A stretch of DNA of 63,560 nucleotides, filler included, from Reticulomyxa filosa (lineage: Eukaryota > Protista > Foraminifera): the NCBI GenBank assembly GCA_000512085.1. It is 18 parts of 18 records of this genome, joined end to end, with 100 filler letters (N's around TTAATTAATTAA, not from the genome) between each part and the next. Parts side by side here need not be neighbours in the genome. Positions count along the whole stretch, not along the records: positions 29,303 to 33,670 come from ASPP01026763.1; 17 more parts are not named here. One strand, 5' to 3'. The notes beneath the pieces are model-generated. The model did no database searches. It saw only the letters and a program-made list of their open reading frames with translations, and was not told the DNA's origin. A program made the translations under genes and the position numbers. This document shows, one piece after another, positions 1-63,560 of this stretch. Positions within the stretch are counted from its first letter, which is position 1. Each line of letters starts with the position of its first letter.

Positions 1-1
1 T

Positions 2-511
2 AATAATAATAATAATAATAGTAATAATAACAATACTAACAATTCTGCTGCTACTAGTAGCAATAGTAATAATGATAGAATAATTAACATTACACCGGAC
101 TATGCGATATATATGTCTTCCAATCCTTTGCCTCAAGCATTATCAGGAAATAGTGGTGAAAATATGACTCCGAAATTTGACAGTTCACAAGGGACGGCTC
201 CAGATCGGTTCCTTTGGGACAATGAAAAAGACAAAAAGGCGCCCACAACTTCGAGAATGTTTCGTGGAGATATTGTAGAAGGCAATTACTATCTTGTCAA
301 TAACGGATCCATTGGAATGTGCAAATACATTGGAAGAGCAAAGTTTGCTTCCGGTGAATGGATCGGAGTAGAGATCATCCATGGGAAGGGACACAACGAC
401 GGAAGTGTCCGTGGAGTACAGTACTTCACATGCACCAAAAAAGGGCAAGGATGCTTTCTGCAGAGACACCAGATTGTCAAAGATCTGGGCCGTGTTTTAC
501 CTGTTTCTTGA
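2..511 (+). CDS. CAP-Gly domain protein, 3' portion (Asn-rich linker then CAP-Gly)
   Basis: Frame is open from base 2 to the stop at 511. GMCKYIGRAKFASGEWIGVEIIHGKGHNDGSVRGVQYFTC matches the CAP-Gly consensus, with GHNDG in place of GKNDG. Confidence 0.85.
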   Translation, partial: NNNNNNSNNNNTNNSAATSSNSNNDRIINITPDYAIYMSSNPLPQALSGNSGENMTPKFDSSQGTAPDRFLWDNEKDKKAPTTSRMFRGDIVEGNYYLVNNGSIGMCKYIGRAKFASGEWIGVEIIHGKGHNDGSVRGVQYFTCTKKGQGCFLQRHQIVKDLGRVLPVS

Positions 512-1282
512 ACTGTTCTTCTTTCCAGTTATTGGTTTTGGGTGTTTTCTTTTTTCCTTTTTTTTATTATTATATTTTTTTGTTCTTTTTTTTGTGTGTG
601 ATTTCTTTCTTTTGTTCCAAAGTCTTCAACAAATAGTTGTTTCTTGTTGCTTTGTGTTTGTGTAGAACTACCTTTTTTTTTTTGCTGTTGGTTGTTGAAC
701 TATCTATATTCCATTTGGGTTGTTTTCCAAAAAAAATTGTTTCGGGTGACATAAACAAGCAACAATCTTTTTAACTCAACTGTTTGCCATCCGTTGGAAT
801 TGTCATTGCATCGAACAATCTTTTAATATAATAGGTATCATTCATATTCTTAGTCACTCGTGCAAATTAATCTGCTTCTTGTTTGTTAGTGCAATCTTTT
901 TGAACGGATGCTCCATAACAATTTGTGGTACTTGTATGGTTTCATTTTATTACTTTGTTGGATACTATGGTCAATTGATAATACAAATTGGTTCGAGCAA
1001 ATTTGCGCTTTCATATTTCTGTTTTAAACATAGTTCTGATACAAAGTTTGATTAGGATTTCAATTGTTATTACTTTAGTTAATTGAAAGTTGATATGCCC
1101 TGTTTTTTTTTTTGAATCTATCTAAAATGATAAATAAGTAGTTCATAAGTGGAAAATATCTCAAATTTAAAAAAAACGAAAAAATATTTTGGCAACCGAC
1201 AAAAAAAAGAGAGTAGTACTTGTTTAATCACAAAATATTTTATTCTCAAATCTTCTTTTCACAACTTACAAATGAAAAAGTA

Positions 1283-2340
1283 TCAAGTAAATTGTTTCGA
1301 TATAAGCTGTTGGATGCCTTGCACCAGTTTTGGCAAGAGCTTGGTTGTATTATTTTCCGATTCTTCCACAACAGTGTAATGGCACTTCTCCAAGATACTT
1401 TCGATTTGATGTGATGACAACACATGCGGACTGTCCCCGGTAGTGTCCATATTTTGTTGAATGAATACAACAGAAGAAAAGCCTTGGTCACTGCAAATCG
1501 CAGGCACATCGCGTCCTTGGAAATGTGCAAGATGAAAGTAGCTCAAAGGTTGAGTGACAATTTGATAATAAATAGCCAAATGGAGATGAGGCGTGGTATA
1601 TCTTTGCACAGTGCGAAACTCGTCCGCCAGTTGTCCCTCCAGATGCGCAAGGAACTCCATCTTTTCTTCAATGAGTCTATCAGCATCGACAAGATAAAAC
1701 AACAGCAAAATTTTGTTTTGGTATGTGCTATCCATATGATTGGAGTCCACAGCAACGTTGTCGGCATCAAAGTGAACAGTGCCAAGAAAAGTAGTGGGAC
1801 CAAAAAAAGAAGAGGGATGCATGTTCGAGTAATAGTGATGAGGAGAATAACCCCCTCTATTCGGATCATCTTTGAATATTAAATGCAACAATAGTGGCAA
1901 CAAAATCGTCAACAAAAACAATATGATCGAATACAATATCGCACTGCTTTGTCGCAAATATTTGTTACTTTGATCCAACGAATACATTTCTTTTACGTAG
2001 TCATTGTCTAAAGGAAGAGATTTATCTCGATCTTTTCATTATTATTGTACATATATGTATATATATTATAGTCACTACAAAAAAAAAAAAAATAATAATA
2101 ATAATAAAATAGATCACACATGTTGGACGTGAATGAATAGGGAAATATTTTGCAGTTGGAACGTTAGTGTTCCCATGAGCAAAAGTCCGATGGTACATTT
2201 GATGAGTAGACAAACCCGGAGTTGAGTCGGACGTCATTAAAGGGGTTTGTCGATGAGTCGAGGTATTGGTAAGCCGGTGGATGCCATCGGATGATGTATC
2301 TGTATCGCAATCTTCAGTTGATGCATTTTCATATCTAGAT
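1283..2340 (-). CDS. Hypothetical spliced protein with one hydrophobic segment; further upstream exons possible to about 3100
   Basis: 234-aa ORF with a TM-like stretch (ILYSIILFLLTILLPLLLHLIF), an AG acceptor near 2009 and a Ser/Thr-rich upstream exon at about 2125-2340. Confidence 0.5.
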
Positions 2341-3538
2341 CCATCCCAAAAAAAAATATAAAAAATAAAGAATAAAAAAATTAAATTTCATTTAATTGAT
2401 TTATTTGCGTGAAACAACCCAACAAACTCGTGATCTCTAATCCTTCTCTTGTTTAGTTTTTTTTCCAAACGGCTATTCAAAAGTTGAGTCCTGTTATTTT
2501 TGTAGAGTTGTATAGACATCCATTTTTTTTTTTTTTTTGTGTGTGTGACACTTTGGAGTGTGTATGCGTATACTCCTTTCCCAATTTAGCTTAATCAGAC
2601 AAAAAAAGAAAGCTGCTTTTTTTTTTTTCCTTTTAGAACCTTTTCAATCGTATCACTTTGCTATTGTATGCACTCCTCATTTTCATCAATTGGGCTCTCA
2701 ACTCACTTTTTTCGACGTCGGTCAAGTCATTTCTTTCTTTTTTTTTTTTAGTGAGAAATACGTTTTCATGGTGCAAGGAGGCAACACTTCCTTCCTTTCA
2801 GGAAACAATTATCGAGCATATATAAACTATAACAAACTAAAATTTAAAAAAGACTAAGATATGACAGAGTAAAACTCAAGAACCTGGGTATAGTGTTGAG
2901 TCAGAATTGCTGTCGTACTCTCCATCTGGGTAGGCACTCTGTGAACGCAGATTTGTTTCCAAGTTTAACACAAGGCGCCAAAGACAACACACTGAACTGT
3001 GGTTGTTTGAGGATAGAAATATTGTGTATTCATATGCAGTCTCTTGATTTTGTTCCTTCCGTTGATGTTGCGGTTGTCTTAAATTTAGGTTTTTTTTTTT
3101 GTGTAGCACCTTCAATTTTGAAGTTGTGTCTGGACGAATTCGAAAAGAAAAATATTTGAAGCATTTAATTTGAAATTAAAAATCTGAAAAAAAAAAAGCA
3201 AGTTACAAAACTAATGTTTCTTTGCCACCAAAAAAATTTGCAAACTAACCAAAATTTTGCATGAATCATTGATGGACTATCCAAAAAAAAATCACATCAC
3301 CAAAAAGGGTCAGTTATTCTTGATGCGGTTTTTTTTTTTTAAAAAAAAGTTAGTTTCCGCACAAGAAAAACGAATCTTCCGCCACACGCGCAAACTAAAA
3401 TACACCAACAAAAAAAAAAAAAGAAAAAGGAAACAGCAATTGCACTGAACAACAACAAAAAAAGTATTTCATTGGATTAATTTATGTTTTCTCTTTGCTT
3501 GCCATCAAATGTATTGCTTTTTAAAATTAATTTAAATA

Positions 3539-4635
3539 TCAAAGTTTTGCAAAGAGTGGGAAAAGTTCTTGTATAACAGTCTTGACTTGAGGGAAGATAT
3601 TGGCATATCCCAGCCACCACTCAGGACCGAGAAAGGTGAGATACGCGACCACGATTTGAGAGTGTTTCTTTACGTAGTCGATATATTCTTTGGTATACCC
3701 ATGTTTGGTTTGTAGCAGTGAATAGACCTCTTCCATCTCTTTGAACTCTTCATCGTCGGAAAACGTAATCCTACTGAAGTCGAACACTTTGTGAGACGAC
3801 AGAGTGCCTGAACACACGTAGGCCAGGTTGTGCGAACTTGGGTTCGCAGTCGTGGCAAACGCCATCCGATATCCCAAATAGCACGCGCCCATTGCCTGTA
3901 GCAGGCTCATCAATTGTCCTAACTTTTTGACGGTCGTACCGGGTACTACTGTTACCACGTCATAAATCCTGACTTCACCATAATTAATTTCCCTTTTTTT
4001 TTAAAAAAACAAAACAACTAAATTAGTACATCACAATTCAGCATCCACAGTACACCCCCCCCTTTCGTAAAAAAAATTTATACATCAAAAAAAATAATGA
4101 CGTATACACTATAAAAACCAAGAATATCCATTCCAAAAAAAAAAAAAAGGTTTTTTTTTTTTAACTTTAATGGTTTAAAATCTTCGTCGAAAAGCATTTT
4201 GCAAAGCTGTGGAAAATTTTGAATCGCTTTTGCGTTGATTTTTTTTCGCATCCTTTGGAAGGTTGATTCTGATGACTTGTCAGTTGGGGCCAACATATCG
4301 TCGCTGGTTGTAACTGCAACTACTCGGTTTGTCTTTCGTTCGAGGGCCACCCACGAAGTACCCCTTTTTATTGCAAAGCTTACTTCACGCTTAAAGCGCG
4401 GAAGGCTGTCTTCCACAGATGCATTGAAACACATATGATTGATCACATTGCCATACATACTAAATTGGTAGCAAAGCAAGGTCAACACTTGTTGGTAATG
4501 ACATTCTTTTAGAACGTCAAAACGAAGGTTATCGAATTTGTGCGTTTTTAGCAAGTCATGCCACGCTGGAGACTTGTCTAACTTCTGCACTAATTCTTGG
4601 AATTGTTTCACATGCTTCTCGTGAAGTTCTTCCAT
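3539..4635 (-). CDS. GNAT-family N-acetyltransferase, two exons (4635-4166, 3992-3539; 307 aa)
   Basis: A GT-AG intron (4165-3993) joins the two ORFs in frame (924 nt total). Motif A-like VTVVPGTTVKKLGQL and motif B-like LGYRMAFATTANPSSHNL are present. Confidence 0.65.
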
Positions 4636-6125
4636 TGCTACTTTCTTTCACGTTGAAAAAAACAGTAGACACAAAGACACAAAAGGACAGAAGGAAAACC
4701 AAAAAAGCCTTGTTTTCTTTTTAAAAACGAGTTTGTTACTAGATCACAAGGTGACACACTGCACGAACTACAAAATCACTGTTTTCATAATCACATGAAA
4801 ACAAGATCCAATTTTTACAACATGCATCCAATCGATACTTTCTTGTGTGCAAAAATAGACTTGCATTTAAAAAATATATGATCGATCCAAAAATAATACC
4901 AATTTTATCATTCACGTAGCTATATGCTTTTACCTTTATTGGTAACTTACACCTAATGATTAGAAACAAAATATTTTGCCGAAAACATACAACAATGCCC
5001 AAGTGAGCAAATACATAATCTTTTATAAAAATTAATTTTGTTGAGGTCATCCATTAACTGCATGCTTCAGACTAGTGGCCAGTGAAACAAAAGAAACCTG
5101 ACAAGAAGTATTTCTGATTTTTTTTAAAGTTTATTGAATTTATGATACGAATCATCTACATCAGGAAGTTTTCTTATATAAATACTTTTTTAGAGGAGAA
5201 AAATTTGTTTTATCAAGTTAAAGTATTTTGCACTAAAAGGGGAATTTTTCAAAGCAAACACACAAAAAAGAATCTATTATTTATGAAATAGATGTTTTAT
5301 GTCTATTAACTGAATAGTATTCATAAGATTAAAACAATACTGTAAGAATTGAAGGAAAACAAGTAAAAAATGATATATTTCCATTATACTGCAAATAAAG
5401 CGCAACTAGAAAATTTAAAACTATTTTCTCAAGATAACCCAATAAATTCATTGACAAAAAATGTTGCCACAAGGGAAAGAACCTGCTGTAGAGGGCTAAG
5501 AGGCAATCTTAAATAAGAGTTGGATTTAAAAGTAAAGAAGAGATTTTTTTTAATTTGAGAGAATAAAACACTTGAGTCACTTATGACTCGTTATCACGTA
5601 GTTTCGTACTACACTGCTTTTTCCCTTTCCATAAATGCGCTTAATATTATTACGGTTAAATAAAAAAGCAGTTTACAACCAAATTAAAAGACAATGAAAA
5701 AAAAACGGAGAGAAAAACGAAAGTAATTAAGTTTACGAGGAAGGGGTTTTAAGATTCACTTGAGCTTGTCAACAATTTGCCCTACAATATGGTTAACAAA
5801 ATGTTACCCACTACTAAGGATATTTGCATAATTTGAGGGTCAAAGATATTTCTCAAATAAACATAACTAAAGCGAAAATATTTAAAAGCAACAGGTCAAC
5901 AAAGAAAAAATATACGTGATAGATGTTGTTGATATGTTAAGCAAAAAATTTTTTTACATGCTCAAATAGTTTTAAAAAATACAAAATTACCATTTCTAGA
6001 ATTGTTTATTGTTTCACCTTTTTTTTTGTACATTATTCTAAATAAAAAATGAATATAATACATTTATGTAGATTGTTAAAGAAATGTATTCTTTTTCATT
6101 TTGTTACACTTTGATTATTATGCCA

Positions 6126-6300
6126 TCACCATATTTTGATTTTCCCATTTGAACATGACACAATAGTATTACTATCTGGTGAAACACATATACTAAATAT
6201 TTGAATTGTCTCATTTTCCAATTTTTGTGTTTCTTGTCCTGATTTTACATCCAATAAATGAATAGTCTTGTCCCATGCCCAAGATACAATAGTAATAACG
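6126..6300 (-). pseudogene. Isolated WD40 C-terminal fragment
   Basis: IVSWAWDKTIHLLDVKSGQETQKLE...SPDSNTIVSCSNGKIKIW is about 1.5 degenerate WD40 repeats with no upstream gene body. Confidence 0.7.
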
Positions 6301-7363
6301 AAAAAACACTTTTTAGTACACCAGCATGCCATTAACGTAAAACAACTGCCGTTTTCTTTGATTATTCAAGATCAAAACCTGGTTTTTGAAGGGCATTGAC
6401 ATAAGTTAAAAAAACAAGTCGAGATAATCGATACTAGAATAGCAGAAGAGATACTTCATTTTGTAATGTGTAAAAAAAAACTAAGATCAATTGATAACTA
6501 ATAAAAAAAAATAATGCGCACTACATCCACATAAAATATTTACCAAAATGTGTTTTACACTCAAGAACTGTACAAATATCGATTACAATATTCAATTAAA
6601 CATACATATGCAAGACCGTGAGCTAAGGGCATCAAAATTGTTACCAACGAGTTATTACGTACTTTACGTTGATCATTTTTTTCTTTTTTTTTTGAACTAG
6701 ATTGAACTTAATTTTTTTTTTCTCATCTTCACAACCTTTTTTTTAACTAAAATAAGATAAATAATTAAAAATGACAATACAATAATAATAATTTGTTTGC
6801 TTGTATGTAAAAAAAGACGATGCTGGCATCATAGTTGGCATATTTGGAAACTCACGTGATGGATACATTTCGATAGAAATAGAATAAAGCAACGGCATTA
6901 GAGTATTGACTGAATTGTATAATCTCGTGCAATTTTGTTTGAACATTCTTTCACGATTGTACTTGTTAATGTTCGTGACAAGAGTCAAATTGAAAGTGTA
7001 CAAATAACGTCAAGAAGATATTATGAAGACTTATTCGGTGTAGTGGAATTGTCCAAAGGTATCAAATAATATACTTGCCGTTTATTTTTATGCAATTCAC
7101 AAGTGTATATATCCGCATTACTAAATGCAGCTTTGGCAGTATATCGTCGAGCAATCTCCGAAATTATTATGAATTCTTTTTGCAAGACTTCACTTGCTAC
7201 AAAAAAATACATATCGGACAACAATATACAAACAAATAATCTACAAACAGTTCATGAGATAATATATGTATATAGCAAAAAAATTGCAATACTTAAATGA
7301 CAATTCGATAAAAAAAATACAATTCACTAAATAAAAAAAAAGGATTTACACATTAAAAAAAAA

Positions 7364-7463
7364 NNNNNNNNNNNNNNNNNNNNNNNNNNNNNNNNNNNNN
7401 NNNNNNNTTAATTAATTAANNNNNNNNNNNNNNNNNNNNNNNNNNNNNNNNNNNNNNNNNNNN
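7364..7463. other. Artificial contig linker N44-TTAATTAATTAA-N44, first of 17. Others start at 12467, 14250, 15577, 16931, 22403, 29203, 33671, 35113, 36336, 37436, 40446, 42464, 50151, 51367, 53087 and 55758.
   Basis: The same 100-bp unit recurs each time, and the 12-mer places stop codons in all six frames. Confidence 0.99.
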
Positions 7464-7777
7464 ATCATTATCATAATCATTGTCAAAATGTCATTTATTC
7501 TTCATCAGAAGACAAAACCATTTGTTTTTGGGATTCCAAACATAATAGACAATTACAGACATTCAATGGACACACTAATAAGGTTTATGGTATTGAATTT
7601 TCACCATTTAATGACAGTAGATATTTGTGTTCTGGATCATATGACAAAACAATTCGTTTATGGGATATTGAGACATCAAAATCATTACATGTTTTCAATG
7701 GACATGAAAATACTGTTTGGTGTGTTGATATTTCACCATTACAAAGTAATAATAACAAAGATGATAATAATAATAAT
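7464..7777 (+). pseudogene. Truncated member of the expanded WD40 family
   Basis: SSSEDKTICFWD...FNGHTNKVYGIEFSPFNDSRYLCSGSYDKTIRLWDIE...WCVDISPLQSNNN closely parallels 19305-20381 but breaks off after the Asn tract. Confidence 0.8.
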
Positions 7778-8159
7778 GTGTTTTTTAAAACACAATAAAT
7801 AAATCTTTAAGTAAAGATTTAATATTGATGACTTTCTCCCGTGAAATTTTGTTGATTTATTACAATTTTTGTGAATGTGAAATTTTGTTTTCTTTATCAA
7901 ATTTGCACAAGTAAAAAAAAATAACAAATATTCCACCACGTTGTTTCGCAAGCATTTTTGTTCTCTTCCAAGCCCTTTGTATCTTCCAAATATTTTCTTT
8001 CATTGATAAACCACTTTGGGTGCATACTTTCCAAACATAATTCACCAAAATGGTCTTAGTTACGCCAACAATTTTACAATTATCACTATCACATAATCGA
8101 AGTGTTTTACCAGTGATTGAGAATTTTAACAAAAGACGTGATGTTGAGCTGTTGGATCA

Positions 8160-9277
8160 GTGCTGGAGTTTGCTCAAAGTTGCAAAAAAATTTTGTGAAG
8201 TTATGAATGTGTGCGTAAATGGATGCTACGTTCATCATAAAAATATCAAAAATTGGTAGTGGAAGCATAATGTGTGGTCTTGCCTTGTAGTGTTAAGACC
8301 TATTTATGCATGTAACATTAATTGATATATCAATGCCTATTTTTACAAAGAAATACTATGTGATGAAATGCTCATAAAGCATTAATTGGTGTTTAGAAGA
8401 TAATGGAAATTGTATATTTCAGCAAGATAATGCCACTAGTCACACAAAAATCACAGCAAAAGGAGATTTGAACAAAATTCTATCAAAATATTGAATTCAC
8501 TTCAAATTCTTCAGAACTGAAGCAAATCGAAAATCTGTGGTGGATAGTGAAAACAAAAATATTCAAAAATGGATCATTCAGATCGAAAGAATAATTACTG
8601 AAACAATTTGAATTAGAATGTAAAAAAAATGACAAAGGAATATGCGCAAATTTAACAAAATCAATGCCAGAGAAAATACAAGCAGTATCCAATGCAAAAA
8701 GTGATTTAACAAAATTGTAATTTTCATTAAAAACAATCTTACTACAAAAAAAATCAGTTCACATCTTTGAATTAACTTGACTTGCTTGGATTAGACAAAA
8801 AAAATGTAAAAAAACCAATAATAAGTAAAAAAAAAAGAAACAGCAGTCAAAAACAATCATACTTTCACAATGTACAAACTTTGAAAAAAACATTAAATTT
8901 TTGCAAAAAAAATTTTTCGTTAACAAAAAATTGAGTTTTCTCAAAAACTACGCAACGTAGAAGACTAATCTTTTTTTTTACAAATATCTACTCATTGAGG
9001 AATTTCTGAAAATGCTTAAAAAAGTTGGCAAGTTTCATTGTTACGACGTAGTCATGATTGTCAACTTTTTCTCGAAAATTTTCAAAAACCAATGAAATAT
9101 TCAAATTTTTAAACAATTAGGAAAGATGTAATAAAAAACCAAAATGATATTTAAAAAGTACACGATTTGTAGATATTTTTTTTTTAAATTAGGTCTGAAT
9201 GTTGTTTTTTCATGAAAAAAAATCAATCATTTCTATAAGGTGTCGTTTTAGGTGTCAACTTTACTTTCATTCTACTG
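8160..9277 (+). mobile_element. Decayed Tc1/mariner (DD34E-type) transposon: transposase relic 8160-8720 and right terminal inverted repeat ending at 9277, followed by TA
   Basis: Frameshifted motifs in canonical order: LEFAQ; CKKIL*SYEC (from WKKILWSDE); GSGSIM-WSC; NAYFYKEIL; IFQQDNATSHT; LKQIENLWWIVK; SMPEKIQAVSNAK. D(8426) to E(8529) is 103 nt against 105 for DD34E. The end reads TA-CAGTAG on the minus strand. Confidence 0.85.
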
Positions 9278-9289
9278 TATGTATAAAAT

Positions 9290-10650
9290 AAGGTTTGCAT
9301 TATCTTGAAAGAGCTATTGCAAAAGATGCGATTGATGACCTTCAAATTGCGCTATCAATTGTCAAATATCTTGGACTAGGGCCATTGGGAACGAAAGTAA
9401 GGATTGGAATAGAAAAAAGTCGTCCAAGGAACAGTGGAAGATCGGCAAAGTATTCGGTCAAGGGCTAAACACATTCGACAAAGTACTAGAACGAATGTTG
9501 TTAAAACAAAGAATTGTCTTGAAGGTGTTGATTCTCTTTTGATATATCACGACTTACCTGGGGGCTGCTTTGCAGCGGCAATTATTTGCACCTTATTACT
9601 ATTACTGTAATAGTGCTGTTGAAATGGACTTTTCGACGAACCACGGGGGTTGGGTGGATCGTTGCTATTGGATTCGCACCTGTTCCCTCCATTATTTTTT
9701 GTCAAAGAATTCAATTAAAAAGGAACCAATCAACACGAGAGCGGCACAACCCGGTTCATTGTGGCAAGCTTTCATCAAGGAGATGAACAAGACCCATACG
9801 TCAATGATTTGATCGCAAACATAAATGCAAATCTTTAGAACGACATTATGTCACCGCGCCCATTGTCCATTTCCGTCCTAATCAAATTACAATGTTTTTA
9901 TCTTCGATGAAAAAAAATTCAAATGCCAAATCATGAATTGTTTTATTTTTTGACATATATTTTTTTTTGAAAGTAATGACAATTTGATAATTTTTTTTAA
10001 TGCAAAAAAAGATAATTTGTTGTTAACCAATTGTCCAAAGACAAACAAAAAAACAAGAAGTGCAAAAAATTGCAAAGTAACCAGCGAGTCTGAATGACAA
10101 AAAAAAGCAGCTTCTATTGTCTAATGCTCGTTCGTGCACGTGATAGTATGCTCAATTTTATTCAAATATGGCTCATCAATCATTTACCACGCGAAACTGC
10201 GCAGTACGGAATGTACTCGCTGTTCAAATATAATCGCCATTTGTTAAAGCATTCGTCCAATACAGCTGTTGGCTACATTGTGTATTATTTGCGCCCTTTT
10301 GTCTGTGCTTTGCATTCGCTTCTCTAGCAAATCAAACTTTGATTCAAAGATGTATCCAAAAGAGAGAGGGCGTAAAATCTATGTCCGAAGTGCTTTCATA
10401 TGAAAACTGCAATGTCTTTTCAATCCTGGAGGCTTTGATTTCAAAACTGGAATTGCATTGGATCAATATCTAAAGCAAGCGTTTGCCTACGCTACAAAAG
10501 TCGCCGAAAATCGCTATGACGTGCTGCTGGAATTACCCAAAACTGTATTCAAGTTTTACACTTGCTCACAGTCGGAATACGACAAAAAGATATTGTTGCC
10601 TGCATGAATCAAACAATCTTTGAACGTTGTCGTGCAATTTGAACTCAGGT
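9290..10650 (+). pseudogene. Degenerate coding-like region of unknown family
   Basis: Higher GC than the flanks, short interrupted ORFs including a hydrophobic segment (GVGWIVAIGFAPVPSIIF), and splice-like borders. No family recognised. Confidence 0.25.
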
Positions 10651-12314
10651 TGTTTTTTTTTTTACAACATTGTCCATGTGACTATTTACATTTATATGTA
10701 TATACGTATGAACATGTATGATGGGAGCGCTGTTGAACTTTCTGATCTATTTTTTAACAAGTGAGCATTACCTAATCATTTATAGCATAAGGCAATAAAT
10801 ACTGAACTTTTCTTATTTGACTACGCAATTGAAATAATATAAAATAGCCGTTTGAATATTTTTGGATGGTCAAATGAATGCCAAAGCAAAGTGTGGACAA
10901 TCTAAAAAAAAATCCACAATAATCAAGCAAACCTTTGTTTTAAAATTATCACTAATGTTATTGTTTTAAATACTAAAAAAAATATAAATTCAATATATTT
11001 TTTGAAACAAATTTTTGGACACAGATAAGCGTTGTCTCATATCCTTTTGAAAAGACTTTCAATGTAGTGAATTTGTGTCATATTGAATAACAACAAAGGA
11101 TTGAACGTAGCATTTAAAAAACCAGTTTAGTGTAGTCGCAGCAAAACTAATCCAATTTGACCTAATCAATTGCTTTCATCCTGCAAGTTGGGGATAATTT
11201 CAAGAATCAAATAAAAAATTACAAATCAACTCAGATACATGTTTATCTTCTCTTTCTTTCAAAAATTCTAATGGAGCATGGTGGCCAAGCTGTCTCAATA
11301 AATTGTACCACACATTAGATCTGAAAAGTACATGAATTATTTTAATTTTTTCTTTTAAAGGAGAGAAAAATCTACTCCATAAAATGAAACACTTGCGATT
11401 TTATTAATGAAAAATTAAAATATTTTTTTAAAATGATATCTAGATATCCTGTAAAATCTAAAAATGTCTTTGGTTTTTAATAAAAGTGTAGAAAACCATG
11501 CAAAAATTGTTAATGTTTTTGTTCATTTTTTCTAGGACGCGCACTTCCACTTTACGTTATTCAAAATTATTTTTTTTCAGCTGCTTAAGCGCATTCTTAA
11601 TTGTAGAAATAGGGCGATCCATTAATGTGGCAATGCACTTAGCACCAAGACCAGTCTTTTTTTTGCGGTCGATTGTATGTGAATAAAGCTTTTTGATTTA
11701 TCTTTTTTTTTCCTTCATTAAAAATATGATGTTGCCAAAAACGTAAGGATTAATGTAAACGGATTCTTCAAATATTACTTTTTCAGCGTCTTTGTTTTCA
11801 GAGTGATGTAAATGGATATAGAATATGATATCATGAAGAATATATCCGCTTTGCATACCAAATTAGAGAGCTATCTTAAGATAAACTATTCCTGATATTA
11901 AAAGGGCTTTTCATCTGATTGCATTCTTTTGAATTATTGATTATTCATATTCTGCTTCAAAAGAAAATGTTGTTTTTGATAATGCAGACTGCTGTCCTTT
12001 TTATTTTGTCCTGTTTTTAGTGTTCGATACTACACAAAAAACATTTAAAAAATTAATAGTGAAGAAAACACAATACTTAAAATACTTTGCAACTTATTTT
12101 GATAGTTGATACAAGTCTTATTTATTGTGCTTTTCAACTTTTTAAAACATTGAACGCAGCTTTTTCAAATTTTTTAAACAACAAAGTAAAATAAAACACA
12201 TTCTTCAGTGCTTGCATTCAATCAAATCAAACAAGTTTGACACAATCTTACTTTTTTTTAATCAAACGATTCAAAAAAAAAAAAATTCTATTTCTTATTC
12301 GACAAAACAGTACA

Positions 12315-12466
12315 TTATCCCCAAATACGAATGGGACCTTTGTATGAACCATAACACAAATTCAAATCATTCTTTGTATTCTCTTTCTTTTTCAATCCAA
12401 TAAATTTAAGACAAATTATTCTACCATCTTCTTTATAATCTCCTTTGATCATATACAATTCATTCT
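12315..12466 (-). CDS. WD40 family member, C-terminal end (cut by contig edge)
   Basis: NELYMIKGD...ICLKFIGLKKKE...LCYGSYKGPIRIWG* is the same C-terminus as the paralogues ending at 17204 and 20381. Confidence 0.85.
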
Positions 12467-12742
12467 NNNNNNNNNNNNNNNNNNNNNNNNNNNNNNNNNN
12501 NNNNNNNNNNTTAATTAATTAANNNNNNNNNNNNNNNNNNNNNNNNNNNNNNNNNNNNNNNNNNNNACCCTCCTTCCTTTCTCCCGCCCCCCCCTCTCAA
12601 AAAAAAAAAAATCGGTAAAGGAAGTTGTACTATATACCATTGCCAATTTTTTATGCGTATACGTATATACGTAATATGTATATTTTGTTATTTATATTTT
12701 ATAAACATATAATAAATATATATATATATATATATATATTAG

Positions 12743-13154
12743 CATCTGATCCAGTAAACTATTTTGCAGTGTTATGGGTCGTGTTGGACGCATGGGACTT
12801 TTTCAGTGACATAGCGTTTTGCTGGCTGTTGTCCGCAAGACAGCGAACGAAGGGATTGTTTGTGGTGTCGTTGCTGATCGTACTGTTTTCGTATATTGGC
12901 AAAATGTTCTATATGGTTCATTTGTTGCAAGTGTGGAATAACCCGCAAGCGCCAAGACAAACGCGACACTGGCTGGAGCAATGGAGCTGGTTTCTCATCA
13001 GTGTGTCCATGTTGTTTGGAGGAATCCATCCCGCACTGGAATTGTGCAATTCGGTGTTGTTCCCTATGGACATTTTTGGAATGCATTTGCCATTTAGTGA
13101 AATGGTCCGAGTGCGAACGGAGAGATTTACCACTAACATTATCACAGAGGTTTG

Positions 13155-13200
<46 letters not shown>

Positions 13201-14150
13201 TACTTATTGTTGGTATGGCACACATTAGCATTGATACCAATTGACAAAAACATAAAAGAACTTGCCCAGTTTGTTGATTCAATTGATATACTTTTTAAGT
13301 ATTGCATCCAATTCGCAAAGTCAATTCATCTTTTACGCGACAGTTTTATCCAGTGGTCTTTCTTTTCTATTTTCCGCTTCCTATTATTTCGCTCACCGCG
13401 GAAGCTACTCCAATAGTGCAGGTTATTACCAAAAAAAAAAAAAAAAATAAATATGTATATATATTTTGTAATGCTTGTCTGTGCATTGGCAAAAAACGTA
13501 TACAAAACAATGTTTCATTGTTGTTTTGTGATATATATGTATATAAACGAAACTATCTACTATACTTTTAAAAGTCTATGAATTTTCATTTCGAATTCAA
13601 AGCTATGAACTTGAAGAATACATGGTGCACTCGCAATGGAAGATCCAAACGGCAGTCCAAGAAGTGTTTCATTTGAATACGGCCACCAGCGTAGTGATCG
13701 ATCAAAGTACAGCTTCTCGTGGCGAGGATAACATTGTAGTGCTGCGCGTGGAAGGTCGAATTTTGTCGGAGATGACGAAGAAAAAGGATCAATCGAGTGA
13801 CGGATTGGTGGAGACCAGACTGCGATTCTCAGTGATCAATTCGCTGCTGACCGTCGAAAAAGAAGAGACAAACAAGAACGAGCAAATGGCGCAAGTATTG
13901 TTATCCGCATTGCGTCACCAACTCGGTCTGGGGAGAAATCCGGACATGATCACGTGGAAAATCACTCACATCAATCCGCCCGAGAACTTGTACGACCGTC
14001 GCACTGAAGTCTTTCGTTGTTGTTCCAACGTCACCAAGCATATCATCCTGTGTTGCACGTGCAGCGCTCGTTGGTGTTGTGCCCGATGCATTCGTCAATG
14101 GAATAGCACACAAACGACTACTCATCGAACTGGAGAAGATAAGTCCGAAG
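12743..14150 (+). CDS. Multi-pass membrane protein, XK-related-like, partial and spliced
   Basis: Exon 12743-13149 splices to 13259. LDAWDFFSDIAF in the first helix and ITE|NLPSLLIQLIY resemble the DxxSD and ExxPQxxLQ motifs of XK-related proteins. Confidence 0.55.
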
Positions 14151-14439
14151 GTATATATGTATTTATGTATATATATATATATATAATATAATATATATAT
14201 ACATAAATACATATATATATATATATATTTATTGTTCTAATTTTTTTTTNNNNNNNNNNNNNNNNNNNNNNNNNNNNNNNNNNNNNNNNNNNNTTAATTA
14301 ATTAANNNNNNNNNNNNNNNNNNNNNNNNNNNNNNNNNNNNNNNNNNNNTTTTTTTTTTTTTTTTTTTTGTAAAGGGTAAAAAAAAGGGGGGGGGGGAGG
14401 GACACTAATCGAGTTTTGAATTTGATTTGTAAAAGTTCA

Positions 14440-14956
14440 TTTTTATTTTTTTTTGGATTGTGATATAAAACAAGATCTTCGACGTTGCAAATCGTTTCCA
14501 TTGCTTGACAGTGAAGATCGACAATGCATTAGTTTACAAAGTGATGTGGAAGCGTTGAGAATAACCACTCCTCGATCGCTTGTGTCGAATGAAAAGACGC
14601 ACGATGCAAATGTGTCGAACACCACAAAGTTGGACGAATTGGATTGCAATAGCCATCCCCTTAGTCACAACACTGTTGCAGTAGATCAGAAATGTGAAGA
14701 TGGAGTATATGCTCCTCCTAATATGTCCGATCTTGACAAACACAAATTACTGCTCTTCGACACTACCGATGTGCAAAGACTGGCCAGTAGCGAAACCACA
14801 ACTGTCAGCGTCAACAGTGGTGGCTCTTTTGTTGAAATTGCCGAGGACAAACACAACAATGAAGTGGACATGGATATTGCGTGTGACGACCGAATGTCTG
14901 AGTCATCGTCACATGTCAGTTCTAACGTCAGTTGGTGTGTCGTCGGAACAAAATGA
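14440..14956 (+). CDS. Hypothetical protein, terminal exon (Ser/Asp-rich)
   Basis: 167-aa ORF with coding-like composition, followed by a T-rich 3' UTR-like tract. Confidence 0.45.
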
Positions 14957-15334
14957 TTTTCAAAAAATTTATTTTTGCTTGGATAAATTATTGTTTTGCC
15001 TTGTTTGTTTTGATTGTAACTTTGCTATCGAAAATGTTTTTGATTTTTGTTTTCTTTTTTGTGATCAACCGAAGATATCTCCTCATCTGTGCCCCTTTTC
15101 TTCAAGAAACTCCAACTCCCGAATCAATAAAAATACTACTGTTACTTTCGGTTAGGTCACAGCTTTGATTTGCAGTCTTTATCTTATACTCGTTAATTTT
15201 TTGAAACTTTAAAAACAGAGCTATTATAAACCCCTTCTTTAAATAAAAAAATTTGGAATATTGCACGTTTCGGTGTCTCAAGTGCAATTGTGTTTATCCT
15301 CGATTATTCCCTTTTGAGTAACTTTCTAGAATAA

Positions 15335-15525
15335 ATGCGTGAGATTATATCAATAGAAGTCGGTCAGGGAGGCATTCAGCTCGGGAACATAACGTGGGAG
15401 CAATACTGTGCAGAGCACAGCATCAGTAATGCAGGCAAACGGCAGAAGGCAACAAAAGATGACACATTCAAAGTATTTTTTGAAGAAGCGAGTAATGGTC
15501 AATTTGTGCCAAGAAACATTGCAGT
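15335..15525 (+). CDS. Divergent alpha-tubulin, first exon (cut by contig edge)
   Basis: MREIISIEVGQGGIQLGNITWEQYCAEH...DDTFKVFFEE...GQFVPR aligns to the alpha-tubulin N-terminus. Confidence 0.85.
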
Positions 15526-15541
15526 TAATTCAAAAACAGTT

Positions 15542-15576
<35 letters not shown>

Positions 15577-16699
15577 NNNNNNNNNNNNNNNNNNNNNNNN
15601 NNNNNNNNNNNNNNNNNNNNTTAATTAATTAANNNNNNNNNNNNNNNNNNNNNNNNNNNNNNNNNNNNNNNNNNNNTCAAATTTTTTTCGTAATAACTGG
15701 GAATGCTTTTATTTGCCTTGAAAAAAGATGCATGAAGTAACATTTGCTTCAATGAACTTAAAAAGTTTGGAGAAATAGTCTTAGAACTGTATCGAAACAA
15801 ACAATAATGGAGATGATAAATAAAAAACTCTAAGCACTATTTTAAACTAGATAATTTTCAATAAATTATCTCATGATTGCGGAAAACAAATTTCTCTAAA
15901 TCCAAAAAGAAGTAAATAAGTGGATCATTTGCCCATTTTTTTTTCAATAGCAATTTTTGAAGCCAAACACAGGTATTGTATCGTCATCTAATAGATAGGT
16001 GTAATCTCAATCAAAAAAACGAATACAATAAAACAATTGAATATTATTAAATGTCATTAATAATTAAGTTAGGAATTTTTGTATTTAATTATAAAGGTGT
16101 AGTTGATTCGTTTTCGAGTTAGGGTCACAAAAAGGAAAATGAAAATACTTATAAGCGAGCTGTGATGTGAAAATAAAAAACATTTATAAAATAAAATTGT
16201 TGATCCACAATTAAAGAAAATTAACATCACTCATCCAATGTGATACTGAAATAAGTTAGTGAAAAAGGAAATCATTTTTTGTTAAGAAACACTTTTGTCC
16301 AATAATTTATATATCCATTATCTTGATTATCTCGGTGAAAGTTCAAGATTTTAAAGTATCTGACCAATCAAATCGAAAGAACAAGATATCTAGAATATCT
16401 CGAAAGATAAGGTCAAGTGAAATCGTTTCTCAAGAAAGAATAACTTCAAGTACGAATTTTTTTCAAATAAATTTTTTTAGTTAGGATTTTCTTTTTAGTG
16501 GTGTTATTGTAAAAGAGTTGTTTACCAATCGCTGTTTCAATAGTTTATTATTTTTTTTTTTGTCGTTGCTTTCTTTTAAGCAACTGGTGGAGCTTTTGTA
16601 ATAAATATTTCAGGTCAGTTAACAAATACTCGAATGGAATGTATTGATAGCAAAAGAAATGCAAAAACACTCACTAAACCAGAAAGCGGTTGGATAAAG

Positions 16700-16915
16700 A
16701 TGCCATGCTAGTCGCATGGAAAAAAGCAAACATTTTGTACGCAAACCCAACAGAGATCACAGTCATTGCAAAAATCATAGACAAATTGCATTATTATCTA
16801 CTGTTGGTAAATTAATGGAAAGGAAATTAATGTAGTTGTTGAATATCACATCAAACACAAGCAGGATTCCAATCATGGCATAATACATACGAATTGTTAC
16901 TTCGATTAATGAGAC
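16700..16915 (+). mobile_element. Degenerate non-LTR (LINE-type) reverse transcriptase fragment
   Basis: WKKANI..KPNRDHSHCKNHRQIALLSTVGKLMERK...QAGFQSWHNTYELLLRL matches the WKxAxI-PKP-NYRPISLL-GK-ER and QxGFR..ST motifs. Indels are present. Confidence 0.8.
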
Positions 16916-17203
16916 AATATATAATTCATTNNNNNNNNNNNNNNNNNNNNNNNNNNNNNNNNNNNNNNNNNNNNTTAATTAATTAANNNNNNNNNNNNNN
17001 NNNNNNNNNNNNNNNNNNNNNNNNNNNNNNATATTTCAATAAAATATTTAATTGGAAGGAAGATTTTAGTATAGTGTCAAAAGTAGATATTTTAAATTGT
17101 ATGTCACAAAATCAATTGGTGAAGTGGGATACTTATTAATTGAAAAATACATTCTCTCTTTGTTTTTTAAGCCAAAATTCAAAAAACTTCATTTCGTATG
17201 TAT

Positions 17204-18589
17204 TCATCCCCAAATACGAATTGAACCTTTGTCTGAGCCATAACATAAACCAATATCACAATCATTCAATTTTTGTTCATTATTCTTTCTTTTTATCTTC
17301 AGTGGTATCAATTTAAAATAATATATTCCTTTATCTTCCTCATTTCCTTTAATTATGTGTAATTCCCTGTCATTTGATCGAATATCCCAAAAACGAATTG
17401 TGTTATCATTTGATCCAGAACATATCACATTTGAACCAATGGCTTTACTATTATTCTTTATTACAAATGGTGAATATTCAACAGCATATATAGTATTTTT
17501 ATGTCCATTAAACGCTTGAATTTGTTTACCAGATCGAATATCCCACAAACGGACACTTTTGATCATATGATCCAGATAATATTGTATTTGCACCACCAAT
17601 CATTCCTAATTCATTTGATCCATATTTTACACTCCTAATTAAATTGTCATGTCCATTGAACATAATCAATTGTTTTGTTGTTTCGATATCCCATAAACGA
17701 ATAGTTTTATCATCTGATCCAGAACAAATTGTATATCCATTTCCACCAATCACACCAGTATTATTACCATTATTATTATTGCTTTGCAATGGTGAAAAAG
17801 CCACACACCAAACACCATATTTATGTCCATTGAAAACTTGTAATGAATTTAGTGTATCAACATCCCATAAACGTATCGTTTTGTCATATGATCCAGAACA
17901 CAAATATCTACCACCATTAAATGGTGAAAATTCAATACCATAAACAGCATCCTTGCATTGATTGAATATTTGTAATTGTTGATTATGTTTAATATCCCAA
18001 AAACGAATTGTTTTGTCAAATGATGAAGAACAAAATAACATTACGATGACTATTATAGTAATGATATGGTGAAAATTTCACACAATATACAGGACTTAAA
18101 TGTCCATTGAATGATTGAATTTGTTTGTTTTTGTCAACATCCCATACACGAACTGTTTTATCATTTGATCCAGAACAAATCAATTGATCATTATCGAATG
18201 TGATATAATCAATACTCCATACAGTATTAATATGTCCAGTGAATGTTTTAACTAATTTGGATAATGAACAAAATGTTTCGAGCAGTATGAAAGCGCTTGT
18301 CTGTGTTAAATAGTGATTATGAATAATATCAAATAAATATTTATCATTGAATAAAAAACAACAAAGAACATAACATAATTGACAATGAGTCTGTCAAAAT
18401 CATTGATCCATCCTAATTTGATACTTGACATTCGAATCCAATATTGAAGAATCATTTGGATTTCTTCTTTTTCTAACTGATTTAACCACAAACCACACTT
18501 AATAAATATAATTAATCAAAGGCGGATTGAATGAGACTTACCAATGCTGGCTTTGATAAAGGTTGTTTTTCATTGCTATGAGTGGCCAT
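17204..18589 (-). pseudogene. WD40-repeat gene (3 exons) with two +1 frameshifts (about 18033 and 17563); pseudogene or sequencing error
   Basis: Same exon structure as the 19013-20381 paralogue. The frame shifts at NVI/LFCSSS and at SYDQK/SVRLWD. Confidence 0.8.
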
Positions 18590-19012
18590 TCTTTCAATTT
18601 TTTGTTGATATTTCTTTGATGATCGAACTTTTTTCTCTCAAAACCAATGAAGGGGTTGGGTTATTGAATCATCTCTAATGAAAGAAAAACTGGATAATTG
18701 ATTGTTCACGAAAGCAATAAAGTAGGGTAATTAATTAAGTCCATTGAATGATTTAAAAAAGATTTACACTTTGTTAAAAAATGATGTCATAATACGTTAG
18801 TTTTATATTTGGACATAACAATATTTTTCATTCATCCACTTAACAATAACATATCAGCTATTTGATCAAATAACTATAACTAAAATTCAGCAAATAACTT
18901 TGACATGATCCTTCTGTCCAAGTACTGGTTCTTGTATTGCCAAAGTTTTTTTGAAAACTCTTTCGACATTAAAATTAAAAAAGAAAGACGTTCAAATAAA
19001 ACTGCTGAAAGG

Positions 19013-20381
19013 ATGATCAGTGTTAGTAATGAAAAACAAGCTTCAATGCAATTCTCATTGGTGAGCTTTCTTTTATTCTTTCAGAAAGCACGTGGCCTTT
19101 AAAGTTTTACTGTATTATTGTCTATTATTTGTGATTGGATCAGTCAGAAGAAGAAATTCAATTAATTATCCGGTATTGGATTCGAACTTCAAAAATTAAA
19201 TTAGGATGGATTAATGACTTCAATAAACTTGTTGTCAATTATGTTATGTTTTTTTTTTTTTAAGTCAATTAACATTAAAGTTTCCAAATGTTTATTGAAC
19301 ATAGACAACTGCAGTCTTCATTCTTGACACATTTTGTTTAACATCCAAATTACTCAAAACGTTCACTGGACACGCTAATTGTGTATACAGTATTGATCAT
19401 TCAACATTTGCCGAAGATCAATTAATGTGTTCTGGATCAGATGATAGAACAGTTCGTGTATGGAATGTAGAGACTACCAAACAAATTCAATCATTCAATG
19501 GACATTTAAGTCATATATATTGTGTGAGATTTTCACCATATCATTATCATCATTATCACTATAATATTATTTGTTCTTCATCATATGACAAAACCATTCG
19601 TTTTTGGGACATTAAACATAATCGACAATTACAAATATTCAATGGACATACAAATGCAGTTTTTGGTATTGAGGTATCACCATTTAATGGTGGTAAATAT
19701 TTGTGTTCTGGATCTGATGACAGTACTATTCGTTTATGGGATATTAAGACATCAAAATTATTACATATTTTTGATAGACATAGAGCTGGTGTTTGGTGCG
19801 TAGCTTTTTCACCATTGCAGAGTAATAACAATAAAAGTAATAAAAGTAATTGTATTGGTGGAAATGGATATACAATTTGTTCTGGATCATGGGATAAAAC
19901 AATTCGAATATGTGATATTGAAACAACTAAACAATTGATTGTATTTAAAGGACATGAACGCTTAATTAATAGTGTAAAATATGGATCAGATAGATTAGGA
20001 AATACAATATTATCTGGATCAAATGATAAAAGTGTTCGTTTGTGGGATATTCGATCTAATCAACAAATTCAAGTATTCAATGTACATACAAATGGTGTAA
20101 CATGTGTTGAGTATTCACCATTTGTAGTAAATAATATTGAAGTTGGTGATTATTCAAGTGTGATATGTTCTGGATCATTTGATAATACAATTCGTTTTTG
20201 GGATATTCGATCAAATAAGAAAGAATTATATGTGATCAAAGGAGATAAGGGAGAAGACAGTGGAATATTAGATCTTAAATTTTTTAATTTGAAAAAGAAA
20301 GAAAAAAGAAATACTGACTATAGTTTTGATATTAATTTGTACTATAGTTCAGAAAGGGGTCTTATTCGTGTTTGGGGATAA
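19013..20381 (+). CDS. WD40-repeat protein, intact: join(19013-19060, 19144-19242, 19305-20381)
   Basis: Two GT-AG introns give a continuous frame. About 7 GH...WD repeats, ending IRVWG*. Confidence 0.9.
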
Positions 20382-20478
20382 TATTGTTTTTTCAATAATA
20401 AGAAAATTTTTTTTTAATTAAAGAACGAAGTTAACTTTCATTATTTATTTTTTTTTCAAATTTGAAAATTTATTTATG

Positions 20479-21830
20479 TCATTTTAAACAATCTTCCCCT
20501 GGAGGAACAGATTGAAAAAATAATAATAAGTCTTCTTGATTTAAACACCACACTACTGGATTGTATTTATCTTGTTCTAAACGAATTGCAATCTTCCATT
20601 TTTTAAATTCATTTTCAATACTTTTTTTCTTTGGAGATTCATTAACATCACCTTTTTTCATTATTTTTGAATATCGAGCATTTCCACAAAATATTTTAAT
20701 TAAGCCATTTTTGAATTTGCATTTCAATTCATCTCTTTTAAATGTCATCAAATAACGCAAAAAAAAAAACTTGTTGTAATTGTTGACATTAAACTGAAGT
20801 CCAATAATATTTGTTGTTTTGTTGAATATATCAGTTGTCCAATAATCAAAAGAATGAATAAGATTTGGTTCTTGATATAATATTCTTTCAGCATCTTTCA
20901 CTACATTCATCCAATTTTTTTTTATTCAATAACAAATATGAACGTACCAAACGCTCTATATCTCTATCACAAATAGAAATTGAATTTTTACTTACATTAG
21001 GATATAATTCATTACAAAAAAACATTTATAAATTGTCGATGATGAAATAATAATTTATCAAATTCATTTTCATTCAATATTTCCATCATTTTCAAATGTC
21101 CAACTCCTTTTAATTCAATCAATCTTTTATAGTTACCATTGATATTATTTTTCAATGATAATTTTGGAATTTTATTTTGACAAAAATCAAACATTTCTTC
21201 TATTTTATTATCTTTTAATAATCCTGACATAACGGTTGTACATGTTATATCATCTATTGGAATGAAATGTTCAGTTTGTTGTGAATAATTCAATAAATCT
21301 ATCATTTTTTTTTTTAAGGCTTGACACTTGGAATATACGTTTAACATGCAATTAATCGATATTAAGTCAATTTTAATCTCAGGGTCATTACGCATTGTAT
21401 TCCAAATTAATTCAGCACTTTCCATATCACATGCATTTGCACATACTGATAACATTGTATTGCATGTTAATACATTTGGCCTGATATTATACTGTTAAAT
21501 CAACAATTCAAAATAATATAATGCTTGTTTAACATCTCCTCTCTTTGAACATCCTTTAATCATTTCATTGAGTGAAATTTCATCAGGATCAAGATGTGCA
21601 GTATTTGGTGCAAATTGTTTGCAAATAAACCATTGCTCAAATAATTTTTTCTGAAGATCCAATTTATTCCAAAAACCCAAATAATGTAAAACAGTATTGC
21701 AGAAAATAATACTCAATGAAATATTTTTCTGATGAATTAATTTTATGATTTGATGAAATGCATTTGGTTGTTTTAATTCAGAACATTTTTTGATTGCAAC
21801 AGCATAAATACTCGTATCTTGAGAAGGCGT
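20479..21830 (-). pseudogene. PPR protein with C-terminal SMR-like domain, interrupted
   Basis: PPR motifs (PDEISLNEMIKGCSKRGDVKQALYYF, PNVLTCNTMLSVCANACDMESAELIW, IDDITCTTVMSGLLKDNKIEE) with an in-frame stop at 21495 and later frame breaks. C-terminus has FFLRYLM...IKIFCGNARYSK...DKYNPVVWCL. Confidence 0.75.
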
Positions 21831-23354
21831 TTTTTTTTAAGGAACTGAACATTTGTAAAGGACCGCTTTGTGCAGCTTGGCCATGAGTTCTTTATAAACA
21901 TAAAATAAAGTAGCAAATATGTGTCAAATTAAAAAAGCAAATTGTAATCCCTTATGATATATACATATATGTATATAATTGTATTTAATATTTTAATTCG
22001 CCTCAAGCAAACTTTGTGACTTTTGAATGACACAATTGACAGTTGTAATAAACCCGTCAATAGATATTTGACACGTTACATTGTCACAATGTCCGACAAA
22101 GTGTTTTCTGTTAGCTACAGTTTTCTACCTGGCGTTGTAGCGTTTGTCTGCAAGTCGTCTCTTCTTAGTTCAGAAGGGGGGGGGAGGGCGCAGTTGAACT
22201 ATTTTTGTTGCAGAAAAATGGCCGGCAATTCTGATATCAATACATCATTAATTCTGTCTGAAGAAAGAAAAGATTGGGATGAGTCTGCTTCTTGCAAGAG
22301 TGTGAATAGTGGCACGAGTATGAAAACGTGAGGTCAATTTGGCACGTAGACTAAAAAAAAAAAAAAAAAAAAGGATGAAACGAAACAATTAACAAATAAA
22401 ACNNNNNNNNNNNNNNNNNNNNNNNNNNNNNNNNNNNNNNNNNNNNTTAATTAATTAANNNNNNNNNNNNNNNNNNNNNNNNNNNNNNNNNNNNNNNNNN
22501 NNGGAGCTGCAAACATGCAAATTTTGCAAAACCTTGAAAGCAAAGAATCGTGATGAAATTAGAGAACGTGAGAACAAGACAAAACATTTGTCCAAAAAAG
22601 TCAAAAAATTAAAAATTGAAAATGAGAAAGCTCAACTAAATATCGACATTACTGAGGTTTTTTTTTATTGATTGATATATACATATTTAAATACATATGC
22701 ATATTATTGCTTGTTATCATTAGTCAAAAATGTCAAGAATGAGAGAGATATTGGATCAACCGGTGCTTGTGTCCTCTGTAAAGTTTTAAAACAATTAAAA
22801 TGTGTTGGCTTGTTTTTATTTATTGGTTTATATACATATATGCATATTATAATAAGTATATGTGTATATGAAATACAGTGAAAGTGAAAGCGAGACACAA
22901 AGCACAAGCCACGATCTAAACGAAAGTGGCCATGTCAAAAATGAAAGTGAATCTGGTTTGAATACAGCTAAAAGACCCAACATTAAAAAATAAATAAAAC
23001 ACTACAATGACCTTGCAAGAAAACATTGTTCTTTTTGAATGGGCTTAGCACTTGTTGACGATGCCTTATGTTGCACGTCTTCCCCTTCCTCTTCTCCAAT
23101 GGCCCTTTTGTCTTTGTCCATCGCTTGTTACAAGAAGATGCGAGTGATGTGTGGTGATCGATAAACGTTTTTCAATGCTATATTGTTTACAAAAACGAAT
23201 AAATAGTTAAAAACTAATTCCAATAAGCCTGTATAATTCATTCAATGAATAAACCGTTCTTTCATTTGCTATCTTCTTCTCCATTAAAACAACAGCCCAT
23301 CCTGCCACGACAAAAAAAAAGGGACCTTCATAATTCAATTAACAATAATAATAG

Positions 23355-25610
23355 ATGGGGTGCTTTGGATCTCGTCCAGCAGATAACACCGAATCTAACA
23401 CAAGCGATAAATCAGCGGAAGTAAATGAGAAATATGTTTTTATAAGAACGTTAGGAAAAGGCGCGTCGTGCCGAGTGATGGAAGCGTCAGACAAAACGGA
23501 TGGCTCAGTATACGCAGTGAAAATAATGTCCAAATCGAGATCAGTCTGCAAATCTTTGTACGAGCATGAAATAAGCATTTTATCCAAATTAAAACATCCA
23601 AACATTGTGTCGTTGAGTCCTTTGTATTTCGTTTGTTTTACGTGAGAAGAGCAGAGGGGGGGAGAGGGATCATATACGTGTAAATACACAATTGGGTATG
23701 ATTGTATGTTGTATATCAGTTTGCATGAGAATTTTGAAGATGAAGAAAATTTTTATGTTGTCACCAACATGTGTGGAGGTGGTGAACTTTTCGGTTAAGA
23801 AAAAAAAGAAATTTCCTTTTTAAACATGTAGCTGTGTCCCCTTTTTGAATATTGATTCTTTTAAAAAAAAAAAACGGCACTGAGAGTCCGATTTTTCGAA
23901 TCCAATTCAAATGGAGGAAGAAGAGGGAGAACGATGAAAACAACAACAACAACAAAACAGACAGAATTGTGGACCCGAATTTTCAAATCACTGAGAAAAT
24001 CGCATCTAAATTGGTCCGTGACATGTTGAAGGCATTGCAATATTGTCATGGAAAAATATTGTACATAGAGATTTGAAGCCAGGTTTGTGTTTCCATTTGT
24101 ATGTACATATACATATATATTATTATTATTATATATGTATATATTTATATATACATGCATTTACCAAAAAAAAAAAAATAAATAAAGAAAAATGTATCCT
24201 TAACCATTGTGACATGAAATATCTTTTCACTTTTGTTTGGAACAAAACAGAAAACTTTGTGTTCGAAGGGAAAGAAGCAGATTCAAATATAGTGTTGATC
24301 GACTTTGGCTGTGCGAAGGAAATCCAAGATGACGAAGTGTATGACGACTTGGTCGGCACGGTGTATTACTTGGCACCGGAGCTAGCATCTCAAAAGAAAG
24401 ATGTGCCGACAACTGGCTTGGTGTTGAAATTCGCTGACGTGTGGAGTGTCGGAGTCATCACTTACGTCATGCTTACCGGTCGTCCACCTTTTGGAGGCAA
24501 ATCCAATCGTGAAATATTCCAAAGAATTGTCAAGTATATGTGCTTTTATTGTTGTTTGTTTGTTTGTTTACTAATGACCTTTCTTTGCTCTTCTTCTCCT
24601 CTCATATGAACAGAGGGGGACACTAGTAAGAGTCAAATTTGCCGTGAGACTATAAACTTAACTTTGCAAATCTGTTTTGTTTTGCTTTTTGTAGTGACCC
24701 GTTGCTGTTCCCAGATGATGTGAAATTGTCTGATGCCTTCAAAGACTTTGTCAGACAAACACTAGTGAAAGATCCAAGCAAACGTATCACCTTAGAGGCA
24801 GCCTTGCAACATCCATGGGTGTTAGGTAAAGATGCGTCCGAAACAGAATTGCAAAAAGACGTCATTCGCTATTTGCGACAATTCAATTATCAATCCAAAC
24901 TCAAGAAAGCTATTACAAGGTTTGTTTTTTTTTTTTTTTGCTATGTATATGTATACATTCGAAGTTGTTCCCACTGCAAAAAGGCCACGACATGCCACGG
25001 ATACAAGTAAAAGTTGTGTTGTGGGTTGGAATAATAGGTGCTTGGCTGCGAATATGAGCAAGGAACCAGAGCAAGAAGTAAAGCGTCATTTCAATCGATT
25101 GGATAAGGATGGCGACGGGTTCTTGGAGCTGAATGAACTAGAACAGTTTTTATTTGATTTGGGATATGCACCCAGCATTGCCAAAGAAGAGGCGAAAAAA
25201 ATGCTCGCAAATGCTGATTTAAACAAAGACGGCACCATTGATTTCAATGAATTTAAGGCTGTATGGCAACGTAAATTATTGACGCAACACGAAGAGTACA
25301 TTCATCGTGTCTTCGCTGTTTTTGATGATAATGGAGATGGGTATATTGATGCCTCGGAATTGCAAGGAGTCCTTGGAGATGACTTTAAAAGCATTCTTGA
25401 AATGATTAGTGAAGTGGACGAAAATCACGACAACAAGATTAGGTACTGTCTTTTAGTTTGCTTGTTTGTTCGCTTATGCTCGACTATATTTTTGCTTTAT
25501 GGCGGTGTTATAGCTTTGAAGAGTTCAAAAAGGCCATGAAAGAAGACGTTTCAAAATTGGAAGATGGACTTGCTGGTGCTGGCAAGATCCGAGAACAAGA
25601 TTTGGCATAA
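23355..25610 (+). CDS. Calcium-dependent protein kinase (CDPK): exons 23355-23611, 23720-23793, 23961-24082, 24251-24533, 24695-24919, 25038-25442, 25514-25610
   Basis: MGCFGS N-terminus; GKGASCRV, AVK, GGELFD, HRDLKPEN, DFG, APE; junction LRQFNYQSKLKKA; four EF-hands (DKDGDG, DLNKDG, DDNGDG, DENHDN). One A is missing from the run at 24052-24056. Confidence 0.92.
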
Positions 25611-26080
25611 CAACACAGCAAATAATTGAAAAGATAGGGGAGGGAGAAAACGGGAAGGGGCAATGAGGGTCTTGGCAGGGGAAAAAAGGAACAACAAAAG
25701 AGCAAGAAAAATAAGCTGTGCCATTTGTTTCCATTCACTCCTGTTTCTGAGAAACATTGGCTTTTTAAGCATTGTAATATAATGTGATATGGAAACCTTT
25801 CGATTTTTTGTTTGTTTCTCACTAGGGTAGAATGGCACTTTTTGATCAGGAAATTGCTGTGACTTCCGAGCCGTGGTTTTTTCCTAAAAAAAAAGAATTA
25901 CAAAAAATCAATCCTGCTGACTGTTTTTGTGAGTGTGAACATTTTGAAGACGCTAAGAACTGTTCACCTTTGAAAAATTTGAAATGCGCAAGAAAAAATT
26001 GAGATCAAATCAAAAATAAATAAAAAGGTGGAGATGAACTATTGAGTCTCTTAATATGGAAATTCGATTCCTACTCATAT

Positions 26081-27598
26081 TTATTGCCATAAGGAGAACA
26101 AAGACCATTGATTTTGGTCATTGGAGCGACTAGGATCCGAGCATTGTTGGAGCTTGTTTTTCAGAGACTTCAATTCACTTTGCAGTTTGTCATTTTCACT
26201 CTTTAACTGGGCATTCTCGTCTTTCAGCCGAATGGTTGCCTTTTTCCATGATTGTTTTTCAATTTCAATTTTTTCTCGATTTACTTTTTCGTTATAATGT
26301 TCTTTCAATTCTTGAATGTACAATTCTTTGATTGAATAAATGTGATAGATGAACCATACAAAGACACACTGTTAAATCTATGGTGATTTTCAAATTCTCT
26401 ATTTTTTTTTGCCCCTTCCCTTCTTCTATGTCCAAATAAAGTGAACCTTTGAGTTGTTGTGCAAGTATTTGTAAATTGGAAATATGTTCAATAGTTCTCA
26501 TCTCATCTTTAATCGTAGTTTCATCGGTTTTTTGCTCTTCTCTTTTTTTTTTTATTATATTCTGATTAGGTCCCAGTCAAGAGCCATTCGTTCATTCAAA
26601 AAAATCATTTTTTTGGGTTATTGGAAGAGTGCAAAAACAAAGGGATCAATTGTAACTGTGTCTTTACATTCAACGAAGGGCAAGATTTGTGACTAATGCG
26701 GCCCATTTCCTTTTTGAACACAATAGTCAATCCCAAAAACAACAATGAATATGATATTTGTTCCTTCTTCTCTTTTGCTCACACAAACCAAGTTATCAAG
26801 GAAATTCTGCAAAATACGGAGTTCTGTAGCTGAGGCATTTGCGACTCCAGTGCCTAAATTATGGAATATGACCTGCGCATTGTCCTTTTTCGTTTGTTAT
26901 TTGTGGGAAAAGAGGCATTTCAAACACACACACAAATACCCAAAAAAAAAAGCCTTACAAAAAAATCAAACTGAGCAAAAAAATTTATCATGATGTTTTG
27001 ATAGTTCTTCTTGAGAAGGAGAAGGCACCACTATCGTATATCTTTTGTTGTTTTATTATTATTATTACCTTTTCATCCCTCCATTTTTTTGTCAACTCAC
27101 TCCGTTTTTTTTTTATATGTACCCGCATTGAATTTTTTGTAGTAGCCATCGAAACGAGTTTTCCCAGAGAACGACCTTTGCCTCTAATTCTTTTGTCTGT
27201 TTGTTTGGTTATGACAAGTTAATGGACACAATGAAAGCAACAATATATACGTGCAAGCGCATGTACATACAAAATGCCACATCGTTACTATTCCGCAGCA
27301 CACTTCATTTTCAAAACCAACTTTGCCTGCTACACTTGCTTGTCCGTATGTTCCCAATCGTTGTTCGGTCTTCGTGTTGCGTGTCTTGTCTTTTTCATTG
27401 TCACCAAACAGAAATATTATTGGAATTTTGTTTTCTTTTATATCCTGCAGTTGTTTCTCTGTCATATGGAGCCCTTGATATACTACATGCTGGCCAGACT
27501 TTTCCAGGTTTATTTTGTACTCTTTCAAGTACCGTGAATTTATCCATTTGTTTTGCTTGCCACTCACTGAGCACAAATTCGTTAAAATACCACTTCAT
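26081..27598 (-). CDS. Spliced gene: N-terminal macrodomain-like (DUF7831-like) domain plus C-terminal coiled coil; possibly frameshifted
   Basis: Exons encode IFLFGDNE...RLGTYGQASVAG...CGIVT, then GYTIVVP, then VIFHNLGTGVANAS..ELRILQNFLDNL. The last exon is a coiled coil ending WSLFSLWQ*. Confidence 0.55.
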
Positions 27599-27902
27599 TT
27601 TTAAGAAAATAAGAATGACAATACAAACAAAACTATTTTGCACGCAGGAAATGATTATATGAAAATGCTGAGCGTAACACACGAACCCTTTTAAAGTTGG
27701 TACATAGTTTTTATTTGTATTTTTTGTATAAAAGAGCTGTGCAAAAACATTAGGCTTTGAAATTTGATGTGCTCACATTTATTTTCTTCTTGCAGCAAAA
27801 AAAAAAAGGAAAAGTCTTCAAACAAAACTAATAATATTTTTTTTTTGAAATAATATCCAAATTTAGCAAGTTTTATATGATTGATGCATTCTTGTGTCAA
27901 CA

Positions 27903-28320
27903 GCGGACGTAGTGACAGACATAATGGTAATGCGACAATATTATGTAGAAAATGAAACATTATTTTTTTTGGACTGGGGTAACTAATCTGGTACTGACAC
28001 ATTTGAGTTATTCTTTTGTAGCAGTGAGATTTTTTGCAGATGGCTACCATTGCACAAAGCAGATACTAGTGTTTTTAGCGGTATTGCCAATATCGCCGCT
28101 GCTACCGTACGTGTTTTATTGGACAGCCATTCCAGGTAATTCATTTTCCAAGTTAATTAGGAAATGTAATCTGTCAGTTGAAGAGCACGTTCATTACATT
28201 GACGAACTTGACCGTTGCCTGTGAAAGATAAAGATAAAGATTTAATTGATTTAAGAGAATGGGTGAGAGAAAGTATACGAAAAAACATGGTTTTTATATT
28301 GGAAACAACACAACTTCAAT
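27903..28320 (+). pseudogene. XK-related-like membrane protein relic
   Basis: ADVVTDIMVMRQYYVENETLFF/WTGV...FLAVLPISPLLPYVFYW has a DxxTD first-helix motif, with frameshifts and stops. Confidence 0.45.
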
Positions 28321-28999
28321 GTATGTATGCATTCAAGCTATGTTGTCATTTTATGCTTATCCCAATTTATGAATGATACTCCTTGACTCTCGCTATTTTG
28401 CGTTTGGATTTGGCTGGACGATACTTTGATTGATTACTTGACGAAAATCTTGACTGAAAGGGATTGTTCGTGACATTAAGGAAAAATTAGCTTATATTGC
28501 TGAACATTACCAGGTAGAATTGAGACAGCTGAAACTTCAAGTGACATTGGCACTTAACGATTCAGATATCATGAAGTGTGATTTAGACATCAGCCTAGAT
28601 TTGTACACAACACTATGTTGTCTGGAGGCAATGTTTACTAACATTTAATGTCCGTTTAACTAAGGAAATGACTAACTTAGATCATGCCAACATCAGTAAA
28701 AACTGTTGTTCATCATGAAAGAAAATACATTGTATGTATTGGAGGAAGTATTTTGATTAGCTTGTCTACCTTTCAGGAAATGTAGGTCTCAAAAAATGAT
28801 TATGACGAGTTGGCCTGATATTGTGCACATAAAACGCTTTTAAGAACAAAGTGTTTGCATTTTTTTTCTTTAGGCAAACCTTTTGGTTGTTGGTCAGCGT
28901 TGTTTGGCGTTTTAGCTGTTGTATGTGTAACTTGCAGCATGAATGCTGAAGTAGCTTGATCTTATTGTTTCAAGAAATTTTGTAACTTGTTTTGTTCTA

Positions 29000-29202
29000 C
29001 AGTAGGTTGCAAAGAAAACTGAACGCCTAAAACATATCTTATGATGATAATTGATTTTATCAATGAAAAATCAACATTTATACCTAATTTTTTTTAAAAA
29101 AAATATCTACAAGTCTTGTAGTTATTAAAAAGTCAATATCATATTTAAAAACTCCAATACTTGTAGATATTTTTAAAAAAAAATTAGGTATAAATGTTGA
29201 TT
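29000..29202. mobile_element. Palindromic Tc1-type MITE, right end cut by the contig edge
   Basis: Starts TA-CAGTAG at 28998. Arms 29069-29125 and 29148-29202 are near-perfect reverse complements. The left ~115 bp resemble the Tc1 terminus at 9160-9277. Confidence 0.75.
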
Positions 29203-29302
29203 NNNNNNNNNNNNNNNNNNNNNNNNNNNNNNNNNNNNNNNNNNNNTTAATTAATTAANNNNNNNNNNNNNNNNNNNNNNNNNNNNNNNNNNNNNNNNNN
29301 NN

Positions 29303-31807
29303 GGCCATCCATTTTTTGTTGGTGAATGTGGACATCCAATGGAACAAGTGGTTTGTACGGCAGATGGTTGTGGCGAAGTTGTCGGCACTTTGTCTGATCA
29401 TCATACAAAGAACACAGGACTTCAACAGAAAGACATCCTTCAAGGGTACACATAAAACAACTTTTTAAATTTTTTTTAAAATAAAAATATGTTCACTGTT
29501 TTTTAAATAGATATCAATTGGATGGTTCACCGGAAGAACATTTGACACCGGATGAGTTTTGGAAATATGAAGCAGACGTAGAGGTCCGCCATGTAGAAAG
29601 AGTTGTATGCACATTATTACGCTTTTTGATACATTTGCCATTGCTTTTGCGAGACTTTGGCACTGCTGAGGGGTTGTGTCCATCTCCAAAAATTGCTAAA
29701 CAAAGGCAGCAAACAAGAAGTGACAGACTTTTTATGGAAGCAGGCGACAGGCAATTTTAATTTATTATGTCAAGTTACCAGACTCAATGAAGAACAATTG
29801 GCCATTGCATTACACCTCTTCTTAGAAAATTTTGGAAATGGTTCAATGACACTTATCCAGATGGTTTTTCCAACGTGGAAGACGCAAAAGAAATTTATGC
29901 ACTTGAAATGAACATGAATAACGAGTATGGATCATTTTTTGGCGACAAAAAAAAATGGAATGAAATTCGTGATGCAAGTAAAAGCAAAGTTGAAAGTGAA
30001 AAGGAAAAAGAGATTCGATCTGAAGTTCAAGAAAAAAAGGTGTTTGATGTATCCTACGCGCCAAATTTATTTTTAACAACCAGATTCATGACTTGGGAAG
30101 ACTTGGCTCAAAGTTTGAACAATAGTATAGCACTGAAAAACAAGCATCCATTGTTATATCTGGTGTTGTCCTCGAACGAGTTGCTTTGGAGTGTGAAATA
30201 TTTGACTTGGATTGGACAATGGCTAAAACGTGTCTATGTACACTTTTGTCTTAAAATTTCCTCTTCTGAAGGATCCAGTAAGATGATTGAAGAGGTATTA
30301 AACTCCCTTGGAGACGATAAGAAGAAATCCAGTCAAATATGGTCACATTTCAAAATGTGTTGGAACAATTTTGCAAAAAAACCTATTCGAAATGGATGTC
30401 AACAGTTGGTAGTCCCGGAATTAGGTGATGAAAATACAACCACAATGGAATGCAGTCTGGCACGTGAAACGGGAATGGGATTGTTTGTTGTCAAAATTGT
30501 TCAAATTTTACAAGATGCCAATAACAAATTCTTGCAAGATTGTCATGATCAATTGGATAAAAAGGATTTGGAGATTCCAGAAGGAAAAGACAATGAAGAT
30601 AACAAAGAAATTGAGGAAATGAGTGATGATGGAACAAGAAGTGATGAGGGGTTGAGTGATAATGGAACAAGTAGTGATGAGGGACTGAGTGATAATGGGA
30701 CAAGCAGTGATGAGGAAAATAATTATGAAGAAAAGAAAGAAGAAGAAGAAGAAAAACCAAAGGAGGAAGATAATTTGAACGAAAAAGATTTCCAAAAATT
30801 TCAATTTGCAAAAATTTGGAATGTAAATAATAAATCTCTGTTTGACATAAACGAACAAGATATCGTCTGTGCTGACAAAGAACAAATCAATGCCATAATC
30901 AAACACTGGAGTGTCCCCGTTTTGCAATATGGACAGATTGATGCTTGTGATGATCACATTTCGGATTTGCAATCCATCGAAAACGAAATTTTGAATCGTT
31001 TCATTAATGGCAAACGAATTATTCAAATTAATACTCGCTTATTTCAATATTCTAATGAATACAGCATACCCAATTGCTTGGATATTATGAAAAATAATAA
31101 TCCAAAACTAATTGAAAATCATTTAGATGAACAACTTTGGGACGCTTTTGTTGCATCAATTAAGTCTCCATCGGATAGGACACGAGCACTTCAATTGTTG
31201 AGCGAAACAATAGTTTTTTTGCACCAAAGTGCAAAAAGCATCAAACCGTTACGTATTTTTTTTATATGTGTTTTGTTTAAAAAGTAAAAATATCAAAATA
31301 TTGGATCTTTTGGGTAATAATAGTACTGACAAATTGACCGTTTTAATGGAGAATTTATCATTTGAACAATCGCATTATATGTTATTTGAAGTTCGTTCAA
31401 GTGACAGAAGTGACCTTTGTTTGTGTGCAAAGCATATTGCTCCACTGTGGTATCAGTTGGATGAATGGGTAAAGACAGAAACTACCAATGACGACACTAT
31501 TGACAAACATGTGCTACCAGCGTACCAGTTACCATTAACTGATGACCTGAAAACGCAACTTGATTTGTTTGTTCAAAAGACTCCAATAGCAATTGTGAAA
31601 AGGATACTGAATAACTGGCGAGAAGTTGCTCGCAAGGAAGGTCAAAGGCAAGAGATTGAAAAAAAGTTATTTGCAGATTGGCTAGACAATATATATTTTT
31701 ATGATAATGAAATTGTAGAATTTCCAAAGGCCTTGCAATGGAAATATTGTTCAAGTGCGTATGCTTATGTATTTGAAATTGTACACAAAAAAACAAATAT
31801 AAATTAA
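29303..31807 (+). CDS. RNF213-like E3 ubiquitin ligase, C-terminal part (RZ finger + CTD), spliced, with frameshifts near 29670 and 29860
   Basis: GHPFFVGECGHPMEQVVCTADGCGEVVG is an RZ-type zinc finger. It is followed by GYQLDGSP...RHVERVVCTLLRFLIHLPLLL and DFLWKQ...LAIALHLFL, collinear with the RNF213 post-RZ region. Confidence 0.8.
30621..30714 (+). repeat. 33-bp in-frame tandem repeat, about 3 copies (SD[D/N]GT[R/S]SDEGL)
   Basis: gagtgat(g/a)atgg(a/g)acaag.agtgatgagg repeated within an acidic loop. Confidence 0.9.
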
Positions 31808-31914
31808 ATTACACTTTAAGCCAAATTTGATTATTGAGGCACTGTAAAATTTTTTGTGGAGCTATATTTTTTGACCAAAGTTTGCCTTACAACAAAACTT
31901 TTGGCTGCAATAAA

Positions 31915-32870
31915 GATCCCTAACAGGACCATTACAATATTGCAATTTCTAATGGAATACTACAATAAATATTTTTAAATAAAAATATATCCCAAAGGTA
32001 TTGAGTTATTTACAAATGGATGAGAATAATCAATAGCTTCAATCTATTTTGAATATACAAGTTGTTTTTAAGATCGAATATTCTCATTTATAGTGATGAA
32101 AAATCAATAAAAGTAACTTCTTTTTGTATGTTCTTTAAAGATATGTAGGTTGTAAATGCTTCAATATCACATATACAAATAGTATTATCACATAAATATT
32201 GATACAATCAAATGATAACAATTGAATATCCACCAACATAAGAGTCATATCCATTAAATATTTGAAATTCTTTATTACTTTTTGTAATTTATTTCTTCTT
32301 TCATTCAAAACGATTTCAATCGAAAAATATTTTTGTTATCCTTATTTTCTAATATTTCTCTTCATTTGTGGTTTTAGATGTTGTTCAAAATTAAAATTAA
32401 ATAATGTAGCATTACATCCAAACTCTTAAATTTGTATACCAAAGATTTCAAATAATATTAATTATTTAAATGATCCTTCATTTCTTTTATCTTTTGTCCT
32501 CTATGATTGTGTTTTCCTTTTTTGCCAATTGATTTTCGAATTACTGATGACAAATGACAGTTAATTCATCAATAAGATTCCTTATTGTTCGGTTTTTCAC
32601 GTAATTACAATGATGGTGATTACCAACATGATGTCGATTGTTATGTTTGTTTAAATATTGTTTGAGAAATTGTTTTCTAATCACCAAAGCATCTTGATGG
32701 TCTTCATGCTTATTACAAGTTAATTCAATTGCATTGTATGCAATTTATTCACACAATAAGCATCAAAAACTTTATAAATATGCTTGTTCATTTAATAACG
32801 CCGTACGCTCTTTGTCATAACATTCTCTGAATGTGTTTGTCTTTTCTTGGTCTTCTTCTAGTCCAAGCAT
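31915..32870 (-). pseudogene. TRAF-like RING/zinc-finger + WD40 pseudogene
   Basis: ECYDKE...CLLCE*IAYNAIELTCNKH...LKQYLNKHNN...HHHCNY...IRNLIDELTVIC with many stops, followed by decayed WD40 fragments (IFNG.., TICICDIE). Confidence 0.6.
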
Positions 32871-33770
32871 TAACTTCTTCTTTTTAAAAAGATCCCGTAA
32901 AACGAAAGCACGTGAGCATTCATGAACAAACACACGAATGTTCATAGGGATCTTTTTTTAGCTGCAAATTGTATATTTCCAAAGTTAATTTGCTCCATTC
33001 TCCAAATAATGCGCTGATTAAGATAAAGAATCTGAAACTTTTCTTATCCATGAAGGGATCTACCAAAATTACTTGAAAACGTTAAGAACAAAGTTGAAGG
33101 ACGTCTGTAAATTTTAAAACATAAAAATAATTTGAGACTAAGTGTAATACGAAAGAAACTTAGTCCCGAAAACAAGTTTCAGTAAAAAGAAAAGAAAAGA
33201 ATAACAATAATTACAACAAAGCAAGAAAAGAGTAAAACAAGAGAGAAAGTGAGTTATGTTTGTGAAAAGAGTTTAGCTCACTGGGGCTTCAAAGTTCACT
33301 CAGAACTTTGCCATTCATAATAGAGACCCTACGTGGTAATCTTCAATTCGTTATTTTCAGAACATTGTACATCAAAAGACATCTTTTCTTATTCTGAGTT
33401 TTGTCTGTAAAATTTACATTTTCATTATTAAGAGATTTTAAGTAACATTATTAATATTTATGTCATATTTGTTAACTGACAATCACAAACAACAAATCCA
33501 AGCAGAAACCTTTTTTCCAAAAAAAAATCACAAATGAAACAAGAGGAAAGGCGTTTTGTTCCCATCCCCGTCTTTCCTTCTTTGGACAATCTTAAAGAGC
33601 TTCATATCTTCCAAAGACAGCATGTCAATAATATACAAATACACATTTACAATGACTCAATGCAATGGAANNNNNNNNNNNNNNNNNNNNNNNNNNNNNN
33701 NNNNNNNNNNNNNNTTAATTAATTAANNNNNNNNNNNNNNNNNNNNNNNNNNNNNNNNNNNNNNNNNNNN

Positions 33771-35075
33771 TTATTATTATTATTATTATTATTATTATTG
33801 TTGTCCATAAGAGTGTTGGTGCTCTCGCCTGTAAGTGCGTCCAAATGCCTGTCTTTGCGAAGCAATGTGTTTTTGTCCAAAGGCAACTTACTACGGTTTT
33901 GAATTGCGAGACTATAGCTCGCAGCTGTAACAGGAGCAGTAGGGTCGTTTTGGGATTGAAGCACACAACGACTGTCACTATACACTGAGACACCATCCTT
34001 CCTGCAGCTATTGGGATTGTTATAACTTTCTTTTTTGTCCACGTCATTATCATCATTGTTATTATTCAAAGTATTGTTGTTATTGATATTATTATTACTA
34101 CTACTATTGTTATTATTATTGTTATTATTATTGTTACTATTATTGTTATTAGCAGTAGTTATAGTACCACTGTTGTCATTGCGATTGTGATTATCATCGT
34201 TAAGATTGTTATTAGAAATCGAACAAAGGGCAAGTCTCTCTTTGATATTGTTCAACATTCGATCGTAATTGGAGATTTGGCCATTCGGGTCAGTTGGCAC
34301 TGGCGGTTGATGAGTGGACATTTCTTTCAACAATTCTTCCGTCAAAACTTGGTCTTGCGAGCCTTGATGTTGGAGTTCGTGTTCGTCCAATTGAATTCCA
34401 ATTTCCTCAATGAAAAACTTTTCGAGTTTCTCTTTTTTGAGTATCTCCTCCATCATCGCCGCACAAAATGCAGTTTGATCGGCTTCGTCGTTGAGATTGA
34501 TCTCAATGCCCATTCGATTCATTGATTGATTTTGAATGTAATCATGTTGCTGATTTACGTAGTCATTACTCCAACGTCGTTGCTGTTGCTGCTGGCGTTG
34601 CGAGGGCATGCTTGATTCGTGTTTCAATCGAGAACGAAGTTGTTGGAATATCGCCGGTGGTGGAGGAGTAAACAGGTCCGCATTCATGAAGCGCATTCGG
34701 AAGTACAAATGGATTTTGTGAACATTGGGTCTCAGCCAATTGGAAGGGATTTTCCCCATGTTTCCAAAGGTGTTTTCATCAAAGTGTGTATCCCTCACCG
34801 TGATCGACACATCCAACAGAGAGGCCAGAAAAGAAAGTGACAATTGACTCAACGACGGCGTTATTTCAAATGCAATCCCAAAGCCAAAGTTATCTCGAAT
34901 ACGACAATTTTGCACGAAAATATACGTTCTGCCGTCCAGCATTTCTTGCAGCTGCGGAGTTGGATTCATTACTTGTTCGGGCACATTGGTCATGTCTGGA
35001 AATCGCAATGGCATAGACCGTCGTGTCAAATGTTGGAACCGAAAGGGTTTGAATTCCGGGTTTTTAAAAACCCGA
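33771..35075 (-). CDS. Hypothetical protein exon with poly-Q and poly-N tracts
   Basis: Uninterrupted frame of more than 430 codons with a globular-looking N-terminal half. No family recognised. Confidence 0.6.
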
Positions 35076-35212
35076 TACATGTACATATACATATATATAT
35101 ATATATATATATNNNNNNNNNNNNNNNNNNNNNNNNNNNNNNNNNNNNNNNNNNNNTTAATTAATTAANNNNNNNNNNNNNNNNNNNNNNNNNNNNNNNN
35201 NNNNNNNNNNNN

Positions 35213-36003
35213 CGGCAATCACCGCGCAGCCCAGCGGGCCGCGCTTTACCACCAGTACCGCTTGCGGCGCCAGGCGGCGTACCACATTCAGGCAGTCGAT
35301 CAGCGCCGGCTTGCCGCCGGCAATCAGGAATTCTTCTTCGGTACCCACAATCAGGTCGAACAGCGGCAGTACCGATTGCAAGTGCGCGCTGACAGCGTCG
35401 TCAGCAATGAAACGCTGCTCCCCGTTGCCGCGACCGGTCAGACCCCACAGCACCGGGCGGTAGTCGATATCGAGCACGGTGCGCACATTGTGCTGGCGGG
35501 CATACGCCCAGCGCCTTGCGGCTGGCGGCATTCACGGTAGCGGTAGACAGGTGGGTGCCGGTAATCAGCAGCGCCTTGCTGCTGGCGATGAAGGCTTCGT
35601 CGATGTCGTCTTCGCACAGCGCCATGTCGGCGCAGTTTTCGCGGTAGAACAGCAGTGGGAAGGTGTCACGATCCTTGATACCCAGCAATACCAAGCCGGT
35701 CAGCCGCGACGGGTCGGTTTTCACCTGCGAGGTGTCGCAACCTTCGTTCTGCAGCTCTTGCACCAGATAGCGCCCCATCTGCTCGTCGCCAACACGCGAC
35801 AGCATGGACGACTTCAGGCCCAGACGGGCAGTACCGAATGCGATATTGGCCGACGAGCCACCCAGATACTTGGCAAAACTACTGGCGTCTTCAAGACGCG
35901 AGCCCAGCTGGCGAGCGTACAAATCCACGGCCAAGCGGCCCAGGCAGATCACGTCCAGCGGACGATCTGAAGCAAATTGAGTCTGGTTTTGCATGGTTTC
36001 CAT
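35213..36003 (-). CDS. iolC: 5-dehydro-2-deoxygluconokinase (PfkB family), bacterial, 3'-truncated, one homopolymer frameshift at about 35508
   Basis: LDVICLGRLAVDLY..QLGSRLED.SSFAKYLGGSSANIAFGTARLGLKS, FPLLFYRENCADMAL, DIDYRPVLWGL, LIVGTEEEF. GC-rich and intronless. Confidence 0.93.
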
Positions 36004-36136
36004 TCCATTGGTTGCCGATGCCCGAGGTCTTGTGCTCAGCCGCCGATCGGACTCGGCGCAGCGGGCTACCGTGATGAAACTAGATTACTGCGCACTTGCC
36101 ATGATTGCAAATTTTTTTTCGTATATTTGTTGTATC

Positions 36137-36150
36137 GGAAATTTATTTCT
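36137..36150. promoter_or_regulatory. Candidate IolR operator GGAAATTTATTTCT in the divergent iolC/iolR intergenic region
   Basis: Near-palindrome GAAAT-tt-ATTTC, one mismatch from the GGAA-N6-TTCC type site described for proteobacterial RpiR-family IolR. Confidence 0.5.
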
Positions 36151-36234
36151 GCTAAATTTTTTTTCATTTCTGCAACAGCAGTCGTAACATAGCGGCATCA
36201 CATCGCCCCGGAGGCCCGGAAATTGAGCAATAAC

Positions 36235-36335
36235 ATGACCGCAGACCAGCTCATGAAGCGTATTTCAGAAGAGTACGAAGGCCTGAGCAAGCAACTTAAG
36301 ATCATCGCCAAATACATCGAGGATCATCGCCAGAC
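36235..36335 (+). CDS. MurR/RpiR-family transcriptional regulator (IolR-like), N-terminus only
   Basis: MTADQLMKRISEEYEGLSKQLKIIAKYIEDH is typical of the RpiR HTH start, and the gene is divergent from iolC. Confidence 0.8.
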
Positions 36336-37639
36336 NNNNNNNNNNNNNNNNNNNNNNNNNNNNNNNNNNNNNNNNNNNNTTAATTAATTAANNNNNNNNN
36401 NNNNNNNNNNNNNNNNNNNNNNNNNNNNNNNNNNNAACTGCATTTTCATTTTCTTCAGGTCTGTAGTTTTCATAACGTAGTCCACGACCTTGTCCTCTTT
36501 GGCTGTTAGGTTTTGACTTGGTAAAACCACAGACATTTCTTACTTCCCAACTTGTTATTCTCAAGGTTTGTGGATGAATTGCCACTATTATTACAAAAGC
36601 AGAGTTTTTTTTTAGCATTGTGCTCCCTGTCGTTCAAAAATTTTTGGCAAATCCCAGAGCTGAACGAAAATTTTGAATTAACAAAATCGTATGTCAATTT
36701 GTTAATTGTATTGTCAATACTTTCATCTGTAATGATTTTAATGCTATGTTTCCAATGACTGAATTTTCCATTGCGAAGAAAGCATATTGAAAGCAATTGT
36801 TCTCTTTCAAATTGATTTTTCTTATTAAAAAGCTCAAATTTCAAGTATCATCAAAAAAAAAAAGCAAAATAAATTCCAATTACAATATCTATAATGACTA
36901 AGTTTTGTTTTTATTTGACATAATAATTTATTTATACATTTATGACAACAAGTTTACTGAGCTGATGATCAATTGAATTACAAAAAATGAATGCAGAAAC
37001 AAGTGACGTCAGAATCAACCGCAACGTATCATTGCTGTGATGTTTGTACGTGTGGAATCCTTATTGTTGATAAATGAAATGAATAATAAAATATAAAAAT
37101 TCATTCAAACAAACTTTTTTTTCCTTTAATGAAGTTGTTCAAATGAAATCTAAATATAAACATTTATGTTTTTATCAATTTAAAATTAAGAAATGGAATA
37201 ATCTTACAATCTCAGTATTGAACCATATTAGAACCGAATTAACTAATCAAAACAGTTTCATTACTGAAAGTAAAGATAGCAGCATGTCGAAAAACGGTTT
37301 TTGTGTATTTTCAGTAAGATTTGAGTTGACAAACAATGTGTGAAAAATCGCACAGCCACAATTTGCACACACAATCAATACATTACAACTGTCATGTTCG
37401 AGCTTCTACAATTGAATAGAAAGAAAAAAGAAACTNNNNNNNNNNNNNNNNNNNNNNNNNNNNNNNNNNNNNNNNNNNNTTAATTAATTAANNNNNNNNN
37501 NNNNNNNNNNNNNNNNNNNNNNNNNNNNNNNNNNNTGTTGCAAAAAATAAAATTTAAAAAAAAAAATGAGAGAAAAAAAAAAAAAATGCAAGGATAAGAC
37601 ACGAAACAAGTGCTCAACGGAAAAAAAACGGCAAATTGG

Positions 37640-38648
37640 TAGAAATAAACAAATGACCATGAATGACAAGCAAATCGGTGACGACAATGTCTGTGTCCAA
37701 TTTCAAAATGGAGCTGTTGGGCAAAGACGTGGGAGAAAACACCAATTCGTTCATCACTTTCTCCGCTTTAATCGTCGTCGACCCATTGCTTTTCGATTTG
37801 GGATTAAACATAAATCTCTCTAATGTTGGCGCTTTTTTTTTTTTTAAAAAAAGTATATTCAATCACATATACATAAATACGTATACATATACATATATAT
37901 ATATATATGTATATGTATATATAGACCAGATTTGGTTCGAATAGCACTTTCGGAAGTGAAAGTAAGAGAAGAATGGATAGAAGAGTTGGTTTTGGTATTG
38001 GGAAATTGCGCCTTTAAAAAGGGTGATTTGTTGGCAAGGGAATTGGTATCGATGGAGTCCCCTGCTCGATCTTCGTCCTCATGAAACAAGAGTTCGGACG
38101 TGCTCACTAACGAAGTGCTGTCCGTTGGGTCATTGGACTTTTTCATGGATAAGGTATCCTCTGCGCTATACTTTCGCTGTTGCAACTGTGACTGCGATTG
38201 CAATTGCGATTGCAATTGTGAGTGTGAATGAGGTTGTGGTTGGGATTGAACCGGTTTGAAGGGATAATTGATGGTGAGTGACCTGGTGGTCCTTCTTTCA
38301 TCATTAACTGATGAGTTGGAAGATTGAGGAAGAGGAGGAAGTGTCTTGTTCAAAACGACAATTTCTTTATTCGGATGGAAATAGCGCGTTTGCAGCGACG
38401 ATAAGTACTCTTGCTGAATGCAGTAAGTAAAGTATTGATCCATGGATATGCAATTAGCATAGCGCAGTGTCAGCAGATCCAAGGCGTGAATGTTGCCTTG
38501 GACATCGCTGACGTACAGCATGTTCTGATGTGCCACCATATGCAATAAGCTTTTGCTGTGCACGCCGTTGTCCCATGACATAAAGCTAGTGTGCAATGGG
38601 GCATGCAATGATGACTCATTGCCGTCATGATACATTGATGTATATGCA

Positions 38649-38686
<38 letters not shown>

Positions 38687-38756
38687 GTAATTATTGCTGT
38701 TGTCGTAATGGCTATTATAAGTATTGCTATTGTTAACATTAGTATCATTGTCATTG

Positions 38757-38808
<52 letters not shown>

Positions 38809-39593
38809 ATTATTATTATTATTATTGTTATTACCATTGTTATTGTCGTGATCATTGTACAACAAGGGCTTGCCTTTGGTCTTTTTCGCTTGGACTTTGG
38901 CAAGCACGCGTGCCCTCTTTTTGGACAGCTGTTCGATTCTTTGTTCGTACAATTTTTTGTAGATTTTGCTTTGGGTTTCACTTTGACAGTTGGACGCATT
39001 CATGTACTGGAACAACGAACGGTGAGAGTCGTTGGCCCATTTCTCGTGGATCTTTATCGCAATCGGATTGGGGAGGATGCACGTCATTCCAAGCTTCCGA
39101 TTGTTTATTATACTGTATCGATACACATTCCCGTGCTGCGTTCCGACGAACAACTGCAGTGACGATCCATCCAAATACATGCAAGTGGGCTACCTTACGT
39201 GGCATACATTTTACAACATATTATACAAACTTTTTGTCATTTCTAACAAGTCTAAAAAAAAAAAAAAAAGGCAACATGTCACAATATAGTAACACAACAT
39301 TATTACATTGCATCCTTAACTAATTCGTCCATGTACACAAAATCAATCTCCCTATGAATGGATTTGACCATCAACGAGGCCGTCAGATGCTCGCTTTCAT
39401 GTTCGTCATTGTTATTACTTCCATTCTTCCCGTCATTTCCATATTTGTCTTCGGCTGTCAGTTGGTCTTTTTTTTTTAACAGTGTTTGCTTTGAAGCAGA
39501 CTGAGGGGATTGTGTAAGTTGATTTTTGTTGGTTTTCGCAGTGTTGAGGAGTGATATGTCTTTGTTTGCATTTGGTTTTTCTTTCTATTTTTA

Positions 39594-39663
<70 letters not shown>

Positions 39664-39765
39664 GTTATGATCGAGGATGCCGTTGTTTGTATCGATTGAA
39701 TCAAGTTCAAACTGCCACATTTGAATACAGCCAATGGCTTCAGAGACTGTGCGATGTGCTTTTTA

Positions 39766-39809
<44 letters not shown>

Positions 39810-40350
39810 GAAACTTGTGTTTTTTATATATCGACTGTAAAAAAAAAAAAACAAACACCTCTCCCTCATATCATATCTCGAACCTGCGATACTATGACCG
39901 GGCGGTATTGGAGACGAAATTTTAATGTGATACGAAGCAGGGGGTGTAGACGAGACGGACGTGGAGCCGCTGCCGTAAACGGCGCTTTTGAAACCAGAGG
40001 CCAGGCCGGCGTTGTCGTTTGTGGTATAGACGGGCGTGGACGAATGGGAGGAAAAGGATGCTTTGCGGACGCTGCCACTGCTCCCTGCGACATGAGAGCC
40101 CGTTACGACAACCCCTGCAGTCGTCGTTGCAGCTGTTGCTGCTACCGACGGGGCAGTCAGGTACAACATGTTGCGCTCTTCCTCTTTCATTTCGTTCAAC
40201 ATGCGTTGGCTCGATTGAATCACCTCCAAGTTCGGTGCGTACACTAACGACGAACTAATGTCGCTTAAGGGATGCTCCGCACTCACTGTCACAAACAAGT
40301 TGCTTCGGATCATGAACACGTCCAAATTCGCCATTGGCATTCCATTGCGA
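37640..40350 (-). CDS. Hypothetical multi-exon protein with beta-propeller-like segments and poly-N inserts, partial
   Basis: Exon-like ORFs with LQLFVGTQHGNVYRY and MLYVSDVQGNIHALDL (propeller-blade-like), separated by AT-rich introns. Confidence 0.45.
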
Positions 40351-40634
40351 TATTTCTATTTATTTGTTTATATTATATATATATATATATATATGCATAT
40401 ATGTGTTTATTGTATCAAAAAAAAAAAAAAAAAAAAAATCACAATNNNNNNNNNNNNNNNNNNNNNNNNNNNNNNNNNNNNNNNNNNNNTTAATTAATTA
40501 ANNNNNNNNNNNNNNNNNNNNNNNNNNNNNNNNNNNNNNNNNNNNTATATATATATATATATATATATACTTATTTGTATGTTTATACGTAGGCAGTATT
40601 TTTTCTCAAAATATAACAAACAGAAAAATACGTA

Positions 40635-42440
40635 ACTGTATCGAGTGTTTTTCTCTCTTAAATAGTTCATTCCTTCATTGTTTCGGAAAGGATTTCCCGG
40701 TCCACGCAATTCCATCTCACCAAACCCACGTTTGCATTGTAAGAATTGTTCGCACAAAAACCAAGACACACAAGACAATTCCTCTTCGATCAATTGCAGC
40801 GCCTCCAGTTTCATTGTTGCTGCGTGCTTTTCATTGGGATCATTGGATTTTAGTTTGTTTTCCACTAGAACCGCAAGACAAAAAAAGAATTTTTTTTTTT
40901 TAAAATTTTTAATTCGCTCTCCTCCCCCCCTCTTTCCTCTCTCCTATTCCTACGTACACATTTCCCTCCTTCCCTAACGAACATTCTTTGTACATGTCCT
41001 GAATGGACTGCACAAATTCTTTGCGTAAACACAATTGGCCAGCCAACTTTTTGAACGAGCCCAACACAAGCATTTGGTGGATGCCTTTGTTGGTCAAGCG
41101 CACCGCGGTGTGCGAGATCATTTGTCGGAGAACCTCTTCATCCGCGCTGACCACTTGCGTCAGCTCATAATCCGTAGGCGGAGTCCAATTGTTTTTCGGC
41201 ACCCACACTTGGCCAAAGTTCCTCGGCAACGAGTTATTGAATTCATGCAATGCCGGATCTTGTTTCGTTGCCACTGATTTCAATGTCGTTTGCAATGTAT
41301 GATCAGGCAAAAAGGGAAACGCCTCTTTCAAATCTTCGAGTATTACATGTTTTTCTGTCTGCAGATTCACAATATACAAATTCATGGTATACGTTCCATT
41401 ATTTTCCAATGCATCCAAACATTTTTTTTTTCCCCCCCCCCCCCCCCCCCCCTTTTCCTTTCCCTTTTTTTTTTTTTTAAAAAAAAAAAACAACAACACA
41501 AAACTGCTAAAGTTCGATAAATATGAACTTTCAATCGATTATTGACATATTTTTTCAAGTCAGGCGAGTTGGGATAAAAACTTTTTTTTTGGGCTGGATT
41601 TGGCCGACGACGTATAAACCATCGAGTTCACGTATGACAAAGCCGTGTGCGGAAGTGCGGACGACCAGAAACAGGTTTTGATCGACAGGATGAAGAGCGA
41701 CTGGTGCGATGCTGAGGTTGTTTTCCAATGCGGTGACTGCCTCACTTCGTCGTGGCGCTCCGTACAGCGGACAAGGCTCATTGGGAGCCAACACTTTGAC
41801 GGCACCGTCTTTGCAATCAATGTCCACTTCATAGTCTTCGTTGGCGTGTTCTTCATACGTTTGGCGATAGAACGTGATCATCTTGGATGTCATTCCTGCA
41901 CTTTGCATTATCAACGGGTACTGCTCCAAGTACTCCAATAAGATCACCCGATCAGTCGCCGCGCTCAACTCTTCAAAATTTGGGGGGATATATAAACAAT
42001 GCTCGCTGTCCAATTCTTTTCGATTGTTTTTCTTTGATGGCTTTTTTTTTTTTAAAAACAAAACAAAAAAAAAAATAACACACTAAATTATTTATCTATA
42101 TACATACAATAGTCTGTATATACCTTATTTGTATATGTACATAGTATGTGTGTATATCGCAGTAGATATAAACTTCGATCATTTTGGGGAGAATGGTGAA
42201 ACTGGACAGTTCGACAAACGGTCGATGCAAAGTGAGCCACTCTTGTGGAGTTTGATGGATTGGGAAAATTTCAGGATGCAATGAATTGGCCATTGACGTG
42301 TGCAAATTACGTTTTAAACCTTCAGATATGTCTGGAAATACGTAATTCTGGTCATTCGACAGATTGAACATTTCCAAGTTCAATTCGTGCAGATTTTGTT
42401 CTGCATTTAATGTTTCCCCTTCCACATATCCTAATTTTTT
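40635..42440 (-). CDS. TAF1: TFIID subunit 1, central DUF3591 region, partial and spliced
   Basis: FNLSND, LHRP, ELSAATDRVILLEYLEQYPLIMQSAGM, LENNLSIAPVALH, LYVVGQIQP and LRGPGNPFRNNEGMNYLR match successive TAF1 motifs. Confidence 0.85.
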
Positions 42441-45232
42441 TCATCCATGATTTTTTTTTTTTTNNNNNNNNNNNNNNNNNNNNNNNNNNNNNNNNNNNNN
42501 NNNNNNNTTAATTAATTAANNNNNNNNNNNNNNNNNNNNNNNNNNNNNNNNNNNNNNNNNNNNGTTATGTATTGGATTATATAACGCAACACTTCGTCTG
42601 TATTTGTTAATGTAAGTGTTCTTTCCAAGTAATAATATTTCGGTGCTATTCAATGCTTGAACTTCAAAGTTACACATTTTAAAAGTTCAAATAATTCAAT
42701 GAGCTGCAGTGGAAAAACAAATCTAGAAAAAATTACAGTAATAAAACAAAGAAAAAGACTCAATTTTTGTCTTGCATTGAATAAATATTCAAAAGTTGTA
42801 CACTTTTTTTTTTCAATACTGTGATTTTCATTTTCGAAAAGGAGCGATATAGTAAGTGTGCTTAAGTAGAGAAACTGCAAATGAAACACCAAAATATATA
42901 TCTAAAATATAATATCTAATCTTTGAACATGTTTCCATTTTTAAACAGTCAGAATTTTTCTGTTAGCTCGGCAACTTCAAGCAAGAATGAACAAGTTTAT
43001 GTTTTATATTAATAATTAATTAAGTACATTATTATATTTTGATATATTTATACGCTCTTTCGTTTCAATATATCAATCTTTTTTTTATAAACAATGTTTT
43101 ACATTTAAACTATGGAATCACGAGATAGATAAACCAGAATTGATACCACAAACAAAAGATAAAATTAATGATAGTCACAGCTATTACGTAAATGATGAAC
43201 TGGAAAACATAATCAAAAAATTACCATAGTGTTGCACAGGTACGGATGTCCCTTTCAATATATATATGCTAATCTGGTTGTCATAAGATATATACCAAAG
43301 TAGTGATGATATAGTATGTATGAAAGCCATTGTTAGCACTTGATAAAATGAGCTGTTTTTACCAATATCTTTTGATTGAGTTGCAAACTAAGCTCTTTAG
43401 ATTAATCCAGAGTTTTAGATTTTGCTTGATTTTAATGATTTGATTTAATAGACTTGTCAGCTGTGTCAATGTATTACAAACTTTTTTAGAGTTAAAAAAT
43501 GAAAAGAAAATGATTCAACTCGCTTTTAACAGCACACACAATATATTCTTAGCCTTTGTTTAATAGTTTTTTTTCTCAAACCTGAAAGTAAAGATAGTTT
43601 TTGGATTCTAAAACTTGTATTGTGTTATTTAATGGCACGGTAGAAGACTTCTGTGTTAGTTGCTCGGACAATTGATGATTCCCTTTACATTAACACTTCG
43701 CTTGTAACCAAACTTGAAGTGAGGTTCCTTGTACAAAGACGACTGCAAAAATGTTATTTTCATACAAAATGAAATCAGGAAATATGCGTCAACAATTAGA
43801 TTTATATACAAGTGTGCAATTTGTTCAGTTTTGTCTGTTCGACATTATTGATTTACGATCTATTGGACAAAAATATTAAATATCAAGTCCAAGTAGTGGA
43901 CTTCATTTATTCAGAATCAATTATTTGTTGATGATTGAAAGAAATAGATGCGCAATGTAAAATAGTTTGAGTGATGTTCCTTGAGTTATGGATCAGCAAA
44001 AGTCTTCCAATAAAAGAAACTTTGTTTATCATTTTCACTTCAAATGGAACTGCGATAGTGATATCACTACTCGTTTAAATGCCAAATCGCCATTAATAAA
44101 CTGACGTTCTGTTTTTCTCCACCAAAAAATATTCCAACGCTTTGTAAAATGCTGAAAGTAGTTCAATGCAATTTGTTCTAACACTTGTAAAATTACTTCT
44201 ATTTTTTATACTACTTTTTGATTAAATAAAAGTACAAACATTTCGGATACTGAAAAAAAAATCGAACACACGCTAGAACATAGTGTTCTTGTTTTTTATT
44301 TTGCACTGTTTAGACTCTTTTTTTGGAGAAAAAGTCCTGTCAATAGAAACAATTATCTTTACATTCGTCTTAACGTGAATATAAAGATCATTTCAAGACC
44401 GAAACGTGTTGTTGAAGACTATATTATCATTTATCATTTTTATCATTCGTCATTTTTATTATTATCAACGTGTTTGATCAATTTTTACAACTTGTCACAA
44501 TCGAATGCTATCATGAGTTGGAAAAAATTATTGATGATCATATGCCAATTACCAAATGGTCGCGAAGATTTGTATTATTTTTCTAATTCAAGACAATGCC
44601 CACAAACAGCACTGACAATTCAGTTAAAAAAAAATCTACAAGACTTTTTTATTTTAAAAGAGTTTATATGATATGTGAATACCTAGTTATTCATCACAAC
44701 ATGTAAACTACAGCACACAAACAAAAATGAACTCCAACATATACATACAGTGTGCACAATGTGGAGTATAATATATTTTTGTTGTTGTTGTCAGTGTTGA
44801 GTTTATTTGCAACTGTAAGCAAGTTACAATTTAACTTTAACACTTTTAAAAAAAAAATGCCGGTACATACAAAAATGCATGTACGAAAAGAATGAGGGGA
44901 AAACAAATCATAGAATTGACGTACATGTCTACTTTCAATTAAATTCCCCTTTATACACTATTTAAAAAATAAAATAAAAATATGATGGGATTGGCTGTGA
45001 TATATGATTGTATCATATAAGAAAACTCACAACAACTTAAAAAAAAAAAAAATCCAAAAAAGATATCACTACAAAAAAAAAACAAAATCAAACAATGAAA
45101 ACTTTTTTTTTATGTAATAGTATCCGGACGCTGGTGACGTGATGTGCTTATCATAAAGCATTGGACGATATCGTGACTATGGAATGAAATTTGTAACGAA
45201 TGTGACGGCAATTGAATAGATAAAAGAAGATT

Positions 45233-45903
45233 GGGGAAGTGGACAAAAGGAAATATGAATATGAAAAAAAGAAAAAGAAAGAAAAGAAAAAGAAAGAAAG
45301 AAAAAATATGAATGTTGAAGATAGTGAGCGGAGGTATTCCTTTGTGGGCGCAGAAAGATCTACCAGTGATATAGAGAAAAAGTATGTTATATAGTAACTC
45401 TTTTTTTTTTGTCCCTCCGTGTACTAAAATAACTAGAAAGTTAAAAAAAAAAATCAGTGTGATTGGAGGATGGAGCATACGACCCCAAAAGTTTTTTAAT
45501 ATGGTGTCTCCACAGGCTTGCAACAATGTTTCACCTCCCTCCCAATTATTGCAACACTCCTACAATTTTTAAGTGGTGTCTCCACTTTGGGTACCACTCA
45601 CACCACGTTCCTTTCACACTGTTTTTTTTTTTACTCACTAGCATTCTCTCTATATCTTTATATTTATATTTTAATACACATCTTGGGGACAAAAAAACTT
45701 CGACAACAAACAATAACAAAAAGGCTATCTGTTTATGATAACATCCACTCATCTTTTTTTATTTTATTGTTTCGTTGTCGGTGTATTATTTTGTGATTGG
45801 GGTTTCTGCACTCCAATGCTATCTTCTTCATTCACACCTCCCTTTCATTCTTATTCTTTCCCTCCTTTTTTTTCCCCATATCCATATCTCCTTTTCCACT
45901 CCC
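45233..45903 (-). other. Long imperfect fold-back (arms 45233-45491 and 45585-45903); candidate structured RNA or 3' UTR hairpin
   Basis: Collinear complementary blocks whose differences are mostly A/G and C/T in the direction that gives G.U pairs on the minus strand. Confidence 0.55.
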
Positions 45904-46088
45904 ACGAATATACCATAGGTTGTCGTTCGTTCGTGCATTTGACATTAGGCATTGCTGTCAAGCTTCGCTATATCTTATTGGCTACGTACTCCTTCAGACT
46001 CCATCATTTCAAGTACGTAGCCTCCAATCATATCTATTCTTCATATTTATCTTTAATCACATCTTCTTCCACTTATTCTTTACGATGT

Positions 46089-48338
46089 TTATTTTTTGTG
46101 TCTTTTTCTTTTTTTTTCTTGTAGTTTTCTTTTTTCAGATTCCCTTTGAATGAAGCTTTTCCACGTTCTATTTGTTTTGTGTTGTAATAATATTGATTTG
46201 TGTTTAAACATTATATGCACATGTTACAAATAGAAAGAGACAAAGTAAAACTTGTCAATATCGTCGTCAGTTGTCATCTGATTGCAAATCCATTCGAACG
46301 TTTTATTGGAATCCAAGTAATCTCGAACGTCGTCCGCATTTTCCAGTGTAGTTAATAACACTGGCAATAATTGCAATAACTATTTAATACAAGTTAAGTT
46401 TTAATTTATATTTTGTATTTGATTATAACACATGTCTACATACAAATAAAAAAAATAAAAAATAGTGTTTACGTTACCTGTAAGTCGTCATTGGCTCCAT
46501 TATATTTCCCAATACAAATTGAATTATTTGGGAATGGGTCGCAATTCCATCTTCCGTCGTCGACTAATATGACTCGATCCAAAGGCCATCCTAATTTTCC
46601 AATATCCTATTTATTTTTATAATAATATTATTATCATTAGTTATATATATTATATTTGTATAAATTAAAACTTTATAATATGACGACTTGTCGATTTGAG
46701 TCAATGAATCACGGAACAGTCTATATGATATTCTGCTGTTCTTGTCGACAATATCCAATGCTCGATTGGCGTAGTCTGCTGTGCCTGCAGTAAATACTAT
46801 TATATGATAGTATTTACTGCATCCATCCAGAAAATCTTCCAAGAATGGCCTCGCCTTTACATTGTATTTATAAACTTGGCCTTTCTCTACGCATTCAAAG
46901 CTGCCCGTTGGATTCTCCATTTTCTGTTCGTATGTCAAATGATTTTTTGCTTATTTACACACACTCTTTTGACAAATATAAAACAAATATATTAAATTAT
47001 ATTATATTTATATAATGCTACAAAGACTGAACTTCTTCAGTGGCAAGAAGTAGAGTATTATCCATATCCAGCACTAACAACTTTTTCTTATCTGTGGGTT
47101 TCAGATGCCCTAGACTGATTTTCACTTCGTTTGCTTCTTCTTGTTCCGCTTGTTCATCTTCGTCTTTGGATTGCGATTGTGGCTCTACTTCTAGATCTGG
47201 CTCTGTTTCAGTTTTCAACTCTGGCTCTGGATCTGTCTTTGTCTCAAGTTCTTGTGGTGCTGATGCAGTCTATATACAAATTAGGTATTCACAACAATAT
47301 ATAGTTAATTGACATTCAAACATACAAAAAAAAAAAAGAGAACAAAAACATACAGCCGATTGTTGAAATGTCATAAATTCAGGCCACTTTGGCAAGGACC
47401 ATTGTAATGAAAATAATGGCATTGCATTCTTTTTACTCGCGATCTGTTATTATTTAGTGGAGCATTTTGCAAATAAATACAATTACAAATTTGGTTTATT
47501 GATAGTTGACATCATTGTGATCGAAACGAATTGAACACAAAAAATAAATACAAAAGTAGGCAAAACTTTTGACTTCTTCGCTGGTGGCTCACTTCGATTT
47601 ACCACAGGCATTTCTTCTTGTTGGGCTTCACTAAGGCTCCGCTTTTTACAACGAGCCTCTTTTGCTTGGGATTGATCCTCCTGCTGCTGTGCACGTTGCT
47701 CCTGCTGGGCTGCTTCCTCTTTCACTTCGATTCCCACCTATCATTAATTTGTCATCATTTATCATTGTTTATCAATTCATACCGCTGATATTACCAACAA
47801 AGAATGCATATATATATAACACGAATTATTGCATTGCTTACTTTTGTCCAATTATATGGTATCAGTGATGATATACAATTTCCTACTAGCTGAAACATCG
47901 AGTCGATCTATTTATTTGATTTGCCACAGACATTAGCATTGTTATTGGTATTTAAAGTTTGTATTGTGTTATATACTCTTGATCTCTTTGAAGGCGGCCC
48001 AGCCATATCAGATTCACGCCTGCGCTTATGGCCGGCTATTTGTCCTGTTATTTATTTGCACGTGCATACTTATGCAATGCTTCAGCAACATGTGCAAGAA
48101 AAATGTGAAGAAAAAAAAAATTCAAAAGATTCTCGAAGTTGGATTTGCAGAATAGAATTAAAGAAGAAAATGTATTGTTTTGTTTTTTGCTTGCGTTCAA
48201 AGAGTCAGTTCTTTTGCTCCCCCCCTGCACCTAGGTTTTTTTGATTTTGTTGCTTGCTTGTGAATAGAATACATACTTGTATTGCCTGTTCCGGTAGTTG
48301 AGGTATCCTCAACATTCTCCATCTTCTTTTCTTCCATT
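46089..48338 (-). CDS. FCP1/SCP (NIF-domain) HAD phosphatase, multi-exon
   Basis: KKLLVLDMDNTLL (DxDxT), KARPFLEDFL, IIVFTAGTADYA, RLFRD, KDIGKLGWPLDRVILVDD, DDVRDYL. Terminal exon boundaries are inferred. Confidence 0.85.
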
Positions 48339-48669
48339 TTGTTTCTTTTCAAATAATTGTATTGAAATATCTCTGTCACTGTTGTCTATTTTTTTTTGGA
48401 GACATAATGAAAAAACGACTTTCATACAAACTACAACAGGAACAAAAGATTGACTCAATACAAGATTGTCCAACCGTGGGTGAACGCAACGGTGATTGAT
48501 ATTTCAGCATGCTTATTATGTAATAAGATTGCAAAATAATTTGTAATTTTTTTTTTATATCCCGAAAAATATTACTATTAACGAATAAAATTGAAATTCA
48601 ATAAAAAGCCCGACAACATGCTAGATTGTACCACTTGTTAGAAATTGAAAATTGATAGTATATTTGAGC

Positions 48670-49645
48670 AAAATGGATGATCCTTCAGTGAATTATGCTC
48701 AAGATCGCTTTTGAGGAAACCAGATGTCGAGAAAATATTAACAAAGATGGATACAAACAAAAAAGATCACATTTATTTCAATGATAGATTGAAAGGAGAA
48801 AACTTGACAAAAGTAAGTGAAAATATGCCATTGGTGGAAAGATTTTCAGTCCAAATTGAAAAAGATACATTAATGGTTTAATATTGATGGATGCTTTGGA
48901 GAAAACCGCCAGTCAATCAAAAAGACCAACAAAGAAACCATTCCATATGCCAGTCAGCGGTGTTTATAACCATTAAAGAAATGGATGATGTGATCACTGG
49001 GCATATTGAACAATGAACAATTCCCCATTGGTGTCACTGTTCGTTTTTATCCAACGAACACAACTGGCAAAGCATTTTCTATTGAAATGCACTGCAAAAC
49101 AGTCGAAGCTAGTGACAACGTAGGTGTGAACTTGAAAAAAGAAATATGCCACACTGGTGATATGATGTGCATTGATGACCCTACTTTAGATCCTAATCCA
49201 CCAAAACAAGTAATCAAATGTGGTGATTTGGTATTTGTTCAAGATCATCCAGGACAATTGAAAGCTACAGCTAATGATGGAAAAGACAGCTATAAAGGAG
49301 AATTTACCCCATCGATTCATATTCGAACTGCTAAAGCTCATTTGTCAAATATTGGAAATCAAATGGAAAATAAGCAAAGCAACAAACGATGCAAAAATTG
49401 AGGACGCCACTTTCACTGAGTCTGGTAACCAAGCCGAAGTCATATTTGCTACAAAAATGATATCAGTCATGACCTCCTTTGATGAGTGCAAACCATTTGG
49501 TATGTCTAAAAAAAATTTTTCAAATGATAATAATAATAATAATTTTTATTGTATTGTATTGTTATAGGACGAATGGCCGTCATGGACTTGAAAATATTAT
49601 TGCATTTCCTGGGAAATGGGCTGTTACAAAGGAAGCAAATGAATG
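48670..49645 (+). pseudogene. EFL: Elongation factor-like (EFL) GTPase pseudogene, C-terminal two thirds
   Basis: KMDDPSVNYAQDRF, KPFHMPVSGVY, DVITGHIEQ, GKAFSIEMH, DNVGVN, VFVQDHPGQLK, FTPSIHIRTAKA, PF|GRMAVMD. Multiple stops and frameshifts; one intron retained (about 49500-49566). Confidence 0.85.
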
Positions 49646-50372
49646 AAATTACCATATAGCATATCAATCACTTTGGTCTGTTATGTTTCTTGTCTTACTC
49701 TCTTTTAATATTGTTCGCGAATTTGAATAGAATTGAATTTTGTGCGTTTGTCCTCACTCTACCTGATTTCAAAAATATGTCATTTACATTGTCGATTGTT
49801 ATTCCAGCTGTATTTTCATTGACATTAGCATTAGTTGTGATCACAAAACAATGTCTCTGTGAAAAGTGATACAAATAACGGCCTTGCAAGAGATCATAAC
49901 ATGTTATATTTGTGTTGTTCTTAACTCGACAACTCCTTTATTGATATCTTTTCCACTTGTTTCATCGATTTATGCAAACAAGCATTTTCAGTTTTATTAG
50001 AAAATAATTGCTTTTGTGAAACTCTTGTCTTTGTTTATACTACTTTCGCTCATTTCATCATGAGCCGTTGTTATTTGAGTGCCTTGTTTGATTGTAATGT
50101 TTGAAGTGGAACCATCATCATGTCAGAGTATGTTGTCTTATTCGTTGTTTNNNNNNNNNNNNNNNNNNNNNNNNNNNNNNNNNNNNNNNNNNNNTTAATT
50201 AATTAANNNNNNNNNNNNNNNNNNNNNNNNNNNNNNNNNNNNNNNNNNNNAACTTTCACTTTTTTTTTTTTTAATTGTCAGTAAATCTTTTCAATAAATA
50301 CTTGTTTTAGCCGTTCTCCCTTGTGAGACCCTTTTTTTTTTTTTTTTAGAAATTTAATAGAATAGTCGGAGG

Positions 50373-50983
50373 ATGTCGATAATAAATGATCCAACAGCTA
50401 AATTGGAAGAAAAATATCTCTCAGCAGAATTCTTTGCCACTATTTTCAAGAAGCAGCTTCGTAGTAAATTGAAGGATTTTGTCCCTAGTGGCCATCCAGT
50501 GGACGAAAATTTGGTTGACGTGAGTGATCAATCTTTTTTTTTTTTTCCCTTCTCTTTTTTTAAAAATAAAAATGAAAGTATGAAGAAAATGCGAACCCCC
50601 CCAAAAAAAAAAAAAAAAGTCGTGACATTGATTGTCGGAAGCGGTCGAGAGAAGAAAGAATTAGTGAGTGATTTGGAAGAATTCTTTGGACGTCGAAAGT
50701 CAATAAATTTTGTGGAATGGGTGTGGGAGACACTAAATCCAATAATCCAAAGTTATAAAGATAAGCAGAGGAAGCATAGTGACAAGGCCAACAAGTTCCC
50801 TACAAAGGATGAAAAAGGAGAAGAAGAGGAAGAAGAAGAAGCAGAAGAGGAAGAGCAAGAAACAGAAGATGACAACAACAACAATGAAGGAAACAATAAA
50901 AATGAAACAGAGAAAGAAACAACGAAAAGTTACAATAATAATAATAATAATAATGCTAATAATAATAATACTAATAATAATAA

Positions 50984-51018
<35 letters not shown>

Positions 51019-51210
51019 ATAATAATAACAATAACAATAACAATAACAATAAAACAATAAACAAAAACGATCATGTTAATGACAATTCCGATGACAAAAA
51101 AAAAAATTCAAACACTCAAACTAAGCTTGGCCACGACGAAACGAGACCTGATGTCATTGTCATAAAAGAAGCTCATCCATCTTTTTCCAATTCTGGCCAT
51201 TTTCCCAAGA
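50373..51210 (+). CDS. PWI-like domain protein, N-terminal part
   Basis: After removing a short intron: LRSKLKDF...DENLVD..VTLIVGSGREKKELVSDLEEFFGRRKSINFVEWVWETL, followed by acidic and Asn-rich tracts. Confidence 0.7.
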
Positions 51211-51324
51211 GTTGTGTTATTGCTTATTATTAATACTTTTTTTTTTGTTTTGTTTTATCCTTTTTGTAAATCTAATCTCGCTTTGTCGCTGTCATGTTTT
51301 AAATCACACAGAGTCTTACAAATG

Positions 51325-51366
<42 letters not shown>

Positions 51367-51489
51367 NNNNNNNNNNNNNNNNNNNNNNNNNNNNNNNNNN
51401 NNNNNNNNNNTTAATTAATTAANNNNNNNNNNNNNNNNNNNNNNNNNNNNNNNNNNNNNNNNNNNNAATAATAATAATAATAATAAATC

Positions 51490-53036
51490 AGAAAAACAAG
51501 ACAAATCAATGGAAAGCAATACGTCAATTGATAAAGTAAAGTCTATTAATTCAGATCGATGGCGACCAGAAGAAAGTTCCGAATTCGTTAGCAATGCAAA
51601 AAATAAAAAGCAAATTACAGAACCGCAATTGAAACGAAGAAAACTAAACCATCCTCAATCGTCCCTTTCTTCTTCCTCCTCTTCTTCTTCCTCCTCATTT
51701 TCGTCATCACTCTCATCCTCATCTTCTACTTTGATCGCTCCCACTCTTGGCACAGGCGCGTTATGTTTTGTCTTTCGCACAATGTCCTATTTTCCTCGTT
51801 TTGAACAAAATGTGGACTTTTGCCACATAAAGCCCACGAAAAAAGAGAGGTGGGAGGGGGGGGGGAAAGAGTTTATTATCTGTGTTGGTGCATGTTAATC
51901 CACTCCTTTGGAAGGTGTATATTTGTTGTAGCTCTTTTCGTTAGGTTGTTGGTGGAAGTATAAAAAAAAATAAAAAATTTCTAAAACGTGACAAAAAAAA
52001 AAAAAAAAACGACAGCAGGCCTTGACGAAACGAATAAAAAATCAATGGAAGGGGAGGTCGTCGATGGCTCAGCAACAACGAGACCTAACAATGCACATGC
52101 AACAACAACGACAACAACAACAACAATTACTACTACAATGTTAAGCAAAGAGGACTTATCCCATTGGAACACTTCCGATCCAACAATGCATTGCGACAAT
52201 ACCTCCAAAAGCACGATCGAAAGAAATATCAAACACGACACATATTCATCACACAAAGAGACGACAAGTATGAATGACTTCCCTTTCGACACAGACGATA
52301 TCAATATGCCATTGGCAACTGAACATGTGTCAGCCACGGCGATAACCAATGTACATACCAATGACATCACTAATGTTCACAACCACAACAACAACAACAA
52401 CAACAACAACGGACAACATCTCACGGATGACGAATACGATCGTTCTAATAAAAAAAACAACAAAGAGGAGGCAAACGCAACGGACAGTTTTGATTCGTCT
52501 CGGCACGCACAAAACGATCAACAGCTCTCTGGAAATCGAACGGAGGAGAAACTATCCAGCTCAGGGGAGGAGCATACACCACTTGCCCACCATCAAAGTG
52601 GTCCTGAGAAAAATAAAAAATATGACTCCAAAAAAGGAGCAAGGTATGCCAATTATAGTATATGGTTTCAACGTAAATATACATTAAAAAAAAAAAATAA
52701 ATAAATAAATTAGAAATCGTGTCAAGAGCAACCGTAGTAGATCTCGGTCTCGTCGACGACGTGACAAAGAACATCAAACAAGTATGAAGTCATTTTTGAA
52801 ACGATACGAACGCGAAAAGGTCAGAGATAGAAAGCACTACCGCGAGAAGGAACGATCAAAGGACAAAAGCAAAGGAAAAGAGAAAAAGCATTTCACCAAA
52901 AAAGACATGGAAGGCAAAAGCGCGATCCTGCAAGCATTTCAAGAATTACTTCCATCCGAATTTGCTGATGCAAAAAAGCAAATCACAAAATTTCCTTCAT
53001 GGTTTGAAGAGGATTGCAAAGTGTGGTTTAAAACGG
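51490..53036 (+). CDS. Hypothetical low-complexity multi-exon protein, partial
   Basis: Three exon-like ORFs (Ser-rich, Thr/Asn-rich, Lys/Arg-rich) separated by AT-rich introns. Confidence 0.45.
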
Positions 53037-53238
53037 TATAACTTTTTTTTTTTTTTTTTTTTCTTCCCCCCCCCCCCCCCCCCCCCNNNNNNNNNNNNNN
53101 NNNNNNNNNNNNNNNNNNNNNNNNNNNNNNTTAATTAATTAANNNNNNNNNNNNNNNNNNNNNNNNNNNNNNNNNNNNNNNNNNNNTATTATTATTAATA
53201 TTATTATTATTAATATTATTATTATTAATAATAAAAGG

Positions 53239-53833
53239 AATATGAGTGTTCAAAATGCTGTTGACGCATATCGTCTTTGGCCAAGCAATTCCATTCCGAT
53301 TCAAATTGAACCAGCTTTATGGGAAAGCAATCCCCAATTAATGGAACAGCTCAGTCAAAAAGGGTACCAACCCTCAATGTTTGTTAATCAAACTCATGGC
53401 TCCATTCAGGTTTTGTGCTTCATATTGTTTTTGATTAACATGTCATCATACACGTATATAATATGTGTGTGTGTGTATATAGTGTGTCAAATTTGAAATG
53501 AATCCATACAATATTCCAATCCTTCACGGTGCTGCAGACTCGAATCGACGCACTACTGCCTCTGTAGAAGCTGTTTGCATTCAATCAAACGGGGACTACA
53601 ACGCCGTGAAAGATACCTCTTGTGCAAATGAGGATACCAGCAAAAAGAACAAGTCCGACTCCACTGCCATCATTATCGCTGTAGTCGTCTCTTCTGTCGT
53701 TCTTATCGCCGCTGCGTTTGTCTGCTTCTTTGTTCGCAAGCGGCGCAGAAGAAACTCGTACGAAAACTTGGACGATTTGGAAAGCAATCGCAAAAAGCCT
53801 GCCAAGTTTTTCAATATGTCCACTTTAAAATAA
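53239..53833 (+). CDS. Type I single-pass membrane protein, C-terminal exons
   Basis: TM helix AIIIAVVVSSVVLIAAAFVCFFV followed by RKRRRR and a short tail containing YENL. Confidence 0.65.
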
Positions 53834-54210
53834 AAGCAGACATTGTATTTCTTCCAAAGTGATAAGTGATCTGAAACAGCATCTTTTGGCTCATTTCTTT
53901 GTTTGTTCTTTTGGTCGTGGTCAATGCTTTTTCAGTCGCATGATTAAATAACATCACTGTAGCACTTTTTACTTTTTTGTTTATTTCACCATAAATTAAT
54001 TTTTTCTATCTATCTTCAGGAGCGTCATAAAATTCAAACGGTTTGCAAAAATCAAGTTTTTTTTAAAAAAAAGGATCTGAAAATACATTAAAACGAAGGA
54101 GCCACTCTTTATTTTTACCTTGGGTTTGTGCACATTGTTATGGCTTAGCAACAGTTAAAAGGGGGGAGGGGGTAAGCAGGGGGACATGAAAAAAAAAAAC
54201 TTGTCAAAAA

Positions 54211-54970
54211 ATGAGATATTCTCTTTTTGCAACATGGTCAAGATGCTGGGCACACGCGACCAAAAACAAATTTCAATTTGGAACAGGAAATTCAATCCAT
54301 TGTAAAACTTGGCAGTTTCAAACACATTGGAATTATAGTTCAGACGCAGCACCAAAACGAAAAAAAGTCCAAAAAACAAAGACAGAAAAGTTGAAAGAAG
54401 GATGGAGTGACAAATCAACGCGAAACATATTAATTACGGTAATATTGGGAACTGGTGTTTTGTTGTTTTGTTGGAACAAAATGATGAAGTTTTTGAACGG
54501 CGGTAAGAAAAACTGAATAATGGCTAGTCTTTTTTTTTATTTTTTCATTTCAAGCGAAGCACGACAGCGTGGATCAAATGTTTAAATATTTTTCTAAACA
54601 ATGTTCTAACATTATTATTGTCGTTATCATTGCAAAAAACATGCATATACACAACAATATATGAAAAGATGGCTTACGTAAATGGCGATCAGAAGTTTGG
54701 AGTCTAGTAGAAGAGCAAGATGCATCTCACCGAGGTGTGGAGCCACGGAAAGATGTCAAAACAACCAATCCAAACAAAAAAGTGTCAACAACTCCAGCAA
54801 ATAATGTCCGTGAAAAGGAAAGAAAACAAGCCGAAGAAAAGTTTGCAACTTGGGAAAGTGTTTCAAAAGCACAATTCCCACGGTCAAAAGAAGAGTATAT
54901 GATTCTTGCGAAACTATCTTCTCAAACTGTCGATGAATATGAAAAAAATGATGTCGCAAAGCCTCATTAA
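54211..54970 (+). CDS. Hypothetical small two-exon membrane-anchored protein
   Basis: Basic N-terminus, hydrophobic ILITVILGTGVLLFCW, a GT donor near 54503 and a second exon ending at 54970. Confidence 0.4.
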
Positions 54971-55940
54971 ATATTTTTGATTTATTCGCATGCTCATCTC
55001 ACCCTCTCTCTCACTGCTAATTACATTCAATATATCAACAACTCCCTCTCCTACTATTTTATGAAACACAGAAATTTCCCGATCTTTAGTCTGTCTTCTT
55101 AATTTTCCAAACGCTGAGATATTTATTTCCCTTTTTTTTCTTCTTCACTTTCGTCCATAAATAACTTTTGCTTTGGATATTCTTCTCCCTTCAGTTGAAG
55201 AGAAGACAGTAATCCTGTTGAACGAGGGGACAAACTTTTTTAGATTGAAAAATAATTTTTGTAAAAGATATGCCAATATATTCAACAAAATAAAGTAGAG
55301 TTGACAATAGTTACATTCATGCAAATAATACTACTGAGAGTGTTTTGAAGTGAGCAAGAGAAATATTGATCTTTGGACTGTGCAAAAAACAAGTTCCTAG
55401 TACTGAGTAATAAGAAGAGCGCAGGCTGTGAGACGTCGCGGACACAATCTCTAATATGACGTGCATTGATCACTTGCGAGGAGCCAACAGGTCATGCAAT
55501 GCAACAAGGAGCGCTGTGGTGCGCAAAGTCACAGCAAAAAAAAAAAAAGAGAGTACAAAGATTTGAGTATGCAAGTGCAAGAATTGGAACCAATGTATTG
55601 AGAAAGAAACACAGTATTCCAAATACTTGTCGTAACTTGTCACACAATGAAATACAGAAAAATATGAAATGCACAAATCAATAAAATAAAAAAAAAAGGA
55701 AAAAAGGGAAATAAAAGAAAACAAAACACAACAAAAAAAAAAAAAAAAAATTAGCTTNNNNNNNNNNNNNNNNNNNNNNNNNNNNNNNNNNNNNNNNNNN
55801 NTTAATTAATTAANNNNNNNNNNNNNNNNNNNNNNNNNNNNNNNNNNNNNNNNNNNNTATATATATATTTATTGATTTATTTGTATTTATATTGATATCC
55901 ATTCATAACATAAAATTGAAACAATATACACTTGGTATAG

Positions 55941-56488
55941 TACATGATGTCTACTCATCAAATCGTATGTGCGCTATTCATACTGGCAATAGTAATGGGC
56001 TTTGTCATGCTTTTATTTTTTGGATGGCATGTGTATTTGGTATTGACCAATGTGACTACCAATGAAAAAATGAAGTACTCTGAATTAGAGAGTTATATGA
56101 AGCACTTAGCCAAATATAAACAAGCACAACAAGACAAACTGAAAAAACAAGCCACCTTGGATGCAAATACCTCTGCTTCACAGGCCACTGTTCCGAGAAA
56201 CAAAAACAAACTGGCTCCACTTCGTTAGTATCATCTTCAACACAACCGACCCTACAACAAGAACAAGACAAATCTTTGACGACAGAAGAAAAAACACAAT
56301 CCACTGCCACAACGAAGACCGAACGAAGACCTCCATACAAAGAGTACACCGGAGCGTGGAAGGATGTCAATGTTTACAATAGAGGAGCCTTGTTCAATCT
56401 CATGGAAGTTCTTTCTCCATTTCGACATTTTAAACGAGACAATAAAAATATTAAACAGCAACCTTCACATCATAAAAAACAAGAGTAA
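55941..56488 (+). CDS. DHHC palmitoyl acyltransferase, C-terminal exon (one frameshift near 56200)
   Basis: Last TM helix, then HVYLVLTNVTTNE (TTxE motif) and NVYNRGALFNLMEVL (PaCCT-like motif). Confidence 0.8.
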
Positions 56489-58277
56489 TATTCAATACAC
56501 ACATACAACCACTTTATTCTCTGTTACCTTTGCCATTGTTGCCATTATTATTTTTTTATATGGTTGTCAACAACTCGCATGTTTTCAGTTTAAACAATTT
56601 TTTTTTTACGTTATGAATGTATAGCGAAATTTGTTTTCCACAAAAAAATTTGCAAAGCCAGATTTCACTTATAAGATTTGATACTGCTTGTATTATCAGT
56701 TTTTACACAAAAAAAAAAAGTTCTGCAACAATATGGATTTTTCTTTGACAAAATGAAATTAATAACAAAATGTTTGCTTTTATCTGATAATGAAAAAAGA
56801 AAAATCGGCAAATGATGATATTTTTTGATAAAAAAAATATTTGTCTGTCGAAGTGAGGCCATTCCCAACCAGCACCCCAGCCCCGCTACTCCCACCCTCA
56901 ACCAACCCGACTCAATAAGGCAGATCACACTTTTTTTTAATTTTTTGTTTTTTTGCAAGGGAAAATTGTTCAACTTTTCTTTTTTACAAAAGAAAATCAG
57001 TAATCTTTTCAAAAGACGTTTCAGGTCTTGGACAGTCTTAGTGTTATGTTATTATCGCAACGCACATGTGTGACGATTCAGCATTTTCTCAAACGCAACG
57101 TCTCTTCTACCAACAACGGAACACCGTGGGAAGTCGACATTAATTCATTATGTAGCAAGGTCGGCTTTGAAACAACAGATTGTGAATGGAGTACCCCACA
57201 TTGTTACAACTCAAATTAAAATAGCTTGAAGATTTGTATCTTTGGATATACGCCAATGTCTGAGAGATTAATGGGGACAGCTGTTAACATATCGTGTCAC
57301 AGACGTCGTGCCAAGTTTCGTTCGAGCACATTGTCGACAAAACAGAAAGGAGTGTGAGTGTATCCGATTTATTGAATACACCACCAAAGGTCTTATTGAA
57401 GCAGCTTGTGGAACTGGACAAGTTCATTAAATATCCAGACGAAGTCTTTCGTCCTTTTGTCTCCGAAGCTTCCAATTACGCCGTCCATGCGCAAGTGCAA
57501 AAACACAAAGAAAATATTGAATTGTTTTTTCGAAATGGAAACTACCAACGTGCCAAAACAAAGTTGAGCGAGCTCAAAGATTTGAATTCGGTTTTAAAAA
57601 TGAAGACATTGAACATGAGTACAACGATTGCATCGCAAAGCTGACCAAAGAATGGAATCAAACATGTGAAAATTCCAAATCGATGTTCAATACACACATC
57701 ACTTACATAACAATTCTGTTGGTCTTTTATCTTTTTTATTTTGAACCAATTATTCAATTTTTTAATTTTTTGTAATAAATATCATTCACTTCTCTTTCTT
57801 CTTGTCGCTCGTCGTTTTTCTTTCCACGTCATAAACTCACCGTTGGGAGAGACTACTTTGGTTATACCATGTCACTTTCATTGGAATAGCTTTTTTTACT
57901 GCTACAAAAAAAATTCTTTTGGTTGAACACTACACTTTTAGCTTAGTTTTATGTCCTCTATCATCATTATGATTTTCAAGACTTAAAGCAAATGATAAAA
58001 CAAAATTTTGTTCCTCTGTTCATGCACAGCCTTTCCGGATGGTAGAAAGAAAGAGAAAAAAAAGCAGAAGGTACTTTACTTAAAAAAGTTGTACATTTTG
58101 TTTTTTTTCAAAAATTTGCGTTTCATTTTAGAGAATATTTGCTACTCTGCAAGCATTTTTGTTCACCTCTGAAATGCAAAGTAAAGAATGCTTATTTTTA
58201 TTATTTACTTTTTGATTAAAAAGACTTTTTTTGTCGTACGTACAAAAAAAATATGTTGATTTGTTTAAGCTCAAGAC

Positions 58278-61200
58278 GTGTCGGTGCACGCTGACCTTGT
58301 GGCAGAACTTCGTGAAGGAATGCAAAATGATAACCCTCCCAATGAAGAAAATAGAAAATACAAAAAAGAAACAAAGATATTGCGCAAATTATTTGGCGAT
58401 TTGGTTCAAAAGGAAGAATTACAACAAAAAATGGAACATTATAATGGAGACATTGAATCGGTCATTAAAGAGATCATACAACAATCGATTGAAAATGAGG
58501 TATAAGACAGCATCATAACTTTTATTCCTGTCCTCAAACGTATTGTTTGATTTGTCTTTTTTTTTTTTTTAAAAGAATAAATTAGAATCTGAAACCAAGA
58601 TCGACGGACTGGAAGATGTAGACCAGGTACTTAATAATTACTTTACTCTTTACGTATATAATTTGATTTTTTATTGATAACAGAAACAAAAAGATGCAGA
58701 AAATGAAAGCACATTGCGTCGAATCAATAGCAGTGGGCTACAAAAAGAAATGGAAAAAGCTGAAATTGGAGAAACAAGACCGGGGATCAACCTACAAGGA
58801 TATTGCACAAACGAGACTTGTCTTGCATCAAAAGGAAAGCTACCGGTGTGGATTAATGTGGGATTTGGTAATATTTCATTTGTTCCAAACGCAAACCTCT
58901 TTTGTTGTCCGGATTGCAAAAAATTAACAGTGACCTCAATTGCAAAGGCAATGTTCTACAATTCAGAGCACTCGATTTGTTCAAGTAGTGATTTAATACC
59001 AGTAAAAGCTAACAACTATCAGTGTTCATATCCAATTCAATCTGGACTTTCGTATGAATTGCAAGCGCAAAATATCAGACAGCATGCAGCAAGTATTGAG
59101 GATTTAAGAGAAAGAAGCGAACATGCAATGAACAGCAAGGAAATAATCGATTTGGTGACCGAATTACAGAAATACGAGATTACTGTTGTGAAACCACCCA
59201 GTTTGAAAGGGAACGAAAGATTATTAGAAAAAATTCAAGCGGATTACGGCGGAGATTTTAATCAAGCATTCGATATTGGTAGATTTACTATTCTATGTGA
59301 TAATCCTATCAAATTGCAAACAGCAGTGGCAGTGCTGAAAAAAGCAGAACAATTTCATTTGATTGTATCAGAAGATAAAGATTTTTTTGAAAAACAATCG
59401 AAAACACATCATCGATTTCATAATATCAAACTGTATGTTCCGAAGCATGATGTATATATTGAAATGCAAGCGACATTGAAACATTTTACAACACTAGAAG
59501 GATACACTGTGATTGAAAATCCGAAATTGAGTCATTTATTTTATGAACAGATCAGAGCATGGAAGCCAAACAACTCAACAAAAGAAGAAGAAGAGCTGAA
59601 ACAAGCCAGTGATGAAATGCTAACCAAAATTAACGATATAATTTGTGAGTGGATTTCTGAAAAAGAAATTAAAAAGATCTCCAATCGCTATAAACCATAT
59701 TCAGAAATTGGAATATTCAAACCGCCACAATTAAGGGAAATTACAGAAGAACAAATTAATATTGGTAATGATGTCCCATTGAAATTAACAAAATTTGTGT
59801 ATGATCAACTTTGTACATTCAATCCAATACAAATGAAAGCAAAGGCAATATATATGGTTTTATTTGATTATTTCAAAAAACATATTATGGGTGTGGCAAA
59901 TCCAGTAAGTTGTGAAGAGGTTGCATTGATATTACAAGAAGCAAGAGAGAAAGAATTGGAAGAAGATTCAGCAATAGCACAAGCGCTTGAGACATACATT
60001 CCATTGCATGCAAATAATTATCCATACATCGGTAATGATAATAATGACAAAACTACTGGCTATGACTGTTATCAACGTGTCATTGAATTTTTGGAAGAAG
60101 AAAAAAAGAGTGATCAACAAAGAGAAGTAATGATATTACAAGGAAAATCAGGATCAGGAAAAAGTTTATTTTGTCGTCATTTAGAAGAAACTTTATGGAA
60201 GACATATGATAGCAATCCGAAAAAACCACTTCCTGTTTATATTTCGTTACCAAAATGCTATAGTGGATTGAATGAACAGCAGCTAATTTCTCAAGCTTTG
60301 CAAATGAAACAAATTAATAAAGAGATGATTGATGCTATCCGTGAGAAAACTTCATTTGTATTTCTTTTGGATGGATTCGATGAAATATTTGACATTTACG
60401 CCAATAACAATCCTAATGAAAGATCTGTATATAACCGTTTTAATTTTGGACAATGGAATGCAAAAGTAATAGTCACTTGTCGAAGCAATGTATTAAATGA
60501 CGAAGATATTAAACAAGTTTTAATTGGTTCAAACAGCGCAACAACATCAATGATGTATTTATGGCCTTTTTCAAAGGACCAAATGCATGGCTACATTGAC
60601 AAGTTTGTGCAATTAAACCAAAAAAATAAAATGAATGGAAATTTCGATTGGACAACACGACAATGTGAAGAAACATTGAAAAATTATCCCAATTTGAACA
60701 AGATGATGGAAGAACCTTTTTTACTTCAGTTGATATTGACAGTATTACCGGTATTGACAAAACAACATTCTGTAGGAACTAAAATATCAAAAGCACAAGT
60801 ATATGAAGCATTTAACGAACAATGGCTTGATCTTCATATCCAAAATATTTCCAGTAAATTGGCAGAATTAAGGATTCAAACAAACCTAAAAAAAATCAAA
60901 ACAAGATTTGAAAGATACTGTCTTGACTTGGGATTTGAGATGTTTATTCAGGGTAGCCATATTGCAACAGAAAATGATAGCACGCAATATGACAATGCAG
61001 AAACTACTATCGCAGATCCGAAGATAGAGTGGAAGAATAAAATAGACGTGAACGAAGAGATTGAAGAAAAGACCAATAAAACTGCTACTTCAACTTCAAA
61101 AACAAAAAGTATTTGGAAATATTTTGGTGGCGAAAGTATTTCCAAATATACATCGAAAGGAAGTGAAAAAAATAAGTCTCAAAATGTAGATGAAAATGTG

Positions 61201-63560
61201 GAAATAAAAACAAGGAATGAAATGGATACTCCAAATTTAGAAACGCAAGATGTTTGGGAAAAATATTTTAATGGCGATAGTATTGCTAAATATGTGTTGA
61301 GAAGAATTGGCAACAACAAATATCAATTTTTACATAAATCGTGTCAAGAATATTACGCAGCAGCAAAAATTATAAGTGATATCATTTCATGGAAACCTAA
61401 TGCAAATATTGGGTTCGATGATCGACAATTTCAACAGCGCTTCGAAAGACGTATTCCAAGTTTACTTATTAATTGTAAATTGCTAAATGAAGAGCCGGGA
61501 ATAGTTAAATTTATTGCTGAGCGAATTCATGACACAAAACCAGTATTTACGAATTTGAAATCACGCTTGTTTCGCATAATTGACGCATCAAAAACAAACG
61601 AAAAAGTTTGTATTGCTGCAGCAAATGCAATTACCATACTCAATTCCGCGAGCGTGAACATGCATTATCAAAACTGGAGCAATATCAAAATTCCTTATGC
61701 AATCTTAGACTACTCATTCCTTGAAGGAACAAACTTTAAAAATGCCAATTTGGATCATGTTAGTTTTCACCAAACGTATTTAAACAATGCAAATTTTACA
61801 AAAGCATCAATGAATGGCGTTCATTTTGGAGAATATGCTTATTTAGAAGGACATTCCGGTGATGTGATTAGAGTTCAATATTTTCCTGATGGCTCTAAAG
61901 TTGTTTCCTGTTCAAATGATCGCACAATTCGGGTATGGGATGTATCATCAGGAAAACAACTTCAAGTATTAAAAGGGAATTCGAATTCGATTACTGATGC
62001 ACAATTTTCTCCAAACGATTTTAAAACTACGGCCTATTCCGAGAACAATATAATTCAAATATGGGACACATTGTCAGGGAAACAACTGCAAATGATGAAA
62101 GGACATTCCGGTCTCATAACTGGGCTTCGATTTTCACCAGATGGTTCCAAAATTGTGTCATATTCGGAAGATAAATCAATACGAATATGGGATGTATCAT
62201 CAGGGGAACAGATTCAATTATGTGAAGGCCACTCAGGCACAGTGACCGGAGCGCTGTTTTCACACGATGGTTCCAAGATTGTTTCACGTTCATATGACAA
62301 AACAGTTCGAGTATGGGATGTAATGTCAGGAAATCAACTTCAAATAATACAAGGTCACGCAAATTCAGCCACAATTGTACAATTTTCACCAGATGGTTCA
62401 AAAATTGTGACATCTTCAAATGATCAAACAATTCGAATCTGGAATACATTATCAGGAGAACATATACAATCACTTGAAGGGCATTCAGGCACAGTGACCG
62501 GTGTGCAATTCTCATCAGACAGTTTAAAACTTATTTCACGCTCACATGATAAAACGATTCGAGTATGGGATATATTGTCAAAACTTCAACTTCAAAAAAT
62601 GGAAGGGCATTCTGGTAGTATAAATGATGTGCAATTTTCCCCTGATGAATCCAAAATTGTGTCGTGCTCAAATGATCAAACAATTCGAATATGGAACGTA
62701 TCATCAGGAAAACAGTTGCAATCATTAGAGGGGCATTTGGGTCCAGTAACTGCTGTACAATTTGCATCTGATGGCTCCAAAATTGTTTCATGTTCACGTG
62801 ATAAGTTAATCCGTATATGGGATGTGTTATCAGGAGAACACGTTCAATTGTTAGAAGGACATGCAAACTGGATTACCGGAGTGCAATTTTCTTCTGATGG
62901 TTTTAAAATTGCTTCATGCTCGCGTGATAGAACAATTCGAATATGGGAAACAGTATCAGGAAAACAACTCCAAGTATTAGAAGGACACTCAAATTGGGTA
63001 ACTGGTATGCACTTTTCACCAGATGGTTCAAAACTTGTAACATGTTCATCCGATAAAACAATTCGATTATGGGATGTATTGTCAGGAAAACAACTTTCGA
63101 AAATGATAGAATATTCATGTGAGATAAATAGTGTTCAATTTTCTACTGATGGTTTAAAGATTGTGTTATATTCATATGATGAATCAATTCGAATATGGGA
63201 CATATCATCAGGAAACGAGACTCAATTGTCAGAGGGACGTTCGAATTGGGCACTTTCTATGCGCTTTTCATTAGATGGTTCAAAAATTGTATCTTGTTTA
63301 GAGGACAAGTCAATCCGAATATTGGACGCATCATCAGGCCAACAGATCCAATTAATGGAAGGACATTCAAATTGGGTTACTGGTGTACAGTTTTCTCCTG
63401 ATGGTTCCAAAATTATCACGTGCTCAAATGATCAAATCATTCGAATATGGGATATATTATCAGGAAAACAGCTTCAACAAATGGAAGGGCACTCATCCGA
63501 AGTGAATGCTGCTCAATTTTCCCCTGATGGTTCTAAAATTGTTTCATGTTCAAATGATCA
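58278..63560 (+). CDS. NLR-like STAND protein: CUE-like / Zn-ribbon / RelA-SpoT-like / NACHT / pentapeptide / WD40; join(58278-58499, 58576-58626, 58684->63560)
   Basis: I found no stop in frame from 58684 to the window end. Walker A GKSGSGKS 60142-60165, Walker B FVFLLDGFDE 60355-60384, VTCRS, PFLL, FLHKSCQEYYAA, pentapeptide repeats at about 61665-61830, WD40 from 61843. Confidence 0.93.
61843..63560 (+). repeat. Array of at least 14 WD40 repeats with a strict 126-bp period
   Basis: The GH-equivalent codons fall at 61849 + 126n through 63487. Confidence 0.95.

Follow-up and report, generated by a model that had tools for sequence, protein, structure and literature searches.

In mouse RNF213, according to the accessible text of two studies, ATP binding activates the ligase, the C-terminal domain (CTD) docks the E2, and a cysteine of the RZ finger accepts ubiquitin, which a histidine helps to hand on (10.1101/2021.05.10.443411; PMC12075652). 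The same portions of these sources describe mouse W5097 as required for E2 docking, while the RING is reported as dispensable for both LPS ubiquitylation and auto-ubiquitylation (available text of PMC12075652). Beyond LPS, mammalian RNF213 acts on viruses, on the vacuoles of parasites and on Gram-positive bacteria, with lipid and vascular pathways involved as well, as far as the accessible parts of two accounts go (PMC11549300; PMC12075652). The second RZ protein, ZNFX1, is an SF1 helicase carrying a homologous RZ finger near its end, and the ZNFX1 finger alone has been traced to choanoflagellates in the part of the report at hand (10.1101/2025.10.14.682297). Research on RNF213 has dealt almost only with vertebrates. 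No paper on a protist RNF213 was found in the literature searched, outside which lie most subscription papers and all supplements, and the latter may hold wider alignments.

The preferred reading, with a probability of roughly 70%, takes the locus described here as the C-terminal 788 codons of a gene of RNF213/mysterin type that has many paralogs in what is likely a foraminiferan. On this reading the complete protein is predicted to act as an ATP-gated ligase that lacks a RING, and errors of assembly probably account for the two frame breaks. The locus shares with mammalian RNF213 (PDB 6TAX, 7OIK, 8S24, 9JWG) an RZ finger with a nucleophile cysteine, a collinear E3 and CTD fold and the same length from finger to stop, and the Walker A and B motifs of AAA3 and AAA4 are matched in its paralogs; identity over the structural alignment is about 15%. 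In contrast to the mammalian protein, the finger reads C-x4-C instead of C-x2-C with a histidine shifted by one, the window copy has an acidic insert and apparently does not keep W5097, the RING is absent in P0009, P0077 and P0079 (relatives are cited by such identifiers), and there are many paralogs and not one gene.

The window, that is, the whole stretch of DNA analysed (63,560 nucleotides), consists of 18 contigs placed end to end and separated by 17 identical artificial spacers of 100 nt (N44-TTAATTAATTAA-N44), so that neighbourhood across the spacers carries no meaning. One contig is a bacterial contaminant (57% GC) with an iolC-type kinase gene on the minus strand (35213-36335), which likewise means that contigs joined by spacers are not linked. 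The gene fragment, on the plus strand, begins with the first nucleotide of the contig at 29303-33670, directly behind the spacer at 29203..29302. Because this contig begins inside the RZ finger, the first zinc cysteine of the window copy, seen in paralogs P0001 and P0002, is missing, and owing to the artificial joins the 5′ part of the gene (the rest of the E3 module and the AAA+ ring) lies outside the window. Searches by tblastn with 11 long relatives, AAA-bearing ones included, gave window matches confined to 29303-31804 and found no AAA+ core of RNF213 type in the window. The previous contig closes with a 134-bp imperfect inverted repeat (86%, 29069-29202), either a hairpin element or an assembly artefact. 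Elsewhere the window holds a calcium-dependent kinase-like gene with a protein kinase domain and EF hands (24022-25539), an inverted pair of WD40-repeat genes that are 80% identical (17334-18492 and 19128-20254) and more WD40 fragments, among them 7464-7781, which point to an expanded WD40 family. An NLR-like frame on the plus strand (58681-63560, at least 1626 codons) combines NACHT, pentapeptide and many WD40 repeats, its N-terminal 480 residues having no Pfam match.

The finger is encoded in frame at 29303-29371 with the motif GHPFFVGECGHPMEQVVC-x4-C, and the first 49 codons match Pfam PF20173 (ZnF_RZ-type) at 35.1 bits (E 1e-8; cut-off 27). When the PDB was searched by sequence with the finger at E<=10, RNF213 accounted for 9/9 matches, weak ones throughout (E 0.055-0.072). 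Zinc ligands of the window copy are His 29306, Cys 29354 and Cys 29369, and the nucleophile Cys at 29327, within a GECG at 29321-29332, aligns to human RNF213 C4516, the spacing His-7-Cys-9-Cys being identical to human H4509/C4516/C4525. A candidate general-base histidine lies at 29399; the window copy has His at +10 and +11 after the last cysteine, compared with +9 in 7/8 of the remaining Cys-keeping paralogs and in human RNF213 (H4537). The zinc, nucleophile and general-base roles are assigned from the accessible text of two papers (PMC11549300; PMC12075652). The RZ finger of the original prediction is thus confirmed, with a score above the family cut-off and its nucleophile kept.

The gene model comprises three exons. 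Exon 1 (29303..29445), truncated at its 5′ end, encodes the finger, as placed by PF20173 and by alignment to human RNF213, and is followed by a GT-AG intron of 65 nt and 85% A+T (29446..29510), across which P0001 and P0004 are in frame. Exon 2 (29511..31247) covers the distal E3 module, corresponding to about 4560-4985 of human RNF213, and the start of the CTD at about 31070. It contains an acidic insertion (30550..30800), predicted to be disordered (pLDDT under 50), with a 33-bp tandem repeat in 3.2 copies (30612-30715); the spacer measures 102 aa here, compared with 36-86 aa in four paralogs. The second GT-AG intron (31248..31323, 76 nt) is the sole stop-free in-frame GT/AG pair among those tried, and the model spliced there can be aligned over its full length to P0003 and P0079. 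Exon 3 (31324..31807) encodes the remainder of the RNF213-type CTD and ends with TAA at 31805-31807. With an X placed at both frame breaks the model has 788 codons and no internal stop; its residues 1-783 align to P0003 at 39% (E 5e-174 in a 66-protein set) and residues 2-785 to P0079 at 38%. From the finger histidine to the end it counts 787 residues, compared with 663-772 in 12 relatives, the extra length being due to the acidic insert with its 33-bp repeat. The layout originally proposed was right in being collinear after the finger, but it overlooked both introns.

Downstream of the finger the main ORF by itself gives little: it matched no Pfam family, no useful PDB sequence, no relative among 7989 longer candidates and no metagenome locus, and the ESM Atlas gave unnamed matches only, all under 0.9, with none for exon 3. 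A profile built from 7 outside relatives and cut behind the finger scored the window at 119 bits, against a maximum of 5.0 in 300 shuffles (13/20 candidates had been left out, 12 with a finger unmatched by the pattern and one too short), and a profile of 3 database-labelled animal RNF213 proteins gave 38.6 bits against 3.7 for shuffles. Comparison of the last 230 aa of the family with 17 outside relatives by hhalign yielded 96.7% (E 4e-10); exon 3 by itself is weak at 4.7 bits and had no RNF213 match on separate search. The AlphaFold model of the main frame, made from 44 alignment rows, reached a pLDDT of 77.5 (a single-sequence model, at 36, was unusable), and among its 164 Foldseek matches all nine at E<=0.001 are RNF213, the next having E 2.1. 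The structural comparison by VIA gave Z 14.3 against 4.7 for the next match, with 225 residues aligned to human 4745-4979 at an rmsd of 3.5. Since the relatives were gathered with a profile that included the window sequence, and the same relatives stand inside the AlphaFold alignment, these tests are not fully independent. The predicted RNF213-like C-terminal region is nevertheless borne out by profile, Foldseek and VIA. Among the E2-docking residues of the CTD, mapped via pike RNF213b, D5101 is kept and Y5106 probably so, E5108 is not clearly kept and mouse W5097 aligns to a lysine, all in a loose stretch of the alignment; the invertebrate rows also have no tryptophan at W5097. Judging from this alignment, either the E2 surface may have diverged or the alignment may slip at W5097.

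ZNFX1 was rejected as the identity of the gene, with 787 codons beyond the finger histidine and an RNF213 fold there, extending over about 740 residues after the finger, in contrast to the near-terminal finger of the helicase. No helicase Pfam match occurred in the RZ-bearing paralogs scanned. In metagenome loci with the RZ motif the frame stops at most 115 codons past the finger in 117/117 among the matches listed, a control limited by introns and by short loci (37 of about 640 bp or less). The part behind the finger was matched by 0/125 motif loci among the matches listed (best E 0.12), and viral RZ-motif loci numbered 0 among the matches listed. An RNF213-type RZ-finger E3 is supported over an unrelated zinc ribbon or ZNFX1. 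Helicases of ZNFX1 type whose RZ finger is complete (L118:4901-10036, L121:3-5135, L122:4874-9292, L125:4874-10036) were noted in two bacterial metagenome-assembled genomes (Verrucomicrobiaceae and Dehalococcoidia), in addition to an RZ-like finger in L119; the four helicase loci are either eukaryotic contamination or true bacterial copies.

An AAA+/E3 core upstream of the finger, which the original prediction called for, is found in overlapping Reticulomyxa filosa paralogs but not within the window. Because the AAA ring of the window copy lies outside the window, its link to that core is by paralogy only. Taken together, the paralogs cover AAA3-6, the hinge, a RING-less E3, the RZ finger and the CTD. 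The fragments retrieved reach no further towards the N-terminus than AAA3, so that the stalk with its CBM20 domain lies beyond them. P0009, with an intact finger, begins within the final AAA units (44 bits against 3.9 in 100 shuffles); a PDB search with P0009 alone gave no RNF213 match, and a search with its AAA region returned 8 proteins, 8/8 from Reticulomyxa filosa. P0081 aligns to residues 2352-3196 of mouse RNF213 (E 1e-88), the two Walker A/B pairs included, and both Walker A motifs (AAA3, AAA4) are present in P0081, P0082 and P0083. The chain of overlaps runs from P0081 839-1580 on P0079 1-748 to P0079 1233-1966 on the window model at 38%, P0079 being a single chain from AAA5/6 through the C-terminus. 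Since on P0079 the match of P0081 stops next to where that of P0003 sets in (748/780), and a single contig of 10,501 bp carries the two, they are probably one gene split by annotation. By pattern and Pfam, no RING was found about 500 residues before the finger in P0009, P0077 and P0079, and the controls P0059 and P0032/P0074 (pike, Lingula) were positive. In the choanoflagellate RNF213-like protein P0064, residues 2338-2411 inside the AAA ring region match Cul7 (CPH-type).

The window copy groups with 13 paralogs in a single clade on a long branch (100% SH-aLRT in a quick tree of 32 rows), and the nearest RZ-bearing relatives with known names are all from Reticulomyxa filosa (13/13), in line with the rhizarian affinity suggested initially. 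Database entries of this species named 'RING finger protein' or 'RZ-type domain-containing protein' (ETO03608.1, ETN99486.1, ETO35632.1, RFI_32211) belong to the same clade (100% SH-aLRT for its 14 rows in the quick tree) and show 38-93% identity over the aligned parts, none being identical to the window copy; the RZ label is already in UniRef, and the 'RING' label stands without a RING match. An RZ finger and CTD without a Pfam RING, as here, are also found in Salpingoeca urceolata P0064, Soliformovum P0065 and Clastostelium P0035. Choanoflagellate and amoebozoan RNF213-like proteins have about 20-25% identity and sit on a separate long branch, and those inspected all keep the catalytic cysteine. 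Among 20 clade-like sequences inspected, some of which may represent allelic versions or pieces of a single gene, the finger is visible in 19. The nucleophile cysteine is kept in nine of these (window, P0001, P0003, P0004, P0005, P0007, P0009, P0077, P0079) and lost in ten (P0002, P0010, P0012, P0013, P0015, P0016, P0018, P0019, P0022, P0041), the species being assumed for P0016, P0018, P0019, P0022 and P0041. All ten Cys-less fingers retain the four zinc ligands, and the dead fingers may have arisen once or repeatedly, the support in the quick tree being 22. Matches of P0002 to Fis1 and integrin (E 0.016 and weaker) were dismissed as chance. Duplication in Reticulomyxa filosa is genome-wide according to the accessible text of one study (PMC11069148).

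If the full product works as mouse and human RNF213 do, ATP bound at AAA3/AAA4 would turn the ligase on, a ubiquitin-loaded E2 would dock at the CTD, transthiolation would move ubiquitin onto the RZ Cys at 29327, and the nearby His would aid its onward transfer to an acceptor amine or hydroxyl. The job of such a ligase would most likely be to tag membranes or engulfed microbes for disposal, in cell-autonomous defence or food-vacuole control. No sequence feature in the window points to LPS or any other substrate, and since mammalian RNF213 acts on many targets, the substrate cannot be read off the finger; LPS, an extrapolation, is a doubtful candidate.

Whether the window copy is functional depends on two breaks in exon 2, a G run with one extra base (29670..29673) and an A run one base short (29836..29838), which restores the first frame. 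Both breaks of the original prediction are real and the first lies where it was placed, at about 29670, but the second is at 29836-29838 and not at about 29860. They offset each other, and the uncorrected frame between them contains stops. Because the three close paralogs covering the region (P0001, P0002, P0004) are in frame across both, assembly error is favoured, and we take the breaks to be probably sequence or assembly errors. Were they genuine, the window copy would be a recently disabled pseudogene in a birth-and-death family, with the ligase work left to intact P0003/P0081 or P0079. We consider this unlikely, although several observations speak for it: there are two independent indels 170 nt apart, the close paralog P0002 is without the catalytic Cys, P0001 and P0002 leave frame further downstream, and an actin-like remnant close by (about 28450-28840, Pfam Actin E 6e-4), with stops and frame changes, is likely a true pseudogene. 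The unbroken 1626-codon NACHT-WD40 frame means that errors are not everywhere in the window. Homopolymer slippage is the commonest indel in nature too; as homopolymer runs of three or more hold 24% of the coding bases and the actin-like remnant is ridden with stops, a young pseudogene is possible. Against disablement, however, the 788 codons have no stop, at a divergence of about 14% from the closest copies; were some 55 changes on this branch (about half) neutral, a stop-free frame would have a chance of about 0.02. The end branch is also short (0.14), and both breaks sit in homopolymer runs. Moreover, the segment between the breaks is identical to in-frame P0004 at 55/55 residues, and the window's bacterial iolC gene shows the same type of error, a one-base G-run break near 35507. 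P0004 itself has its start at the codon with which the window contig opens, and agrees with P0001 at 93 of its first 100 residues, the next 55 being those identical to the window, a mosaic that reflects either gene conversion among paralogs or a chimeric assembly.

Two further readings concern the architecture of the product or its job. A short ligase standing alone, made up of RZ finger and CTD and lacking an AAA+ ring, or else the tail of a helicase like ZNFX1, would fit the absence of the upstream part from the window and the short gene models of the nearest database paralogs; yet these are incomplete models from contigs 0.4-4 kb in length, the longer paralogs form one chain from AAA5/6 to the C-terminus, and the metagenome frames described above end far closer to the finger, so that this reading appears highly improbable. 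An intact ligase with a housekeeping task unrelated to bacteria, concerned with lipid droplets or with the quality control of membranes or proteins within one large, multinucleate cell, agrees with the preferred reading on identity and differs in the job alone. The window offers no clue to a substrate, RNF213 is also implicated in angiogenesis and fatty-acid metabolism in the available part of PMC12075652, and the family expansion may follow the genome-wide duplication (accessible text of PMC11069148), which makes this alternative possible, if rather less than even. On the other hand, the family shows fast divergence and many paralogs. Rapid divergence together with many paralogs is typical of conflict genes. 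A role in defence is, in addition, described for both human RZ proteins in the portions available of two reports (PMC11549300; 10.1101/2025.10.14.682297).

Taken as an RNF213-type ligase, the window copy adds a modest gain, being a fragment whose relatives are already RZ-labelled in databases. A rhizarian family that lacks the RING and keeps the catalytic finger intact would place RZ-type ubiquitin transfer deep in the eukaryotes, and its natural variants (RING absent, altered E2 surface, dead fingers) may be useful for asking what directs RNF213 to non-protein targets. The aspect that merits following is the coexistence of active fingers with dead ones. It is a tentative and rather unlikely idea that the at least 19 RZ-bearing paralogs form an expanded RNF213 arsenal, in which active ligases and pseudo-ligases would co-assemble as sensor/executor coats on engulfed microbes; if true, this would amount to an RNF213-based immune repertoire within one cell.
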